The position numbers and the translations under genes are program-made. Source: a virus. From it: a stretch of DNA of 64,000 nt. A model generated the notes under the pieces. It ran no database searches, was not told where the DNA came from, and saw only the letters and a list, made by a program, of their open reading frames with translations. The stretch spans positions 1 to 64,000 of IMG/VR virus record IMGVR_UViG_3300043425_001190. One strand, 5' to 3'. Positions 1 to 64,000 of this stretch are shown one piece after another; the first letter of the stretch is position 1; every line of letters starts with the position of its first letter.

Positions 1-88
1 GGGACCCGGCAACAGAGTCGGCCAATGACTTCGTTAGCTGGTACATCGAAAAATATGACCTAGATGATATGGGTCGGGAGGGTGTGTT

Positions 89-493
89 ATGAATGAAACA
101 ACTATTCTTGAAACGGTCAAGTCAAATAACGGTTACGGTTGTAGCTGCTGTTCCACTGAATGGTCAGGACATGAATGGATCGGCCCACAGTCACTTCTTG
201 ATTCTAAAGGCCTCATCGCTGAAATGGAACGGGAACTACCACTAAACGACTTCCGTATGATTGAAAAAATCTATGAGAAGTCCGGTAAAACCCTCTATGG
301 ATGGACCTCAACGCTGTATAAAAGTAGTGAAGATCAATTTCTGGTTTTGGGTAGCCGTAAGGTTATGATCAAGGCGCATGGCAGCGGGAAAGCGGCCACC
401 AACGAAGAAATCGAGTCCATCAAGGCCGGTATCGACTCCTTGCATGCCGAGTTAACCACCAACTCGTTTAACCCAGGAGAAATACCACAATGA
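89..493 (+). CDS. hypothetical protein
   Basis: GGAGG RBS upstream; ATGA overlap with next ORF. Confidence 0.7.
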   Translation: MNETTILETVKSNNGYGCSCCSTEWSGHEWIGPQSLLDSKGLIAEMERELPLNDFRMIEKIYEKSGKTLYGWTSTLYKSSEDQFLVLGSRKVMIKAHGSGKAATNEEIESIKAGIDSLHAELTTNSFNPGEIPQ

Positions 494-798
494 GATACAT
501 GATTATTTGCTCTGAAAAAGTCACCAATCATGGTGCCACCACCAAGTACACCTCATCACCGGTAAATGTCACGGTGACAGCCGACACATTCTTGTCCGCC
601 CTGGAGGAGATCAAGTTGGTGTTATCGTATAGCGGCGATGAAGATGACAAGTATTATTTCCTCCGTGAAAACGGATCTTTTACCTTCAACTCCGAAGAAG
701 ATGACGGATCGGTGTCTGATTATGAATGCCGTGCATACACGGTGTCAGATTATACCCCGGAAGACATCCTTTACATCAACCAGCCGAAGAGAGGTTAA
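490..798 (+). CDS. hypothetical protein
   Basis: AGGAG RBS; tightly packed with neighbours. Confidence 0.7.
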   Translation: MRYMIICSEKVTNHGATTKYTSSPVNVTVTADTFLSALEEIKLVLSYSGDEDDKYYFLRENGSFTFNSEEDDGSVSDYECRAYTVSDYTPEDILYINQPKRG

Positions 799-799
799 C

Positions 800-1135
800 A
801 TGCAAGACTTCGACATGTATCTCACCGTTCGTGGTGAGGAATGGTACATCGACCTGACGTATGACAACGTCACAGGATCGTGGGATTCAGATGGTGGCAT
901 CGGCCACTATGAATGGCACGGTGCAACTGGGTACGACGAGGATGGAGAACCATACTTCATACCAGAAGACTGTGACATTCCAGAAATCAGTATCTATGGT
1001 AATTGTTGGTCGGCCGGTGGTGAGTTAGCCTTTGAGATTCTCACCAACCACGGCCTCATCGACAAAGTGAAGGAGGCCATCTTCGAATACCACGATGAGC
1101 CGGTCCCGGAGCCTGACGGTGACCCTGGGTACTAG
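800..1135 (+). CDS. hypothetical acidic protein (start moved to MQDFD)
   Basis: GAGG RBS and ATG immediately after the upstream TAA. Confidence 0.65.
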   Translation: MQDFDMYLTVRGEEWYIDLTYDNVTGSWDSDGGIGHYEWHGATGYDEDGEPYFIPEDCDIPEISIYGNCWSAGGELAFEILTNHGLIDKVKEAIFEYHDEPVPEPDGDPGY

Positions 1136-1139
1136 TATA

Positions 1140-1493
1140 ATGAAAAAAGATAAACTTATCGAGCTGCTGTCGGCTATACCCGGCAATCCAGAGATCGCTC
1201 TCTGGAATGGCAGCGTTGGTGATTACCACCACATCGGTTGGCTTGACACCCTCACCCTGTATAAAGAAAACGAAAACGTCAAGCGCCTCTTCCTTGACGC
1301 CGATAGAAATTATGACCAAATGCCAGAAGAGGCTAAGAAGGCGAAGGTTAAAGAAATGGTAAAGAACGAGAAGTGGAAAATGCTTGAAGGTGCTGACGAC
1401 ACCTTCATCCGCATCAAAAAGAACATGGTATTGATATGTCCACGTCCTCGCGGTGTAACAACCCGTGATCGTTTAGGCAAAATCAGCTATTAA
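1140..1493 (+). CDS. hypothetical protein (start MKKDKLIELL)
   Basis: ATG 4 nt after the upstream stop; fills the gap in the operon. Confidence 0.65.
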   Translation: MKKDKLIELLSAIPGNPEIALWNGSVGDYHHIGWLDTLTLYKENENVKRLFLDADRNYDQMPEEAKKAKVKEMVKNEKWKMLEGADDTFIRIKKNMVLICPRPRGVTTRDRLGKISY

Positions 1494-1503
1494 GGAGAAC
1501 AAC

Positions 1504-1923
1504 ATGAGCGAACATAATTTCCGGCAATCGTGCAAATCGGTTGCCGATTCGTTTGAAAACAAATACGACGGCAACCCGCTTGAGTTGGCGGTTGATATCG
1601 CCAGAGTCAAGAAGGGAATCGAACTCCTTGAAAAGATGGTGGTGGCCGATGCCTCAGCCATCTGGTCAACGCTCAGCCCCGATGGAGTTTCCATGATGGT
1701 TGGTGGTGCCCGTGTCAGCCGGTATACACCAGGCGGCAAATACAAGTACACCCCAGAGTTGGAAAAACGAATGAAGGCCGTGGAGGAAGAAATGGCTGCC
1801 ATTCGTGAGTGTCAAGAGAATGAGAAGCGGTTTGAAATCGCCGACTACACACCGGGTGGTGAACCTGGCACAAAGAATTTCACTGTCTTGGTAACTGGTG
1901 GCATTCAGCCATTCGCCCGTTAA
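1504..1923 (+). CDS. hypothetical protein
   Basis: AAGGAG RBS; 139 aa. Confidence 0.7.
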   Translation: MSEHNFRQSCKSVADSFENKYDGNPLELAVDIARVKKGIELLEKMVVADASAIWSTLSPDGVSMMVGGARVSRYTPGGKYKYTPELEKRMKAVEEEMAAIRECQENEKRFEIADYTPGGEPGTKNFTVLVTGGIQPFAR

Positions 1924-2671
1924 GGTAGGCTAACGCTTCGCTGGTATCATACCTGTCTAACTTGACTTTGTTATCTTTGAACCAAAGTGGTTGCAGGTTT
2001 GTGTGGTGTGACAAAAGTGATATCATCCTTTGGTATACTACAACATCACCACCACACAAATCGGCAGCGGCTTTCAATGGTATTACGTGGTCGACGTCCC
2101 ACCCACCTACCCCTCTGTTTGACCAGGACATCCCATCAGTGAATTTGTGTTCTATATATGCACACAACTCAGATATGGAACACCCAAGCAAATTTTCTGT
2201 CTTGGAGTCTTTTGTAGATGAAAACGTAGACCTTTTGAAAGCATACCTGGTTAAACTTCTGATTGCTCTACTCAGTCGGTAGAAAGGGTCGGACTCCAAA
2301 CGTTTAACATGGTATTCTCTGCGGCACAAAGTTAATCTAGCCAGGTTTTCTTTTCGGTAATCCTTTTTACTTTTAGCCGATTTTTCAGCGTTTTGTTTAT
2401 GCCAGCGTTTAATCACCGCTTTAACCTTGTCTTGGTTTAGTTCTCTATACTCTTTGGCGGTGTTCAGCCTAATGGCGTGGTTCCTATAGTAATTTTCTTT
2501 TGCCTGTCTCTTTAAGTGGTCTTTATTGAGTTGGTAATGTGATAGATAACAAGCCTGCTCCCAGCTGCCACTCCACTCACGACCTTCGGCCAGTACCTTT
2601 GACTTTTTGAAACGTTTGGGAACCACCAACTTGCCATCAACGTACACATCTTGTGTAGATAAATTAGACAT
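1880..2671 (-). CDS. free-standing HNH (homing) endonuclease
   Basis: basic helical N-terminus then GMSWSN..WDVDHVIP..HHTNLQPLW..DN..K HNH motif; antisense to neighbours; GAGGTG RBS. Confidence 0.8.
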   Translation of the reverse strand: MSNLSTQDVYVDGKLVVPKRFKKSKVLAEGREWSGSWEQACYLSHYQLNKDHLKRQAKENYYRNHAIRLNTAKEYRELNQDKVKAVIKRWHKQNAEKSAKSKKDYRKENLARLTLCRREYHVKRLESDPFYRLSRAIRSLTRYAFKRSTFSSTKDSKTENLLGCSISELCAYIEHKFTDGMSWSNRGVGGWDVDHVIPLKAAADLCGGDVVVYQRMISLLSHHTNLQPLWFKDNKVKLDRYDTSEALAYLNGRMAECHQLPRQ

Positions 2672-2746
2672 CTTCTCACCTCATTCGTGGGATTATTGTT
2701 TAGAGCCCAGGTCAGCTGCAAACTGCCTGGGCTCGTCTATACTTAA
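2672..2746 (-). promoter_or_regulatory. late-type promoter TAAGTA (2740-2745) plus leader hairpin (2703-2734, loop TTTGCAG) upstream of the HNH gene
   Basis: GAGCCCAGG-CAG / CTG-A-CCTGGGCTC inverted repeat read directly from the sequence. Confidence 0.65.
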
Positions 2747-2775
2747 CCACAACGCACCAACAGAAAGGACATAAC

Positions 2776-3042
2776 ATGGAAGGATTTTCTGTCATCTATC
2801 GCAACCCAGGGCACTGGGATTTCACCAAACCATCATTGGGCCGGGTATTCCGCATCAGAGGCGGTCCGGGTTCTTATGTTGTCTTTGATGAAAGACGTCA
2901 ACCTGATGAACCACTGAAGGATGGGATGACGTTCAACACTCTCCCAGCCGCTGTCTCTTATATCACCGATCAGCTCATGTACGAGTTGATTGTTGCCGAG
3001 GGACAAACCCCAACCAAAATTGAAGGATGGAACGTAACATGA
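2776..3042 (+). CDS. hypothetical protein
   Basis: AAGGA RBS; 88 aa. Confidence 0.7.
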   Translation: MEGFSVIYRNPGHWDFTKPSLGRVFRIRGGPGSYVVFDERRQPDEPLKDGMTFNTLPAAVSYITDQLMYELIVAEGQTPTKIEGWNVT

Positions 3043-3314
3043 GCAGCGCTAAAACCAAAGAGTTGCAAGAACAAAGGGCCGATGCCCAAGCCTACCTTAA
3101 CGTCAACGCCAAAGGTACTGCAGATCATTTGGTCTTAAAATATCCGCATCTTGAATTGTCGATGTCGGACGATGATATGTGGAAATTGCCCATCGATGAG
3201 TTCTATGCACTGAAACTAATCAAGGCCGCATATCGGTTCGAAAGTGTTACCACCGAAATGCTGCGCAGTATGGCAGCTGACCGCGAGACCGAACCCAAGA
3301 ATTTGTTCCCGTAG
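3039..3314 (+). CDS. hypothetical protein
   Basis: ATGA overlap with upstream ORF. Confidence 0.6.
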   Translation: MSSAKTKELQEQRADAQAYLNVNAKGTADHLVLKYPHLELSMSDDDMWKLPIDEFYALKLIKAAYRFESVTTEMLRSMAADRETEPKNLFP

Positions 3315-3326
3315 GAGAAACCAAAA

Positions 3327-3686
3327 ATGATCAAATGTCCACACTGTGGCAGCACCGGCACGTTCGGTATCGCTGCCACCATCACCGCAACAGTAAACAG
3401 CCAACTTGATGTGGTTGATACTGACAACACCGATATTGAATGGGACGATACCTCAGTTATCAGATGCATGGAATGTGATATGCCCGGAAATGTTGGTCAC
3501 TGGGAGGTTGATGATGAAGTCGACCAAGAAGATGCACCACATGTTGTTATGTGTGATTGTGGCAACAAAATGACTCTCACCGAAGAACAAGAACAAGCCG
3601 ATACATTAACATGCCCGGTATGTGGTTACTGTAGTGACCATTGTGATTTCCCGGACGTAGCCCAAGAGGAGTCAGACAATGACTAA
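3327..3686 (+). CDS. acidic zinc-ribbon protein
   Basis: CPHC, CMEC, CDC, CPVC motifs; AGGAG RBS. Confidence 0.7.
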   Translation: MIKCPHCGSTGTFGIAATITATVNSQLDVVDTDNTDIEWDDTSVIRCMECDMPGNVGHWEVDDEVDQEDAPHVVMCDCGNKMTLTEEQEQADTLTCPVCGYCSDHCDFPDVAQEESDND

Positions 3687-3858
3687 CAGGCAAAAAGCTG
3701 AGCGGTGGGATAGCTGGCTCGGCTATATGTGTGTTGCTACCGTTATTGCGTTGTTCCTGGGTGGAGACCTGTGGGTATACTGCCTGTCTCTCACCGCGTT
3801 ATGGTTAGTAATCTCAACAATGGCCAAAATTTGGCTTGTAATGAAGGAAAAAGAATGA
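3679..3858 (+). CDS. small membrane protein (59 aa, not in ORF track)
   Basis: hand translation MTNRQKAERWDSWLGYMCVATVIALFLGGDLWVYCLSLTALWLVISTMAKIWLVMKEKE; GAGGAG RBS; ATGA overlap with the helicase; two hydrophobic segments. Confidence 0.6.
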   Translation: MTNRQKAERWDSWLGYMCVATVIALFLGGDLWVYCLSLTALWLVISTMAKIWLVMKEKE

Positions 3859-4943
3859 AACATCTGCAACAACGACCCTATCAGGTCGAAACTATCAACG
3901 ACTGTCTGGAATCTTTCGGGCGGGGTGTTCCCTCAGTGATGATCTTCTCCCCTACCGGTTCTGGTAAGACCGTCATGGGGCTGAGTGTCGTCAAGCGCAT
4001 CATGGCCGAACTCGGTGCCACAACATGCAACTGGGTGGCCAAGCGCCGCAAGTTGCTGAAGCAGGCCGGCGAGGAAAACCTGATGGTTGGGGCCACCGGA
4101 ATCAATTTCATCAGCATGTTCGACAAGGACGTGCCCGAGGCTGATATCCTGGTGGTGGATGAGGCTCACGCCGACGCCACCGCCTCGATGACCGGCATCC
4201 ACTCGATGACCAAGGCCAAATACGTCCTTGGCTTGTCGGCCACGCCGTTCAGAAATGACGGTGCCCGCCTATGCTTTGCCAAGACAATCCGGTATGGCGA
4301 CTTCTACAACCTCATCCACCAGGGTTATCTCAGCAAGTACAACCACTTCAGTGTTGGGAGCTGGAAGCCGACCGATTTGGCCAGGGCGTATGACTCCAGG
4401 GCCGAAGAGTTCGGAAAGTCGGTGGTCTTCTTCCTCACCATGGCAGAATGTCAAGAATTCTGCACCGTCATGAATGCGATGGGGCATGACTCCGAGACCA
4501 TTCATGGTGGGATGAACGAGGAAGAGAAGGAAAACCTGTTTGACCGGTTTGATCGTGGCGAGGTCAAAGTGTTGGTCAACATTATCCTCCTCACCGAGGG
4601 GTTTGACTGCCCCGATCTACAGACAGTGTTTGTCCGCCCGACAGAATCCAAGGGCTTGGGAATTCAGATGGCGGGGCGGGTACTTCGCCTCCACCAAGGT
4701 AAAATTAAGAACATCGTAGAATGTTCCAGTGTCGGCAAGAATAACTTCGTCAGAACAGCTAAACCAGTCGAGCAGTATGTCCTCGACGGAAACGAGTGGC
4801 ATTGCATCAGCAGCAATGATGCCATCGAAACGGTGAGCAGAGAGATGATTAGCGCCATTGTCAACAACACCAACACCACTGGTGATTCAATGGCCGCACT
4901 TCTCAAGAAGAAGATGAAAGGTAAGAAGAAACGTTCGTTCTAA
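3855..4943 (+). CDS. superfamily 2 DNA helicase
   Basis: RPYQ, SPTGSGKT (Walker A), DEAH, LSATP, LTEGFD.P, QMAGRVLR motifs. Confidence 0.9.
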   Translation: MKHLQQRPYQVETINDCLESFGRGVPSVMIFSPTGSGKTVMGLSVVKRIMAELGATTCNWVAKRRKLLKQAGEENLMVGATGINFISMFDKDVPEADILVVDEAHADATASMTGIHSMTKAKYVLGLSATPFRNDGARLCFAKTIRYGDFYNLIHQGYLSKYNHFSVGSWKPTDLARAYDSRAEEFGKSVVFFLTMAECQEFCTVMNAMGHDSETIHGGMNEEEKENLFDRFDRGEVKVLVNIILLTEGFDCPDLQTVFVRPTESKGLGIQMAGRVLRLHQGKIKNIVECSSVGKNNFVRTAKPVEQYVLDGNEWHCISSNDAIETVSREMISAIVNNTNTTGDSMAALLKKKMKGKKKRSF

Positions 4944-4944
4944 C

Positions 4945-4990
4945 TTGAAACCCAATCCCGGGGATAGTATTTTGAAATACCCCCGGGGAC
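4945..4990 (+). promoter_or_regulatory. sigma70-type promoter TTGAAA-17-TATTTT overlapped by an inverted repeat
   Basis: -35 at 4945-4950, -10 at 4968-4973; CCGGGG..GTATTT-TG-AAATAC..CCCCGG dyad. Confidence 0.6.
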
Positions 4991-5029
4991 CATTTGCCCC
5001 ACAACAAAACAGAAACAGGAAGATACACC

Positions 5030-6355
5030 ATGAACCCCGTCCAGAACACCGGCATCGCCACCCCCGCCCAACAGCACCTCATCAACGCCCTCGACATCAA
5101 GAACGGATTCGACGTCAAAGATGTCCGGGTCGAGTACATCGACAACATCAACTTGGCCAACGTCCAATTCGACCCCAAGACGAAGCACATCGCCCTCAAC
5201 GACCGGGTCTTTGAATCGTCCAGCCGGTTCGTCCAGTCCGCCATGTCCAAATACGGCATCGGCAAGTCGACCTTCTCCCTCTTCACCCCCACTGAGGTGT
5301 TTGAGCGTGTGGTTGAACGGACCAAGGCTGGCGCCCTCAAGCAACCGACCAGTGGACTCGCTGCCGCTGTCCTCCACACCCCGGACAACAAGAATCACCT
5401 TCTTGGTCTGGTCAATGCCCCCGAGAACATCATCAATCCGGTGCAGTACCAGCAGATCATTCGGTCCACTGGCCACACCCACCGCATGAGCATCGACAGC
5501 AACGGCGTCATCACCAGCCGCCACCAAATGCCCCTCACCCCGGCACGCACTATCGGCAACAGTGACGCCTTCCTCCCCATCTTTGAGATGAACACCCCAA
5601 TCGATGGATACGGCAAACCCGCCGCCAACCTCGGTCTGCTCCGCCTCCTCTGCGCCAACGGTGCGGTTGGTTTGGACCAGATGTTCCGCTCCGTCATCAA
5701 GATCAACGCCAAACACCCGATGGACGAAGCGCTCACCCGCTTCCTCACCTCGTTCAGCTCGGACGATGAGACCCTGAACGCATTCAGTGACAAGATGGAG
5801 CAGTTCCAGCTCTCGCAGGCCAGCCTTGCCGAATACGGTTCCCTCTACGAAATCCTGCGCACAGGATTTGGCCACAGTGTCCGCCTCAACCTCATCAACA
5901 CTGGCGACGCCAACGTGGTCGAGGCCTGGTACAAGCAACCCCAGGCTCGCTGGATGGGCATCATCGCCGGCAACTTCTATCAGAAGTATGGCATCACCCA
6001 GATCAGCAGCGTCACCGACAAGAAGCAGCAAATGCTGCCCGTTGGTTGCACGGTGTATGACCTCGTCAACATCGCCACCGAACGCCTTAGCCATGGTGCT
6101 GACGTCTCTCCCCAAGAGAAATCGGCCCTTGGCCGTTGGGTTAGCGACAAGTTCAAGTACGATCTTGACCTGGCCAACGTCCGCGATGCCGGTGTCAAAT
6201 TCAAACACCGTGACACCTTCTTCGGTGCCAGCGACCTGGTTGAATGCGACGGCATCTGGATGTCCCGTGGCAACCTCTACACTGCCGACCGCGCACAAGA
6301 CGATATTGTGGCCGCCGCGTTTGTCGAAGCAGAATTCGTTGACGTCATCGACTAA
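5030..6355 (+). CDS. DUF932-like protein
   Basis: DGYG...GLLRLLCANG motif resembles the DUF932 G-x-x-R-x-x-C-x-NG signature; strong codon bias; AGGA RBS. Confidence 0.55.
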   Translation: MNPVQNTGIATPAQQHLINALDIKNGFDVKDVRVEYIDNINLANVQFDPKTKHIALNDRVFESSSRFVQSAMSKYGIGKSTFSLFTPTEVFERVVERTKAGALKQPTSGLAAAVLHTPDNKNHLLGLVNAPENIINPVQYQQIIRSTGHTHRMSIDSNGVITSRHQMPLTPARTIGNSDAFLPIFEMNTPIDGYGKPAANLGLLRLLCANGAVGLDQMFRSVIKINAKHPMDEALTRFLTSFSSDDETLNAFSDKMEQFQLSQASLAEYGSLYEILRTGFGHSVRLNLINTGDANVVEAWYKQPQARWMGIIAGNFYQKYGITQISSVTDKKQQMLPVGCTVYDLVNIATERLSHGADVSPQEKSALGRWVSDKFKYDLDLANVRDAGVKFKHRDTFFGASDLVECDGIWMSRGNLYTADRAQDDIVAAAFVEAEFVDVID

Positions 6356-6359
6356 CAAC

Positions 6360-6386
6360 CAACCGGGCCGGGAGCGATCCCGGCCC
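6360..6386 (+). repeat. 27-bp hairpin repeat copy 1 (GGGCCGGGA-GCGA-TCCCGGCCC)
   Basis: 9-bp stem with GNRA loop; one mismatch to the copy at 6965-6991. Confidence 0.85.
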
Positions 6387-6402
6387 AACTAAGGACACAA
6401 AT

Positions 6403-6960
6403 ATGAAAACCAAACACGAATTCGCCGCTGGCGACATGGTCATTGTCAAAGAAACCCCGGGTGATAACCGCCCGATTGGCTGGGTATCAGAAATGGACGG
6501 GTTGCAAGGACGGGTTGAGGTCTGTCTCTCCTCCTGTGGATGCCACGTTTCCATCTCCGATACCAGAGACGAAAATGACCTTGGCTCGTTTGAAGTCCCA
6601 ACATCGGCTATCTCCAAAATCAGTACAGACTACTGTATTTGGCTCAAACACCTGCCAGACCAAACCGCTGAGAAAATTGCACGGTCAGTGAACTACGGCA
6701 AGATCTTCACTGAGGCTGAGGCTGTGAAGTTAATCGACGAAGTCACAGAATCAATCGAAAATCTGGCCAAACAATACCCTGGCATCCACTTGGTTCTGTC
6801 GGTGGGTGCCGCTACTGCTGATGGGCTACAGGCCAAGAGCATGCTGCGAACCACCGAAACAATCGGCATGAAAATCGTCCACGAATCTCTTGTCCCGGCA
6901 ACAATGCCATCTGGGCTGAGAGAGATCATTGGGCGTCTCAGACAGCATCGCCAGGACTAA
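6403..6960 (+). CDS. hypothetical protein bracketed by direct repeats
   Basis: AAGGA RBS; 185 aa. Confidence 0.7.
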   Translation: MKTKHEFAAGDMVIVKETPGDNRPIGWVSEMDGLQGRVEVCLSSCGCHVSISDTRDENDLGSFEVPTSAISKISTDYCIWLKHLPDQTAEKIARSVNYGKIFTEAEAVKLIDEVTESIENLAKQYPGIHLVLSVGAATADGLQAKSMLRTTETIGMKIVHESLVPATMPSGLREIIGRLRQHRQD

Positions 6961-6964
6961 ACCA

Positions 6965-6991
6965 CAACCGGGCCGGGAGCAATCCCGGCCC
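6965..6991 (+). repeat. 27-bp hairpin repeat copy 2 (GGGCCGGGA-GCAA-TCCCGGCCC), followed by TTT
   Basis: direct repeat of 6360-6386; weak terminator-like. Confidence 0.85.
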
Positions 6992-7014
6992 TTTCCATAT
7001 ACAGGAGTCTCAGC

Positions 7015-7257
7015 ATGAGCACCGAAAAATACAAAATGTCTGAAGATGATGTGCGGTATTTCATCACCCTTCATAGAAAAGAAGTGAAACATAAAGTCAA
7101 GCTGTTGAGAGAACACCTAGCCGAAATTGAGCGGTGTATCTTAACAGAACATTATGTTCATGCATCCACTGTATCAGCGGGCCAGGCCACCACACAAATG
7201 GCATCCCTGGCCGTAAGCTGTGGTATCCTCAACACTCTGTCGGAGGACAAATCATGA
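7015..7257 (+). CDS. hypothetical protein
   Basis: AGGAG RBS. Confidence 0.65.
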   Translation: MSTEKYKMSEDDVRYFITLHRKEVKHKVKLLREHLAEIERCILTEHYVHASTVSAGQATTQMASLAVSCGILNTLSEDKS

Positions 7258-7436
7258 AACTCCCAAAAGAAATGACGGACCATGACCTTGGTATGGCCAT
7301 ATGGAGCATTAACAGCGCTCTATCCGACAAAAACATCAGCCAAAACAAACGCGATTCTCTCAGCAGCCATTGGTGTATGCTGAGTCGAGAGCAAGACCGG
7401 CGTGCCAGTAGAAACTGCAAAACATGTAACCCTTAA
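7254..7436 (+). CDS. hypothetical protein (start MKLPKEM)
   Basis: GGAGGA RBS; ATGA overlap. Confidence 0.6.
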   Translation: MKLPKEMTDHDLGMAIWSINSALSDKNISQNKRDSLSSHWCMLSREQDRRASRNCKTCNP

Positions 7437-7446
7437 GGAACATAAC

Positions 7447-7935
7447 ATGAGCAAGCAATATTTTGTTCTACCAGAAGGCCAAGCCGTTTACGAAGGTAAA
7501 AACTTCATCCACGGCGGCCAACCATGGTTTAAACGAGAGGTTATTGACCAGATTCTTACCGACCAGGTCATTGACCCCAAAACCTGGCGAGCCGGTGAAG
7601 GTGATACCTACCTGGTTGAATGTCCTGGAGATGAATTCCCAGTCGTCATCAAGAGAGGAAGCAACGGGTTGTACATGTTCAACACCTGGTCGTTCAAAGA
7701 GCTGACCGAGGATGATTTGGCTGAACAGTTGGCCGAATCAAGCTTGGCCACGCATGAAAAATCATTCCTTGAAGATTGTCTACCAAACGACACATCAATC
7801 TACACCGGTCACCCGTGGTACCAGGCCGCTTGTATTTGGTTGATTCGTGGTAACCAGTTAACTCTTGACGGCATCGCCATAAAAAGCATGTCCGATCTAA
7901 ACAAAATCACTGAAAAAATCAAACTTGGAGAATAA
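7447..7935 (+). CDS. hypothetical protein (start MSKQYF)
   Basis: AAGGA RBS. Confidence 0.7.
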   Translation: MSKQYFVLPEGQAVYEGKNFIHGGQPWFKREVIDQILTDQVIDPKTWRAGEGDTYLVECPGDEFPVVIKRGSNGLYMFNTWSFKELTEDDLAEQLAESSLATHEKSFLEDCLPNDTSIYTGHPWYQAACIWLIRGNQLTLDGIAIKSMSDLNKITEKIKLGE

Positions 7936-7937
7936 CC

Positions 7938-8339
7938 GTGAAACGCCGCATCTTCAACAACGCAGGCACCATGGTGGCATACTTGGTATCTGGCACCCAC
8001 TTTACTGACAATATTGGAAATCAAATCACCTTCGATGAACTAAACGGTTTGCTTGGTGATGACGAGCCGGCAAACGCCCTCAGACACGATCAAATTGACG
8101 ACATTGTTAGCGGGCTTACCAACGATGACGATAACCCAAATCACTCACTGAACCGTGACGGGGTATGGTCTGTGGCCAACGATATCAACAAGGTATACGA
8201 CGCAGAATGTGCTAAAGACATCTTTGTTGATAGCCTGTTTCGACACTTTGCCGACGAAGCCGAAATTATGAGTGCATTTGGAAGTGAAGACGAAACTGAA
8301 GAAGACGAAGAAGACGAAACCGAAGAAGAGGAGAATTAA
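7938..8339 (+). CDS. hypothetical protein with acidic tail
   Basis: GTG start after GGAG; EDETEEDEEDETEEEE C-terminus. Confidence 0.7.
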   Translation: MKRRIFNNAGTMVAYLVSGTHFTDNIGNQITFDELNGLLGDDEPANALRHDQIDDIVSGLTNDDDNPNHSLNRDGVWSVANDINKVYDAECAKDIFVDSLFRHFADEAEIMSAFGSEDETEEDEEDETEEEEN

Positions 8340-8341
8340 CA

Positions 8342-8752
8342 ATGAATCCAATCATCGAACAAAAAGACAACGACCTTTATTTCAGCTTACCGTTTTTGAA
8401 CGGAAAGGCGTGGATATGCACCACCAGACCACAGCGCAACGGCTCAGTACGAGTACATGTGAACACCTATGGTAGAATCATGTTTGGTGGATCATACTGC
8501 CATTTCAGACCAGAAACCTTCGGGTATAAAGTGGTGCATGAACGTGGGTATGATGAAACTTCATATATTGTGTGCTCAACAGCCGGCGAGGCTAAGACGG
8601 TTGTAACTGATTTGTTGAGCAGGGCAACACCGATAGTACAGAGTGTAGAAAACGAGTTTAACGAAAGATCTAGGAAAAGAAAAGAGCAAGAATCCTCAAT
8701 GAAAAACGCGGCCGATGAACTTCTATCCGCCTTCAGCAACCAACAGGGGTAA
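8342..8752 (+). CDS. hypothetical protein
   Basis: GAGGAG RBS. Confidence 0.7.
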   Translation: MNPIIEQKDNDLYFSLPFLNGKAWICTTRPQRNGSVRVHVNTYGRIMFGGSYCHFRPETFGYKVVHERGYDETSYIVCSTAGEAKTVVTDLLSRATPIVQSVENEFNERSRKRKEQESSMKNAADELLSAFSNQQG

Positions 8753-8756
8753 CAAA

Positions 8757-9221
8757 ATGAGCGACTCTAAAAAACTCGATAAAATGTCCGAATACGTTCT
8801 AACTTGGCACAACAGCTTACCAAACGTAAATTCAGACAATCAACGCTTTATCGTTCACATGTCGGCCGGATGTTTCAGCCAGCTTTGTGAGATGTTTAAA
8901 AAGAACGGTGTCGAAGACAACATTATGGTTGCCACCGAAGAGATGATCAAAATCTGCAACACCATCGCTCACATCACCAACACCCTAAGCCAAAACCAAA
9001 TTGAGCCGTTTGGCAACATCTTTTACGATGTTGCAGATACAGCAGAGACATACCTGTCCTACTGTCTCAACGACGGGCTTAACAGCAGCCGACACTTTGT
9101 TTACAGCCCACAAGAAATGATTGCCTATTGCATTGCCGTCGCTTACGATGGTGGTGTCGATGATAGCTCGGTCCACAGTTGGTTGACCGAGCTACTAGGA
9201 GATAAACCAGTAGGAGGATAA
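8757..9221 (+). CDS. hypothetical protein (start MSDSKK)
   Basis: AGGGG RBS; operon packing. Confidence 0.65.
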   Translation: MSDSKKLDKMSEYVLTWHNSLPNVNSDNQRFIVHMSAGCFSQLCEMFKKNGVEDNIMVATEEMIKICNTIAHITNTLSQNQIEPFGNIFYDVADTAETYLSYCLNDGLNSSRHFVYSPQEMIAYCIAVAYDGGVDDSSVHSWLTELLGDKPVGG

Positions 9222-9222
9222 C

Positions 9223-9561
9223 ATGAACCGGTATTATGTTTACAACTTTGCCACCCTTGGTGAGTTTGACGAGTCAGCAGAGAGCAGACAGTATCTTGAG
9301 GTTTGTGCCGATGTCCAGGTCAAGGGGCTGGTTATCACCCCAAAGCTAACACAGGCACGAATTGACGGAATCATTAAACGAGCCCAAATTTGTACTCCTG
9401 GGTACAACAGCGCCACTATGAAATGGCATACTGACGGGTGGCAAAGCATGCCGGCCGAGGATGGCGGTGAACACCAAATCCTGTGGTTGGAAGAAACCGA
9501 AACCAAAACCCTGGTAACCCAGGTAACGATAGTCGAAGTTGAACTCGACAAGGAGCATTAA
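9223..9561 (+). CDS. hypothetical protein
   Basis: AGGAGGA RBS. Confidence 0.7.
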   Translation: MNRYYVYNFATLGEFDESAESRQYLEVCADVQVKGLVITPKLTQARIDGIIKRAQICTPGYNSATMKWHTDGWQSMPAEDGGEHQILWLEETETKTLVTQVTIVEVELDKEH

Positions 9562-9812
9562 TGATCACCAAAGAACAAATTGATGCTTCTTTTGCTGGCA
9601 CCAACTTCGGCAATGATGACCGGGTTTTCCTCATCTGTGACGCCATTGCTAAGAGTGCAGAAGGGTACGGCAACGGGTGGACAATCACCCAAATTTGCCG
9701 TGAGCTTGGTGTCCTCACCCAAAAAAGCACCGTCACTCTAAAAGGGTTGCAGTTCATCGCCGATAACCACGAAACATTCAACCGCATAGAAAGGGTATCA
9801 TTAAAACAATGA
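9561..9812 (+). CDS. hypothetical protein
   Basis: AAGGAG RBS; TAATG overlap. Confidence 0.7.
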   Translation: MITKEQIDASFAGTNFGNDDRVFLICDAIAKSAEGYGNGWTITQICRELGVLTQKSTVTLKGLQFIADNHETFNRIERVSLKQ

Positions 9813-10723
9813 CCCGCGTTAATGTTGGTATCTTTCCGTCTGAGCTATGCGACAAGCATCTGACAGCAGAATATAGAGAGATTATGAGGATACCAGGAAA
9901 TCTAGCCAAAAGGGTTGGCAAACCACCAGCCTTTTTTACTCTTGGAAAAGGGCACGTTTTATGGTGCACAGACCACATGGACCACATGGCCAGCAGGTTC
10001 AGCGCCATAAAGGAAGAGATGGTATACAGAGGTTTCAAGCCAAGTATGGACTGGCCATATAGTTGTGGTGATGCGTCAGGTGAAATCGCCTACGCAGAAT
10101 TTCAGCACGCCCGCCAGTTGCTTAAGGAACGAATTTTATTGATGCTACCAAAAAACGCAAAGTGGACAAACCGTGTTAAACCAGCATGGGTTCCACAAAC
10201 CATAGGAGATGATATGAAAATCACATACACAGCCGATGACGGAACAGAGTTTGATAACGAAAAAGACTGTTTGGAGCACGAAAGAAATCTGCCCATTACA
10301 GTAATATGGGCCGAAATCGTGGACTCTTTTTTCTCAAACGTTAATACGGGCAACCGACAATCTGTTGATATGGGAGACGCTTTGAAAGATTTGCTGAAAA
10401 CGCTGGTATCAAAAGCCGCCCTTACACATGAAGCCCACATTGATGCGGCCGAGCACGGCATGCCAACCGGGACATACACCGCCGATATCGGCGGTCTTTA
10501 CAATATTGAAGTTGATACCAAATTTATTACTATTACCGAAGCTGACAAAGAGTATATGGGGCCTGAGCATGATATGGATCAGCCACCTAGCGTTACCATC
10601 ACACAAAACGAAGATAGGAGTATGTCACTGCTGCTGATGAATCTTGGACATAAAACGTCCACCACCCTAGTGTTAAAGAACGGAATCTGGACTTTCGGGT
10701 CCAAATCAAACATCAACCACTGA
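9809..10723 (+). CDS. denV: pyrimidine-dimer DNA glycosylase (endonuclease V) in frame with a ~170-aa unknown C-terminal ORF
   Basis: MTRVN...L.DKHL.AEYREI.RI...FTLGKGHV...EM..RG matches T4 DenV; internal AGGAGA-ATG at 10214. Confidence 0.85.
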   Translation: MTRVNVGIFPSELCDKHLTAEYREIMRIPGNLAKRVGKPPAFFTLGKGHVLWCTDHMDHMASRFSAIKEEMVYRGFKPSMDWPYSCGDASGEIAYAEFQHARQLLKERILLMLPKNAKWTNRVKPAWVPQTIGDDMKITYTADDGTEFDNEKDCLEHERNLPITVIWAEIVDSFFSNVNTGNRQSVDMGDALKDLLKTLVSKAALTHEAHIDAAEHGMPTGTYTADIGGLYNIEVDTKFITITEADKEYMGPEHDMDQPPSVTITQNEDRSMSLLLMNLGHKTSTTLVLKNGIWTFGSKSNINH

Positions 10724-10739
10724 GAAAAGGAAAAATACC

Positions 10740-12786
10740 ATGTCTGAATTCAAACCCTTCGCTGTCGCCATCCACAACCACATCACCGCGCTTGGTTCCA
10801 AGTCCAAGCTCTACACCGTCGATATTGAGAAAGACGATATCTGGGCATCCTACCTGGCCGCATTCCCTGCCGGTTCTGACCCGATCTTCAAAGAGCGCAC
10901 TGAGCATGATTGCTCTTGCTGCCGTGGCTTTGTCAAGAATGCCGGCCTGGTGGTTGGTATCGTCAACGGAAAGAAAGTGTCGGTATGGGATGTGCCTGGT
11001 CTGGAAGAGCCGTACGCCACCGTGGCCAAAACCCTCGGTGACAAGGTACGTGCAGCCAAGATCAAAAACGTCTATCTCAACGACTCGGCTAAAGTCGGCA
11101 CTGCCGTCACCCCGGCACTGATCGGCGACAAAGCCTACAACTTCAATCATTTCCACGCCACCCTGCCGGCCAGTGCCGTCCACAACGACCGGGCCAACTC
11201 AATCGAATCGGTACAGGGTGTTTCCCGCACCAGCATGGAGGTGTTCCGCCGATCAATGGCTGAGCTGACCAGTGAATCGGCCAACATCGTTCTTGACCTA
11301 ATCAACCAAAACTCGCTATATCGTGGTCAGGAAAGCAAGGCTGCCGTCGAGCAGTTCCTGAAGACCAAACGCGAATTGTCCGCCGTCCCGGCTGACCAGT
11401 TTGACGAATGGTACTGGCTCAATTCCGACAGCTTCGCTGCCCGCATCCGCAACACGGCTATTGGTACCCTCCTCATCGATCTGTCCGGTGATGTCGACCT
11501 TGACACCGCCGTCCGGAAATTTGAGGCTGTCATGGCTCCCGCCAATTACAAGCGCCCCACCGCCATCGTCACCAAGGGCATGATCGCCCAGGCCGAAAAG
11601 ACCATCGTCGAACTCGGGTTTGAAAACTCCCTTGGTCGCCGCCATGCCGTCACCGACGATATCACCGTCAACAACGTCCTCTTTGTCAATCGTGATGTCA
11701 AGAAGAAGTTGGGTGGTGTCCTGTCCGTCCTTAAAGAAGACGTGCCTGAAAACCCCAAGAACTTCTCAAAGGTGGCAGAAATCAGCATCAACGATTTCAT
11801 TTCCAACGTTCTCCCCACCGCCTCTGAAATCGAAGTGATGCTTGAAGGCCGGCATGTCCCGAACATGGTCAGTCTGATTGCCCCCCTCCGACAAAGACAC
11901 CAAATGCATGCTCAAATGGAACAACAACTTCTCTTGGGCATACAACGGCGATATTGCCGACTCCGATATCAAAGCCAACGTCAAAGATGCCGGTGGCTCG
12001 GTTACCGGCGTTCTGCGTGCAAGTATGATGTGGAATGAATCCGGCAAGAACAACAACGATTATGACCTGCACTGCGTAGAACCGCGTGGCAAGCATATCC
12101 ATTTTGCTGACAAAATCAACCCCCGCACTGGCGGTAACCTTGACATCGATATCCGTGTCCCAAACCGTGAACGTCCTGGTAAACCGGCTGTTGAAAACAT
12201 CACATGGCCGGCAGTTGAGCGGATGGAAGAAGGGATGTATGAATTCTACGTCCACAACTTCAACCATTCAGGTGGTACCGATGGTTTCCGTGCCGAAATC
12301 GAGTTCAACGGTGAAGTCTTCAGTTTTGCCTGCAATCGTGACATCCGGCAGGGTGAAAAGGTTCCGTTAGCGAGAGTGGAATACACCAGGTCAAACGGGT
12401 TCAGAGTCGTCAGTGCGATGGACGGTGCTAACAGTGCTATCAAGTCCAAGGATGTCTGGGGTGTCAAAACCAACCAGTTCTCCAAGGTCGAGATGATGAT
12501 GTACTCCCCCAACTACTGGGACGGCCAAGACGGCATTGGCAACAAACACGTCATGTTCATGCTGCATGGCTGCAAGACCGAAAGCTCACCTCGCGGCTTC
12601 TTCAACGAATTCTTATCCAACGATCTCACCCCGCATCGCAAGGTGTTTGAGGTACTCGGCAGCAAGATGCGAGTTGACAGCTCGGACCAACAGCTTTCTG
12701 GTGTTGGATTCTCATCGACCCAACGAAACAGTGTCATCGTCCGGGTGAAAGGTCATACTGACCGAGTCATCCGCGTGACATTCTAA
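10740..12786 (+). pseudogene. large conserved-looking phage protein (~680 aa) split by a +1 frameshift in a C6 run at 11881-11886
   Basis: the same codon bias continues from ORF 10740 into the frame of ORF 11878; removing one C gives ..SLIAPSDKDTKCMLKWNNNFSWAY..; HDCSCC motif N-terminal, DLH..LDID..VENI (YfaP-like) motif C-terminal. Confidence 0.75.
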
Positions 12787-12796
12787 CAACGACCGC

Positions 12797-12820
12797 GTGC
12801 CCAGGGTCAACACTGGGCAC
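12797..12820 (+). other. intergenic stem-loop GTGCCCAG-N8-CTGGGCAC
   Basis: perfect 8-bp inverted repeat, no U-tract. Confidence 0.6.
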
Positions 12821-12855
12821 AAACCACAAGAAAGAACAAATACGGAGATACCACC

Positions 12856-13242
12856 ATGTCTGCAATCCTCATCGAAACCGCCATCCGCAAAAAATTCCGC
12901 TTCGCCACTGGCCGTGGAATGATCACCACTGAGGACCTTTGGGACCTCGGCCTCGAATCCCTCAACACCCTGGCTAAAGAAGCCAATCGCAAGGTCAAAG
13001 AAAGTGGTGAGGAAGACTTCCTCAAAGTCAACACCACCAACACTGAAGACAAACAACGATTCGAGGTCCTCAAATACATCCTCGATACCAAGCTCAAAGA
13101 ACAAGAAGTCCGCGCCTCCGCCGCCACCAAGAAAGCCGAACTCGACCGCCTCATCGCCCTCAAGGCCAACAAGGAAGAGGAAGCCCTTGGCAAACTCAGT
13201 GTCGAAGACATCGACGCCCGCATCGCAGCCCTGAAACAGTGA
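12856..13242 (+). CDS. coiled-coil phage protein, probable partner of the upstream gene
   Basis: RF.T.RG.IT.EDLWDL motif; strong codon bias; ACGGAG RBS. Confidence 0.75.
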   Translation: MSAILIETAIRKKFRFATGRGMITTEDLWDLGLESLNTLAKEANRKVKESGEEDFLKVNTTNTEDKQRFEVLKYILDTKLKEQEVRASAATKKAELDRLIALKANKEEEALGKLSVEDIDARIAALKQ

Positions 13243-13249
13243 GTCAATA

Positions 13250-13426
13250 ATGAAAATCAAAAATGGTGATCCCATTGTTGTCAATGGCCAAAAGATGATT
13301 TATGCCGGCGAGCATAAAACTGCTGGTTTCTTTTGGGCCGCTGTCATGAACAACGAGGGTAAACCGGTGTTGTCGGTACACGATGTTACACACATCAACC
13401 AACCAGCCACCACCGCCAAACACTAA
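13250..13426 (+). CDS. hypothetical protein (58 aa, not in ORF track)
   Basis: open frame MKIKNGDPIVVNGQ..TAKH filling the gap before a hairpin. Confidence 0.5.
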   Translation: MKIKNGDPIVVNGQKMIYAGEHKTAGFFWAAVMNNEGKPVLSVHDVTHINQPATTAKH

Positions 13427-13432
13427 CCAGCC

Positions 13433-13462
13433 AGAACCCCGGCCATAAAAAGCCGGGGTTCT
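13433..13462 (+). terminator. stem-loop / possible terminator
   Basis: AGAACCCCGGC-N8-GCCGGGGTTCT 11-bp stem. Confidence 0.55.
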
Positions 13463-13477
13463 CCATAGGAGAATACC

Positions 13478-13666
13478 ATGTCTATCGAAGCAAAAGATCT
13501 CAAAGTCGGAATGACCGTTATCAATCCTAACGGCCGACGCTACACCATCTCGCAGCTTGACTCAACCTCTAGCGGCATTGGTGTGTATAATCTAGAATCC
13601 GGGAAACACTTCCTTGAAAACCGGTCAGGTAAGAAAGTCAAGTATGTCTTAGTCAATGGGGGTTAA
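13478..13666 (+). CDS. hypothetical protein
   Basis: AGGAGA RBS. Confidence 0.65.
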   Translation: MSIEAKDLKVGMTVINPNGRRYTISQLDSTSSGIGVYNLESGKHFLENRSGKKVKYVLVNGG

Positions 13667-13667
13667 C

Positions 13668-13955
13668 ATGAGCACCGTAGAAGCGGGAGAGTTCCCAACA
13701 CTGGCCGACTTTATCTCATATCTCATCAAGTATAAGAACCCACCAGAAAAATGGGTTACGATGAACGCCACTATTGAAGGTCGCAAGGTCGCTTTAAAGT
13801 TATGGCGGTATAGCTGTCAGTCTTGGAGTATTAGCAGGATTAATCTACCAGATGTGATGGTCAGATGCAACGATGCCGGCCCCAGTGATGCCAAGCGCCA
13901 GCAGTTGACAGACTGGTTTACAGCATCGTTCACTCACTACAAATCAACGTACTGA
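13668..13955 (+). CDS. hypothetical protein
   Basis: GGGGG RBS; ATG right after the upstream stop. Confidence 0.6.
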   Translation: MSTVEAGEFPTLADFISYLIKYKNPPEKWVTMNATIEGRKVALKLWRYSCQSWSISRINLPDVMVRCNDAGPSDAKRQQLTDWFTASFTHYKSTY

Positions 13956-13967
13956 CAGGAGTAAGGC

Positions 13968-14207
13968 ATGAATACGAAAACAAAAGAAGTTGAACTTGTT
14001 ACCGTTACAATGCATTTCAGACGCAACGGCGTTAAGATTGGGTCAAGGACATTCGACATCAATAACGTGTCTGGTAAACTTGGGATCAGTGGTTATACCC
14101 ACAACGATTTCACGTTGACCGCCGTTGGCGTGGATGGTAAGAAGTACCGACCGCGTGGTATCCGAGTTGTTAACGGCAAACTAGTCATTGATAACGAAGG
14201 AAAATGA
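13968..14207 (+). CDS. hypothetical protein
   Basis: AGGAG RBS. Confidence 0.65.
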   Translation: MNTKTKEVELVTVTMHFRRNGVKIGSRTFDINNVSGKLGISGYTHNDFTLTAVGVDGKKYRPRGIRVVNGKLVIDNEGK

Positions 14208-14208
14208 C

Positions 14209-14622
14209 ATGAGTCACCCAACCCCATACGCATTATTTGGGTTCCGTGTTGATGATAGAATGATTAGCCAAGACCATATTGGGATGACCGAAGGAAGGGA
14301 AGTCAAGCAGTATGACCGAAACACTGGCGAACCTACTGACCCGTTAGTTTATGCCCCAGCCAAATGTTACACGGTTGGTGGAAGACCGCATTATACCCTA
14401 GAAGACTTTATCAGCTACTTCCTCAGACACCATGGTATTAAGGCAGAATCCTTCAAACAGTATCAGGGTAGTGTGATAATAGGGTATAGTTGCGACCATC
14501 GTGGCTTCATCAAACTCAACGCGATGAATGTCAGGTTGTTGAGACTAAAGGACGACCTCAAACGTCTTGGGGTTAAGCTTGAAGGCTCGGCCACCATTAT
14601 CCCAGGAATTGAGTACCTCTGA
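14209..14622 (+). CDS. hypothetical protein
   Basis: AAGGA RBS; operon packing. Confidence 0.65.
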   Translation: MSHPTPYALFGFRVDDRMISQDHIGMTEGREVKQYDRNTGEPTDPLVYAPAKCYTVGGRPHYTLEDFISYFLRHHGIKAESFKQYQGSVIIGYSCDHRGFIKLNAMNVRLLRLKDDLKRLGVKLEGSATIIPGIEYL

Positions 14623-14651
14623 TTGACACGTACCCAGGAAAGCGTTAACTT
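14623..14651 (+). promoter_or_regulatory. sigma70-type promoter TTGACA-17-TAACTT upstream of rIIA
   Basis: consensus -35 with 17-bp spacer in an intergenic gap. Confidence 0.65.
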
Positions 14652-14679
14652 GAACAAATAAAACAATAAAGGCACGATC

Positions 14680-16920
14680 ATGGAAATCTTACAAGAAAAA
14701 AGCTCGATGGTCATTGACGGCGATGTCGAGCAGAGAAAATTTTATATCGGCGATGAGCAAATGATCCTCACCCACCTGCGTTCTGGCATTTATCAGAACC
14801 GCATTGCATCACCGGTCCGCGAGGTCATTTCAAACGCTGTTGACGCCAACGTAGAAAACGGAAAGCTGGCCGGCGATGTCATCATCCAACGTCCAACCAT
14901 GCTGTGCGGCGATTATACCGTAACCGACCAAGGTAAGGGGATGAGCCCCGAAATCATCGACAAGGTGTTGATGGGATATGGTAATAGCACCAAACGCCAG
15001 GACAACAACCAAATTGGTGGTTTCGGAGTTGGAGCCAAGAGTCCTCTCGCCTACACCGACTCGTTCACGACCTTTACCACGTGGCTCCAGGATGGGGAAC
15101 TGTGGTCCGCCCAGTACATGATTGCTGTTGATGGCGGTGTTCAGGATATGATCACCCTCACTCCCCCGCACCGTGATCATGAGGCCACGCACACCGGAAC
15201 AAAAGTTACCATTCCTGTTAAGAAGCAAGACACCACCTCGTTCCTTCAGTACTCTGACGTATACGAGCAGTGCTTAATGGGTCGCCATTCCGCAATGAAC
15301 TCGTATACGATACAATCAATTGATGAAGATTGCATTAAACTCAGAAGTTACAACAACACCAACTGTTTCATGTACCAAGAATACGGACAGTGTATGGTTA
15401 TTGTTGGTGGTGTTCCATACAAGTACGATATTGATCGCATTGAACGTGCTAAAGGGTGGAAGTTCCCCGGAGCCAAGTACCAGCTGGTCATCGAAGTGCC
15501 CATCGGTGCCGTTACTGTGAACTTGTCTCGTGAGGGCATTGTAGACAACACCAAAAACCGGGCTGTTATCAACGGGTTGTTCAACGACGTGTTTAACAAG
15601 AAAGCTGAAGAAGCCAAGGCAGTACCAGACCTTGATACCGAGTTGGCCGTCAGACTGCTGTCGTTGGGGTTGAGCCAAGAGTTGGTAAACCACATCTCGG
15701 CATACCTGTCCCCGGCCGAGGAGAGGATTGATACCTACCTCACCAGAAGGTTGCTTGGTGTTGAGTACAAAGAGATTAAAAAGAAACTGCGGATGAAGAT
15801 TGCCAAGGTTGATGTTATTGGTGTTGAAGATTGCGACAGCATAGATAGCCCAAAAGAGTTGGTTGATGCGTTGAATAGCAATGGCAATAACGTTTTTTGC
15901 TGCACCACCATAAAAGATGACACCATCCTGTATCAACACAGTGAATGGATTCCGTACATCGCCAACAACTTAAAGCTCAAAGCCGGGGTGGTGATAATCG
16001 CCGTTGAGAAAGCCATCATGGGAGACCAAGCCTACAGTCTGGCATACAACAAAAATCCAGATGACCTGATGAAACACCTGGCCCCGCATGGAATGTACCC
16101 TAAACTGGTCCCCGCTTTCAAGAAAATGAAAAGTTTCGAAAAACGTGAACCGAGCCCGGTTGACAACGAACTGGTTAGGGTGTTAAAGTTTGAAAACGCC
16201 AGAGTGATTTCTGAAACAGTGGCGGTAAAAGATCTATCTAACGAGTACGAGTACATTTATGATAACAGCAGTGTCTTTGACAGCGGCAGCTATTCAAGCT
16301 CAAATAGCGCAATCAACAACACACTCATCGACCTTATTGGGGCCGAAAACACCGATGGTATCGCCTGCATCAGACTGCCAGAAAATAAGACCACCAGCAA
16401 GAGAATTTTAAAGTACCTTTCGTTGTGGGGGTTCGATGTGTCTCCGTACACCAGGGATGACAAGATCGAATTTGGCAGCTACTTCAACGATGCCCGTGCC
16501 GAGGTATGGTCATCATCCACTCAATCATCAATTGACTCGTACCTTGGCGATCTGGTAAAAGCTGGTTTGACTGCCTGTCAAATCAGACAGCCAATCAGCA
16601 CAACAAAGGTGTTCTTCTCTAAGCCGGTGAATAAAGTTAACCTAGCTAAAACTATGTTGATTTACATGGCCGAATACAACAACGATCTTGGCCGGTTGAT
16701 TGGCAGAGAACGCTCAACCGGCCGGTATGTTGCGGTACACGAAATGGTGGCCATATCCGACGGTAAAGATCCAGTCATCATTGACAAAAAGATTAAAACC
16801 GGCAGCTATTCGTGCCCTACCATGGATGGGATCAATATCAGAGAAGAGTTTCATAAACTCAGGTCATCAAAATATGATTATACCACAGCCAACATCACAT
16901 TTGAAGAAGGAGCCATCTAA
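14680..16920 (+). CDS. rIIA: RIIA lysis-inhibition protein (GHKL ATPase N-terminus)
   Basis: REVISNAVDA, DQGKGMS, STK...IGGFGVGAKSPLAYTDSF; directly followed by rIIB. Confidence 0.9.
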   Translation: MEILQEKSSMVIDGDVEQRKFYIGDEQMILTHLRSGIYQNRIASPVREVISNAVDANVENGKLAGDVIIQRPTMLCGDYTVTDQGKGMSPEIIDKVLMGYGNSTKRQDNNQIGGFGVGAKSPLAYTDSFTTFTTWLQDGELWSAQYMIAVDGGVQDMITLTPPHRDHEATHTGTKVTIPVKKQDTTSFLQYSDVYEQCLMGRHSAMNSYTIQSIDEDCIKLRSYNNTNCFMYQEYGQCMVIVGGVPYKYDIDRIERAKGWKFPGAKYQLVIEVPIGAVTVNLSREGIVDNTKNRAVINGLFNDVFNKKAEEAKAVPDLDTELAVRLLSLGLSQELVNHISAYLSPAEERIDTYLTRRLLGVEYKEIKKKLRMKIAKVDVIGVEDCDSIDSPKELVDALNSNGNNVFCCTTIKDDTILYQHSEWIPYIANNLKLKAGVVIIAVEKAIMGDQAYSLAYNKNPDDLMKHLAPHGMYPKLVPAFKKMKSFEKREPSPVDNELVRVLKFENARVISETVAVKDLSNEYEYIYDNSSVFDSGSYSSSNSAINNTLIDLIGAENTDGIACIRLPENKTTSKRILKYLSLWGFDVSPYTRDDKIEFGSYFNDARAEVWSSSTQSSIDSYLGDLVKAGLTACQIRQPISTTKVFFSKPVNKVNLAKTMLIYMAEYNNDLGRLIGRERSTGRYVAVHEMVAISDGKDPVIIDKKIKTGSYSCPTMDGINIREEFHKLRSSKYDYTTANITFEEGAI

Positions 16921-17837
16921 TGAGCATCTCAATCGTCATCACCGCCACAATGGCGGTAGCCACCAACAACGGGTACACCGTCAACATCATCCAAAGCCAA
17001 AACCCAGAAGCTTACGAGCAGATCGTAAAGATCATCAAGGCCCGGAAAGCCGGGGCTCGTGAAGCGGCATGGGAGGTGGCCGAGGCTAACGACCCTATTG
17101 CCATTTTGAAAAAGAAGGTTAAAAGTGACCGCATCGCTATCAAGGATGGGCACGTATTTATTGACGGCCGTGATTTGGCCGATAGTGCCTTGGATGCACG
17201 AATTTACGATTTGATACAATCTGGCCATAGCATCAGCCGGATGATCAAATTCTTCGACCGGGTTAAGGCCAACCCAAGTCCCGAATCGGTGAAGGACATT
17301 TTCACCTTCCTTGAGAAAAACCGCATTGAAATCAGCGAACGCGGTGAGTTGCTGACATATAAGAAGGTTAGACGCAAAGCTGACGGTACCATGTGGGACT
17401 GCCATAACGGTACGGTTGAATACAAAATCGGTGTTGCTACCACAATGAAGCGAAGTGACTGTGATCACGACAGAAATTCGCATTGTAGCCGTGGATTGCA
17501 TATCTCTGGGTGGGGGTACTCGTTCAACGGTGATGTCAAGCTGCTGTGTGCCATCGACCCGGCTGATGTGGTTGCTGTCCCTACCGACCATAATGGCCAG
17601 AAGATGCGGGCATGCAAGGTTACACCGCTGTGTGAGTATAACCACTCAGAACCGCTCAACATCGAACTGGTGTCTGGTAAAGCCCGTCTGGGTAAGGTGT
17701 TCCATAAGGTTTCGGTAACCAAAGCCAAGGAAATCGCCGAGGCAATCGAAACCAAAGGCCGAAGTGCGATGAAGAAGGATAACCAAACCAAGATCAAGAA
17801 GATCAAAGCCGGCAAGAAACGCGGTAATAAGAAATAA
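16920..17837 (+). CDS. rIIB: RIIB protein
   Basis: NPS..S...F.FL, YKKV, CSRGLH, IDPADVVAVP.D....KMR.C motifs; TAATG overlap with rIIA. Confidence 0.9.
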   Translation: MSISIVITATMAVATNNGYTVNIIQSQNPEAYEQIVKIIKARKAGAREAAWEVAEANDPIAILKKKVKSDRIAIKDGHVFIDGRDLADSALDARIYDLIQSGHSISRMIKFFDRVKANPSPESVKDIFTFLEKNRIEISERGELLTYKKVRRKADGTMWDCHNGTVEYKIGVATTMKRSDCDHDRNSHCSRGLHISGWGYSFNGDVKLLCAIDPADVVAVPTDHNGQKMRACKVTPLCEYNHSEPLNIELVSGKARLGKVFHKVSVTKAKEIAEAIETKGRSAMKKDNQTKIKKIKAGKKRGNKK

Positions 17838-17844
17838 GAAACAC

Positions 17845-17867
17845 GGGGCGGCCACCAAGGCCGCCCC
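17845..17867 (+). terminator. stem-loop after rIIB
   Basis: GGGGCGGCC-ACCAA-GGCCGCCCC; no U-tract. Confidence 0.5.
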
Positions 17868-17887
17868 TAAACATACGGAGACGTGAC

Positions 17888-18124
17888 ATGTACAACATCC
17901 AAGAACCCGGCCATCAGGGTTGCACCAACACATATTTTTGGTTTACATCATCGGTCGACGAGAACGGTGAGGTTGCCGAGTGTGTGAAGTTAGATCACAA
18001 CCTATACACAGTGTACCACCGGTCAGAAGGTGGAGAGGTAACGTTTATTGACCACAAAACAAACAAATCTGACGCCATGCTGGTTGTGGCTGTCATGAAC
18101 ACAGAGGAGAAAGAAGATGAATGA
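17888..18124 (+). CDS. hypothetical protein
   Basis: ACGGAG RBS. Confidence 0.6.
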   Translation: MYNIQEPGHQGCTNTYFWFTSSVDENGEVAECVKLDHNLYTVYHRSEGGEVTFIDHKTNKSDAMLVVAVMNTEEKEDE

Positions 18125-18467
18125 TGTCCCATGCCCAAAAGGATCTGAGTTTTACATCCTTCGCAGAACTCCGGCGTGTGCCTATACATCAACAAACCTG
18201 CCGGGGTTAAAAATGATAGTAAACTATATGGATGAGATTTTGTCTACCATTGGTATTTGTGGTATAGGCCATCATGCTTTAACTGTTAGATATCTGGAGA
18301 CTAATACCATCCCAGACTCAATGGATCAGTCATCGCTGATGTATTACAGTTATTATATGGTAGACGACAACGGTATGCCAACAAACATACCAATACCAAA
18401 TATCAAAGAGTTCATGCAATCGAGATACAAATACGAAAACGTCATAAGAAACGAGGCATTATCATGA
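18117..18467 (+). CDS. hypothetical protein
   Basis: GAGGAG RBS; overlaps neighbours. Confidence 0.6.
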   Translation: MNDVPCPKGSEFYILRRTPACAYTSTNLPGLKMIVNYMDEILSTIGICGIGHHALTVRYLETNTIPDSMDQSSLMYYSYYMVDDNGMPTNIPIPNIKEFMQSRYKYENVIRNEALS

Positions 18468-18865
18468 CCACACTACTATCATTAATGTTAATGCTTGAAC
18501 CAACAGAGGCCGAGTACAAGAAGGCTTGGTCGGTTATCACGGTGGTTGAGTCTGAGCGAAACCCGAATGCGTACAGGAAGGAGGAAGGTGCAGTTGGCAT
18601 CGCTCAGATACGACAGGCTTATCTAACGGATTCTGGTGTCAAAGCCACATTAAAAGATATGTACGACCCAGCTATATCGTATAAGGTGTATCGTGGGTAT
18701 ATGAAGCGCTATAAACCACAGAGTTATGAAGAAATCTTCAGACTACACAACGGTGGACCAGGGTGGAAAATAAAACGACATCTGACCGAGAAATACATGA
18801 CCAAAATACGCATTGCCAGCCTTCGTCTCAGCTCAGCTGTTGAACAACGGCTGGCATCGCGTTAA
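18464..18865 (+). CDS. lysozyme-like / lytic transglycosylase-fold protein
   Basis: VES.....A......A.G..QI....D and R.HNGGP motifs; short hydrophobic N-terminus. Confidence 0.75.
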   Translation: MTTLLSLMLMLEPTEAEYKKAWSVITVVESERNPNAYRKEEGAVGIAQIRQAYLTDSGVKATLKDMYDPAISYKVYRGYMKRYKPQSYEEIFRLHNGGPGWKIKRHLTEKYMTKIRIASLRLSSAVEQRLASR

Positions 18866-18868
18866 ATT
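18840..18868 (+). promoter_or_regulatory. sigma70-type promoter TTGAAC-17-TAAATT
   Basis: 17-bp spacer ending in GCGT as in the rIIA promoter. Confidence 0.45.
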
Positions 18869-18886
18869 TTTACAGGAGAAAAGAAA

Positions 18887-19342
18887 ATGAGCCAATACGA
18901 ACAGTACCTTGACCAATCACTCGACGGTCTTGTTGATTTCATAATGAAGGGCGGCGTTTCCGATTCCGGTGGGGCTGACTACCAGCTCAAACATATTGCC
19001 AACGAATGGATGGTTGGTGAAACTGTACGGGCTAATAAAGAAGTTGTTATTTCGCATAACCAGGCCAAAAGCGGCGAGATGATGAGAGAGTCTTATAAGC
19101 GGTATGAATCAATCGCCGATCGTTATTTGCCTGGGATTTTCTTTTCTCACCTTGCCTCAACAACAGAGCCTGGTAGGGTGATATTATACTTCAGGCTAAG
19201 CAGTTCCAAATCTCATACTGGAAAGACAATTTTCTTTGCTGGCATCAACGAGAACTGGAGAATTTCAGACCTAGTGGCAGACTGCATCCTCAATAGACAT
19301 AATCTTGTCGATCTAATACGTAAAAAAGGAGAATTGTTATGA
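18887..19342 (+). CDS. hypothetical protein
   Basis: AGGAGA RBS. Confidence 0.7.
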   Translation: MSQYEQYLDQSLDGLVDFIMKGGVSDSGGADYQLKHIANEWMVGETVRANKEVVISHNQAKSGEMMRESYKRYESIADRYLPGIFFSHLASTTEPGRVILYFRLSSSKSHTGKTIFFAGINENWRISDLVADCILNRHNLVDLIRKKGELL

Positions 19343-19677
19343 AAAAGCGTGACAAATCAATCTACGACCAAAACACTATTGACACCATCCATCTGATCGC
19401 CGTGGCCGGCACCGATGTAGACTTTGTCAAAAAGTGCACCAGTATGCCACCAGATCATCCGGTCATGAAATATATAATGTCATTCGTTAAAACTGTTGAA
19501 GGCGTTCACGTACTAGAGATTGCCAGACGGTACAACATGTCTGCCTCCAACTTTGGCAAGATCGGCCCGGTTTTAATCAACAGCCAAGAGTTGTTTGTCA
19601 TTGACACCCTTATGGGTGGACTCTGTGAGGTGGCCACTGAAATGGCGGTTGAAGGTTTCTCCGAGGTTTTAAAATAA
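19339..19677 (+). CDS. hypothetical protein
   Basis: AAGGAGA RBS; ATGA overlap. Confidence 0.7.
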   Translation: MKKRDKSIYDQNTIDTIHLIAVAGTDVDFVKKCTSMPPDHPVMKYIMSFVKTVEGVHVLEIARRYNMSASNFGKIGPVLINSQELFVIDTLMGGLCEVATEMAVEGFSEVLK

Positions 19678-19687
19678 TTCTAGGTGG

Positions 19688-19866
19688 GCGGGTAGTTCAG
19701 ACATGTTGCCCAGGAGTGTAGGCGGTGGGCGCCCCAACGAGAGTTCATCCCCACAGCCTGATCGCAGTCGTTTGGTCCTTGCCAGTCGAAAGATTGGTCC
19801 CGAAACGATTCGGTATTGGTCGGTCATATTGAACCCCATCCTGGGCAGACCGGCATTTGAACCCGC
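19688..19866 (+). ncRNA. 6S RNA-like structured RNA (~180 nt)
   Basis: GC-rich intergenic rod: GCGG/CCGC, GTTCAG/TTGAAC, ATGTT/GGCAT, GCCCAGGA/TCCTGGGC, bubble TTCATCCCCACA opposite ATATTGAACC, AGTCGTTT/AAACGATT, apical CCAGTC-GAAA-GATTGG; terminator follows. Confidence 0.6.
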
Positions 19867-19908
19867 AGCTTTCCTTGACAGGGGCTGCGGGTTAACTTTT
19901 TTTTCTTT
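19860..19908 (+). terminator. intrinsic terminator closing the ncRNA
   Basis: AACCCGCAGC..GCTGCGGGTT stem followed by AAC-T8. Confidence 0.75.
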
Positions 19909-19922
19909 AAAGGAGACATAGC

Positions 19923-20327
19923 ATGCGAACACACATATTTGGTGGAGATCTTTTGACTGTTGAAATACGCGAACACTCGATGTTCCACATGATATCACAA
20001 TATACTGGCAGAGAAACGTGGGACATTGTTTTAGATGTTGACATCGGACGTCAGCATAAAGTGGTCAATAAATGGGGAAGGCATAACGATGTTCCGTTGT
20101 GTTTCCATTGCGAGGAGTCAAACATATCGATCACATCAGCCCTGATTCCACAAATAAAGTTGGCTAAAGACGGTACAGCCGATCAGTTTTACGTTATTGG
20201 TCATGATTCAAAACATACTAGATGTAAAATCGCGTTTATTAACCCATCAATTAACCAGGTGGATAAGTTTATTGCCCGTCTCAAGATTGCAGTCAATAAC
20301 TTCAACAATAAAGGTGGGTTTAAATGA
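19923..20327 (+). CDS. hypothetical protein
   Basis: AAGGAGA RBS. Confidence 0.7.
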   Translation: MRTHIFGGDLLTVEIREHSMFHMISQYTGRETWDIVLDVDIGRQHKVVNKWGRHNDVPLCFHCEESNISITSALIPQIKLAKDGTADQFYVIGHDSKHTRCKIAFINPSINQVDKFIARLKIAVNNFNNKGGFK

Positions 20328-20611
20328 ACCACGGGTTTGGGCATATGATATTTTTCATTTTCATGTATATGGCATCAGCATTGGTAATTGGTGCAGCAAT
20401 GACATTTTTGCTTAAACTCAAAGACCGTCGCCGCACCAAGGCAGTTAATAACGCCTGGGTGTATGGTTACGTTAAAGGGACACGGGCTAGACTAAACACA
20501 ATCACCAACCAATGCCAGTTTGTGCTATGGAAAGCCGGAGAGCAAGGGCACACCGAGGATTTCTGGCACAATATGGGTGATGGGTGGGTTAAACACTTCG
20601 TTGCCGACTAA
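20324..20611 (+). CDS. membrane-anchored hypothetical protein
   Basis: N-terminal hydrophobic segment; ATGA overlap. Confidence 0.65.
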   Translation: MNHGFGHMIFFIFMYMASALVIGAAMTFLLKLKDRRRTKAVNNAWVYGYVKGTRARLNTITNQCQFVLWKAGEQGHTEDFWHNMGDGWVKHFVAD

Positions 20612-20621
20612 GGAGTTACCA

Positions 20622-20834
20622 GTGAGCACAGACCAAAAAACCAAATACGCCTTCAAGGTTAGCAGCTTTGGTGGCAACTTCATCACCAAAAAAGGAGACA
20701 CATTCTTTGAGGTGACAAATTCAGATGATGCTCTACAGAGATCGCCAGCCACACTTAAACGCATCGGCCGCGAGTACTATCACAGTGGGCTATACCGGTG
20801 GGCCGGTATGCTTGATATTGTACCAGTTCAATAA
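20622..20834 (+). CDS. hypothetical protein (GTG start)
   Basis: AAGGAG RBS. Confidence 0.55.
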   Translation: MSTDQKTKYAFKVSSFGGNFITKKGDTFFEVTNSDDALQRSPATLKRIGREYYHSGLYRWAGMLDIVPVQ

Positions 20835-20847
20835 CCAAGGAGACAGT

Positions 20848-21234
20848 ATGATTATCGTAAAAGAGCGCGGAGATTGCCCAGATACCACCATCTGGGCAGA
20901 AGGATATTTTGCCAACAAGGAGCACCCAGAATACCAGACAGTGACTGAAGGGGTTGATTACCCGGAAAAGAAGGTTATCCTAGAAATGCTGGATGTAGCC
21001 GAGGGAAAGGCCAAGAATATCGGGTATCTTGGCTGGTCAACCTGCCGGGTGTGTCGGTGTCACAACGGATCACGAGAGTTTGTGTTCAGTCCATCAAGTA
21101 CCGATTGGTCAGCCGGCGAGTACCGATGGCCGGAGGGGTTGAAGCATTACATCGAAAAGCACAGTTATAAACCGTCAGACGTATTCATTAAACTACTGAG
21201 GTATATGGTTACCATACCTAAAAATCAATTTTAG
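20848..21234 (+). CDS. hypothetical protein with CxxC...HY...H metal-binding-like motif
   Basis: YLGWSTCRVC...NGSREF...WPEGLKHYI..H; AAGGAGA RBS. Confidence 0.7.
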   Translation: MIIVKERGDCPDTTIWAEGYFANKEHPEYQTVTEGVDYPEKKVILEMLDVAEGKAKNIGYLGWSTCRVCRCHNGSREFVFSPSSTDWSAGEYRWPEGLKHYIEKHSYKPSDVFIKLLRYMVTIPKNQF

Positions 21235-21245
21235 AAATAATGTCG

Positions 21246-22148
21246 TCAATAACATCGTAATTGTTCTAAGCATAGGTTAACGGACTCCGTTAACTTATGT
21301 TTGTTACTAGCATCGATTCTGATAAACCCCAACCCAGTCCATGAATGAATAATTCGTTGTCTTTCAGCGTCTTCAATAACGGTATACCGATGGTGTTTTT
21401 CGTCGACCTCAAGATGTAATAGAATGTCAGTCAGTAAAAAATCCACCCGATATCTTTTTCCGTTTATAATGTATACTTTTTCACAAATGTACTTGATACC
21501 ATTATCGTCTAATGCCTGCCTAACAAACTCCTGCATCCTCATCTTTTTTTCAATGTTGCCACACACTGGACATCCGTTACCAGACAGGTGTCTGTTTGGT
21601 GATTGCATAAACCCACCGTGATTTCTACATAATATTTTAACTTTTGTTCTAGCGTTAATATATACAACATCTTTGTATTCATACCTGTTTTCGTGTATGG
21701 CGTTAGACTTCTCAGCAAAAACCGCACCACATGACTGTGCAAATAACGAAGTACTGTTTTCATAACACTTCGGGCAACCATGCCCTCTTAGATGTAAGGC
21801 TACCGATTGCGTAAACACACCATGGACGTGGCATGTTATATTGATTTTATCTTTAATTCTAGTATACAACACCTCTTCATATGTATATCTGCCACCATGT
21901 ACTGATTTCAACCTTTCTACCACAGTTGATGAAGCACGCTCCCTTGCTCCGGCTGGGCCTTTACAAAGGTTGCACCCTTTCCCTATTGAGTGCGCATATG
22001 GCAACTGCCAAAAACTACCATGTAAACGACAGATTATTTCTATCTTAGTTCTGGCATTGATGTATTTTGACTTTGAATAGCAGTACACCCCGTTATGGAT
22101 GTCAGCTGACTTTCGAACAAAAGTATCCTGGGTAAGTACTTCAGCCAT
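21246..22148 (-). CDS. free-standing homing endonuclease-like protein: three DUF723-like zinc repeats plus a C-terminal PD-(D/E)xK/Vsr-like nuclease (start MAEVLT)
   Basis: three repeats of H...Y.Y...Y.....K..I.C..HG.F.Q....H..G.GC..C, then EK..RVDF...LEVDEKHH...D..R...IRI; AT-rich; AGGAGA RBS. Confidence 0.8.
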   Translation of the reverse strand: MAEVLTQDTFVRKSADIHNGVYCYSKSKYINARTKIEIICRLHGSFWQLPYAHSIGKGCNLCKGPAGARERASSTVVERLKSVHGGRYTYEEVLYTRIKDKINITCHVHGVFTQSVALHLRGHGCPKCYENSTSLFAQSCGAVFAEKSNAIHENRYEYKDVVYINARTKVKILCRNHGGFMQSPNRHLSGNGCPVCGNIEKKMRMQEFVRQALDDNGIKYICEKVYIINGKRYRVDFLLTDILLHLEVDEKHHRYTVIEDAERQRIIHSWTGLGFIRIDASNKHKLTESVNLCLEQLRCY

Positions 22149-22220
22149 GACACGTCTCCTAAGCAGTTTCGTGTTGTGTAGATGGCAGCAGGTGCAAACT
22201 GCTGCCATCACCATTATTTA
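22149..22220 (-). promoter_or_regulatory. late-type promoter TAAATA (22215-22220) plus leader hairpin (22181-22209, loop TTTGCAC)
   Basis: GATGGCAGCAG / CTGCTGCCATC perfect 11-bp stem. Confidence 0.65.
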
Positions 22221-23488
22221 TCGGCGGTACTGTCTATCTCTGATACTATCTTATCAACCACACTGAAGTTATACCTCCAAACCAAAACCCTATGCAGCTG
22301 TTCCTTACAGAACAGCTGCATCTGTATACATGCCCTAGACAGATGAACTTTTGGTGCTCTAATCGGAAGATCGCCGCTTATGTCCACCACGTAGCCGAAG
22401 CTTTCGGTACGCTTCTCCCAGTTGATATACTTGGCTTTTCGGTGTTTAGTATTAATTGTCTGTTCCGAATACACCCTACCAATATTGGCCTCGTTGCGCC
22501 AGTAGACCTCATGGGTTGGTGGTATCTGCTGGCCATCAAGTGAGATGTAGTTTTCTACGGGGCAATCCCATTCTGACGACATATGCCCATGCAACGGATC
22601 GGCCGGGTCGATCAACTCGCACATGTGATGTCGATACACCGCCCCAGTACCAAACCGCAGTTTCTCGCCACTCAGTATATTGGCCACAAACCGTCTGGTT
22701 TCATGGTCTATCCACCATTTCCCGACGTTGATCCACGGCATACCGTCTACGCCGCTAGCCCTGATGGTGATCCTACCATTTCGCCAGAACCTAACCCCAC
22801 CAAAGGTCAGCCAGTGGAAGTTATGCGGGGTTATCATCATCGCCCAGTTTTCCCGCATGAAATCCGACACCCAGGATTTGTGGTTATTGGCCAACCCAGG
22901 CATCTTCACCTTGTGTGGCATGAAATACCCAAGATCTCCATCGGCCAACATCCCAGAGAAAGTGAACACGCTGTCACCAGCGTAGTCAGACGATATCACC
23001 CTCAACGAGTCGAGGTCAAAGAGGTGTTCGGCGTCATTCTCCCAGATGGTGAAAGAACCGAAACCGACGTCATTCTTCATTTGCTTCTTCAAGGCCAAGA
23101 GAGACGCTTTGACGGCCATTCGCCTGTTCTGATCTTGTGGAAGTTTGTTAAGCATCGGGACGGCTATCCGAACGATTTCTCCGGGCTCTTGTCTGGCATA
23201 TTGCTGAACCCGGTTTGTGCCTTCGTATTTCCAGTACAAGAAGTCAATAGCACCGTATAAACTGGCTCTGAATAACCACGGTTCAAACAACTTATTAAGC
23301 TTAACAGCAGCTTTATCTGAAACGGTTATTGGCTTAGGATCGGATTCATATTGTGAAACCGCCAACTCGGCATCTCCGTCATGGATTTCCATCCCGTCTG
23401 ATCTAACCCGGCAGCAAAACAGCCTGCGCAGTATTAGGTCAATAGCAGCTTTACCATGCCCAAGTTCAAAGATTTGTCTTATTGTCAT
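22214..23488 (-). CDS. hypothetical protein (424 aa, start MTIRQIF)
   Basis: long ORF, ACAGGA RBS; no motif recognised. Confidence 0.7.
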   Translation of the reverse strand: MTIRQIFELGHGKAAIDLILRRLFCCRVRSDGMEIHDGDAELAVSQYESDPKPITVSDKAAVKLNKLFEPWLFRASLYGAIDFLYWKYEGTNRVQQYARQEPGEIVRIAVPMLNKLPQDQNRRMAVKASLLALKKQMKNDVGFGSFTIWENDAEHLFDLDSLRVISSDYAGDSVFTFSGMLADGDLGYFMPHKVKMPGLANNHKSWVSDFMRENWAMMITPHNFHWLTFGGVRFWRNGRITIRASGVDGMPWINVGKWWIDHETRRFVANILSGEKLRFGTGAVYRHHMCELIDPADPLHGHMSSEWDCPVENYISLDGQQIPPTHEVYWRNEANIGRVYSEQTINTKHRKAKYINWEKRTESFGYVVDISGDLPIRAPKVHLSRACIQMQLFCKEQLHRVLVWRYNFSVVDKIVSEIDSTADK

Positions 23489-23549
23489 TTGGTTGACGTC
23501 CTGTGTACCAGCACTTACCTTAACGGCACACCACAACACAGGAACACAC

Positions 23550-23885
23550 ATGAGCAAACTTTGTTACGTGGCCCACCCTGCCACCACCCATGGTGATTTG
23601 GCCGAAAATATGGCTAAACAACCGGCAATCTGCGCTACCTACGACCTTTCCAACGAGATTCCAATTAGCCCGTTGCTTTGCTTCGGTGGCTGGGTAGACC
23701 CGGCAATCGAAAACCATCATAAGGCCATGGCCGCGTGCTTTGCCCTTCTCAAACAATGTGATGAAATCCATATGTGGGGACAGTGGTGGTTGAGCAAAGG
23801 GTGCAAGCAGGAAGTAGAATTTGCCAAACGACACAACATTGCCATCGTCTACAAAACTCAACCGTATGGTGATGTTGTCGTGTAA
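23550..23885 (+). CDS. DUF4406 / nucleoside deoxyribosyltransferase-like protein
   Basis: YVAHP..SPL..LL..CDEI...G.W..S.GC..E...A pattern. Confidence 0.7.
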   Translation: MSKLCYVAHPATTHGDLAENMAKQPAICATYDLSNEIPISPLLCFGGWVDPAIENHHKAMAACFALLKQCDEIHMWGQWWLSKGCKQEVEFAKRHNIAIVYKTQPYGDVVV

Positions 23886-23939
23886 CCACGTATTTTTAGT
23901 AGATAACCCAGCTGATACCAACAACAAGGAAATGAACAC

Positions 23940-24392
23940 ATGAGCCGTCCCCGTGCCACCCTAGCCAAACAAGGCATCAACTCGTTCCAACTCACTATCT
24001 CAGACAATGATGATGGTGAAACCGTCGCCATCAAGACTGTCATTCTCAAGGGTGACAAAGGAAACGGTAAGGTTGATATGTCTCCCGCTGCCGATTTCTT
24101 CTTCGGCATCCTCAATAAGATCAACCAGGCCCTGTCCGGCAGCGATGTCGTAAACGAAGCGTTCAAAGACGTTGAGGCCACCCGCAAGAGTGTCGAGGAA
24201 GCCCTCAAAGACCCGGAAAAGAAACAGGCCATCATGGCCGCAATCAAGGCTATGGACACCAACAAGACGTTTGAAAACGTCACCGGTGGAGATGCGGTGG
24301 CTGACGCCAACGAAGACGACACCGAAATCAAGGGTGGCATCATCCTTGACGACACCAAGAAAGGCACCGGCAACATCATCTTCCCAGGATAA
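23940..24392 (+). CDS. hypothetical protein
   Basis: AAGGA RBS; strong codon bias. Confidence 0.75.
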   Translation: MSRPRATLAKQGINSFQLTISDNDDGETVAIKTVILKGDKGNGKVDMSPAADFFFGILNKINQALSGSDVVNEAFKDVEATRKSVEEALKDPEKKQAIMAAIKAMDTNKTFENVTGGDAVADANEDDTEIKGGIILDDTKKGTGNIIFPG

Positions 24393-24397
24393 CCATC

Positions 24398-24808
24398 ATG
24401 CCCACGGTCAAAAAAGACTCACACAAAGAACCACCCATTAGCCTAAACGCTATCCTGGTTTTGGGCCTGGCTGCCCGTGGGCAGTTTCACCCAAGTTACC
24501 TCCCGGATGAAGAGGATAACAAATGCTGGTTTGAACGTAACCGGAAATACCAAAGTTTCCACGAAGCGGTGTTTTGGTTGAAAGAAAACGGATATCTAAC
24601 TCCAGATATCACTGCCATTACCGAAAAGGGAACCCTGTTCCTACAGCTGTTCCTTGATCGGGCCACCCATATCCACCGTGATGTGTTGACCGAAACTCTG
24701 AACGCCAAGCTGATTAACGGTGCTGACAACTTAGCCGAGGGTTTCACCCGGTCGTCTCGAAACAGCTCAATGGTCCCAAACCCACCAGGCCCAGACGAGG
24801 AAGATTGA
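24398..24808 (+). CDS. hypothetical protein (possible winged helix)
   Basis: L.ENGYL......ITEKG..FL pattern. Confidence 0.6.
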   Translation: MPTVKKDSHKEPPISLNAILVLGLAARGQFHPSYLPDEEDNKCWFERNRKYQSFHEAVFWLKENGYLTPDITAITEKGTLFLQLFLDRATHIHRDVLTETLNAKLINGADNLAEGFTRSSRNSSMVPNPPGPDEED

Positions 24809-24809
24809 A

Positions 24810-25199
24810 ATGAAGGTTAAAGACAACTTACTGTCCGTTGCTGAACTTTTCTCTGCTGAACAGGACTCGGTAGTTTTTACCCAGCAATTTAAAACCGAGT
24901 TAACTTCTGAAATGGGTGATGACAACTTCAGCTGGATATTCGACCACAACCACATTGTGACTGATGGTGGGTGGTTAATGCTGAACCGCCCTGATGTCTA
25001 TGATGAACTTTATAAGCGGAGTGGCGCAAACACTGACAACAGTCTTGAGACGATCCTTGAACAAGCCAACTTAACACCACCAAACCAAAGTGCAGTGAAG
25101 TTTATCAGGGCGTTAAAGGAACGGGTTCAAATTACTAATCTTGATATTGCCTTTCGCATCAAGCAATGGCTACGAGATAACAAAGATTTCGTTAAATAA
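24810..25199 (+). CDS. hypothetical protein
   Basis: GAGGA RBS. Confidence 0.7.
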   Translation: MKVKDNLLSVAELFSAEQDSVVFTQQFKTELTSEMGDDNFSWIFDHNHIVTDGGWLMLNRPDVYDELYKRSGANTDNSLETILEQANLTPPNQSAVKFIRALKERVQITNLDIAFRIKQWLRDNKDFVK

Positions 25200-25221
25200 C
25201 CGCTTTCGCCGGCAAATCAAC

Positions 25222-25250
25222 GAGGCCCAGGGACAGATTCCTTGGGCCTC
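25222..25250. terminator. stem-loop between convergent genes
   Basis: GAGGCCCAGGGA-CAGAT-TCCTTGGGCCTC. Confidence 0.6.
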
Positions 25251-25367
25251 AACTTTATGCGGGTGTTTCACCATCTTTAGAAGACCAGTTGTTACCTTTA
25301 TCAACGGCTTCCATCATGGCCTCAGCCTGTTGCAACCCTGGGTCAACCGAAGTAGTAGTCATCATGG

Positions 25368-25805
25368 TTACTTTCTCCTACGAGCTTTTTCTTCAGATTT
25401 GTTTATATCCGATTTGGTCATCTCATTAGCGTTTAGTAACTCGATTAGTTTAGTCATCAAACTCATACCGAGTGATGTTGATTTATCCCAGATTTCTACG
25501 TCCATCGACAACAACGTTTTTCTTGAAGGATCGGCGGTACATATAGCCACTGCTGATGACATGCGTTTAAAATGGTCTTTTAGGCTATACCCATTTCCGT
25601 CTGGTAGTTCAACATCTAAAATCACGATATCAAAATACACATTTGAGGCTATAACCATTCTAGCTTCTGCTAACGATCTGGCCACTTCTATTTTGACTCC
25701 AGACCGTGCCAACGATCGTTGATAAAATAATATGGTCGCCTCTGAATCCTCGACCACCAGCATTGTCTTGCCAGATAGTAAAGGGCCTACATCGTGAGCG
25801 TTCAT
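25368..25805 (-). CDS. stand-alone response-regulator receiver (CheY-like) protein
   Basis: LVVEDS acidic pocket, FDIVILDVELPDGNG phospho-acceptor Asp, ICTA Thr, WDKS Lys. Confidence 0.85.
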   Translation of the reverse strand: MNAHDVGPLLSGKTMLVVEDSEATILFYQRSLARSGVKIEVARSLAEARMVIASNVYFDIVILDVELPDGNGYSLKDHFKRMSSAVAICTADPSRKTLLSMDVEIWDKSTSLGMSLMTKLIELLNANEMTKSDINKSEEKARRRK

Positions 25806-25807
25806 TT

Positions 25808-26632
25808 TTATTTCTCGTTTGGTTCATCAACCTTACTGAACAAAGCCCCGATAAAACGCCTAGACCAGGAAACCTGGAGGGCTGATGCGTTTATCCGCTT
25901 TTCAATTTGGTTGCACTGGTTTCTGGAAGATTCGTCCCACTCTTCGCACATGGTGTTGTTTAGCTCTACAAATTCTTTTGGTGGGAATTCGGCGCAAGGA
26001 GAATCTGGGCAGACGTCCTCGCATGAAACATTGTCTGTGCTTGAAAACTGTAAGGAAACAAAACCAATTGGCTCTGGTGATTTGATGTTGCTGTCGTACA
26101 GAATTCTGTGCATAGCCACCACAACACCGGATTCATCAAACGAGGCTGCCAGTTGACCAACCTCAAGGCTGTCTCTAGTGATGGCGTGCCACCTTGTGTC
26201 TTTAATAACCTCGGCGGTATTTGGGTGTGCAGTGTAGATGAATGACACAGCCTCAGGAGTGGTACTGATTAGAACGCCTTTGCAGGAATTGCTGATACTG
26301 GTGCTACCCGGAGCGCATGATTCACTGTAGCACGACATCTTGGCAAGGGATTTCCCGTTAAAAAACGACTCACCGTTATGAAACATGAATACTAAAGCTC
26401 TTGATGCCTTGTGTCTTATCCGTAGCTCAATTAAAAGATCTCGTACAGCTGCGGATGCCGTATAATGGCGGTGGAAGTTTGGTTTTTTAGATGCCGCTTT
26501 TAAAGACGTGTGCATCTTCTTCGCAGCCAACTTCAAAACAAACGCTACGATTGTTATGATTATTCCGCCAATAATTTCACCAGCATGGGTAGCCAGGAAT
26601 GACATTGTTGACTCTGCTACTTGGCTTCCCAT
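25808..26632 (-). CDS. single-pass membrane protein with GAF-like domain, T4 holin T-like
   Basis: one N-terminal TM segment, L.ELR....A.R..VF.FHNG...KMSC..E motif, IGFVSLQF strand, Cys-rich C-terminus; late promoter upstream. Confidence 0.5.
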   Translation of the reverse strand: MGSQVAESTMSFLATHAGEIIGGIIITIVAFVLKLAAKKMHTSLKAASKKPNFHRHYTASAAVRDLLIELRIRHKASRALVFMFHNGESFFNGKSLAKMSCYSESCAPGSTSISNSCKGVLISTTPEAVSFIYTAHPNTAEVIKDTRWHAITRDSLEVGQLAASFDESGVVVAMHRILYDSNIKSPEPIGFVSLQFSSTDNVSCEDVCPDSPCAEFPPKEFVELNNTMCEEWDESSRNQCNQIEKRINASALQVSWSRRFIGALFSKVDEPNEK

Positions 26633-26654
26633 GATCTTTCCCTTTTAATGAACT

Positions 26655-26698
26655 TATTTAACTGAATGCTTGCGCGGTTATGTGTTGAAGCATATTTT
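26655..26698. promoter_or_regulatory. back-to-back promoters: late TAAATA (- strand, 26655-26660) and sigma70-type TTGCGC-17-TATTTT (+ strand, 26670-26698)
   Basis: motifs in the divergent intergenic gap. Confidence 0.55.
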
Positions 26699-26716
26699 AC
26701 TAAAAGTGGAGACAAC

Positions 26717-27115
26717 ATGGACATAAACGAAGATGTAACCCAGCCACCGCCACCATCAGAAACAGACGATGATGGTGGCGGCGATGGCGGTGGTGACGGA
26801 AATAATAACCCAATAACTCCTGAGTTATTTTGCCGGTATGTGTGGTGGTCAAACCTTGAAAAAACGGCAATAACCACCGGCACATGTGTTGGTTTGTCGC
26901 CAAACAAAAAGGTGGTGGTGATGGATCTGCCTGGCTCAACAGCTGTAGTTGGTGTAGACCATTTAATATCCAAAATACATTCACCACCACTGGAGGAAAA
27001 ACCAAAACCAACAGTTGTCATTGAAAAAACCGATACATCTGGGTGGTTCTTGATAGGTGGTATGTTTGCCATGTTGGCATACATGATCTACCTAGTAACT
27101 TCAAAAGTAGTCTAA
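26717..27115 (+). CDS. membrane-anchored hypothetical protein (start MDINED)
   Basis: GGAGA RBS; low-complexity N-terminus; C-terminal TM helix. Confidence 0.65.
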   Translation: MDINEDVTQPPPPSETDDDGGGDGGGDGNNNPITPELFCRYVWWSNLEKTAITTGTCVGLSPNKKVVVMDLPGSTAVVGVDHLISKIHSPPLEEKPKPTVVIEKTDTSGWFLIGGMFAMLAYMIYLVTSKVV

Positions 27116-27124
27116 GGAGATTAT

Positions 27125-28072
27125 ATGAGCGAAATCAACGAACCGTTAATTTTAGTAGATGCTTCTAACGTAGTATGGCAGGCTCTTCACTCTGTACGCG
27201 GCGAGTTAAAGAAAAACAAAACTCTTTGGGCTCAGCTGCCAAAGCCAGTCAAGATGTCTCAGCTATCAATAACCAGAAACAGTGTCATCGCCTTCTTCTT
27301 GGATGAGTTGTTTACCACCATTAACAGTTATAGTGATGGTCACAAGGTTCTGATCGCCCTGGATAGTAAACCAAGTTGGAGGTACAAGGTTGCCCCAGAT
27401 TATAAGGGCCACCGCAAAGAAATCAAGGACCGATTTGCCGAGGATATTGATATCGAAGACGTAATGGGCGTCTTCTCCGATATGTATGAACTATTGAAGC
27501 AATGTCCGTATTTCATCGTGGTGGCAGCCCCAACAGCCGAGGCCGACGATGTTATTGGTACAGTCGTATTGAACAACGACAGTAAGAACAACTTCATAAT
27601 GTCTTCTGACCGGGATTTCATGCAACTTGGCCATAAAGCCAGATTGGTGTCTAGGTACAAAGAGGATGGGTGTTCAAAGTTAGTATCAGAACTTGAGGCC
27701 GCTGTTATGCGTGAAAGAAAAATACTATCTGGCGACAGTGGCGACCACATCAAAGCGGTGGTACCAAAGGTCACCGGACCAAAGTTTGCCGAAAACGCAG
27801 TTACAGTGGAAAATGTCACCACATACGCTAACGGTCTTTTGACTGAACTGTGTAAGGTTCACCCGTTTGCTAGGGATTCTTTCATCAGAAACAAGATTTT
27901 AATCGATCTGTCAAAATCACCTCCAGCTATCAAGGCCACTATTCTACTAGAATATAACCTTCAACGGTCGAAATGGCGTCGTGATCTGTCGCCATTAGTG
28001 AAGTTCTTAAGAGAACAGAATCTTATAGGCCTTGGTCCAAAAGTGCAAAGGGTGATTAACAACCACCTCTAA
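27125..28072 (+). CDS. rnh: T4-type RNase H / 5'-3' flap exonuclease
   Basis: LVDASN, ALDS..SWR....PDYKG.R, EADDVIG, SSDRDF.QL, GD.GD.I motifs. Confidence 0.9.
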   Translation: MSEINEPLILVDASNVVWQALHSVRGELKKNKTLWAQLPKPVKMSQLSITRNSVIAFFLDELFTTINSYSDGHKVLIALDSKPSWRYKVAPDYKGHRKEIKDRFAEDIDIEDVMGVFSDMYELLKQCPYFIVVAAPTAEADDVIGTVVLNNDSKNNFIMSSDRDFMQLGHKARLVSRYKEDGCSKLVSELEAAVMRERKILSGDSGDHIKAVVPKVTGPKFAENAVTVENVTTYANGLLTELCKVHPFARDSFIRNKILIDLSKSPPAIKATILLEYNLQRSKWRRDLSPLVKFLREQNLIGLGPKVQRVINNHL

Positions 28073-28122
28073 GTTTTTGTAAATGCGTTTATCACAACAC
28101 AACCACAAGAAGGAGACACATT

Positions 28123-28299
28123 ATGTCTGAAAATAAATCTGGTGACCTAATCCAGTGCACCAAATGCGGAACATACCGTTCAAAGAAAATCTCGGCATGC
28201 TTCACCTGCGCGGCCAGCGGTAAAAACAAAGAACCTCTCAAGGTCGCCCCTCGCAACGAATCAGTGACCAATGGTAAGACCCTCTTCAGAGAAGGTTGA
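28123..28299 (+). CDS. small zinc-finger protein (58 aa, not in ORF track)
   Basis: AAGGAGA RBS; CTKC...CFTC. Confidence 0.6.
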   Translation: MSENKSGDLIQCTKCGTYRSKKISACFTCAASGKNKEPLKVAPRNESVTNGKTLFREG

Positions 28300-28305
28300 T
28301 CCAAC

Positions 28306-28342
28306 GCCCCGGCTTGATGACTCAGCCGGGGTGCTTTATATT
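28306..28342 (+). promoter_or_regulatory. stem-loop overlapping a TTGATG-17-TATATT promoter upstream of primase
   Basis: CCCCGGCT/AGCCGGGG stem; -35 at 28314-28319, -10 at 28337-28342. Confidence 0.5.
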
Positions 28343-28361
28343 ATAGTAAAAAACGGGTTTT

Positions 28362-29594
28362 ATGGCAAGGTACGAATTAGCAATAATGAAGTTGGTAGCC
28401 GAGCGTTTCCACTCGAAATACCCTAATCTTCCCATGCGATATTCGTCATACCACGAGGCTTGGAATATGAGCTGCCCGGTATGCGGGGAGGGCAAATCTA
28501 TTGGTCAGAAGACACGTTTAAACGTGAAAGCTCGTGGTGAAGAAAACGATTCAATAGTGATATGTTATAACTCAGGATGTGAGTTATCACAACCAACAGA
28601 CCCGTTTGTGGCACTTGGTATTATGGAAGGACAGCCGGCCATTAAGATGAAAATGGAGCTAACCGGTAGGATTGTGGTAGATGAAGTCACCGGTGATAAG
28701 ATTTATAAAAGGAAAAGAATTTCGGTGGACCTACCACCAGGTACCATTATGATTACGCCGGCAGAAATTCATAAAGCGATTAGTGAAGATCCGTCGCAGG
28801 TTGAATACCTAAAGCCAATCTGTGCTGAGCTAACCAGGCGTAAAATCAACGAAGCTCCGTTCAGGCCCCCTCTGTATGTGGTGGTAAAAAAGGAGTGGGA
28901 CGAAAGGTCTGAGTATTGGAAAAACCGGTTCATCATACCATTCTACGGGATCATGCACAACCTAACCTGGTACCAGGGACGAACCATCGTAAAAGGTGAA
29001 GACCCGAAATACCGTGGTTGCACACAGAAGGCTGATGGTATCATCCTATATGGGCTTGAGAAACTACGGAACCCTAAGGCTATCACTCTGCTGGAAGGAC
29101 CAATAAACTCTTTCTTTGTGGCCAACGGGATAGCGTGTGGTAACTCATTCATTTCGGTTGAAGAGTTGGATTACCTCAGCAAGGAGTTTAATGTCAAACG
29201 CAACCAGATTATCTGGATCGGCGATAACTTCTTAATAGATACCACCGCACGGTCTAACCTGTTTAGGGCTTTGGACCTTGGTATGAGAATTTTCACGTGG
29301 AAAGGCATTGATGTAAAAGATGTCAATGACTACGTGATTAAAACCAACGACCTAACCACCTTTGCAAACATAGATTACCTACTGGAGAACAGTTTATGCG
29401 GGATGTCAGCGGAATGCGCCCTCAAGATAATGGGCATAACCAGAGAGTCGGTGAAAGCCGAGAAGATCGAGAGGAAGAAAATCTCCTCAGGAGCGTCCCA
29501 ACCATCCAACAGTATGTCGACGATATCACAGGCGGACAAAGCAAAAAATATCTTCGAAGCTTTAACTTCGAAAAATCGTTCAACACCTATATGA
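28362..29594 (+). CDS. gp61: DNA primase (T4 gp61-like)
   Basis: CPVCG..CYNSGC zinc ribbon, RFIIPF..YQGR..PKY, TOPRIM EGP..S.F, KDVND. Confidence 0.85.
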   Translation: MARYELAIMKLVAERFHSKYPNLPMRYSSYHEAWNMSCPVCGEGKSIGQKTRLNVKARGEENDSIVICYNSGCELSQPTDPFVALGIMEGQPAIKMKMELTGRIVVDEVTGDKIYKRKRISVDLPPGTIMITPAEIHKAISEDPSQVEYLKPICAELTRRKINEAPFRPPLYVVVKKEWDERSEYWKNRFIIPFYGIMHNLTWYQGRTIVKGEDPKYRGCTQKADGIILYGLEKLRNPKAITLLEGPINSFFVANGIACGNSFISVEELDYLSKEFNVKRNQIIWIGDNFLIDTTARSNLFRALDLGMRIFTWKGIDVKDVNDYVIKTNDLTTFANIDYLLENSLCGMSAECALKIMGITRESVKAEKIERKKISSGASQPSNSMSTISQADKAKNIFEALTSKNRSTPI

Positions 29595-29709
29595 TTTTGA
29601 ATCGTCTGAGTGAGGTCAGGCCGGACAAATCGCTAGAGTTGATGCAAATATCATACCTCAAAGAAGCATCAAAAGAACAAATTTATAACCTGTTATGTGA
29701 GGCTTTCAA

Positions 29710-30273
29710 ATGAACCTAGACGTTTTAGCAAAACTGCTACAGGCAACCGAAAACGATGATGGTTTCCTGGTCTGTAAAAAAGGTAAATTCTCTTTCCATA
29801 AAGGATCGTTGTTTAGCGGAACAGCGTTATGTGGTAAAAGGATACCGTTGGTGAGAGAACACAGGGTACAGGAACTCAGCAATAACCACATAGATGTGTA
29901 CATCGTTGAATCTCCAGTAGAATTTGTTGAAACAGAATTCATCACTTTATCCGGCCGATATGCTACCGTAGACAAGAGACAAGGTAGCCCATACACCGAA
30001 ATGGCTGTTTGGATATCATGCGACAAAGAATTTGTTGATACATTAACTGGTAGCATTGATGATTCTTGTTCGATGATTGAACAGACAAAATGGGCCGTCA
30101 AAAACTCCATGGCCGATGAATGCGTTGTGTGCGACGTTTCATCATCAATAGCTGTTGGCGGGTATAACAAAACCGTAAAGTTAACCGGTGGCCAACTTTA
30201 CGTTGTTGTTTATAGTACCGGTACCCCAAACCTTACTTTGGGGTTTGATGCGGCGTTTACCGAAGAATCTTAA
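29710..30273 (+). CDS. hypothetical protein, paralogue of 30787-31293
   Basis: shares SPVEF..TEF...SGRY, TKW, IA.GGYNK.V.L, FDAAF.EE. Confidence 0.75.
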   Translation: MNLDVLAKLLQATENDDGFLVCKKGKFSFHKGSLFSGTALCGKRIPLVREHRVQELSNNHIDVYIVESPVEFVETEFITLSGRYATVDKRQGSPYTEMAVWISCDKEFVDTLTGSIDDSCSMIEQTKWAVKNSMADECVVCDVSSSIAVGGYNKTVKLTGGQLYVVVYSTGTPNLTLGFDAAFTEES

Positions 30274-30743
30274 TAACCAGCCTTTGCTAGCTCAGATGCC
30301 TCTAACGGTGTTAGAGGTGATTTTGCGTATACACCACCAAACATCCGTACGCTTCTATACACAGACAGCGATGTAAACAGACCAATTTTGTTTTTGCGCA
30401 TAGCCTGGTATAGCAGCTCATCGGCCTGTTCTCTAGTGCACAGACCTTTTTTACACAAAAGATAGCAAAAGTCATGTATGGCGTATGCTGACCATGCCGA
30501 CGGGTCCGTTGGGGTTATTACCCTCCAGAAAAAACGTGGTACACTACCTTCAAACCTGAATCCGTCTTCTATGGTTATCTCTGTTAGTATAACGTCTTTA
30601 CCGGTTCTTGATGTGACAACAAAAGAGTATTGACCGATAAGTTTCAATCTGTCATCTTCCTCGTTGAAAAGCACCGTGCATACCGGTTCTTTTTCCCAAT
30701 TAACGTTGACAATTTCGTCGTTAAACAGTAGTTTATTTGGCAT
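30270..30743 (-). CDS. DUF1353 protein
   Basis: GF....SVPRFFW....P......A..IHDF.Y......R..AD. Confidence 0.8.
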   Translation of the reverse strand: MPNKLLFNDEIVNVNWEKEPVCTVLFNEEDDRLKLIGQYSFVVTSRTGKDVILTEITIEDGFRFEGSVPRFFWRVITPTDPSAWSAYAIHDFCYLLCKKGLCTREQADELLYQAMRKNKIGLFTSLSVYRSVRMFGGVYAKSPLTPLEASELAKAGY

Positions 30744-30786
30744 GGTCTAACCTCTTTTCTTTTACCTAATACATTGGAGACAAAAC

Positions 30787-31293
30787 GTGAGTACCAGAAA
30801 GTTTGACGGGATGAAGCTTAACATAAACCAAATGTTGTTGACCAAAAACAACAACGCTCTAAAAAATTTACCGGTTGGCGGGTATGTTATACCTTCCCCG
30901 GTGGAGTTTATTAAAACCGAGTTCTTAATGATTTCTGGCCGTTATATGGCATCGTCTCCGTCCGATAGCGAGGATTTAGATTCTAAAAAATGTAGTACCG
31001 CGATGTGGTGTTTTAGTAGCATGCATGAGGCATACAGGCTGATTCACAGCGCCCCAGATGATAAACACGAAGCCACTAAGTGGATGGCTCAACATTCATT
31101 AGACGAAAACTGTGTATTCGCTGATATCACCGGCTCAAACATTGCTATAGGTGGATACAACAAAATGGTTGCGTTGAGCTTTCAAGCTTTCGTTCTTGTT
31201 GTTTACAGTAATAACCGTTGGTATAACAGTGACGGCACCGGTGAAGGTGCCGTCACTGTCAACTTTGATGCAGCGTTTAGTGAAGAGGATTAA
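30787..31293 (+). CDS. hypothetical protein, paralogue of 29710-30273
   Basis: GGAGA RBS, GTG start; shared motifs. Confidence 0.75.
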   Translation: MSTRKFDGMKLNINQMLLTKNNNALKNLPVGGYVIPSPVEFIKTEFLMISGRYMASSPSDSEDLDSKKCSTAMWCFSSMHEAYRLIHSAPDDKHEATKWMAQHSLDENCVFADITGSNIAIGGYNKMVALSFQAFVLVVYSNNRWYNSDGTGEGAVTVNFDAAFSEED

Positions 31294-32048
31294 ACGCGGT
31301 CGTAGTCAAAGTAGGTTTTGTCGCCGGTGGCCATGTTGATCGCCCAAGTGATGGTGGAACCGGAAAGGGTGAATCCGTTGCCTTCAGTGTAACGGATGCC
31401 ACCAAAGTAGCCAGCGATGGTGCCGGCGATCGGGGTGTATGCCAGGGTCTGGGTGGGGCTGCCGTTGGTGACGGTTGGGAATTCTCCGATCACACGAGCT
31501 GGGGGAACATAGACCTCGTAGCCCTTGCCAATGATCAGGTCATCAGTACCAACGATGCCGGTTCCGGTATCGTTCTTGACAACCCAGACCTGGTCAGCGT
31601 AGGTACCGGCTTCAACGGTGAACGATTTGCCACCAAGATCAACGCCGACAAGGGCGTCAGCCGAGCGGGTCCAAGAGCCACCATCAACGGCAGTGTAAAT
31701 GCCGTCGGCGGTGGATGTGGTTTGGCCAGCAACGAAAACTCGGTCTCCGGCGACGATCACTCGGCCATTGATGGTTTGACCAATGTTGGCCAGGGTGATG
31801 TTAACGGTGGAGACAGTGTCAACAGCGTTGAGGCCCGGTTTGGCCAGGGCGGCGAGCAGGCTGTTAACCTGACCTAGAGTGGCTGGCGAGGTGCTGTCGA
31901 CGGCGGCTTTCAGACCGATGAAGGTGGCGTTGTTGGCACCGGCGGTGAGGTCTAGGTCGACACCACCAAAGAAGTTCGCTTTGAAGAGTGAAGAACTGAG
32001 AGTGCCGTCAACTGAGGTACGGTCGAGGTCTACAGATTTGAGTGACAT
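31290..32048 (-). CDS. virion structural protein (fibre/decoration-like)
   Basis: GDRVFV.GQT....DGIY.....WTRS.DA motif seen in phage fibre proteins; own late promoter; strong codon bias. Confidence 0.65.
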   Translation of the reverse strand: MSLKSVDLDRTSVDGTLSSSLFKANFFGGVDLDLTAGANNATFIGLKAAVDSTSPATLGQVNSLLAALAKPGLNAVDTVSTVNITLANIGQTINGRVIVAGDRVFVAGQTTSTADGIYTAVDGGSWTRSADALVGVDLGGKSFTVEAGTYADQVWVVKNDTGTGIVGTDDLIIGKGYEVYVPPARVIGEFPTVTNGSPTQTLAYTPIAGTIAGYFGGIRYTEGNGFTLSGSTITWAINMATGDKTYFDYDRV

Positions 32049-32081
32049 GGTTATGCTCCGTGTTGGGTGACAATCTATTTA

Positions 32082-32441
32082 TTATACTGGGTTATGCCAA
32101 TAATTCAAATCGATTTTATCACCGTTGATGAAATTGTCTCTCCACGGTGACAAAAGCAACAGGTTTTGCCCAACAACAGACCACTTACCCGGCCCAACCT
32201 GTGGGATACTACTGAAGTATACCTCCATAGTATCAGCGATAGGGACGAAATCAAGCGGAATTTGGGTTTGTCCGGTGAGGAATGTGTGTTGTTGTTGATG
32301 ACCTTTATGGTCGCCAAGCCCGGTAAGAGCGTCTTGTACGTTGTTTTCTGGTACGTTGGCATCGGGCACAAACGACACAAGGTTTGCCTGCGTAGGTTGG
32401 TTGATCGTGACGACTGGTGGTTTTCCTGGGTGGAACGTCAT
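32082..32441 (-). CDS. putative virion protein
   Basis: NVQDAL motif and small beta domain ending GDKIDLNY. Confidence 0.6.
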   Translation of the reverse strand: MTFHPGKPPVVTINQPTQANLVSFVPDANVPENNVQDALTGLGDHKGHQQQHTFLTGQTQIPLDFVPIADTMEVYFSSIPQVGPGKWSVVGQNLLLLSPWRDNFINGDKIDLNYWHNPV

Positions 32442-32875
32442 TAGTCAGCCCTTGCCACGTAAATGGCCGAAAAGGTTATACCGACATGACCGCCACCGAC
32501 GACCTTAATCACCGGCATGACTTTGTTTACGTCCTCCGGGTCGATAATCATGCCAACCGAGGTGCCTTGGTAAACGCGAATGAAATCCTGTCCAACACCA
32601 CCAGCCATGGACACGTTTAGTGCATCATCAAACGAAAGAGTGAACTCGTTGACGATATACCCAGGTGGGACGGCCAATGTATCCATGATAGTGCCATCGT
32701 TGGCAACTAGCAGGTTTTTAGTGAAAATCCTGGTGCATGCCGGACTTGTTGCCACCATTTTGGCTTTTGGCCTTTCACGTCCGTTTTGCACAGCACCAAG
32801 AACAAGCCAGGACTCCTTATCGGCTAGATAGGTGTCGCCAAAGTCGTCCGATACTCGTGTGGTTGGATCGCCCAT
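32441..32875 (-). CDS. putative virion protein, paralogue of 55586-55993
   Basis: FTKN, VP.G....E, MAG..GQDF, IDP.DV....PV.KV..G shared. Confidence 0.7.
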   Translation of the reverse strand: MGDPTTRVSDDFGDTYLADKESWLVLGAVQNGRERPKAKMVATSPACTRIFTKNLLVANDGTIMDTLAVPPGYIVNEFTLSFDDALNVSMAGGVGQDFIRVYQGTSVGMIIDPEDVNKVMPVIKVVGGGHVGITFSAIYVARAD

Positions 32876-32902
32876 ACTTTTTATCCTTATACCTGATACT
32901 TA

Positions 32903-35182
32903 TTACAGGTAATTGTGGGGTGGGAATTTAGCAGTTATTGTTGGGCCTTGTACTGTGTTAGATGTGGTATATCCTTCGGTGGCCGGATCCAAATAGGCGG
33001 CTACCGCGTTTACGGCCAGGGCCTGAGCTGCAGTCCAATCAGTGTCTTTATGATACAGGTAACTGGTTGGAATCGATTCTGTTCCACGAGTAGGGTGAAT
33101 CCATTGTAGGTTGAACGACCCGGTTACCGAGTCATAATCCCAGCCGTCTAACATGTAGGCGTAGAGGCCAGCTTTCAGTCGGATTTTTCTTTTTGTAGTT
33201 GGGTCAACAGCATCCACCGAAGCTTTGAAGTCGACGTTGTGCGAACCAGACCCGTGGTATAGGGTGTCGAACCCGGTAAACGTCTGTGAAGGCGTTGAGT
33301 TGATGTATTTTGTGCCGGCACTGCTTGTGCTGGCGTTATCGGCGTGAATAAGTGGATACATGTCAGTTGCCGGGTCACCTGGTTCATAACGCCACTGGTC
33401 TCCACCACCGGCCCAACCAGCTGTTTTCTTTAGGCAAAGGAACAGGCTGGCACCCTCTTCACCACCGGCAATAAACCCATAATCACCATCGTTCTTGATG
33501 TTGATGTACCCAAAGTACCTACCCTGGATGTTATTGCTGGAAGGGTTAGCCTGGTATTTGTAGTCAGTCCCAACAGCCGGGTAGGTTGGCGATCCAGATA
33601 ACTTCGGGTTTCCTGGGAACACACAATTTGGGTAGCTGTTATACGAAAGTTTGCCGCTCTTCTTAATAACCCTTACGTTTTGTGGGGTAGCAAGCCAGTC
33701 TATTTTCAACGGCATCAGGTTTGGCAGCGATTTACCAGTACCAGACGGGAAGTTAGTGGTGCGTGATTTGTGGTAGAACATACCAATGTAACCAGGCGAG
33801 TAACCAGCATGAGCATCCTCTAGATCGTTGTCTACCTGCAGGGCATCTTCAGCGATTTTAGTAATGGTTATCTGGCCAAACCTGGTGTCGTTGTTGTCGT
33901 ATTTGGCTGGGTCAGCTGTTCCAGCAGTTCCATATGACGGCCCATATGCCTCAAAGTCACCAACTCCGGTTGTCACAGTAAACGATGCGTTATGCATGAC
34001 TTTAGAATGGATAGCGAAGGAAGCTGTCTCTTCAGACACTGACAAACACATCTCAACCGGAACTACAGTTTGCATCGCGTAGGCTGTCTTTGCGGCCAGA
34101 CCAGGGTTGAATACCGCCACTCTGCTTAGGTCAAAACCGCCAGTGTCTTGGTTAAACTTCGACAAAACTACAGCGGTATCATACGCGTCGTGGTTGTACC
34201 TTGGCAGCTGTACTTGACCAGTTATGGTGTACGTTCCGGTTGGCAGTGTTATAACTGTGTACCCAGATTCGACGTTGTTTCCAACACCAACCCCAGAATC
34301 GCCGGCAAATGTTGGGAACCCGGCTGAACCAGGGGTCCAGCCAGGAATTGATGTAGCGCCTCCGATACCCATGCCATCATTGTAAGAAGAGGTATACGAT
34401 ATATCAACGTTGGCGTTGATGGCACCAGGTTTCGTGATTGTCAGTGTCTGACCAGACAAGGAGCCATCTAGCACAAGAAGCTTTTTACCGTCAAGTGTGG
34501 TCCATCCACCTGGGGTATAAACGGTTGCCGGAGTAGCTGGACCGTTTACGATATATATCGTTTCGTAGGTGTTTGTTGATTTCGCATCGCATAGAACCAC
34601 ATCACCGGTCTGTAATGTGACTCCCTCGACAACGGTTCCAGATAACAGACGAGGAGCCGGGTTGCTGTTTACTAAATCCATGGCCCTTACTACGAGGTCA
34701 ACCCCGTCTGGAGGGGTGATGGTGGATGTCGGGTCAGTAACAGACAAAACCTCGTCACCCTGAATGTAACAGTATGTTGGCGAGTCCACATCTCGACTGA
34801 CCGCCGCTGTTGGGGTGAACAGCTGAGAGTTAGTATTTTTCTTTGTAACAACGTGAGTTATTTTGGCACCAGGTATAGCGGCCACCATCAGGTCACTAAA
34901 CCTCATCGGCATCCCCAAATCAGCCAGCCAACTGTTGTTAAGGACGTTATCCGGTAGGTAAGCCCATGTGTTTTTTGGGGTCATTATGTATGGTTTAGCG
35001 CCGTTATCCGGCTTTCTGTTTGCCAGCACCATAACAGGTGACGCACCTGAATCACCAGCCACCAACTCGAACCCGGTACCGGCTTGGTTTAGTACTAGAG
35101 AGTACCTGGTGTTTGGTGTTACAACGGACCCGTTTAGGTTTAGGTCACCCAAAACTTGCGATAGATTAAAACCGTTGGACAT
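32903..35182 (-). CDS. tail fibre / receptor-binding protein with C-terminal PA14-like domain
   Basis: G/T/S-rich; GYINI...GDY.F....EEG..L...IRLKAG.Y...LQW..P....IP.SYL resembles PA14. Confidence 0.6.
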   Translation of the reverse strand: MSNGFNLSQVLGDLNLNGSVVTPNTRYSLVLNQAGTGFELVAGDSGASPVMVLANRKPDNGAKPYIMTPKNTWAYLPDNVLNNSWLADLGMPMRFSDLMVAAIPGAKITHVVTKKNTNSQLFTPTAAVSRDVDSPTYCYIQGDEVLSVTDPTSTITPPDGVDLVVRAMDLVNSNPAPRLLSGTVVEGVTLQTGDVVLCDAKSTNTYETIYIVNGPATPATVYTPGGWTTLDGKKLLVLDGSLSGQTLTITKPGAINANVDISYTSSYNDGMGIGGATSIPGWTPGSAGFPTFAGDSGVGVGNNVESGYTVITLPTGTYTITGQVQLPRYNHDAYDTAVVLSKFNQDTGGFDLSRVAVFNPGLAAKTAYAMQTVVPVEMCLSVSEETASFAIHSKVMHNASFTVTTGVGDFEAYGPSYGTAGTADPAKYDNNDTRFGQITITKIAEDALQVDNDLEDAHAGYSPGYIGMFYHKSRTTNFPSGTGKSLPNLMPLKIDWLATPQNVRVIKKSGKLSYNSYPNCVFPGNPKLSGSPTYPAVGTDYKYQANPSSNNIQGRYFGYINIKNDGDYGFIAGGEEGASLFLCLKKTAGWAGGGDQWRYEPGDPATDMYPLIHADNASTSSAGTKYINSTPSQTFTGFDTLYHGSGSHNVDFKASVDAVDPTTKRKIRLKAGLYAYMLDGWDYDSVTGSFNLQWIHPTRGTESIPTSYLYHKDTDWTAAQALAVNAVAAYLDPATEGYTTSNTVQGPTITAKFPPHNYL

Positions 35183-35538
35183 TAGTTGATTCCCGAGTTG
35201 ATTTCAGATTGTTCCATGGATTCAAAGGCTAACTGGGCTTGGTCAATAGCCATGTCTAAAAGTGTACACACGTCATCTTTCGATATAGTAACCCAGCTGT
35301 TGGTGTGGGTCCTCCATCTGAATGACTGTCTGGTTCTTGACATACTTGCCACGGCGAAAGCCACAAAGTCTACCGAAAATAAATTTCCGTTGTATGAAAT
35401 TGGGGTGTTTACTGCCGACAACCTTGAGTCCTTCATAGACTGGGTAATAATGAAAGACATAATCGTTTCGCGTGACGAATCTAGTTTAACGGTTGTTAAA
35501 CTGTCGTTGCTCTGTAGAACTAAGTTTGGTTGGCTCAT
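35182..35538 (-). CDS. DUF4376-like tail fibre assembly protein
   Basis: I.YNG..F..D...WRT..N.WV.I pattern; lies between fibre genes. Confidence 0.55.
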   Translation of the reverse strand: MSQPNLVLQSNDSLTTVKLDSSRETIMSFIITQSMKDSRLSAVNTPISYNGNLFSVDFVAFAVASMSRTRQSFRWRTHTNSWVTISKDDVCTLLDMAIDQAQLAFESMEQSEINSGIN

Positions 35539-35539
35539 A

Positions 35540-37381
35540 TTACCACTTTGTGATTTCTATGTTGCCACCGGTAAAGGTGGTTGCTGGGTTTAGGAAGAAG
35601 ATTCTAACACCGTATATGGCGGACGTTGTTTTTACATAACGTGAGTACTGGGAAGAATACCCGTTCATTCTTGTATCACCGCCGTTTACGTTATCGTGTG
35701 TGCCAACCGAGTCACGGTATGAGAACGAAGTCATTACCGGCTGAAAGTCGTTTCCGTCGGTTGGTAGTGGTATCTTCATCTCACCATATATGCCATATCC
35801 TAGTTTTGCAGTATCCTGCAGAACAAACCCGGTGATGAACGACCCGTTTGTTGGGTAAACAGACCCGGTGATTGGGTTTCCGTTACTGTCGATTGCCTGT
35901 ATAACCAGGTTATCGTCGGCATTACCGGACACACCGTTAAACTTAACCTTTAAACCGCTTATCAACTCGCTGTACTGAGTTGTTGAAAGGTAAATGTCGA
36001 CAATGGCCGAGCCTGGTACAATGTCCTTTTTAATCAAAGGGGTGAACGGGTCTTCGTAAAATCCGTAGTATTTGGTTTTAACGATTGTGGCGGTGTTGTC
36101 TCTAATATGCCAAACACCGTCACCAGATGAGAATGCAACAACACTGTTTGAACCCGCAGTGACAGCCGTAAACGTTAATTCTGCCGTATCCGAGTCATCG
36201 TCAGACAAGAATTCACCGTCTAAGCCACCGTACTCGGCGTACCAACCTGAGGCGGGTTTAACCAAAACCGTTGTACCATCACCGGAACGCCTAACAGTAA
36301 CATTTTCACCATCGTTCATAGAGTGAAGCTGGACGGTAACCCCAGTGGCGGTTACTAATATCAGCTTGCCTGCATAACTTGGGTCAGTAGTTATGGTGGC
36401 CCCAGGGGTGGAGGCCAAAACAACCCCCTTATACCCGGTAAAGTCGGTGGTTCCTGTGTTTTTAAAACCAACAACGTTAACAATGTCGATATAATCGTCA
36501 ACGGACCGGTTTAGTGTGGCTGCCAAGGTGATGCTGTTAGGACCGGATTCTGAGTATTGGTCAGGTCCAAGTTTCTTACCGTTTTGGAATACAAACAGCG
36601 TACCGTCTCCGGGAACGTATGTTCCGCTAACCAGTGTTATAACCAGCGAACCGGAGTCTTCACCGGTTGCAATGGTGTGGCTGTCTCTCCACGGCTGTGA
36701 GTATCCAGCTATTGTTGAGATTGTAACATTGCCCGCTGAAGGAGACAAGAACGCTCTCTGATCAACAAAGTCGGCATCGGTGAATACATTACCTGAACCT
36801 GGGTCGATAACTTTAACCTTGCAAATGTAAACACCGAGTGTGGTAGACGATGGATCAGCGTACGAAATCTCTGGTGACAACACGTTGTTTTCCATACAGA
36901 TGTAAACAAACGATCCTGGGGTTGCGGATGGTGGAGCGTCTACCAGAATTTCATCCGAAGAAGAATACTGGTTTAATACCGCTTTGGTGTTGTCGCCGAA
37001 TGACTTCCAGTTGCCACGGCCAATACGCAGCTTACCGTTAGCCATTACCACCGGGCGAAGCATATCAACGTTTCTCTCGTTGATAGTACTGGCCATGAAT
37101 TTACCGTCATCACCAACACCACCAGTTTTCTGGCGTAGTATTGTGGTTGGGGTGTAGGCCCCGTTAGTGGTCGGGTCACCGGATAGCTGTGCGGAATGAC
37201 TGCTAGCATCTGGCCCAACGTCAACCAGATCGGCCAGGGTCATAGCGTTGACGTAGTCACGGATATCAAGCGTGTTCTGCAAAAGCTTCTGGTGCGGCCT
37301 GTTCGAGTTGGTTGCCACTACTAATTCGTTAGCACGTACGTTGACTTTATCACGCGAAGGGTTCGTAAGGATAAGTGGCAT
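35540..37381 (-). CDS. tail fibre protein
   Basis: NRP...L..N baseplate-attachment-like start, L.DL.DV, D.R.F, VFQNG beta domain. Confidence 0.6.
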   Translation of the reverse strand: MPLILTNPSRDKVNVRANELVVATNSNRPHQKLLQNTLDIRDYVNAMTLADLVDVGPDASSHSAQLSGDPTTNGAYTPTTILRQKTGGVGDDGKFMASTINERNVDMLRPVVMANGKLRIGRGNWKSFGDNTKAVLNQYSSSDEILVDAPPSATPGSFVYICMENNVLSPEISYADPSSTTLGVYICKVKVIDPGSGNVFTDADFVDQRAFLSPSAGNVTISTIAGYSQPWRDSHTIATGEDSGSLVITLVSGTYVPGDGTLFVFQNGKKLGPDQYSESGPNSITLAATLNRSVDDYIDIVNVVGFKNTGTTDFTGYKGVVLASTPGATITTDPSYAGKLILVTATGVTVQLHSMNDGENVTVRRSGDGTTVLVKPASGWYAEYGGLDGEFLSDDDSDTAELTFTAVTAGSNSVVAFSSGDGVWHIRDNTATIVKTKYYGFYEDPFTPLIKKDIVPGSAIVDIYLSTTQYSELISGLKVKFNGVSGNADDNLVIQAIDSNGNPITGSVYPTNGSFITGFVLQDTAKLGYGIYGEMKIPLPTDGNDFQPVMTSFSYRDSVGTHDNVNGGDTRMNGYSSQYSRYVKTTSAIYGVRIFFLNPATTFTGGNIEITKW

Positions 37382-37415
37382 GGTATTTGTTCCTATATGC
37401 GGTATTTATTTCAGG

Positions 37416-40400
37416 TTATAGTAGGCAAGCACCAGACGATGTTGGCGGGATCGATTCTGTCGGGTTGACCCAAACGATATTTCTCAGAACAGATGTTGCC
37501 GGTTTGACGTATTCCACCATCTCTTTGATAGTAGCCTCAATATGCCTTTTCATTTCGTATTTTTCAGTTCCTGGTAATGGGTCTACTGAGTCGCCGGACA
37601 ACTCGGAGCTGAAACCAAAATTCTTAATTTTGATATCGAACAGCCCAGATTTTCTGGCTTTTTCGTTGTAGAAGTACCATTTGGCCACTCTTTCAACAAG
37701 AGGGTGCTTGAACGAAGCGTTGGTGTCGTACAGGATGAAATAAAGCGAATCATACAACTTGGCGCGGTAATACCGTCTAGTGTTGACCAGACCACCGCTA
37801 ACCATTGATTCAGGCAGATAATAACTGGTGTCGTTTGTGAAGGTAAACATGTTTTTCAGCGAGGTGGCGTTGTACTTGATCTCGTTGGTTAGGTAGTCAA
37901 CGTCTGATCCAAGGTTGATAAAACAGGCCAGGTTGAAATAATGGTTTGTTGTACCGTTGTCAAGGTCTGTAAACGTGTATCCGCCTGAAGTGGTACCAGA
38001 CATACCCATGTTGTTGGCGTCATCCCAGTAGGCAAATGTGTCAATCGGCATCGGGGTAACACCATCTCCAGAGAAGGTATCAACTAACTTTGGTACCGGG
38101 GCCATAATAAGGGCTAACAACTCGTCATTGATGGTGAAGTCAATAACCTTTAGACGTTGCGATTTAAACGACTGCTCTTTTTCTACCGACCCAGCACCGT
38201 TGATGCCGACACCGTTGTACTGATAGTACTTGTATGTGAAATCATACTCAGACTCATTAGCATAATCCATGGTTGGTGCGGTCACCAGTTTTTTAAGGAG
38301 AATTGCTGTAGTGTAGTCGTCTAGCCCGGAGTACAAGGTATCGTTGTCCGCAACATTAAACATCAAAATACCATCTCCGTTGACCTGGTTTACCACCAGA
38401 CCAACAAACCCAACCACAGCTGGGGTGATCCACGCCGGCAGATCCTCAACCGCGTTGCCATATTTTTGTGAACAACGTGACACATAGTAGTTTGGTGATG
38501 GACCAGTTACTAGGGCAAACCCTGGGTAGGTTGACGGGAATACATCACATGCCACCACTGATCCGGTCACTGTGTTCGAGCACAGGGTGGCCCATACGTG
38601 GTTTTCCGGTCGGTACAACTGATACTGATACTGGTTGCCAAGTTTCGTAACAAACGTGTAACCATTTGACTCGTTGTCAACACGACCACAAACAAACTCT
38701 CTGGCTCCTGTAGACTGGGCACCACCAGAAATAGGTCCGTTCGACCCAAGTTTGTAAAAGTATACCTGTTTATTGAACGTGGTGATCATTAGCGAGTCTG
38801 AGACTACGGCCACATCAGAAATCATACCTTGGAGGTTGTTTCCTCCGTATGTGATTGCCGGCAGAACCCAAATGCCGATGTTACTACCGGCCTCTTCGTT
38901 CTTCATTAAAAGAACACCGCTTGACGGAGTGTTAAAGTATCCTGACTCAGTACCACTGGCTACAATACCATCACCAGTGACGTTGAATAAGTTACAGGTT
39001 AAGATGTACTTGTTGCCGAAAGCATCGGAATCAAACTGTTTTATTGGGTGGTGCTGGTATGCCGAGGCTGCGGTAGAACCCCACTCACCATTTCTTGGGG
39101 TGGGGCAAATATGATTTTCGCCTGTGGCCTCTTCGTTGGTCAGGTACGGGATTCTTTCCTGGAAGTCGTTATAAATGTCATCTGATCCAGATACCTCTTC
39201 ATCAAACAGGTATTTCAACACCCCCTGGTTATTAAAGGTGAAGTAGTGATAGGTATCATCAACCTCAAACTGGTCTAGGGCGTTCTGCAAAGTGGCGGCT
39301 GTGCCACGAGTATTTGAAACAAAATCGCTGTAGTTGGCGTATATTCCTTCAATCCCCAGCTTGATAGCCTCCTCGTACGATGGCTCTGGCATGGCATCCC
39401 AACTGACTTTATCAACACCAACAGAACGGTACCGGTGATAGCCTTTAGTAGTAGAAATGGTGTCGTTTCCGATAGTGGCGATTTCAACACCGTGTCTTCC
39501 GTCTAAGCTTGGAGTACCGCTAACGCCAATATCGGCATCAGCGTAGGCTGAGGTCCACATATGTGATGCCGTTCCATAACCGTTTTGGTATCTGTCAACC
39601 GGGTACGGATACGACGGGTGGCCGGTATACTGGCCATCGACTACCGCTTCATCAAACGGAGAACCAGTAACAACGAAGCCGGTATCTGATCCGGCGTACG
39701 GGTCTACGAACGGAATGATGAGATCTTTTATAGTTTTCTGCCACGCCAAATCGGAGTCGGCATACTCTGGCATTTCGTGTTTTGATCTGTACCGGTTATA
39801 GACATCGTTTAACCCAGGTTCCTCAACGATTGGGTTCAGGAACGCAGCTTCATCACCAGAGAAATAATTCCACGGGTCGGCAAGATCAACCACCTCGACG
39901 TCGAAGCCGTTATTCACCACATCTTGGGTCTGGCCCCTACCGTAGAAGTTATATGCGCCTTGGACAGCGGAAATACCAACGTTGTTGTTTCCATAATCCG
40001 TCATCTCACGCAGGATGTAGTCCCTAAACAAAAGTTCAATGGCCCGCTTTGAACCCTTATTCTGCATGCGAATCACGGTTAGCATTAGGAACTTTCTATG
40101 CCATTTGGTTTTGTTGATAATGTAAACCAGACGGTCTTCGAAGATGGCGTACTTCTCGCCGCCAGTGGACGCCACCGGGAATTCAAGACCAAGGATTTGT
40201 GCCGCAATGACGCCGTCATCTGTTAAGTCGTCACCACCATCAACAATATATGAAGTGATCAGCTCGTAGATGGTTTTAACGCCGTCGGACACAACATCGG
40301 TTTCGCATCCGATGGTATAGGCGGCTGAAGTTGGAACAATCGCCTCAGCTTCTAATACCAGATCGCCGTTATTAATCATGTCGGCAACGATAGACGACGA

Positions 40401-40793
40401 GTAGTCATAGCCTGATGAACCAGAAACAGTGACGTTGGTTGCGGTAGTAACCGACTGTTCTGAAACAGCAGTGGTGTAGTAGTTGAACATTTTTAATAGG
40501 TCAGACTGTACGGTGCCGGTGATATCCAACGATTCAAACCCACAGGTGTCAAAGTTGGTAACGCCAATCGATCTGGCAATAATCGGCAAAAATCTGACGT
40601 CACACTGTTCGGTGTCGGAGACATTTTTAACATGTCCGGACGTCACGGCGTAGATGTCATTGAACTGACCTTCGATGGCTTCGATCAGTTTGAAAATGTC
40701 AGAGTTGGCCGGCACATGCTTCGGTATGATTTCCCGGAAGAAGTTGGCGAATCCGGTGAAAGTTCTGTTAGTGCTTTCCATGACTGACTCCAT
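37416..40793 (-). CDS. large baseplate wedge protein (gp7-like)
   Basis: follows gp6; LP.IA..IG, KGS..AI..LF and C-terminal VKPA motifs of wedge proteins. Confidence 0.6.
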   Translation of the reverse strand: MESVMESTNRTFTGFANFFREIIPKHVPANSDIFKLIEAIEGQFNDIYAVTSGHVKNVSDTEQCDVRFLPIIARSIGVTNFDTCGFESLDITGTVQSDLLKMFNYYTTAVSEQSVTTATNVTVSGSSGYDYSSSIVADMINNGDLVLEAEAIVPTSAAYTIGCETDVVSDGVKTIYELITSYIVDGGDDLTDDGVIAAQILGLEFPVASTGGEKYAIFEDRLVYIINKTKWHRKFLMLTVIRMQNKGSKRAIELLFRDYILREMTDYGNNNVGISAVQGAYNFYGRGQTQDVVNNGFDVEVVDLADPWNYFSGDEAAFLNPIVEEPGLNDVYNRYRSKHEMPEYADSDLAWQKTIKDLIIPFVDPYAGSDTGFVVTGSPFDEAVVDGQYTGHPSYPYPVDRYQNGYGTASHMWTSAYADADIGVSGTPSLDGRHGVEIATIGNDTISTTKGYHRYRSVGVDKVSWDAMPEPSYEEAIKLGIEGIYANYSDFVSNTRGTAATLQNALDQFEVDDTYHYFTFNNQGVLKYLFDEEVSGSDDIYNDFQERIPYLTNEEATGENHICPTPRNGEWGSTAASAYQHHPIKQFDSDAFGNKYILTCNLFNVTGDGIVASGTESGYFNTPSSGVLLMKNEEAGSNIGIWVLPAITYGGNNLQGMISDVAVVSDSLMITTFNKQVYFYKLGSNGPISGGAQSTGAREFVCGRVDNESNGYTFVTKLGNQYQYQLYRPENHVWATLCSNTVTGSVVACDVFPSTYPGFALVTGPSPNYYVSRCSQKYGNAVEDLPAWITPAVVGFVGLVVNQVNGDGILMFNVADNDTLYSGLDDYTTAILLKKLVTAPTMDYANESEYDFTYKYYQYNGVGINGAGSVEKEQSFKSQRLKVIDFTINDELLALIMAPVPKLVDTFSGDGVTPMPIDTFAYWDDANNMGMSGTTSGGYTFTDLDNGTTNHYFNLACFINLGSDVDYLTNEIKYNATSLKNMFTFTNDTSYYLPESMVSGGLVNTRRYYRAKLYDSLYFILYDTNASFKHPLVERVAKWYFYNEKARKSGLFDIKIKNFGFSSELSGDSVDPLPGTEKYEMKRHIEATIKEMVEYVKPATSVLRNIVWVNPTESIPPTSSGACLL

Positions 40794-42694
40794 TAGTATT
40801 CTACGAACCCGATACTATCTACTGTGTTGGTAGCAACGTTGATGTTGTTAATGGAGTATGCCCCAGGAACCACTTCGGCAGTTGATAGACGGTAGAACTC
40901 AAATTTAGCAAGACGTTTGTCAAAGTTGATGATTTCGCTGTTTGGTGGTGGCACCAGATTGTAATCACCTGAGGTAAACAAAGCGTTGTTGCCAGTGACG
41001 TCACCGGCAGTGAAGTTTCTTCCCTTCTTGACCACAATACTCATATACTCAATCCGTTCAACCCCAGGGATTCCAAGGATTTTGGTCTTCATGTCAGAGA
41101 AGTTGATGGTACCACCAAGTTTGGCGTTGGCGAAAGATAGCGAGTCACGAATGATGGCATCGATGCTGCTGTTGATCTGGGTGATTGAAACAAGCGAGGC
41201 CGGGTTTTTCTTCACCGAAACGTATGGAATGCAGTTCACGTACACCGGGTCTGTAATAATAACTTCGGCGGTGGCGGCCTTAATATCTTTAATTTTGCGA
41301 ACGATGCGTTCAACCACCGGGTGTGTTACATACTGGCCAACAGACGGAACCGAGACAACGTAGATGTTGTTGGTATCGCACGAATCCATTTGTAGAACGT
41401 TGGATTCAGAGAACCGTAGTTTACCGATAGTGAACACCGATTTTGGGTCTTCGATGCCGTAACCACCGGTATCGTAATACTGGGCCATGTAGGTGGTCAT
41501 GTATTCCCAGTTGTTCATCGGGTATGAGTCGTGGAGAACAGAAGAGAAGTTGGCGTCGAAGTATGCGGCGTAGTCACCGATAGAGTTTAGCGATCCCTGG
41601 GTGCTGAAGGTCTTTGGAGCGTTTGATCTGATCTCTGAAACGGTTTCTGGCAGACCACCAAGAGATGATTGTTCAGGCTGCGATACCATCAGCTTGATTG
41701 GGTCCAGGGTTGTTTCAATTTCAGTTTTTATGAAATCAGATGACGCAACCGGGTATGTGATTCCGTTAATATCAACGTAGTGTGGCAACGACGGACCGGT
41801 GGCAACTTCATGGTACCTGGAGTCAAGCTCGTTGATAGTATTGGTTCCAGTTAAGAATCCTGGTCCGATCTTACCAAACAAATGGTCGGATACTAACCGG
41901 TAAACCTTAATGGCCTGGTCGCCGATCTTTGGAATAGCCCCGTTTACCCCGTCGCCGAAGGTTACTTCGTATTGTCTATACTCGTTGAGCCGGACTTCAA
42001 ACACCTGGTCCTCGGGGCCGGCAAGGTAAAGCGAATCGGTTCTCGCCCATTGTTCGTATTTGGCTGTAAGACCGTTGTAAACGTAAACATCAACAAAGCC
42101 ATCGCCGATCTTTTTACCGGTTGATGGTTGTACAAGTTTGATTTTTTGTAAAGCAGATCCGTTGGACGCCGAATTGATTCTTTCATAATACCCGTTAACC
42201 AATGATAAACGTTTGGTGAAGGTGAATTTTACCCCATCTGGGAGGTCCACGCCATCATCACCGAAGCTGAAATATATGTCTTCAAAAGTTGAATAGTATA
42301 AATCATCACCAGTGGAGACGTTCTTGGCTGTGGATTTGAAACTGGTGTAGCGTGGGATAACCAGGGTTGGGCTGATATTACTATCTGATAGATAGACGGT
42401 AAGATCACAATCTACTAGCGGGGCGATGTGACCCTTTGGGATGTATGATAGTGTCTTGGCTAGGGCCACGGCGTTTTCATACATCTTAGTTTTGTCTAGG
42501 TGGCTTTCCGATGCGGCGGCATTGCTCATGTAGCCAAGTAATTCTACACCATACGAAATCTGTCTCAGTAGCGATGACAGATAACTGCCTTCGCTGTTGT
42601 TGTCTCTGAAGGTGTCGCTATCAGCGACATCCGACCGCATTTTAGCCAGGATTTGATCGAAGTCCTGGTTAAGCATTTTAATGTCGTTGGCCAT
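40793..42694 (-). CDS. gp6: baseplate wedge subunit
   Basis: DFDQI..F.D.N.EGS.LS.LL, LA..L.Y.P, FGDGVNG.IP, GG..ET..EIR..AP..F..Q....DY. Confidence 0.9.
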   Translation of the reverse strand: MANDIKMLNQDFDQILAKMRSDVADSDTFRDNNSEGSYLSSLLRQISYGVELLGYMSNAAASESHLDKTKMYENAVALAKTLSYIPKGHIAPLVDCDLTVYLSDSNISPTLVIPRYTSFKSTAKNVSTGDDLYYSTFEDIYFSFGDDGVDLPDGVKFTFTKRLSLVNGYYERINSASNGSALQKIKLVQPSTGKKIGDGFVDVYVYNGLTAKYEQWARTDSLYLAGPEDQVFEVRLNEYRQYEVTFGDGVNGAIPKIGDQAIKVYRLVSDHLFGKIGPGFLTGTNTINELDSRYHEVATGPSLPHYVDINGITYPVASSDFIKTEIETTLDPIKLMVSQPEQSSLGGLPETVSEIRSNAPKTFSTQGSLNSIGDYAAYFDANFSSVLHDSYPMNNWEYMTTYMAQYYDTGGYGIEDPKSVFTIGKLRFSESNVLQMDSCDTNNIYVVSVPSVGQYVTHPVVERIVRKIKDIKAATAEVIITDPVYVNCIPYVSVKKNPASLVSITQINSSIDAIIRDSLSFANAKLGGTINFSDMKTKILGIPGVERIEYMSIVVKKGRNFTAGDVTGNNALFTSGDYNLVPPPNSEIINFDKRLAKFEFYRLSTAEVVPGAYSINNINVATNTVDSIGFVEY

Positions 42695-42733
42695 CTGTAT
42701 ACCTCGGTTATGGGTATACTTATGGAGAAGAAC

Positions 42734-43204
42734 TTACGCTTTGCTGATCGAAATGCCGCTTATTGAAACGTCCCTGTTCAACGCTCTGACAGTAACTTTG
42801 ATGTCAATCAACCACCGGTTTCCATTAATGTCGGGGAACACGGATATGTTTGGTGCCGATACCCTTTTCTCCCATCTGGTGATGGCGTCTTTGATGGTTG
42901 CCCCTAAAATAGAAGCGTTGGCATCACTTACGACCATTTTGAAAATATACTGGTCTAGGTCGCACCCAAACTCTGGAAGGTGCACCATCTCACCAGGTTT
43001 AGTATATAGGATGTTCATGATAGAACGAATCACCGCACGTTCATCTTTAAGTGTCTCTATATCACCAGTTGGGTTGAACTTGCCCATGTTAATCATGTCA
43101 AGGTCCGACCAGGTAACGTCGACCGACTGCGGGTCTTTGGCCGATGAGGCGGTTGGGTCGGTTACTACATATCTAATGTTTACCGAGCTTAAATCGTATC
43201 TCAT
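42734..43204 (-). CDS. gp25: baseplate wedge / sheath initiator
   Basis: SI.NIL.T.PGE....PEFGC.L..Y.F...I..AI.RWE.RV. Confidence 0.9.
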   Translation of the reverse strand: MRYDLSSVNIRYVVTDPTASSAKDPQSVDVTWSDLDMINMGKFNPTGDIETLKDERAVIRSIMNILYTKPGEMVHLPEFGCDLDQYIFKMVVSDANASILGATIKDAITRWEKRVSAPNISVFPDINGNRWLIDIKVTVRALNRDVSISGISISKA

Positions 43205-44064
43205 GATGGTACTTCTGGGGTTGGTGGTGGTGGAACCGGTACAATCGGAGCTCCGGTGGGAACTGGTGGGCCACCAACCCCAGGTCCACCAGAGTTAAGG
43301 TGGGTGTGGGAGTTTACAGATCCGTGTACTGACGTGATGATATCTAGAGCACTTACCGTTGCTGGGGTGATTATAGGCCCTAGCACGGTTAGGCTACCTA
43401 CGACCCAAACGTTGCCAGTAATCACCTGTATGGGTGCGGTAATATGTTTACTGGCGGCGTTCTCGACCACATCACCGACAACAGTAGATTCGCTTGACCC
43501 GCCAACGTACTCATGTAGGTTTCCAGCAGTGGTATCTTTTCTTTTACCGGTAGATTTAAGATGAACACCAGACTTGCTCATTTTGATGTACGATTTGTTC
43601 TTGTGCGTAAACTGTATTCTTTCCTCTCCCGGCGTGCCATCGTACTCTACCGAGCATCCGCCAAACCCAACAACCGAGTTATCTGGATATTTGGCGGCAT
43701 ACTCTGAGTCGGATTCTTTACCAAGCTTAACCAGGTCTTCTGAGATTTCGCGAGCCAGAGAGTGCCAGTCAGGTACATCGTTTTCTATACACGATCTAGA
43801 CCCGTCGTATATTGGGTGGCTAAGACTGCCGTTATCAAAGTATAGTGTGACTATTGTTCCAACTCGCGGAACCGAGAACATACCAGAGTTGGCACCACCA
43901 CCTAGGAAGGTCGGGGTCTTCTGGTAAGCCCATGGCAACCCGTCAGGGTTTAACTCTGTTGACTGATCAGACAACCCTGGAACATAAATGCGGACACGGC
44001 CGGTCTTTAACGGGTCTTTGTTGTCGACAACCTTTCCAGTATAATAACCGTGATGGCGCATCAT
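43201..44064 (-). CDS. gp5: baseplate central spike (gp5/gpV-like, no lysozyme domain)
   Basis: GKVVDNKDP...GRVR...LPWA...VP.VG..V...F..G....P OB fold; D.TPG.ERI...H; C-terminal HTH apex motif. Confidence 0.85.
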   Translation of the reverse strand: MMRHHGYYTGKVVDNKDPLKTGRVRIYVPGLSDQSTELNPDGLPWAYQKTPTFLGGGANSGMFSVPRVGTIVTLYFDNGSLSHPIYDGSRSCIENDVPDWHSLAREISEDLVKLGKESDSEYAAKYPDNSVVGFGGCSVEYDGTPGEERIQFTHKNKSYIKMSKSGVHLKSTGKRKDTTAGNLHEYVGGSSESTVVGDVVENAASKHITAPIQVITGNVWVVGSLTVLGPIITPATVSALDIITSVHGSVNSHTHLNSGGPGVGGPPVPTGAPIVPVPPPPTPEVPS

Positions 44065-45458
44065 ACAATATAACCTTTTACCGGGGTGCTGATGAAGTGT
44101 GAGTTCTTAACTAGTTTCATCCTAGTGTTAAATCCAGAGTCAGACCAAGACCATGAGATTGTGTGGCACATGTAGTTACCGGCCAGCTGGTTGTTCATGT
44201 CGTATTTTTTAAACGCTGAGTCACAAGTCACGGTGTATACTCTGCCATGTGAAGCGTTGTATACGCCTTCTTCGGTGGTGACGTCAAGGGACCAAAGGTC
44301 TTCATTCATGCTTCTGGTAAGCTTGTTGCGTACTTCGCGGCTTGTACCCTCGGACATGAAGCTGGCCAGGTTTATCTTTATATTAGAGTCTAGAACCTTC
44401 TCTTTGTGTAACAAAGAACTGGCAGTAGAGGTTTTGTTCTTAGCCTGGTTGAACTGGTCTTTTACTTTCACATCAAAATTTTTAAAAGCCTTCACCGATG
44501 GGTCGAATGATACCAACCTGTGGTTTGACATTGTGTCCATCATTGTCTGGTGGCTTGGTAGTGAGATGGTTGCGTCTTTGATGTGAATACCAGCAAGGTG
44601 GCCAATGGTATTTGTAACACCGTCGTTTAACATATTCTTGAACACCAAAGGTCTAACGTAGGTATCGTGGTGGTTGTTGATCAACGAGTACATCGTGTCT
44701 AGACAGTATTTCCCGTCTCTGTTTCTCCACAGATAAGTGCCGAATCCGTTATTTTGTGAGGTAATCAGATCCTGGGCCTCGCGCATGATAGACTCGGCAC
44801 CGTCACTGAACTGGTATGGAAACAAAAATTTGGTATCCTGGTCAACCCATCTACCGATAGGGTTGTTATCGGACACAGCGGATGCCCACTCATCGTAGTT
44901 GTGGAATTTTTGCGATATAAACTTTTTAAGCCACAGCCCAACGTTATCATCCGTTGGTATAAACGCGTTAACTGTTCCCTGTTGCATCATTCTGGCTGTG
45001 TGTATGTCAACAAGCGAAATTGAGATTGGCTGATCGGTTTTTGCTCCAACAACAGACAGCGACGGATACACTATTTGGTCTGTTGCAAAAATGTAGTCGA
45101 AACTAGCGTCCTCGTACTTCATGTTTTTACCAGACTCTGACTGTGAACGGACGAAATCTTCAATTTTCGGTCTCACCGAAATATACCACTCTTCAACACC
45201 GGTAAGAGACGCAAACTCAAACGTTGCGTTATTGTGGTTCTTTATGGTAATAGTTCCAGTAATATAATGGTTATCAATTGACGCTGTGATATCAATTGAC
45301 GAAACCAAAGATGAAGGCATCGGGAAAATAAAAGACTGGCCTGGTATTTTAAATCCAACAGATAAATCCCAGTCGTTTGTGTTAAACCGTTTATCTGAAT
45401 ACTCTGGAATTTTTGATAGCTTATACACCTGATGAGGCCTTAGTTGGTAGGTTTTCAC
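44061..45458 (-). CDS. baseplate hub protein (gp27-like)
   Basis: position between gp53 and gp5; C-terminal G.Y....I...W.......M.L.K. Confidence 0.55.
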   Translation of the reverse strand: MKTYQLRPHQVYKLSKIPEYSDKRFNTNDWDLSVGFKIPGQSFIFPMPSSLVSSIDITASIDNHYITGTITIKNHNNATFEFASLTGVEEWYISVRPKIEDFVRSQSESGKNMKYEDASFDYIFATDQIVYPSLSVVGAKTDQPISISLVDIHTARMMQQGTVNAFIPTDDNVGLWLKKFISQKFHNYDEWASAVSDNNPIGRWVDQDTKFLFPYQFSDGAESIMREAQDLITSQNNGFGTYLWRNRDGKYCLDTMYSLINNHHDTYVRPLVFKNMLNDGVTNTIGHLAGIHIKDATISLPSHQTMMDTMSNHRLVSFDPSVKAFKNFDVKVKDQFNQAKNKTSTASSLLHKEKVLDSNIKINLASFMSEGTSREVRNKLTRSMNEDLWSLDVTTEEGVYNASHGRVYTVTCDSAFKKYDMNNQLAGNYMCHTISWSWSDSGFNTRMKLVKNSHFISTPVKGYIV

Positions 45459-45813
45459 GAACTTCTTTAAGAATCAGAAACATCAGGCTTTTTGGTAGTA
45501 CTTTTATAGTATCACCAACCAGTGGAAGTTCGGTAAACGGGTTTATTACCGAGTTGAACTGGGCTAGCAACCACCAAAACTTGGTGTCTCCATAGAGTTT
45601 ATACGAAATAAATGGCCAGTTGTCGTTATTGGTTACTGTATATAGACCAACTTCGGTAGATTCGTTAACCCCAACAAAGTCAATATTACCAATCGGGTTG
45701 TGTAAAAAAACCTCATCTATTAGGTGTACCGGCAGCAGGTTCAACCTTGAGTGAACCGGCACGAAAGTACCAGTACCCATTTCGTCGGCAGAGTATCCTA
45801 GTTCATCGCTCAT
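45421..45813 (-). CDS. gp53: baseplate wedge LysM-like protein
   Basis: YTV...D....ISYK.YGD...WWL...FN....P....G..IKV. Confidence 0.85.
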   Translation of the reverse strand: MSDELGYSADEMGTGTFVPVHSRLNLLPVHLIDEVFLHNPIGNIDFVGVNESTEVGLYTVTNNDNWPFISYKLYGDTKFWWLLAQFNSVINPFTELPLVGDTIKVLPKSLMFLILKEVRENLPTKASSGV

Positions 45814-46988
45814 TTGTTGCCCTTGTAGTTTTTAGATAGTTCCTCAAACGTAGCAGTAGAACTCTTTGATTCAGATGCTGAGCCCAGGTTTATGCCGCCT
45901 TTATCGGCGAAAGCCCCTTTACCGATATACTTGTTTACCACGGTAACCCCGTTTATACTACCACCATGCCCGGCAGCGTACAGCTCTTGTGAAACCATTA
46001 CTAACTCTTTGAACGAGACGTTCAGTTTATATGCTTGCGGAGCCTTAAACTGGCTATCACCACCAAACGAACCCATTTGCTGAGCCAACCCATAAAAGCT
46101 GGTCGTGCCATAGTGACCGGTCGGCCAGTTGGCTATCGCTTTTGCTGGTACCTTCCTATCAACAAAATACCCAACGCTGGCTACCGTAAGGTTATTCACG
46201 GCAACAAACGGGCACCAATAAAACCCAGGTATTTTAAGTTCGAAAACGTTTGGTGAATAGCGGTATAAATTTTGGTGGCTGTGTCTAATAGCCATATTCA
46301 GACCATGAATCAGTCTCAAGTTCTGTATAAAGTTTTCATCGGTATCGTTGATCAGGTTTATCTCAACATTGTCGATGGTGTTTGACGACCCAGTCCAGCT
46401 TTGGCCCATTTCTCTGTTGATCGGCATGAGATTCATGAAACTCTTTAACGTGGAAATACCACTGAACATACCAGTAATTGACGACATCATATCAGCGTCT
46501 GACCACTCGGATTGCACACCATATCCAACCTTCTCGGTTATTGGGATACGGTATACATTTGTATATCTACCAGGGTACAGTGATTTAAACGCCTCAATGT
46601 ATGAAGATAACTCCATATTAACATCACCGATACCGTTAACCACCCTGTCTGATGAAAGTTTATGTATCGAGTCAAGTAGGTTTCCGTCGGCGGCTGTCAT
46701 CCCGTTAGCAAACGCCTTACCAATGGCTGAACCAGAGGCAAACGCGGTGTTAAACGTTTGTTCAATTTGGGTCAACACAGTGTTCATTGACCGGTCTAAG
46801 GCAATTTCGGTTAGCTCAATATATGGATGGCGGCTGTGATCGCCAAGGTGTGGCACATCAAACGTGGTAGATGAGGTTTGGACGGTTTGTGTTTTGGCCG
46901 TTTCACTAATCTCGTTGGCGATCTTTACAGCACCAGATGTGGTTTGTGGGACCTTAATCGGCGATACCGGTGTTTTTTCGTCTGCCAT
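45810..46988 (-). CDS. tail tube initiator (gp48-like)
   Basis: SP.VF.L.IPG and P.AY.L.VSFKEL motifs; position after tape measure. Confidence 0.55.
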   Translation of the reverse strand: MADEKTPVSPIKVPQTTSGAVKIANEISETAKTQTVQTSSTTFDVPHLGDHSRHPYIELTEIALDRSMNTVLTQIEQTFNTAFASGSAIGKAFANGMTAADGNLLDSIHKLSSDRVVNGIGDVNMELSSYIEAFKSLYPGRYTNVYRIPITEKVGYGVQSEWSDADMMSSITGMFSGISTLKSFMNLMPINREMGQSWTGSSNTIDNVEINLINDTDENFIQNLRLIHGLNMAIRHSHQNLYRYSPNVFELKIPGFYWCPFVAVNNLTVASVGYFVDRKVPAKAIANWPTGHYGTTSFYGLAQQMGSFGGDSQFKAPQAYKLNVSFKELVMVSQELYAAGHGGSINGVTVVNKYIGKGAFADKGGINLGSASESKSSTATFEELSKNYKGNK

Positions 46989-46990
46989 TG

Positions 46991-49015
46991 TTATCTACCT
47001 CTGATTTCGTTTCGGCTATTCTTGGCTACCGGTGGGTTTGTTACAGTGATAACCGGTGCCGAAGCCGCCTGGACCATTGGTTTCGGGTCTGGCTTAGCTA
47101 CCATTGCCTCAGCGGCTGCGGCCGATTTATTTGTTGCTTCTGTCATTTTATCCATTTTTTCAGCAAGTTTATTGAGAGCGGCTTGGCTGGCTACTGTGTC
47201 GGTCTGCACTCGCGGTATAATTTTTAGGCCGGCTATTCTACTTGCCTCGGCAGCAGACAGGCTAGACTGTTTAAGGGCTGTCTCGTTGGTGCCGCCCTTC
47301 AACTTGCTGATATCAGCCGCCGACAACCCCTTTTCGGTTCCATATTTGTCTAACTGCTTAATATACTCGCTGTCTATATCAGAAGCACCGGACCTCTTTG
47401 CCTTGTCATAAGCATATTTTCTTATTTCCTCAGCATCGGCCCCAGTGCTTTTGTTAAAGGCAATGTTTAGTTTTGCAGCTCTTTCTTCGTTAGCTTTGTC
47501 GGTGGCTGCTTGCTGCCTTTCGGCTGCTGAAGGGCCAATATGCAAAAGGTCTTTAATACCTTGTACAATATCACCAAAACCACCACTAAACAGCTCTTTT
47601 AGGTATTTCCACCCGTTTTCAACCGATGCGGCAAACTCTGGAAATAGTGATTTTACACCATCCCATAATAGTTCGAACGCCTTTGTTAACGGGTAGAACG
47701 TTAGCTTAATAAAACCAATCAACATATCCGGTATGCGCTTTAAGAAAGCCGGAACAGCCTCCATCAAAAACCCAGCAGCGAAAAGGAACATTACCGGGAT
47801 TGATACAAACACTTTTTCGATGGTTGACGCAATACCGGTGATGACACCACTGATAATTTCAGGAATCGCTGATACTACCATACCGGCAATATTGGCAAAT
47901 CTCATTAGGCCACCGGCAGCGGCGGTAAGGCTAGACCCTGCCTTACCAAGTACGGCAGCTCCTGGGCCACCCTTCATGCCAAGAGATTCTCTCTTTTTCA
48001 TGTTGTCGAGCATGGCCTCGGCTTGCTCTCTTCGTTTATCTGACAGACCCTCTTTTACTGAGTATGATTCATTACCATCTTCGTCTACGTTTTTCTCTAG
48101 ATCCCGCGAGGCAATGGCCATCCGCAGGGCGTCAGCAGCATTGGCCATAACACCAGCAGCGATTTCGGTTTCTTTATACTCTTCTTTGTCAGTTTTGGAT
48201 TTTTCACCGTTTTGGTCAGCTTTAGCCGAGTCGCCAACAAGACCAACCCTGGACAGAAACCCAGCTACACCAGTTAGGTTAGCGGTGTTTGGTTCCTTTG
48301 ATGAGGCGGTAGCACCACGTAAAGTTTCGGCGTTTGATTTTACCATTTTATCAACTGCATCAACCAGCGTGCCAACTTTTTCAGATAGAACATCAACCGA
48401 CACACTTTGTGTTGGTTGGATAACATTACCTGGCGAGGCCGCTGGTGTGGCAGCTTTAGCTGTATTACTTGGGATTTTGTTGATAGCCATAATCAGTTTA
48501 TCTTTAGCGTCGTCAGCGTTTTCATAGTACGCCGTCATACCATCGGTAACAGCTCCGGCCATGCCGGATTTTGTAACCATGGTTTCTTTTAGAAAGGTGG
48601 ATATAACCACAAGCTCTGAGGCAGAATCTGCCGACCGGTTTTTAATTGCTGTCAACTCATCCGCTTGTGGCTTATCAATGGCCACCATTTGCAGCTGTTT
48701 ATCTGGTGTGGACAGCTTAATATTACCAACTGCCTGCGAAACAGCTCTTTCTATACTTTTAATGCCGTCTGATGAAACTTTTGACTCAACCGAGTTGAGG
48801 TTCTTCATCACCTGGGTGAGCAACTTTTCCGTACCAGAAACCATATTATTAGTTGCTGTAAACATCTCGTTAGCCTTGGCAATCGACTCGGCCGAGGCCT
48901 TGGTGGCCGCGTTGACGTTCGATACAGTAGCCTCCGAAGAGGTAGTAATCTCTTTGGTATACTGGTTGATGGTTTCAACCAGAGTGTCTAGGCTTACTGG
49001 GGTTGGGTCGGGCAT
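46991..49015 (-). CDS. tape measure protein (gp29-like)
   Basis: 674 aa, Ala/Lys-rich helical with a hydrophobic central segment; follows gp26/gp51-like genes. Confidence 0.7.
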   Translation of the reverse strand: MPDPTPVSLDTLVETINQYTKEITTSSEATVSNVNAATKASAESIAKANEMFTATNNMVSGTEKLLTQVMKNLNSVESKVSSDGIKSIERAVSQAVGNIKLSTPDKQLQMVAIDKPQADELTAIKNRSADSASELVVISTFLKETMVTKSGMAGAVTDGMTAYYENADDAKDKLIMAINKIPSNTAKAATPAASPGNVIQPTQSVSVDVLSEKVGTLVDAVDKMVKSNAETLRGATASSKEPNTANLTGVAGFLSRVGLVGDSAKADQNGEKSKTDKEEYKETEIAAGVMANAADALRMAIASRDLEKNVDEDGNESYSVKEGLSDKRREQAEAMLDNMKKRESLGMKGGPGAAVLGKAGSSLTAAAGGLMRFANIAGMVVSAIPEIISGVITGIASTIEKVFVSIPVMFLFAAGFLMEAVPAFLKRIPDMLIGFIKLTFYPLTKAFELLWDGVKSLFPEFAASVENGWKYLKELFSGGFGDIVQGIKDLLHIGPSAAERQQAATDKANEERAAKLNIAFNKSTGADAEEIRKYAYDKAKRSGASDIDSEYIKQLDKYGTEKGLSAADISKLKGGTNETALKQSSLSAAEASRIAGLKIIPRVQTDTVASQAALNKLAEKMDKMTEATNKSAAAAEAMVAKPDPKPMVQAASAPVITVTNPPVAKNSRNEIRGR

Positions 49016-49272
49016 TTTATCATCCTGTTAATCTCTGATGTGTCGTATGACTGCGCTGGCTCGTCATCTCCCTGGCCGGTATTTACCCCATCCTCTTTCG
49101 CCTTCTTTATCTCGTCAATGTGTTTATCCACATAATAGTTGATGTCGTTTAGCGAGGTTCGGTAAAACCCAGCTAACGGTTGGTTGAACTCTTTCATAAA
49201 AAGATAAGATACATCAAGCAGATATGCTATCTCTTGGTATATGGCGTCGAGGTCTCCTAACCTTAACGCCAC
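48994..49272 (-). CDS. baseplate hub assembly / tape-measure chaperone (gp51-like)
   Basis: size and position after gp26; Y.......L..E.......YY....I..I pattern. Confidence 0.5.
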   Translation of the reverse strand: MALRLGDLDAIYQEIAYLLDVSYLFMKEFNQPLAGFYRTSLNDINYYVDKHIDEIKKAKEDGVNTGQGDDEPAQSYDTSEINRMIKCPTQPQ

Positions 49273-50096
49273 ACCACAAAAAAATCCTTATCCAACAAAT
49301 TAGAGATCACCTTGTACTTGTTAGTGCACGATTCACATGTGACGTCGTTTACCTTCACCAGCTTTGAAATCTCCTTTGATATGTTGGCAATATTCATCTC
49401 GGAGATCCGGTTTACCACGATGTTTGGCAACGACAGCATAACCTTAATTTTATCAGCGAGAGGTCTACCATCAAAACTCATACTAACCTCACCGATTTTA
49501 ATTGCCGAAATGGTGGATGCCATAATCAACACGTTTTTGACCTGGTCGATATCCTCCTTACTCATGTCACCGAACGCCTTTTTGTCGGCAAAATAACTGG
49601 CAATGTAAGACTCTAGGTTTTTATTGATTTCTTTTACGTCACCGTATAGAGGGTGGTTTACGTCAACTGAAATCCTACCACACTCAGCATGCATCGGGTA
49701 TTCAACTTCGGCAATGGCCGAGTAGTATGCCTGCATTACCCCGTCAACAATCATGTCGATTTTAAGCTGATTTGGGTTCTTGCAAACGGGACACTCGCTA
49801 GTCATGTTGATCTCTGGACCATAAGCCGTTACTCTGGTGTGGGCCAAAAGGAAACTTACGTCCCAATCCGGTAGCGCATTAATATCAATTGACTGGTCGA
49901 CTAATGTTCTCTTGACCAAATCAACACTTCGTTCAACTTTTTTTGATGAGTCGGCTGATACCGACTTTAAGGTATCAAGTCTGTGTTTAGCTGTAATATC
50001 TCTAGTTTTGATTTCAAGTTTCGATACCGGAAGCTTAACTTCATGTGCAAAGTCGTCTGACTCCATAGCGGCCAAAAGGTCTTTAATATCCGACAT
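49263..50096 (-). CDS. gp26: baseplate hub assembly chaperone
   Basis: LP.S...I..R..T.K, L...D..FLL...R...YG..I.....CPVC, C-terminal CESC...DFF. Confidence 0.8.
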   Translation of the reverse strand: MSDIKDLLAAMESDDFAHEVKLPVSKLEIKTRDITAKHRLDTLKSVSADSSKKVERSVDLVKRTLVDQSIDINALPDWDVSFLLAHTRVTAYGPEINMTSECPVCKNPNQLKIDMIVDGVMQAYYSAIAEVEYPMHAECGRISVDVNHPLYGDVKEINKNLESYIASYFADKKAFGDMSKEDIDQVKNVLIMASTISAIKIGEVSMSFDGRPLADKIKVMLSLPNIVVNRISEMNIANISKEISKLVKVNDVTCESCTNKYKVISNLLDKDFFVVWR

Positions 50097-50124
50097 ACTC
50101 TACTCCTAGGTTGATCCGAAGGAT

Positions 50125-51720
50125 TTACCGCAGAGATAGAATTTCGTCAACCTCTTTTTCTACCTCTTTGAGCTCCGCCAATGAGAAAGGCGCTGTATAC
50201 GCTCCACCAACCCTTTTCTGTTGCGCAGAGGTGAAGTGCCCTATTAGCTCTCCTACGTCGAGACCGGTTTCCTTCCATCCAACAAGGTAGTTGAACAGTT
50301 TGTCTCTAACAGGGTTAGGGAATGTGTGGTTGCCAACACGTTTAAACCTGTGAACCCATCTTATCCATGGTAGGCACATTACTTTATGTCCAGCGTTACG
50401 GTATTTCTGGTGGATATATCCTTCCTCACCACCCCACGATCTAAAATGCTTGCTGAAGCCAGGCCATGATCTTTTGGCCGCCATAAACAGACCCATTCCA
50501 TGCATCGGAATCTCAAACGGGATGTTGTCACGCCTTGTTTTCTCCGTCCATTTTCCAAAGAACAGTTCGTTCCATACAGGATCCATATGGCTAGCCCAGT
50601 CGTTTCCCATATGATCAACCAGTATGCCATGATATAGGTCATCGGTTATTGGTTCTAGCAGAAATTGTTGTAATTTGTCAGCCCCGTCTGGGTTCAGTAA
50701 AACATGGCAATCAATCACCAGAACATAATCGCTTGTCGCCAGGTTAAACAGCTCGCTACGAATTGATGTGGACTTCTTTTCGGTGTGGGTAATATATCTG
50801 ACAACGCCGCCACCTAGGGTTGCCGTCAATTTACCATCTTCACTATCTGGGTTATTATCTAAAATAATAACTTCGTTTATCAACTTTTTGAACGGTCCGT
50901 TCATCAATGATGCCAACGAAAAGAAGACACCCTGATAATCATCATAGCACGCCATACCAACAGTAAGAGTGGCCTGCCGTATTGTCTTTGGCTCTTTAAA
51001 TTTTCTGACTTTATTATACTGGTCAGAGTTATTGGTATTGTTAACCAGGTCGTTTAGGCATACACGGCCAGATTTTATGGACCCGTTGTCCATAGCCGAT
51101 TTGACAGTACTCTTTATTCTTTGCTCCCGGCCTTCGATATCGCCAAACACTGAGGCGCTGTATATGTTGCTACCAACCCGGTAAACAAGAAGACCTTCGG
51201 TCAGCGGTTTAAAACGTTTAACTCTAGAACCACTTTCCATCTTCGTTCTGGTGGTTTGGTCAAAGTCGTACTGGTGGGTGTTGAACGAGTATCCTCCCCT
51301 TTCAACAAGAGTCTTCTTATTATACATCACCCAGTTTGGGGCGGTAGACTCGGTGATACTATGGATGTTGCCAGCGTTTTGCAAGCAATACCCATGCGGA
51401 GATACCACATCATATTCGGCTGTCTTAATAATTGCCTCATAGGACCCCAGTACCCACGGCATCCAAACATCGTCATCATCAAGAACCGTTACATATTCGC
51501 CAGTTGTATACCCGACAGCTATATTATGGGCGTCTGGAAGATTTGGTCTAAAATCTAGGTTATACACTTTAATGTTATCGTACCCATCTAAAACTAGATG
51601 CTGATCAACATTGGTGTTTAGTATTACTAACTCGGAGTTTATTACATTCTGGTCTAGGAAAGATCGTATAGTTTCCGGAAGTGAAACCCTGCCGTACACC
51701 ACACATATGACGGATATCAT
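50125..51720 (-). CDS. two-domain GT-A fold glycosyltransferase
   Basis: domain 1: ISVI...YGR..L...I.SFL.Q...LDDDD (GT2); domain 2: IDCH, GMGLF, WGGEEG, P...W.HRF.R. Confidence 0.85.
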   Translation of the reverse strand: MISVICVVYGRVSLPETIRSFLDQNVINSELVILNTNVDQHLVLDGYDNIKVYNLDFRPNLPDAHNIAVGYTTGEYVTVLDDDDVWMPWVLGSYEAIIKTAEYDVVSPHGYCLQNAGNIHSITESTAPNWVMYNKKTLVERGGYSFNTHQYDFDQTTRTKMESGSRVKRFKPLTEGLLVYRVGSNIYSASVFGDIEGREQRIKSTVKSAMDNGSIKSGRVCLNDLVNNTNNSDQYNKVRKFKEPKTIRQATLTVGMACYDDYQGVFFSLASLMNGPFKKLINEVIILDNNPDSEDGKLTATLGGGVVRYITHTEKKSTSIRSELFNLATSDYVLVIDCHVLLNPDGADKLQQFLLEPITDDLYHGILVDHMGNDWASHMDPVWNELFFGKWTEKTRRDNIPFEIPMHGMGLFMAAKRSWPGFSKHFRSWGGEEGYIHQKYRNAGHKVMCLPWIRWVHRFKRVGNHTFPNPVRDKLFNYLVGWKETGLDVGELIGHFTSAQQKRVGGAYTAPFSLAELKEVEKEVDEILSLR

Positions 51721-52547
51721 AAGGTCACAGTCAGGGTTACTGAGTTATCATAATCGCCGTTAAACAGCATGTTTGATGAACCAATCGGTACCACAAAACT
51801 TGACATTTGGCCACCTTGAGCACCAGGTAACGCCGGGTATGCTGGGTACATATAGAACTCACCAATATGTACAGTTACCGTGTACGTGTCCCAGTTAATG
51901 GTAAACCCAAAGGTTCCGGCCTCTAGGTTACCAGTGTCATACTGGTATGTTCCGTTACTGACGGTTGATACCGCCACCGATCCCGATGTTGAGAAGGCCG
52001 ACGCTGGCGCGTACCCTGGACTATATGAAAACGAGAACATAATCGGCGAGGATCTTGGCTGTAAAGGTGGCTCCGTTGTCACAGGTGGCGGCTCGGTAGT
52101 GACAGGTGGCGGCTCCGTTGTCACAGGTGGCGGCTCGGTAGTGACAGGTGGCGGTTCAGTAGTGACAGGTGGCGGCTCCGTTGTCACAGGTGGCGGCTCG
52201 GTAGTGACAGGTGGCGGCTCGGTAGTGACAGGTGGCGGCTCGGTAGTGACAGGTGGCGGCTCGGTAGTGACAGGTGGCGGCTCAGTAGTGACAGGTGGCG
52301 GCTCGGTAGTGACAGGTGGCGGCTCGGTAGTGACAGGTGGCGGCGGAGGTTTTGGCCTACTAGATACAGCTCCACCCTGACTTGGTATATCGTTATTGTC
52401 GGATTTGACGGCCGATAGAAGCCACCTTCTGTCAGAGATTGCCTTCTGCATTACACCCTGTAAAGAAGACGAAACGGTAGTTTCGCTGGCCAAACGGCTG
52501 AGCGGGGTTGATCTCTGTGTTGGTCCGTTGCCGTACGCTCTTAGCAT
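51717..52547 (-). CDS. Pro/Thr-rich mucin-like repeat protein (276 aa, start MLRAYG)
   Basis: AAGGA RBS; 13 x PPPVTTE; stop overlaps the glycosyltransferase ATG (ATGA). Confidence 0.8.
   Translation of the reverse strand: MLRAYGNGPTQRSTPLSRLASETTVSSSLQGVMQKAISDRRWLLSAVKSDNNDIPSQGGAVSSRPKPPPPPVTTEPPPVTTEPPPVTTEPPPVTTEPPPVTTEPPPVTTEPPPVTTEPPPVTTEPPPVTTEPPPVTTEPPPVTTEPPPVTTEPPPVTTEPPLQPRSSPIMFSFSYSPGYAPASAFSTSGSVAVSTVSNGTYQYDTGNLEAGTFGFTINWDTYTVTVHIGEFYMYPAYPALPGAQGGQMSSFVVPIGSSNMLFNGDYDNSVTLTVTL
52071..52343 (-). repeat. 13 x 21-bp coding tandem repeat
   Basis: units ctc(g/c)gt(a/t)gt(g/c)acaggtggcgg on +; differences are synonymous in the PPPVTTE frame. Confidence 0.95.
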
Positions 52548-52557
52548 ATTATGTCCT

Positions 52558-54069
52558 TTAGAATTGGTACCATGATGGCTGTGGTGGGGCTTCTGATATG
52601 GTACTGGTGGTTTTGGTTTGATCAAATGACGTGCCGCCAGCATCATACGCAGCGCTAGTATACTCACCAGAAGGTGTTGGCGGTGCAGTAAATGGCGACT
52701 TAACCGATTCCCATGCTGACGAGGCACCATCAGATACCTTGTCGCCAACGTAACCAGCACCGTCTGAAACAGCGCCTCCGGCTGACCGTACAGCACCGCC
52801 AACTGACTTACCAAACACCCCGGTGTTATTTTCTAAACCGGTGAACACTTTAGCCCCATATTCACCAAGACCGGCACCTTGGTTATATATTCCCTCAGCT
52901 GAGTTCATTACTGCGCCCATGTTATCAAGGGTTAGACCACCATTTTTGATGCCGTCTACAGTGCTTTTGACTGTTTTAATAAGATCTTTGGCTTTATTGA
53001 CCTCGTTCTTGACGTCGCTATACACTTTTATGCCACGACGAACGTCTGTAATAGCGTCCCTAAACCCATAAGGTTTTGATCCAACCGGGTTTTCTGGTGT
53101 AATGCCAGGAAGAGGGGTTGTCTTTGGGATAAACTTAAATTTGTCTTGCGCCAACTTACCAAGGCCAGGTTTCTTTTTAGTAGATGACACAGATGTGGTT
53201 GATGTAGTCTTAGCCTCACGTTGAACGGCCACCCTGCGGTATGAAATACCAACACTGAAGGTTGATAACTCTTCGGTAGTGTAGTCTAAATCTTCACCGG
53301 AAATTGATTCAACCTGCGATCCGTAGTATTTGTATGTCACAACGTTCTCGCCGTTAAAAGAATAACGGTTAATAGTGATGATAGCCTGGTTGTTGAATGA
53401 GTTACCAATTTGTTCGATATTTGCCGTATTATTGGCAATGTTGTCAACCACATTGTAATCGGTATTTCTTCTTGATGCCATGGTATATAACGCTTGACGC
53501 AAGATGCCGGCTGAATCATCTAGAAAGTCTATTTTTAGGTTTTCTACCGTAACACCGGTAGGGACTTTAACCGGTAGACTGTTTATAGACGGTTTTATCT
53601 CCATAAACTGAGTTGTCGTGCCAGGTATGTTGACGGACCTGACAAAAATCTCGGCTGCTTCACCAGAAATTTCTATAGTAGACTCAGTTTTTACGCCACC
53701 TGTGCTGGCATAGACATCATCAATAATACCAGCAAACTGTCCACCAAATTTGACTGTCCACAGGTACTTTGGTGTTGGAGCTACAGCCGAGGTTTCTGAC
53801 CCACGAACAACAAGAGAGTAATACTTTGACATCAAATCTTTTAGCTGGGCTTTACCACCAGCAGATGTTGAGAACCTGTTGATTTCCTCGTCTGGTGTAG
53901 GCTCCATGTACGCAGGTTCACTGAACTCAGCCGGTAACTTAACCTCTTCTCCCCAGCCAATTTTACCAGGCGGCAGGAACTCCTCTGGTGTGATCCGTTT
54001 ATGCTTATTGCTCAGACCCTTTGCTGGGACTGATCCAAAAATGTCTTCTGCCGAGTCAAGTATTCCCAT
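52558..54069 (-). CDS. tail-tube-fold baseplate protein (gp54-like) with long low-complexity C-terminus
   Basis: V.SVNIPG, L.I.F.DD, Y...G.....I....LDY......TF.V...Y tube-fold pattern. Confidence 0.55.
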   Translation of the reverse strand: MGILDSAEDIFGSVPAKGLSNKHKRITPEEFLPPGKIGWGEEVKLPAEFSEPAYMEPTPDEEINRFSTSAGGKAQLKDLMSKYYSLVVRGSETSAVAPTPKYLWTVKFGGQFAGIIDDVYASTGGVKTESTIEISGEAAEIFVRSVNIPGTTTQFMEIKPSINSLPVKVPTGVTVENLKIDFLDDSAGILRQALYTMASRRNTDYNVVDNIANNTANIEQIGNSFNNQAIITINRYSFNGENVVTYKYYGSQVESISGEDLDYTTEELSTFSVGISYRRVAVQREAKTTSTTSVSSTKKKPGLGKLAQDKFKFIPKTTPLPGITPENPVGSKPYGFRDAITDVRRGIKVYSDVKNEVNKAKDLIKTVKSTVDGIKNGGLTLDNMGAVMNSAEGIYNQGAGLGEYGAKVFTGLENNTGVFGKSVGGAVRSAGGAVSDGAGYVGDKVSDGASSAWESVKSPFTAPPTPSGEYTSAAYDAGGTSFDQTKTTSTISEAPPQPSWYQF

Positions 54070-54110
54070 TGTGTACCGCCATTATGGCATACTTATCAAC
54101 ACGTAACCTG

Positions 54111-54464
54111 TTACGGGTTGACTCCGGCAACTAGGTTAACAATTGTTTGGATACCACCAAGAACTTCGATACCGGCTGGTGAGGAAGCCCATGTAGAGGT
54201 AGTCACTGTTGGGTCAACCACCTCACTGCCGTCGGCAAAGGAAATATGCAACCCGTCGGGTAGAATATCAACTTTGGCATGCGGTGTAGTTTTAATCGAT
54301 GTTTCATCCGCGTCATCGACCACCCATTCGTGATCGACGGTGTATGAGATTCTTTCGTCAGGCCATTTTCTGAATGCAGAAAACTCCCACACGGCCAAGA
54401 AAGCCTTGGTTCCGGCAGCTGGTGATGGTAGGTTAAGGCGGGCTAGAGGTTGTATAGCAGACAT
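54111..54464 (-). CDS. hypothetical protein, possible fibre chaperone (start MSAIQP)
   Basis: TGATG overlap with the fibre-like gene. Confidence 0.6.
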   Translation of the reverse strand: MSAIQPLARLNLPSPAAGTKAFLAVWEFSAFRKWPDERISYTVDHEWVVDDADETSIKTTPHAKVDILPDGLHISFADGSEVVDPTVTTSTWASSPAGIEVLGGIQTIVNLVAGVNP

Positions 54465-55582
54465 CAGATTTTCTCCCAACGGGTAAGTGTTGCGTTATAA
54501 CGAACAGTGAAGTTATCTCCGCTTTTCCAAACCCCAGAGAAGCTGGCGAATACAGTTTGGGCAGCAGAGATGGTGAGTGAGGTTACTACATCTGCACCAA
54601 AGGCGACGGTGCCTCCGAAAACTACATAACGTTCAGTGCCATCGGGCGGAGCGCTCGGTAGTGTTAAGGTAACAGCCGCCTGGATAGAAGCCGGGTTATA
54701 GTATGTTTTACTTTTGGTGATCGTTCGGTTTCCACCACCGGTGTAGTTTTCGAAGGTGAGGTTTGAGAAGCTCTCGCCGCTATAGGTGTGACGGTCAAGA
54801 CCAGCGTCATATACGTACGCATCGCCAGAAGTCAGTTTTTTGATCTTGAAATCAACATCGTTGGCCCCGACGTTGAAAGTATTCTCGCCGAAGTTCATTC
54901 GGTAATTTACACGTTCTGTCCCAGAGTCCATCCGAATGAAGTCAAAAGAGTCAGCCGAGGCGTTATGCCTAAGTTTGAACCCCCAGTTGACGTCGCTTTC
55001 CGTCATGACTATTTCGCCGGCGTTTGTCGTAGTATTGGAGCTCGATGTTATGGTTATTTTTGGCGATATTGCGTTCTTGAAAGCCAACGTGGCAGATGAT
55101 GGTGTCATTCTAACGGTTTCAACACCTATAGAATACCAATACATAACCCCAGATAAACCAAGTATTCTAACTGACGTGGTGTCCGATTTTCCTTCTCTAA
55201 AAACAATGTCTGGACCCCATATAGCCAACTCATCGTCTATTATTTCTCCTATGCCAGCATACGGTGTGGTATCACCTCCGTCGCCAAAACCAATGTACCC
55301 ACCAGATCTAAAACTACCAGTGCTGTTGATATGTATATGCCCGTCAGCATATACAGTAAAGGGTCTACTCGCAGTTCCGTTGTATAAGCCAAAAATACGT
55401 TCGGTGGCTGTCGCGTTAGGATATGTAAGATCTAAACTTTTGCCAGTAGAAAGGTTAATATTACCATCAGAATCAGAAGCGTAGGCTTGCTGTATCGTTA
55501 CTGCGTGAGGGTTACTGACGTTAGCTTCGTGAGCGTTAATATACGCCACCATAGCTGCAGGGGTTGTGATTTCTACACCCAT
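54464..55582 (-). CDS. fibre-like virion protein
   Basis: H....SNPH.VT motif, beta-rich repeats, C-terminal LTLPSAP.DG...F..RY......W. Confidence 0.6.
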   Translation of the reverse strand: MGVEITTPAAMVAYINAHEANVSNPHAVTIQQAYASDSDGNINLSTGKSLDLTYPNATATERIFGLYNGTASRPFTVYADGHIHINSTGSFRSGGYIGFGDGGDTTPYAGIGEIIDDELAIWGPDIVFREGKSDTTSVRILGLSGVMYWYSIGVETVRMTPSSATLAFKNAISPKITITSSSNTTTNAGEIVMTESDVNWGFKLRHNASADSFDFIRMDSGTERVNYRMNFGENTFNVGANDVDFKIKKLTSGDAYVYDAGLDRHTYSGESFSNLTFENYTGGGNRTITKSKTYYNPASIQAAVTLTLPSAPPDGTERYVVFGGTVAFGADVVTSLTISAAQTVFASFSGVWKSGDNFTVRYNATLTRWEKI

Positions 55583-55585
55583 TGG

Positions 55586-55993
55586 TTACACTCCGGCCTG
55601 GATGGTGGAGAAGATAAACGAAACGCTTGAAGATCCGGAAGCTACTTTGAACACCGGTGAGGTTTCGTCAACGTCTGAAGGGTCGATCAGAATTTTAATC
55701 ACCGGGTTTGTTCCAAGACTAACGAAATCCTGGCCAGAAGCCCCTGCCATTAACACCGGTACGGACGAAACAATCACCATTTCGGTGATTAGAAATCCGT
55801 CTGGAACCAGTCCGCTGAACGGGGATTTGGACTCAGCGGTAGTAAGGGTGGCATTTTTGGTGAAAAACTTGGTTGTAGGAGCCAGACTAACCGTAAGCCT
55901 AGCGGTTGGTTCAACCTCGCCAAACTTACCAAGTCTCATCCATGATAACCAATCAGCCTGGTTGTTGCCACCTGAAATTTTTGGGCCTGGCAT
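55586..55993 (-). CDS. putative virion protein, paralogue of 32441-32875
   Basis: shared motifs; preceded by TATAAATA. Confidence 0.7.
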   Translation of the reverse strand: MPGPKISGGNNQADWLSWMRLGKFGEVEPTARLTVSLAPTTKFFTKNATLTTAESKSPFSGLVPDGFLITEMVIVSSVPVLMAGASGQDFVSLGTNPVIKILIDPSDVDETSPVFKVASGSSSVSFIFSTIQAGV

Positions 55994-56025
55994 ATTTTCA
56001 CCTAGAGTTTACGGTTTACACAATA

Positions 56026-56033
56026 TATTTATA
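56026..56033 (-). promoter_or_regulatory. exact T4 late promoter TATAAATA
   Basis: intergenic, 32 nt before ATG, right after a hairpin. Confidence 0.75.
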
Positions 56034-56036
56034 GGG

Positions 56037-56065
56037 AGAAACCCGGCCTGAACGGCCGGGTTTCT
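56037..56065 (-). terminator. terminator after the tail tube gene
   Basis: AGAAACCCGGCC-N5-GGCCGGGTTTCT. Confidence 0.65.
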
Positions 56066-56094
56066 TGGCTCAACATCACAACTTGGCGTGGTAC

Positions 56095-56607
56095 TTAAAC
56101 GACGAAGTCCCAGTACTGGTATTCGAATGTAACGTCCATAGTAGCGACGTTTTCACCAGATTCCTGTGACAGAGTAACCTCACCTAGGCCAGTAGGGTAC
56201 ATACCCTCGAACTTAATCTTTTTAGTTGGGTTCAACTTATTGTCGAGGAGAGTTAGGGTGACTGTTTCGAGACGGGAGAAGGTCTCGCTGGCACCCGTGT
56301 TGATGTCGTAGATTTCGCTCATCCAGTCGGATACGAATTTGCGCAAATCATAACGCATGTCGCAACGAAGTTGAACACCCCAGCTCTCGAACGAGGCGGT
56401 ACCTGGCATCTTGAACTTGAAACCAAGGAACGGAGTCGCGATGGTGCCAATGGCTTTGGTGGGCCATTTGGTGGAGAAGACATAAAGTTCGGCTTCATCA
56501 CCAAGACGCGATGGGAATGTCACTCTGAACAGGTGACCGCGAGCCAAGTCAGTCTTTTTGATCTGCTGATAAAAGCCGGAAACCTTGTAGCTATCGGATA
56601 TGGCCAT
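56095..56607 (-). CDS. gp19: tail tube protein
   Basis: LAR..LF.V.F, P...IG.I..PF.G.....PG...F..W, F...W...I, YPT.LG...L.......T..VTF.Y.YW. Confidence 0.9.
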   Translation of the reverse strand: MAISDSYKVSGFYQQIKKTDLARGHLFRVTFPSRLGDEAELYVFSTKWPTKAIGTIATPFLGFKFKMPGTASFESWGVQLRCDMRYDLRKFVSDWMSEIYDINTGASETFSRLETVTLTLLDNKLNPTKKIKFEGMYPTGLGEVTLSQESGENVATMDVTFEYQYWDFVV

Positions 56608-56661
56608 GATACTTCTCCATTAAACTGGGTGGTTTTATTATATCGTATTTAGGGTATGAGA

Positions 56662-56687
56662 AGGCCCGGTCATTTCTGACCGGGCCT
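56662..56687 (-). terminator. GAAA-tetraloop hairpin after the sheath gene
   Basis: AGGCCCGGTCA-GAAA-TGACCGGGCCT. Confidence 0.65.
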
Positions 56688-56692
56688 GGATT

Positions 56693-59062
56693 TTAGCCTT
56701 TCTGGCGGATAACCTCGGTGAGGTTGGCCCCGACTCTTGAGGCGATCATGTTGATGATGATGAATTCACCGGTTCTGGCGGCGTCGAGGGCGAGGTCAAC
56801 CACCAGTTCGTTCTTTTCCAGAACTTCCGGGGTGTTGTTCGTCTCATCGCAGACGAGAAGGAAGTCGTTGAGACCCTCCTTCGACTTGGCGTAATCAAGC
56901 AGAGGCTTGATAGCGTCGACCACTCTGGTGCGTGTTGGATAAGTGTTGTTCTTGAAGACGAAGCGGTACATGATACGCGAAATGCGCTTTTCCAGTACCA
57001 GGAACAGCAGGCGGACGTTGATCCGGCTGAAGGCCGAGGTAGTGGTAAGCAGAGTCTTCTGACCCCAAACGATGGTGCCATAGGCGGGCAGGTTGATGAT
57101 GTTGTTGATGCCACGCTTGTACAGGACACCTTGCGAGTCCGGGGTGGGGTTGATTGCGAGCTGAAGGGCACCGGGGATGGTAGCTCTGTCGATACCAGCG
57201 GGGGCGAACCAGGGCTCTTCTTGCTTCGACATCTTACCAATGACAGCGGCCACTTTGGACGAGACTGGGTGCCAGTATTGACCTTTATTGTAACGGTCGC
57301 GCATCTTCACCCAGTTTCCGTAAACGGCGAGGTAGCTGGAAGCTAGGACACCCTGGCTGTAGCTGCCGCAATCGCGGTTGAACCGGTCGTTCAAGACCTT
57401 GTCAAGGCAATCGTTGTAGCTGACACCATCAGAACCGCTCTCGTCGCCAACAATGTATTTTTCAACGCGACCGGGCATTGCTTCGCCCATACCGACCTGT
57501 CCGGAGACAACGTATTGACGGGGAATGTCGATGAGGACAAGCACGTCTTTACGGGTCAGGTTGGCGAAGTTGTGGTATTGGTCGATGATGTTGTCGTAGT
57601 TGGTGGTGTTGAACGTACTGCCAAGGACGATGTGGTTGGTGAATTCATACATACGGTCCATGGCGTAGGTTGGGCCGTAGTACGAACCGCTGGGGCTGAG
57701 GCTGGTGGCGTTGGTAGCACCGGCAATGGTTGATAGGCCAGCGTCGACAAGCAAGTCAAGGGGAACTTGCTGCGGGTTGGCGATCTTTGGCATGGCCAGA
57801 ACGAGTTTGGCGTTGACGTCACCGATGATCATGTTTTCACGTGACATTTTGGAGTGGGACAAGCTGTAGGTGCGGTTACCATCACCGAGTGGAGAAACCT
57901 TCACGGAGGTGGGGCTGATGACCTCGGTGACCAGGTGGGTGGCCAGAGTGACACCGTAAGCTCTCTTGTAGGTGCCACCATCGTTGTACACTTTGTCTTG
58001 TACAACTAGGTTGTTGCCGGTGACGGTGGTGGAGTTGGCGATGGTTGGTTTCTTCTGAATGACGATACCATCCGAGAAGTGAGCCCAGTCGGTGAGGTCG
58101 TCGGCGGTGGAGCTGCGGCCAGTGTAAGCGCGGATTCTGGTTGAGTTGTTGTTGATGACGTCTTCGATGAAGAGGGTGTTGCCGTAGCTGTCAGTCTTGG
58201 CGGGGTCGAGAGAAACATCATAGCGTTCAACGATGGTCATGGTACCACGGTCGGCCTGGAATTGCGAAGAGGCGTTGTAACGGAACAGGATGACACTGAT
58301 GCTGTCTTTCGACATGACGTTCTGGATGCCGGCCCAGGCGGCAGACGAAACCGACTTGATGTCAACGTCAACGATTTTGGAGTTGTCGTATTCACCGTAG
58401 ATGGCGGCGCTGTTGACGTATGGAACGGTGTCGGCTAACCAGGTGGGGCGGGTAGCCGGGGTTGCAGCGGTGAACGAGTCGATGATGGCCAAGTAGAGGT
58501 CGCCGTCGCCGTTTGGGGCGTTGTCGACGCTGCGGTTGACGAACAGGATATCTCCAATGCCGATTTGGCCGAGGGTGCCACCAAGAGAGGTGGTTCTGTC
58601 ACCAGCGGCTAGGGCGGTGAGCTCGGTATCGGTGATGGTAGCCTGGGTACCGTCCATGGCGTTGGTGCCGGTAATGACTGAGCTGAGAACGGTGTAGTTG
58701 CCGGCAGCAAGACCATAGTCTGCACTGACACCACTTGAGGGGGCTGCGAAGGTCATTTTGAAGGCTGAGTGCTTGATCTCATCAGCATCACCGTAGGGGA
58801 GACGGACGCCGATCACAGCACCAGTTTCGTTGACAACATCAATGAGTGAGTGTACGAAGTAACGTTCGGCTTCGTTGGTGGGCTGACCCCAGTTACTAAC
58901 GACTTCCTCCTGGGTGGTAGCAACCATCGGCTCAAGAGAACGGCCTTTCTGTGAGAAACCAAAGGCCACGCCAACCGTGCTTTCTTGAACGGTGGCCGGA
59001 ACTTCCGACATATCAATCTCGTTAATGATAACGCCCGGGGCGTTCTTTGCGTTGTTGGCCAT
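56693..59062 (-). CDS. gp18: contractile tail sheath protein
   Basis: PGV.I.EID.S, PWFAPAG..R, LY..GIN, WGQKTL.....AFSRINVR.L, F..N...TR, VCDETNNTP. Confidence 0.95.
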   Translation of the reverse strand: MANNAKNAPGVIINEIDMSEVPATVQESTVGVAFGFSQKGRSLEPMVATTQEEVVSNWGQPTNEAERYFVHSLIDVVNETGAVIGVRLPYGDADEIKHSAFKMTFAAPSSGVSADYGLAAGNYTVLSSVITGTNAMDGTQATITDTELTALAAGDRTTSLGGTLGQIGIGDILFVNRSVDNAPNGDGDLYLAIIDSFTAATPATRPTWLADTVPYVNSAAIYGEYDNSKIVDVDIKSVSSAAWAGIQNVMSKDSISVILFRYNASSQFQADRGTMTIVERYDVSLDPAKTDSYGNTLFIEDVINNNSTRIRAYTGRSSTADDLTDWAHFSDGIVIQKKPTIANSTTVTGNNLVVQDKVYNDGGTYKRAYGVTLATHLVTEVISPTSVKVSPLGDGNRTYSLSHSKMSRENMIIGDVNAKLVLAMPKIANPQQVPLDLLVDAGLSTIAGATNATSLSPSGSYYGPTYAMDRMYEFTNHIVLGSTFNTTNYDNIIDQYHNFANLTRKDVLVLIDIPRQYVVSGQVGMGEAMPGRVEKYIVGDESGSDGVSYNDCLDKVLNDRFNRDCGSYSQGVLASSYLAVYGNWVKMRDRYNKGQYWHPVSSKVAAVIGKMSKQEEPWFAPAGIDRATIPGALQLAINPTPDSQGVLYKRGINNIINLPAYGTIVWGQKTLLTTTSAFSRINVRLLFLVLEKRISRIMYRFVFKNNTYPTRTRVVDAIKPLLDYAKSKEGLNDFLLVCDETNNTPEVLEKNELVVDLALDAARTGEFIIINMIASRVGANLTEVIRQKG

Positions 59063-59139
59063 GTTATTCTACTCCGTATTTGTGGGATGTGCTAAAGTAT
59101 TTACCTCAGCTACCGGCATACGGACACAGTATTTTTAAC

Positions 59140-59760
59140 TCAAAGCGAGGCTGGTGGCCTGGTGAGTTTATTCCACCTGTAAACAGGGAAATCGTATGAT
59201 AACTTAGCGGTAGATTTAACGTATTCCTCACCTGACTCGTCATAAGCCATTACTGTTGGTGACAGCATGGTAATAAAGGCTCCATTTAGTGTGCAGGTCA
59301 TCACCGGTTCGTCGAAGTTGTCCAACGCGGTAATGGTTACGTTGATATACGGAGAAATTTCCTCACCTTTCAACCCGCTTGGTTTGTCTTTGTTACTGAT
59401 CTGACCATTCATACCCAGGAATTGGAAGCCAGTACCGTTCTCATGATTCTTAATGGCCTGGTTCCATATGTTTAAAATACCCCAGTTTACATACCAGTCA
59501 TCAACGGCGAACGAGAACTCGAAATCATCAAACGTGGTCTCGTTGCCATTCTGTTTGATTTGCATACCATACTGTTTAACAACAACAGGTGGTGTGTTCA
59601 TCCCCGGAATGGAACAACCAAATACGTTCATAGTCAAGGATTCTTCTTTGTACTCGGTAAACACCTCCCTAATAACTGGGATGATTGGGATGGTAATCAG
59701 GAATTTAGATTTTACTGCCTGGTTCTGGCCAATCGTTTTGGCGTTTAGGTTGTTTTCCAT
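59140..59760 (-). CDS. tail tube terminator / completion protein (gp3-like)
   Basis: F...IP, SIPG, F..F.F.F.VD....NW.....W, GAF...L pattern of gp3/gp19 fold. Confidence 0.65.
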   Translation of the reverse strand: MENNLNAKTIGQNQAVKSKFLITIPIIPVIREVFTEYKEESLTMNVFGCSIPGMNTPPVVVKQYGMQIKQNGNETTFDDFEFSFAVDDWYVNWGILNIWNQAIKNHENGTGFQFLGMNGQISNKDKPSGLKGEEISPYINVTITALDNFDEPVMTCTLNGAFITMLSPTVMAYDESGEEYVKSTAKLSYDFPVYRWNKLTRPPASL

Positions 59761-61484
59761 TAGTATCTTCCTTGTTTTATAACCGGGAATCCGTCTTTTT
59801 CCTCGTCGTAGTCAGATTTACCCTTCATGGTTGAGAAAGTAGACTTCTTGTACTTGTCAAACGAGTCTTCGTCGTCTTCCTCAGCAAAGTATCTTTTTGG
59901 TTTTTCCATCGGACTCATAGATTTAGCCGGTGTTTCAATATCATTTGTCTCAATCAGTTCTTCGAGTTCCTTATGGTTGGCCAGGTTGGCAATCATTGAA
60001 CTCATAACGTGGTCGTCTTTTTCCCCTTGACCGGCGTATGTGCCAAATGAAAGACGAACGAAACTGGCCAGCTGTTTGATAGTTTTAGCATCTCGTAGTT
60101 TTAGTCTTCCAGTCTCTACCATTCGTTTATAGTTGGTACACATCAGATTTTTGGTTACCTGGTTGGTGGTAATACCCTTTTTGCGTTTGTTACCTTGGCC
60201 GGCTCCATACGATATTAACCTGTCGTACTCGTAGTCTTTGAAAATTTCACTAGCAAGGTTACCCATATTGTTTTCCACCAAGAGGTTTGCCTCACCATAG
60301 AACCGGCAGATCTGAACCACTATTTCAGCCATATCGTACGACGGGGTCTTGTTAGAACTCCACACCGCAGCCTGCTCTATATTCATAGGATCAGTAATGT
60401 CGTATACGTCAACAACAGAGTCATCGCCACCACCACCTTCACCAAGGTCAACCCCGGCTGCATATGTTCTACCAGGTTGTGGTTCGGCATATATCCTAAA
60501 TTCAGACTCAACACCAATATCATATGTGGTCCTGACTGGGTCTGAGTGCATCATGTTTTCTAGGACGCCGGCAGATACTAGCGTCTGCTGTGACCCAAGG
60601 AATCTACACTCAAATTCCTGGAACCATTTAAGTTCGCCGATATCAGCAATAGTCTTGCGTTTAAACTCCTCATCCCTGCCTGGCGGTTCATCCCATTCGA
60701 TCTTCACCAGTTTGAACCGGTTTTCGCCTCTCTCCGCTCTCTTAACGATGGTGTGGAACTGATTGGCTATACCTTTAGGCGTTGAGATAACAATAATCTT
60801 GGTGGTTTCACCGGAAGAAACGGTAGCATAAACGGACGCCCAGAAAGGGCCGGCAACGTGTTCGGCAACGTGGGCAAATTCTTCTAGAACCAGCATATTA
60901 ATGGAGCCAGAACGACCAGAGTTGTCTGACGTGGCAGCAGCCGAGATGGTTGAACCATTGTCGAATTTAACACGCTCTTTACCCCATTCAACAACACCAG
61001 GCTTTAGCCAGTACGGCAGCTCTTCGTATGCCATCTTGATACGAGCCAGTATGTCTTTTGCAGCGTCAGCTTTATGGGCCAGGATGAGGATGTTATAGTC
61101 CTCGTTGAACATGGCATAATGTAAAATTGGAGCGGCTGTAGCTGTAGTCTTACCGCACTGACGTGGAGCCATGATACATGAGAATCTATCGTTGGCGATC
61201 GTATCGATTATACGTTGCTGGTATGGTCTAGGCTTGAACTTTACGCGGCCATGGTCAAGGGAGATAATGGTGATATACTTGATGAAGTGATCCATATCGA
61301 CAGCACATTTTGCCGTCTCAGTGATCTCTTCTGGTTTCCATACCCACTCAACGTCAGGAGCACGTAGGTTCTTGTTACCGTCACAATAAACCCTGTCTCT
61401 TGTTGGGGTGCCACGTTTATATGACAGTAATGGTCTAAACGGCCCCATTTCGGTATCAACAGGGTTGACTAACGTGGCAGCCAT
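59760..61484 (-). CDS. gp17: terminase large subunit
   Basis: PRQCGKT, ILAHK...A..IL.R....YE.LP, ISTPKG, F.QEFEC.F.GS, GVD...G.G.D.S, VENN, DD.VM. Confidence 0.95.
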   Translation of the reverse strand: MAATLVNPVDTEMGPFRPLLSYKRGTPTRDRVYCDGNKNLRAPDVEWVWKPEEITETAKCAVDMDHFIKYITIISLDHGRVKFKPRPYQQRIIDTIANDRFSCIMAPRQCGKTTATAAPILHYAMFNEDYNILILAHKADAAKDILARIKMAYEELPYWLKPGVVEWGKERVKFDNGSTISAAATSDNSGRSGSINMLVLEEFAHVAEHVAGPFWASVYATVSSGETTKIIVISTPKGIANQFHTIVKRAERGENRFKLVKIEWDEPPGRDEEFKRKTIADIGELKWFQEFECRFLGSQQTLVSAGVLENMMHSDPVRTTYDIGVESEFRIYAEPQPGRTYAAGVDLGEGGGGDDSVVDVYDITDPMNIEQAAVWSSNKTPSYDMAEIVVQICRFYGEANLLVENNMGNLASEIFKDYEYDRLISYGAGQGNKRKKGITTNQVTKNLMCTNYKRMVETGRLKLRDAKTIKQLASFVRLSFGTYAGQGEKDDHVMSSMIANLANHKELEELIETNDIETPAKSMSPMEKPKRYFAEEDDEDSFDKYKKSTFSTMKGKSDYDEEKDGFPVIKQGRY

Positions 61485-62014
61485 TATTTGTCACCGTTGC
61501 CTTTTTTAGCCAGGGCGATAATTTCACCACGGGTAAGAGCAACCGTGTTGTTCACCGTGTTACCATGGTTGATAGTTACGCTCGACGGGCCTTTAACCGT
61601 ATGTTTGATTTTCTTATTCGCCTGAAAGTCCCTGAATTCTCGGTCTCTCTTCTTGTTTTCAATAGATGCTAACTCTTTAGCTAACTTGGCCTGTGTCTCG
61701 AAGATTTTGGCTACAGAGTTTAACTCCTGAGCGTTTGGTAGCATACCAGAGCTGCTAATCACATTAGCGAATACCGTGCCAAGTTCGGCAACAATGGTTT
61801 GGCCAACTTTCATGGTATCTACTAAGGCCTGTTCGGCGTCAGTTTGGTTTTTTGAGTCAGTCTCGGTGTACTCTTCGATTTCACCTGGAGCTTTTTCTAA
61901 CAATTCGGTGTCAAACTCCGGTTCATCTGGTTCAACATCAATGACTACGGCGTCTGCCGGAGTTCTTGGTTTTTGTTCTATACCAAGCAGCTCTGAAATT
62001 TTATCTGTACCCAT
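61484..62014 (-). CDS. terminase small subunit (gp16-like)
   Basis: position before gp17; two helices then T.NN.V..TR.E pattern. Confidence 0.65.
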   Translation of the reverse strand: MGTDKISELLGIEQKPRTPADAVVIDVEPDEPEFDTELLEKAPGEIEEYTETDSKNQTDAEQALVDTMKVGQTIVAELGTVFANVISSSGMLPNAQELNSVAKIFETQAKLAKELASIENKKRDREFRDFQANKKIKHTVKGPSSVTINHGNTVNNTVALTRGEIIALAKKGNGDK

Positions 62015-62052
62015 TTATTCACCTGCTGTTCACCTGTAGTTACGCCAACCAG

Positions 62053-62967
62053 TTATCTGTAGTTGTTCAACAGGTCCTCGATGGTGGCCTCGCCTGATAC
62101 CATCAACTTACCAGCGTTAATGACATAATATCCGGGTGATGGTTCGTAAGTTGGCTCACCAGACCCGGCAATAGAGGTGTCTACCACGTTGCCTGAGACC
62201 AAGACGTCAGCCAACGATGATTGCATGCCGGAAACGGTGTCCCCAGATATTCCCCACGAGATGAGGGTATTGGCTGGTTCTTGCTTGGTTTGGTCTTTGA
62301 GGTAGGCACTGAACTCTGTGTAGATTCTGATGATCGGGCCATAATCGAAATCTTTGAACATAAAGTTCCAGGTATGAACTTTGACCGTGGCGGTAGAGGC
62401 GAAGTATTGAATCTTGTCGGTACCAAAAACGTGTTCTGGCTGGGTGCTACCATCCCATACCATCTTTAAGTTAACAAACCGTTCTTGTTCAGAGGCCGAT
62501 TCATCAACCCCGGGAACCGGCATTCGAACAAAGGCGTACGGCCTCATCCAGTAGAATTTGTTTTGGATAATCTGCTCCATATCTTCGGCCAACCTGGTAA
62601 AGATAGTGAGTTTGAAGGTCATCGTTACAGGTTGTGGTCTGTATTGTTCAACCGAACCGCCGCCAGGCATATTAAAAATGATGTTCTCGTGCATCCCGCG
62701 TTCGCGTTGTTTGTCATATTCAAGGCCACCGGTTGACGGCTCGATAACAATGAACGGCATTTTGTTTGGGAAGGTAGGCGGGTTTCCATGTCTGAGATCG
62801 CTGTAAACAGCAGTTTTTTCACCAACCACAGCCCTAACGGTGTACGTGCCTATAGGGTTGCGGTCTTTGTCCATCCGGTTGATGACAATATTATTGAAAA
62901 AGTCAGCAACCTGTACCACCGAGTAGTACAGGCTCATGTGATTACCGAATATCTGGTTAGTACTCAT
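62053..62967 (-). CDS. gp15: tail sheath stabiliser / completion protein
   Basis: F.NI.I.R, YD..R, P.P....F.L.I.TR...DM.QII. Confidence 0.8.
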   Translation of the reverse strand: MSTNQIFGNHMSLYYSVVQVADFFNNIVINRMDKDRNPIGTYTVRAVVGEKTAVYSDLRHGNPPTFPNKMPFIVIEPSTGGLEYDKQRERGMHENIIFNMPGGGSVEQYRPQPVTMTFKLTIFTRLAEDMEQIIQNKFYWMRPYAFVRMPVPGVDESASEQERFVNLKMVWDGSTQPEHVFGTDKIQYFASTATVKVHTWNFMFKDFDYGPIIRIYTEFSAYLKDQTKQEPANTLISWGISGDTVSGMQSSLADVLVSGNVVDTSIAGSGEPTYEPSPGYYVINAGKLMVSGEATIEDLLNNYR

Positions 62968-63674
62968 AGCTGGTCAAGCCCCGGAAGTTTATACCCACCG
63001 TAAGCTTTGTCTTCGCCTTTCGGGTAGTTGTAAATTGTGTCAGATTCAGATTCGATATCGTTATTATCGTCAAGAACATCACCAGGAACACCGTCATAAC
63101 CAACGTCGTTAGCCCGTGTGTTGATATACTTGGCACAGACAAGTTTCCACGTGTAGTATGCTGCCAACTGGGCGTTTGGAGCCTGGGTTTCATCTCTAAA
63201 TGTCACCTGGAAAGTGTCAGCTATGACGCAATGGAAGTTGAATATATCACCGGATTTTGGCATCGAGTTAGCACCAAACACCTGCTCGAACGAGTCTTTG
63301 CTGATGTTGATTTCAATCGTGGTTGTGTCGAAATATCCACCTGACATCATGGTAATGTTTATGGTGGGGTCAGCCGGCAGGACTCTGATTGTTCTTGGTT
63401 CTTCATACGGGGTAACGTGGTCCTCACCACGGATGTTGAACCTAGCTACCGAAGTATCTGGCATTTGTCTACGATAATGAACATCGATACCGAACAGGTT
63501 GATTTGGTCGGTATACCAGCTGGCGAATGTGTCCCTTGGGGTACCAAGGGTTGAGCATTGAAGCATACCAAAGCCGGTATTGGCGTCTTCACCAGTACCA
63601 TCTCCGTTGGTGGCAACAGGCATTGGGCACCCGTGACTACCACCACTCAACATGCTTCGCCAATCGTTCGCCAT
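62964..63674 (-). CDS. gp14: neck protein / head completion
   Basis: I..FG.DV.Y, GED, I....F...F.....P..GD, Y..KL.C..Y. Confidence 0.75.
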   Translation of the reverse strand: MANDWRSMLSGGSHGCPMPVATNGDGTGEDANTGFGMLQCSTLGTPRDTFASWYTDQINLFGIDVHYRRQMPDTSVARFNIRGEDHVTPYEEPRTIRVLPADPTINITMMSGGYFDTTTIEINISKDSFEQVFGANSMPKSGDIFNFHCVIADTFQVTFRDETQAPNAQLAAYYTWKLVCAKYINTRANDVGYDGVPGDVLDDNNDIESESDTIYNYPKGEDKAYGGYKLPGLDQL

Positions 63675-63675
63675 G

Positions 63676-63987
63676 TTACTTCAGAAGCCTTTTACAACGA
63701 GGACATTTTGGGCAGTCACCACTTGACAGGATACCAGAGTTAAGTGGACCACACTTTGGGCAGTTCATACCATTGGTGTTGGTTTTGTCGTACATCTCTT
63801 CTTCACCACGAGCCCAGGCCTCGGTGTACTTGTGGCGGGCGTTGGTGCTTTCGGCAAACGGGTTGGCCTTTTTACCGCCCTTCTTGCCGCCTTTAAGGAA
63901 GGCCGGTTTGCTGTCTTTATCGAAGGCATCAGGGGTGCCATCATCATCTTCGTCTTTTGAAAAATCCGGTTTACCTTTCTTTTTCAT
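63676..63987 (-). CDS. hypothetical protein with C-terminal zinc ribbon (may begin upstream of the window)
   Basis: CPKC..CPKCPRC; ends 1 nt before the gp14 start. Confidence 0.55.
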   Translation of the reverse strand: MKKKGKPDFSKDEDDDGTPDAFDKDSKPAFLKGGKKGGKKANPFAESTNARHKYTEAWARGEEEMYDKTNTNGMNCPKCGPLNSGILSSGDCPKCPRCKRLLK

Positions 63988-64000
63988 AAACTTTTTGAGG

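What the first reader, a model, noticed from the sequence alone, without database searches (positions are those of the whole stretch)
50125..52547. Candidate phage mucin system: (PPPVTTE)x13 protein coupled to a ppGalNAc-T-like double glycosyltransferase in the tail operon
Seen: between the gp54-like and gp26 genes, a protein with 13 perfect PPPVTTE repeats (26 Thr) overlaps by ATGA with a 531-aa enzyme made of two GT-A domains. The repeats separate an N-terminal region from a beta-rich C-terminal domain. Domain 2 of the enzyme has IDCH, PMHGMGLF, WGGEEG and CLP...VHRFKR. Known: eukaryotic polypeptide GalNAc-transferases (GT27), which start mucin-type O-glycosylation on Thr in Pro-rich peptides, carry DxH, AGGLF, WGGEN and PCS.VGH.FR in this order; virion glycosylation has been shown for some mycobacteriophages. 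Inference: domain 2 primes the Thr pairs and the GT2-type domain 1 extends them, giving a glycosylated stalk on the virion for shielding, adhesion or receptor reach. This would be a self-contained enzyme-substrate pair.
Basis: partly seen in the sequence, partly recalled or inferred. Interest (0 to 1): 0.88.

Follow-up and report, generated by a model that had tools for sequence, protein, structure and literature searches.

The report
Phage mucin-like repeat protein with glycosyltransferase
An uncultured freshwater T4-like phage carries, inside its tail genes, a protein with thirteen PPPVTTE repeats followed by a two-part enzyme, one part shaped like the animal enzymes that start mucin sugar coats; it probably sugar-coats this protein, but no sugar has been measured.

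Summary
A 276-aa protein (51717-52547, minus strand) has 13 perfect PPPVTTE units. It overlaps by ATGA a 531-aa enzyme (50125-51720) made of two GT-A domains. Both genes sit between a tube-fold protein and a gp26-like hub gene.

- **Fold:** the model of domain 2 (pLDDT 89.8) matches only polypeptide GalNAc-transferases (GT27) in every listed Foldseek row to rank 49. VIA-align gives Z 22.1 and 21.5 for GT27, against 17.6 for the next family. The DxH, WGGE and downstream His motifs are invariant in the family.
- **Linkage:** relatives of domain 2 sit directly behind Thr/Ser/Pro-rich genes in 21 of 53 dereplicated viral loci, against 12 of 753 other ORFs. The same positional bias appears in bacterial and metagenome loci.

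Domain 1 is an ordinary GT2-type domain. Its family recurs next to the GT27-like gene and is fused to it once more, in the opposite order.

Not shown: any sugar, the donor, which domain acts first, or a place in the virion. The repeat number cannot be confirmed, because contigs from other runs break at the repeat.

This scan has noted the same pairing on other DNA (63 notes). Six paper searches found no paper on it.

The parts
51717..52547 (-). Repeat protein gene (276 aa plus stop): 68-aa N-terminal part, 13 PPPVTTE units, 117-aa C-terminal domain
   Evidence: frame supported by codon usage and by the independent 199-aa gene call P0127 with the same start
52554..52558 (-). AAGGA ribosome-binding site, 6 nt before the ATG; it overlaps the stop codon (52558-52560) of the upstream gene
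   Evidence: read directly from the sequence
52344..52547 (-). N-terminal 68 aa, Ser-rich, with no detectable relatives
   Evidence: no Pfam family even at E<=10
52071..52343 (-). 13 perfect PPPVTTE heptads (aa 69-159; 39 Pro, 26 Thr); proposed O-glycosylation target
   Evidence: copy number unverified; a 2-unit variant exists in another assembly
51720..52070 (-). C-terminal 117-aa domain. It is 60% identical to the N-terminal domain of P0121, a 343-aa protein that carries poly-Thr linkers. It is distantly like a module repeated 10-15 times in giant bacterial surface proteins.
50125..51720 (-). Two-domain glycosyltransferase gene (531 aa plus stop); its ATG overlaps the repeat gene's TGA (ATGA)
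50989..51720 (-). Domain 1 (aa 1-244): GT2-type GT-A. DDDD at aa 81-84 (nt 51469-51480). Poorly modelled stretch at aa 183-215.
   Evidence: Pfam GT2 43.6 bits; model pLDDT 78.0; Foldseek best matches are 6p61, WrtF, RmlT, TarP and SpsA; family alignment A2 has DDDD invariant
50128..50988 (-). Domain 2 (aa 245-531): GT27-like GT-A. DxH at D337/H339 (nt 50704-50712), WGGEEG at 429-434 (nt 50419-50436), H457 (nt 50350-50352).
   Evidence: model pLDDT 89.8; Foldseek and VIA-align top matches are GT27; invariant residues; aligned to GalNAc-T2
52558..54069 (-). Upstream neighbour: 503-aa tube-fold protein (gp48/gp54-like)
   Evidence: PHROG 4542 E 6e-7; Pfam gp19 E 0.0036, below its cutoff
49263..50096 (-). 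Downstream neighbour: gp26-like baseplate hub protein
   Evidence: Pfam PF12322 E 3.8e-11; PHROG 150 E 4.1e-13

Best explanation
The two genes are an enzyme-substrate cassette inserted in the tail-tube and baseplate-hub gene block of a freshwater T4-like phage.

Proposed mechanism, inferred throughout: late in infection, in the host cytoplasm, domain 2 transfers a first sugar from a host nucleotide sugar to the Thr pairs of the PPPVTTE heptads. Domain 2 is a GT-A domain built like the catalytic domain of polypeptide GalNAc-transferases, with a DxH...H metal site. The fused GT2-type domain 1 (DDDD motif) then adds at least one further sugar.

The expected product is a stiff, extended, mucin-like glycosylated spacer of 91 residues. 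That is roughly 23-28 nm if it is extended; the per-residue rise is recalled. The spacer would hold the adhesin-like C-terminal domain away from the N-terminal part, which probably docks on the tail or baseplate.

Shown here: the genes, the motifs, the folds and the recurrent gene linkage.

Inferred: the glycosylation itself, the donor, the order in which the two domains act, and a place in the virion.
For: **1. Fold.** Every listed Foldseek row to rank 49 is a ppGalNAc-T (best 6nqt_E, E 5.6e-16, TMq 0.72). A Foldseek-independent search of 48,161 chains puts mouse GalNAc-T1 (Z 22.1, 260 aligned, rmsd 3.2) and Toxoplasma GalNAc-T3 (Z 21.5) first. B4GALNT1 follows at 17.6 and generic GT2 enzymes lie near 15.

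**2. Motifs.** IDCH, WGGEEG and VHRFKR align with LDSH, WGGENL and GHVFRK of human GalNAc-T2. D337, H339, E432, E433 and H457 are invariant in 31 family members.

**3. Linkage in viral loci.** Of 80 viral loci with a domain-2 relative, 79 have an upstream ORF. In 32 of those 79, the same-strand ORF ending next to the enzyme gene has at least 23 of 30 residues Pro, Thr or Ser. After dereplication at 90% enzyme identity this is 21 of 53, against 12 of 753 other ORFs in the same loci (odds ratio 40, Fisher p 4e-19).

**4. The same bias elsewhere.** In 80 bacterial loci, 21 of 28 strict poly-Thr tracts lie on the same strand within 3 kb upstream. In 80 metagenome loci, 21 tracts lie there against 4 elsewhere.

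**5. Diverse partners.** The 27 viral partner proteins plus the window's protein fall into 18 BLAST groups after the tracts are masked. The link is therefore to the tract, not to one protein family.

**6. The closest relative keeps the theme.** P0121 (60% identical C-domain) carries poly-Thr linkers. P0121 and the closest enzyme relative P0002 (52% identical) are both JGI proteins whose longest contig is 25,682 nt.

**7. Domain 1 family.** It is found in 11 of 80 viral, 7 of 80 bacterial and 9 of 80 metagenome loci. L212 carries a second fusion in the order domain 2 then domain 1.

**8. Single candidate substrate.** The repeat protein holds the only long Pro/Thr tract in a real gene of the 87-kb record.

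**9. Heptad spacing.** Both Thr of each heptad have Pro at +3 and at -3, read directly from the sequence. The GalNAc-T preference for Pro at these positions is recalled, not tested.
Against: - No biochemical or proteomic evidence exists.
- Sequence-level kinship with GT27 is marginal. phmmer gives E 0.013. The family profile retrieves only TarP, TarS, K4CP and a mannose synthase, and no GT27 chain at E<=1. Pfam Glyco_transf_7C scores 14.9 bits, below its cutoff of 23.
- In 32 of 53 dereplicated viral loci the immediate upstream gene is not Thr-rich, so the enzyme family does not always have such a neighbour.
- The loci are the best-scoring 80 of 519, 430 and 562 relatives and are related to each other, so the counts are not independent events.
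- The window's repeat protein shares nothing with the other partners apart from its composition. It lacks their C-terminal Cys motif.
- The JGI gene caller called only the 107-aa C-terminal part.
- The repeat number is unverified.
- Nothing shows that the protein is in the virion.
Confidence: 0.65

Rival explanations
1. The enzyme modifies something else: a host envelope polymer (LPS, teichoic acid, capsule) or another phage protein. The PPPVTTE stretch would then be an unglycosylated flexible or rigid Pro-rich linker that happens to be encoded next door.
For: The family profile's best solved relative by sequence is TarP, a prophage wall-teichoic-acid GlcNAc transferase (E 1.7e-6, N-terminal part only). 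The best fold matches of domain 1 act on polysaccharides or teichoic acids. In 32 of 53 dereplicated viral loci the upstream gene is not Thr-rich. Pro-rich linkers exist without glycans (general knowledge).
Against: Thr-rich genes lie directly upstream with a strong positional and strand bias in three separate collections. The whole-domain fold is clearly closer to the peptide-acting GT27 than to TarP or TarS (Z 22 against about 15). The genes have translational coupling by ATGA. The cassette sits inside the tail gene block rather than among host-takeover genes.
Confidence: 0.15
2. The pair works as proposed, but the glycoprotein is not a structural part of the particle. It could act inside the infected cell, be released at lysis as a decoy or matrix, or serve as an assembly factor.
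For: No homology to any known virion protein. T4 hub-region genes include non-structural assembly factors such as gp51 (recalled). The protein is small.
Against: The gene sits between a tube-fold protein and a hub protein in one co-directional, tightly packed block. Some partner proteins in other phages carry a beta-helix, a Gly-rich fibre domain or a tail-fibre-assembly PHROG. The C-domain resembles modules of bacterial surface proteins.
Confidence: 0.2
3. The repeat is not translated or is an assembly artefact. The real gene would be only the 107-aa C-terminal domain, as the JGI gene call has it.
For: The JGI call P0122 starts at the internal Met. The relative P0121 begins with this domain. 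Short-read contigs break at the repeat. A 21-nt unit without stops is open in several frames.
Against: The 68 codons before the repeat have the phage's codon usage in this frame only. The ATG follows an AAGGA that overlaps the upstream gene's stop, while the internal ATG has no such site. The repeat is an exact multiple of 3 and keeps the flanks in frame. The ENA call P0127 starts at the same Met and reads through 2 units. Otherwise about 500 nt of a packed operon would be non-coding.
Confidence: 0.05
4. The enzyme glycosylates phage DNA, as the T4 glucosyltransferases do.
For: The phage is T4-like (gp23, gp20, gp15, sheath and tube). Phage glycosyltransferases are often assumed to act on DNA (passages read in PMC12801897 and PMC12619734).
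Against: No fold match to a DNA glucosyltransferase appears among the listed rows. The gene lies in the late tail block, not among replication genes. The linkage to Thr-rich genes has no meaning for DNA modification.
Confidence: 0.03

Closest known systems
Eukaryotic polypeptide N-acetylgalactosaminyltransferases (CAZy GT27; e.g. human GalNAc-T2 6nqt/2ffu, mouse GalNAc-T1 8v9q, Toxoplasma GalNAc-T3 8uhv)
   Same: The GT-A catalytic fold of domain 2 is closest to these among all solved structures. The DxH, WGGE and downstream His motifs come in the same order and align. The genetically linked partner is a Pro/Thr-rich tandem-repeat protein, as mucins are. Pfam reads the domain as Glycos_transf_2 plus a weak Glyco_transf_7C; that GALNTs have this same Pfam make-up is recalled.
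   Different: There is no ricin-type lectin domain and no membrane anchor, so the enzyme is soluble and cytoplasmic. Sequence identity is 11-18% and sequence E-values are marginal. It is fused to a second GT-A domain. The donor sugar is unknown. 40 of 120 listed relatives carry an F5/8 type C (discoidin) domain instead of a lectin domain.
Virion glycosylation of mycobacteriophages (Freeman et al. 2023, Cell Host Microbe). The paper is not held. It was seen only as reference-list entries and as one describing passage in PMC12619734.
   Same: Phage-encoded glycosyltransferases are thought to modify the phage's own particle proteins, and their genes lie beside structural genes.
   Different: There the glycans sit on C-terminal extensions of the capsid and tail-tube subunits (passage in PMC12619734). 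Here the target is a separate tandem-repeat protein, and no other gene of the 87-kb record has such a tract. Whether the enzymes are homologous was not tested.
GT2-family GT-A enzymes (SpsA, TarP, TarS, RmlT, WrtF, Leptospira 6p61)
   Same: Domain 1 passes Pfam GT2, has an acidic DDDD (DxD-type) motif, and its model best matches these structures.
   Different: It is very divergent. No relative was found by word-based search among 111 candidates. Its only recognisable kin are the roughly 230-280-aa genes that accompany the GT27-like gene.
The same pairing noted earlier by this scan on other DNA (63 notes in at least 53 genomes; e.g. e1-5390742, e1-5830204, e1-3419084)
   Same: A GalNAc-T-like enzyme lies beside a Thr-rich, mucin-like gene in uncultured phages and in bacteria.
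   Different: Here the tract is a perfect Pro-rich heptad array rather than poly-Thr. The enzyme is fused to a second transferase. The cassette lies between tube-initiator and hub genes. The partner lacks the C-terminal Cys...CNKLGF tail seen in 16 of 27 partners.

Membership tests
CAZy GT27 (polypeptide GalNAc-transferase) | GT-A catalytic domain whose closest structural relatives are GT27 enzymes | tested here: met
   Foldseek: every listed row to rank 49 is a ppGalNAc-T, best E 5.6e-16. VIA-align: Z 22.1 and 21.5, against 17.6 for the next family. Model pLDDT 89.8.
CAZy GT27 (polypeptide GalNAc-transferase) | DxH metal motif plus a downstream His (D224/H226/H359 in human T2; residue numbers recalled) | tested here: met
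   D337-C-H339 and H457 align with LDSH and GHVFRK of GalNAc-T2 and are invariant in 31 relatives. Their geometry in the model could not be measured, because no coordinates were available.
CAZy GT27 (polypeptide GalNAc-transferase) | Gal/GalNAc-T motif (WGGE...) | tested here: met
   WGGEEG 429-434 aligns with WGGENL. G430, E432 and E433 are invariant. Pfam Glyco_transf_7C scores only 14.9 bits, below its cutoff of 23.
CAZy GT27 (polypeptide GalNAc-transferase) | Significant sequence similarity to family members | tested here: inconclusive
   phmmer E 0.013-0.15 to GalNAc-T2 and T10. The family profile A1 lists 6 chains at E<=1 and none is GT27.
CAZy GT27 (polypeptide GalNAc-transferase) | C-terminal ricin B-type lectin domain (present in most members) | tested here: not met
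   No such Pfam match, even at E<=10 for domain 2. The protein ends about 70 residues after the catalytic core.
CAZy GT27 (polypeptide GalNAc-transferase) | Type II membrane protein with an N-terminal anchor and stem | tested here: not met
   The Pfam GT2 match of domain 1 begins at residue 3, which leaves no room for an anchor. No transmembrane predictor was run.
CAZy GT27 (polypeptide GalNAc-transferase) | Transfers GalNAc from UDP-GalNAc to Ser/Thr of a polypeptide | not testable with these tools
   Needs an enzyme assay. Only gene linkage to Thr-rich proteins speaks for a peptide acceptor.
GT2-type GT-A (Pfam PF00535), domain 1 | Match to the family model above its curated cutoff | tested here: met
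   43.6 bits, cutoff 23.3, aa 3-111.
GT2-type GT-A (Pfam PF00535), domain 1 | Acidic DxD-type motif after the fourth strand, and an SpsA-like fold | tested here: met
   DDDD 81-84 is invariant in 14 sequences. Foldseek best matches are 6p61 (E 1.8e-14), WrtF, RmlT, TarP and SpsA. Model pLDDT 78.0, with aa 183-215 below 50.
Mycobacteriophage-type virion glycosylation | Glycan acceptor is a C-terminal extension of the capsid or tail-tube subunit | tested here: not met
   No other real gene of the 87-kb record has a Pro/Thr/Ser tract. The feature itself is taken from a passage in PMC12619734.
Mycobacteriophage-type virion glycosylation | Glycosyltransferase gene placed among structural genes | tested here: met
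   The cassette lies between tube-fold and hub genes. Sheath, tube, gp5-, gp25- and gp6-like genes are in the same block.

The most novel reading that the evidence does not exclude
Tailed phages and many bacteria have their own mucin-type protein O-glycosylation system. It would be built around a soluble enzyme family that is the prokaryotic and viral kin of the eukaryotic GT27 initiating enzymes. In this phage it would be fused with its extending GT2 partner into one polypeptide and would turn a perfect Pro/Thr heptad array into a glycosylated rod that forms part of the tail or baseplate. If so, mucin-type glycosylation is not a eukaryotic invention, and phage particles can carry self-made mucin-like glycoproteins.
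Probability: 0.4. Interest if true: 0.85.

Novelty: new variant of a known kind. Interest (0 to 1): 0.74.

Why it matters
Phage-encoded glycosylation of the phage's own proteins is known to me only from mycobacteriophages, and mucin-type O-glycosylation started by GT27 enzymes is treated as eukaryotic. Both statements are recalled. The second fits a 2012 review passage that describes the GalNAc pathway only in animals and apicomplexans.

This is a compact two-gene cassette with an obvious repetitive peptide substrate, so the idea can be tested directly. It needs only co-expression in E. coli, or a synthetic (PPPVTTE)n peptide with a panel of nucleotide sugars.

If it holds, three things follow:
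- It adds a new class of soluble peptide O-glycosyltransferases that could serve as glyco-engineering tools.
- It bears on where GT27 came from.
- It suggests that abundant freshwater and marine phages carry glycosylated mucin-like rods that could affect adsorption, particle stability or stickiness.

The family is widespread. The pattern scans confirmed 519 relatives in viral contigs and 430 in bacterial genomes (with family alignment A1 as query), and 562 in metagenome contigs (with relative P0002 as query). It has no tblastn match in 50,697 deposited phage records at E<=1e-5.

Tried and rejected
**Searches of deposited phage records.**
- tblastn with the enzyme and with the repeat protein against 50,697 phage records found no match.
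- Megablast of 16 kb of the window found no match.

**Structure and family searches.**
- The profile of the domain-2 family against solved structures gave only TarP, TarS, K4CP and a mannose synthase, over the N-terminal part. I therefore do not claim sequence membership in GT27.
- A word-based search for relatives of domain 1 alone found none among 111 candidates. Its family was instead built from genes in the fetched loci, so matches of those same genes to the model are by construction.
- The N- and C-terminal parts of the repeat protein have no relatives in the 80 viral loci.
- The Atlas look-up of the C-domain gave only unnamed viral clusters at 0.90-0.91 and weak SCPU and DUF4402 leads at 0.85-0.86. 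I treat these as chance-level.
- The Pfam Avidin hit (E 0.014) is ignored.
- P0124 and P0125 give many Pfam rows with zero stretches. These are artefacts of repetitive sequence and I ignore them.

**The closest relative's contig.**
- I could not fetch the 25,682-nt contig that probably holds both P0121 and P0002. The scans with P0121 found nothing. The scan with P0002 returned only more distant loci. Their adjacency therefore stays unproven.

**Strand and copy number.**
- The synonymous-only pattern of the repeat variants is rejected as evidence for the coding strand, because the antisense frame is equally silent.
- The repeat region alone even scores higher in a plus-strand frame (22.0 against 4.8).
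- Laying contigs of 4 runs did not bridge the repeat. The uncovered part says nothing about copy number.
- The RNA run X4 holds pieces of the cassette, but its library may contain DNA, so I do not claim transcription.

**Not used.**
- Complex prediction, because an enzyme with its substrate is a poor case for it.
- No supplementary files were consulted.

**Literature.** Six searches found no paper that describes a GT27-like phage enzyme paired with a Thr-rich protein. This covers only the held open-access library.


Full report
**What the window is.** The window is the first 64 kb of an 87,297-nt linear IMG/VR virus record, with CheckV completeness about 40%. Pfam scans of 95 of its ORFs find T4-type gp23, gp20 portal, gp15, terminase, prohead protease, sheath and tube. 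The 789-aa sheath protein matches 2,690 deposited phages, all below 60% identity. Megablast of 16 kb finds nothing. It is therefore a distant T4-like myovirus. Runs that hold the stretch are labelled freshwater metagenomes, and three of them carry the flanks without a single difference.

**The observation.**
- All genes from 37416 to 63674 that matter here run on the minus strand.
- ORF 51717-52547 starts at an ATG that lies 6 nt after an AAGGA overlapping the stop of the upstream gene. It encodes 276 aa.
- The protein has a Ser-rich 68-aa head, 13 perfect PPPVTTE units (aa 69-159; 39 Pro, 26 Thr, 13 Val, 13 Glu) and a 117-aa tail. TRF sees the array at 52069-52344.
- Five units differ at the DNA level and only silently. 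The antisense frame (GGSVVTG) is silent too, so this does not choose the strand.
- The frame is chosen by other evidence. The 68 codons before the array score +7.5 in this frame, against -22.3 and -19.6 on the same strand and -23.7, -0.8 and -32.0 on the other. This measure picks the true frame in 260 of 266 pieces of the phage's long ORFs.
- The array is a multiple of three and joins two in-frame flanks.
- An ENA gene call (P0127, 199 aa) starts at the same Met and reads through two units into the same tail, with four conservative changes.
- Against this, the JGI call for this record is only the last 107 aa (P0122).
- Short-read contigs end at 52024-52110 and resume at 52315. The number 13 therefore rests on the IMG/VR assembly alone, and the 2-unit form may be a collapsed repeat.
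- The TGA of this gene overlaps the ATG of the 531-aa enzyme gene at 50125-51720.

**The enzyme.** Each half passes Pfam GT2 on its own: aa 3-111 at 43.6 bits, and aa 254-416 of the whole protein at 36.8 bits, with a cutoff of 23.3.

*Domain 2 (aa 245-531).*
- It belongs to a large, well-conserved family. A word-based search gave 275 proteins at E<=0.001 among 3,870 candidates.
- The 119 listed relatives (the 120 rows less the query's own) cover 46-67% of the query, always the C-terminal half where checked. No listed protein has both halves.
- Of the 120 rows listed, 40 carry an F5/8 type C domain, 6 a GT25 domain, 4 TPR repeats, 4 a PqqD-like domain and 1 a 2OG-oxygenase domain (my count).
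- A 31-sequence alignment has D337, H339, E432, E433 and H457 invariant, among others.
- The AlphaFold model is confident: pLDDT 89.8, pTM 0.89.
- In Foldseek against the PDB, every listed row down to rank 49 is a polypeptide GalNAc-transferase: human T2, T4, T7, T10 and T12, mouse T1, fly PGANT9A and Toxoplasma T3. The best is E 5.6e-16 with TMq 0.72.
- A search that does not rely on Foldseek puts mouse T1 (Z 22.1, 260 residues, 3.2 A) and Toxoplasma T3 (Z 21.5) four to five Z units above B4GALNT1 (17.6) and K4CP (16.9), and further above the ordinary GT2 enzymes near 15.
- By sequence alone the link is weak. phmmer finds GalNAc-T2 and T10 first, but at E 0.013-0.04. That alignment pairs IDCH with LDSH, WGGEEG with WGGENL and VHRFKR with GHVFRK.
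- The family profile finds only TarP (E 1.7e-6, first 120 positions) and no GT27 chain at E<=1.
- My reading is 'built like GT27, with its metal and Gal/GalNAc-T motifs'. I do not read it as 'a member of GT27'. It also lacks the lectin domain and the membrane anchor.

*Domain 1 (aa 1-244).*
- It has DDDD at 81-84 and no close relatives.
- tblastn and an HMM find its family as separate genes of roughly 230-280 aa next to the GT27-like gene, in 11 of 80 viral, 7 of 80 bacterial and 9 of 80 metagenome loci. Some bacterial hits are weak and may be generic GT2.
- L212 carries a second fusion in the reverse order.
- Its model (pLDDT 78.0; aa 183-215 disordered) best matches an uncharacterised Leptospira transferase, WrtF, RmlT, TarP and SpsA. 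It is an ordinary GT2-type GT-A.

**The linkage test.** It was run before I looked at earlier notes of the scan.
- *Viral contigs.* The scan confirmed 519 relatives of domain 2 and kept the best 80. In 32 of the 79 loci with upstream sequence, the same-strand ORF that ends within a few bases of the enzyme gene has at least 23 of 30 residues Pro, Thr or Ser.
- *After dereplication.* With enzymes dereplicated at 90% identity this is 21 of 53 clusters, against 12 of 753 other ORFs of at least 100 aa in the representatives' loci (odds ratio 40, p 4e-19). Eight of those 12 lie within 2 kb of the enzyme gene.
- *Bacterial genomes.* The best 80 of 430 relatives were kept. Of 28 tracts with at least 15 Thr in 30 residues, 21 lie on the enzyme's strand within 3 kb upstream, 3 lie downstream on that strand and 4 lie on the other strand.
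- *Metagenome contigs.* The best 80 of 562 relatives of P0002 were kept. Twenty-one tracts lie within 3 kb upstream on the same strand, against 4 elsewhere. Nineteen of the 63 loci with enough upstream sequence have one.
- *Caveat.* These samples are top-scoring and related to each other, so they are not independent events.
- *Partner diversity.* The partners are very diverse. The 27 distinct viral partners range from 94 to 1,370 aa. Together with the window's protein they fall into 18 groups after the tracts are masked. Only a few have recognisable domains: a beta-helix, an InlB B-repeat, an FGE-sulfatase-like domain with a Gly-rich domain, and a tail-fibre-assembly PHROG.
- *Conclusion.* What is conserved is the Thr-rich tract next to the enzyme. 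That is what an enzyme-substrate relation predicts.

**This phage's substrate candidate.**
- The repeat protein holds the only long Pro/Thr tract in a real gene of the 87-kb record.
- Its C-domain has one close relative, P0121 (60% identity). There it forms the N-terminus and is followed by poly-Thr linkers.
- P0121 and the closest enzyme relative P0002 (52% identity; single GT27-like domain behind a Cys-rich head) are both JGI proteins whose longest contig is 25,682 nt. They are probably neighbours, but I could not fetch that contig.
- More distantly, the domain resembles a module repeated 10-15 times in bacterial proteins of 1,522-2,325 aa. One of these has 13 MBG_2 domains and a T9SS sorting tail, and another has a dockerin. 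This points to an adhesin-type module, but it is only a lead.
- Each Thr of the heptad has Pro at +3 and -3. This fits the recalled acceptor preference of GalNAc-transferases.
- Many partners elsewhere are pure poly-Thr, so the family as a whole cannot depend on Pro.

**Context and supply.**
- The cassette lies in this order: sheath (56693-59062), tube (56095-56607), three small genes, a 503-aa tube-fold protein (52558-54069), the repeat protein, the enzyme, a gp26-like hub (49263-50096), a 92-aa ORF and a 674-aa protein without family matches (a possible tape measure). Then come gp5-like (43201-44064), gp25-like (42734-43204) and gp6-like (40793-42694) genes.
- No other transferase and no sugar-nucleotide enzyme is found among 95 other ORFs at E<=1e-5. 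The donors must therefore come from the host, at least as far as this 40% of the genome shows.

**Conclusion.**
- The most likely reading (about 0.65) is a phage-encoded O-glycosylation cassette. The GT27-like domain would start glycans on the Thr pairs of the heptad array, and the fused GT2 domain would extend them. The product would be a mucin-like rod carrying an adhesin-like end domain, probably as part of the tail or baseplate.
- Shown here: the genes, the motifs, the folds and the linkage.
- Inferred: the sugar transfer, the donor, the order of the two domains and the location.

**Prior knowledge.**
- The scan has noted the same pairing on other DNA (63 notes in at least 53 genomes). I tested the general claim independently here.
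- Six literature searches found no paper on it.
- The papers I read in passages treat phage transferases as DNA- or host-surface-modifying, or cite only the mycobacteriophage case.
- I read passages of PMC12801897, PMC12619734 and PMC3417536. Freeman et al. 2023 itself was not available.

Noticed in passing
L013:7032-7493, L016:1693-2139, L025:9462-9992, L014:978-3419, L037:5984-6793 and others: 16 of 27 distinct Thr-rich partner proteins in other phages, from 94 to 814 aa, end in the same short tail: Cys, a few residues, then Cys-Asn-Lys-Leu-Gly-Phe/Tyr. Two more have a looser form. This may be a docking or recognition peptide. The window's protein lacks it.
   Followed up: partly
L212:2882-4489: A 536-aa metagenome protein fuses the same two transferase families in the opposite order: GT27-like first, then the DDDD GT2 domain.
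   Followed up: partly
window 52071-52343; proteins P0127, P0122, P0126: An ENA assembly encodes the same protein with only 2 PPPVTTE units and four conservative changes. JGI gene calls give only 107-aa and 86-aa C-terminal pieces. Short-read contigs of three runs stop at the repeat. Real copy-number variation and repeat collapse cannot be told apart.
   Followed up: partly
window 51500-52787 (run X4): A freshwater metatranscriptome run holds five error-free contig pieces of the cassette, including part of the repeat array and the start of the repeat gene. The library may contain DNA, so I do not claim transcription.
   Followed up: no
proteins P0003, P0043, P0068, P0119, P0022, P0023, P0033, P0037, P0120: Bacterial relatives of domain 2 are fused to PqqD-like (peptide-binding), TPR, GT25 and 2OG-oxygenase domains. 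40 of 120 listed relatives carry an F5/8 type C domain at the C-terminus, which may stand in for the lectin domain of GT27 enzymes.
   Followed up: no
window 52558-54069 (-): The 503-aa tube-fold protein just upstream has a short Ser/Thr run (TTSTTSVSST) and a Thr/Ser/Pro-rich C-terminal end. These might be minor acceptor sites for the same enzyme.
   Followed up: no
proteins P0123, P0124, P0125: The C-terminal domain of the repeat protein is distantly like a module of about 130 aa repeated 10-15 times in giant bacterial surface proteins. One has 13 MBG_2 domains and a T9SS sorting tail, and one has a dockerin.
   Followed up: partly
87-kb record (G000:C1); exact place not determined here: One of the 95 ORFs of the 87-kb record matches the Pfam adenosine deaminase family (E 1.1e-33) in the batch scan, which does not say which ORF it is. 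A scan note (e1-6121550) places such an enzyme 15,773 letters beyond the window's end. This is unusual in a T4-like phage.
   Followed up: no
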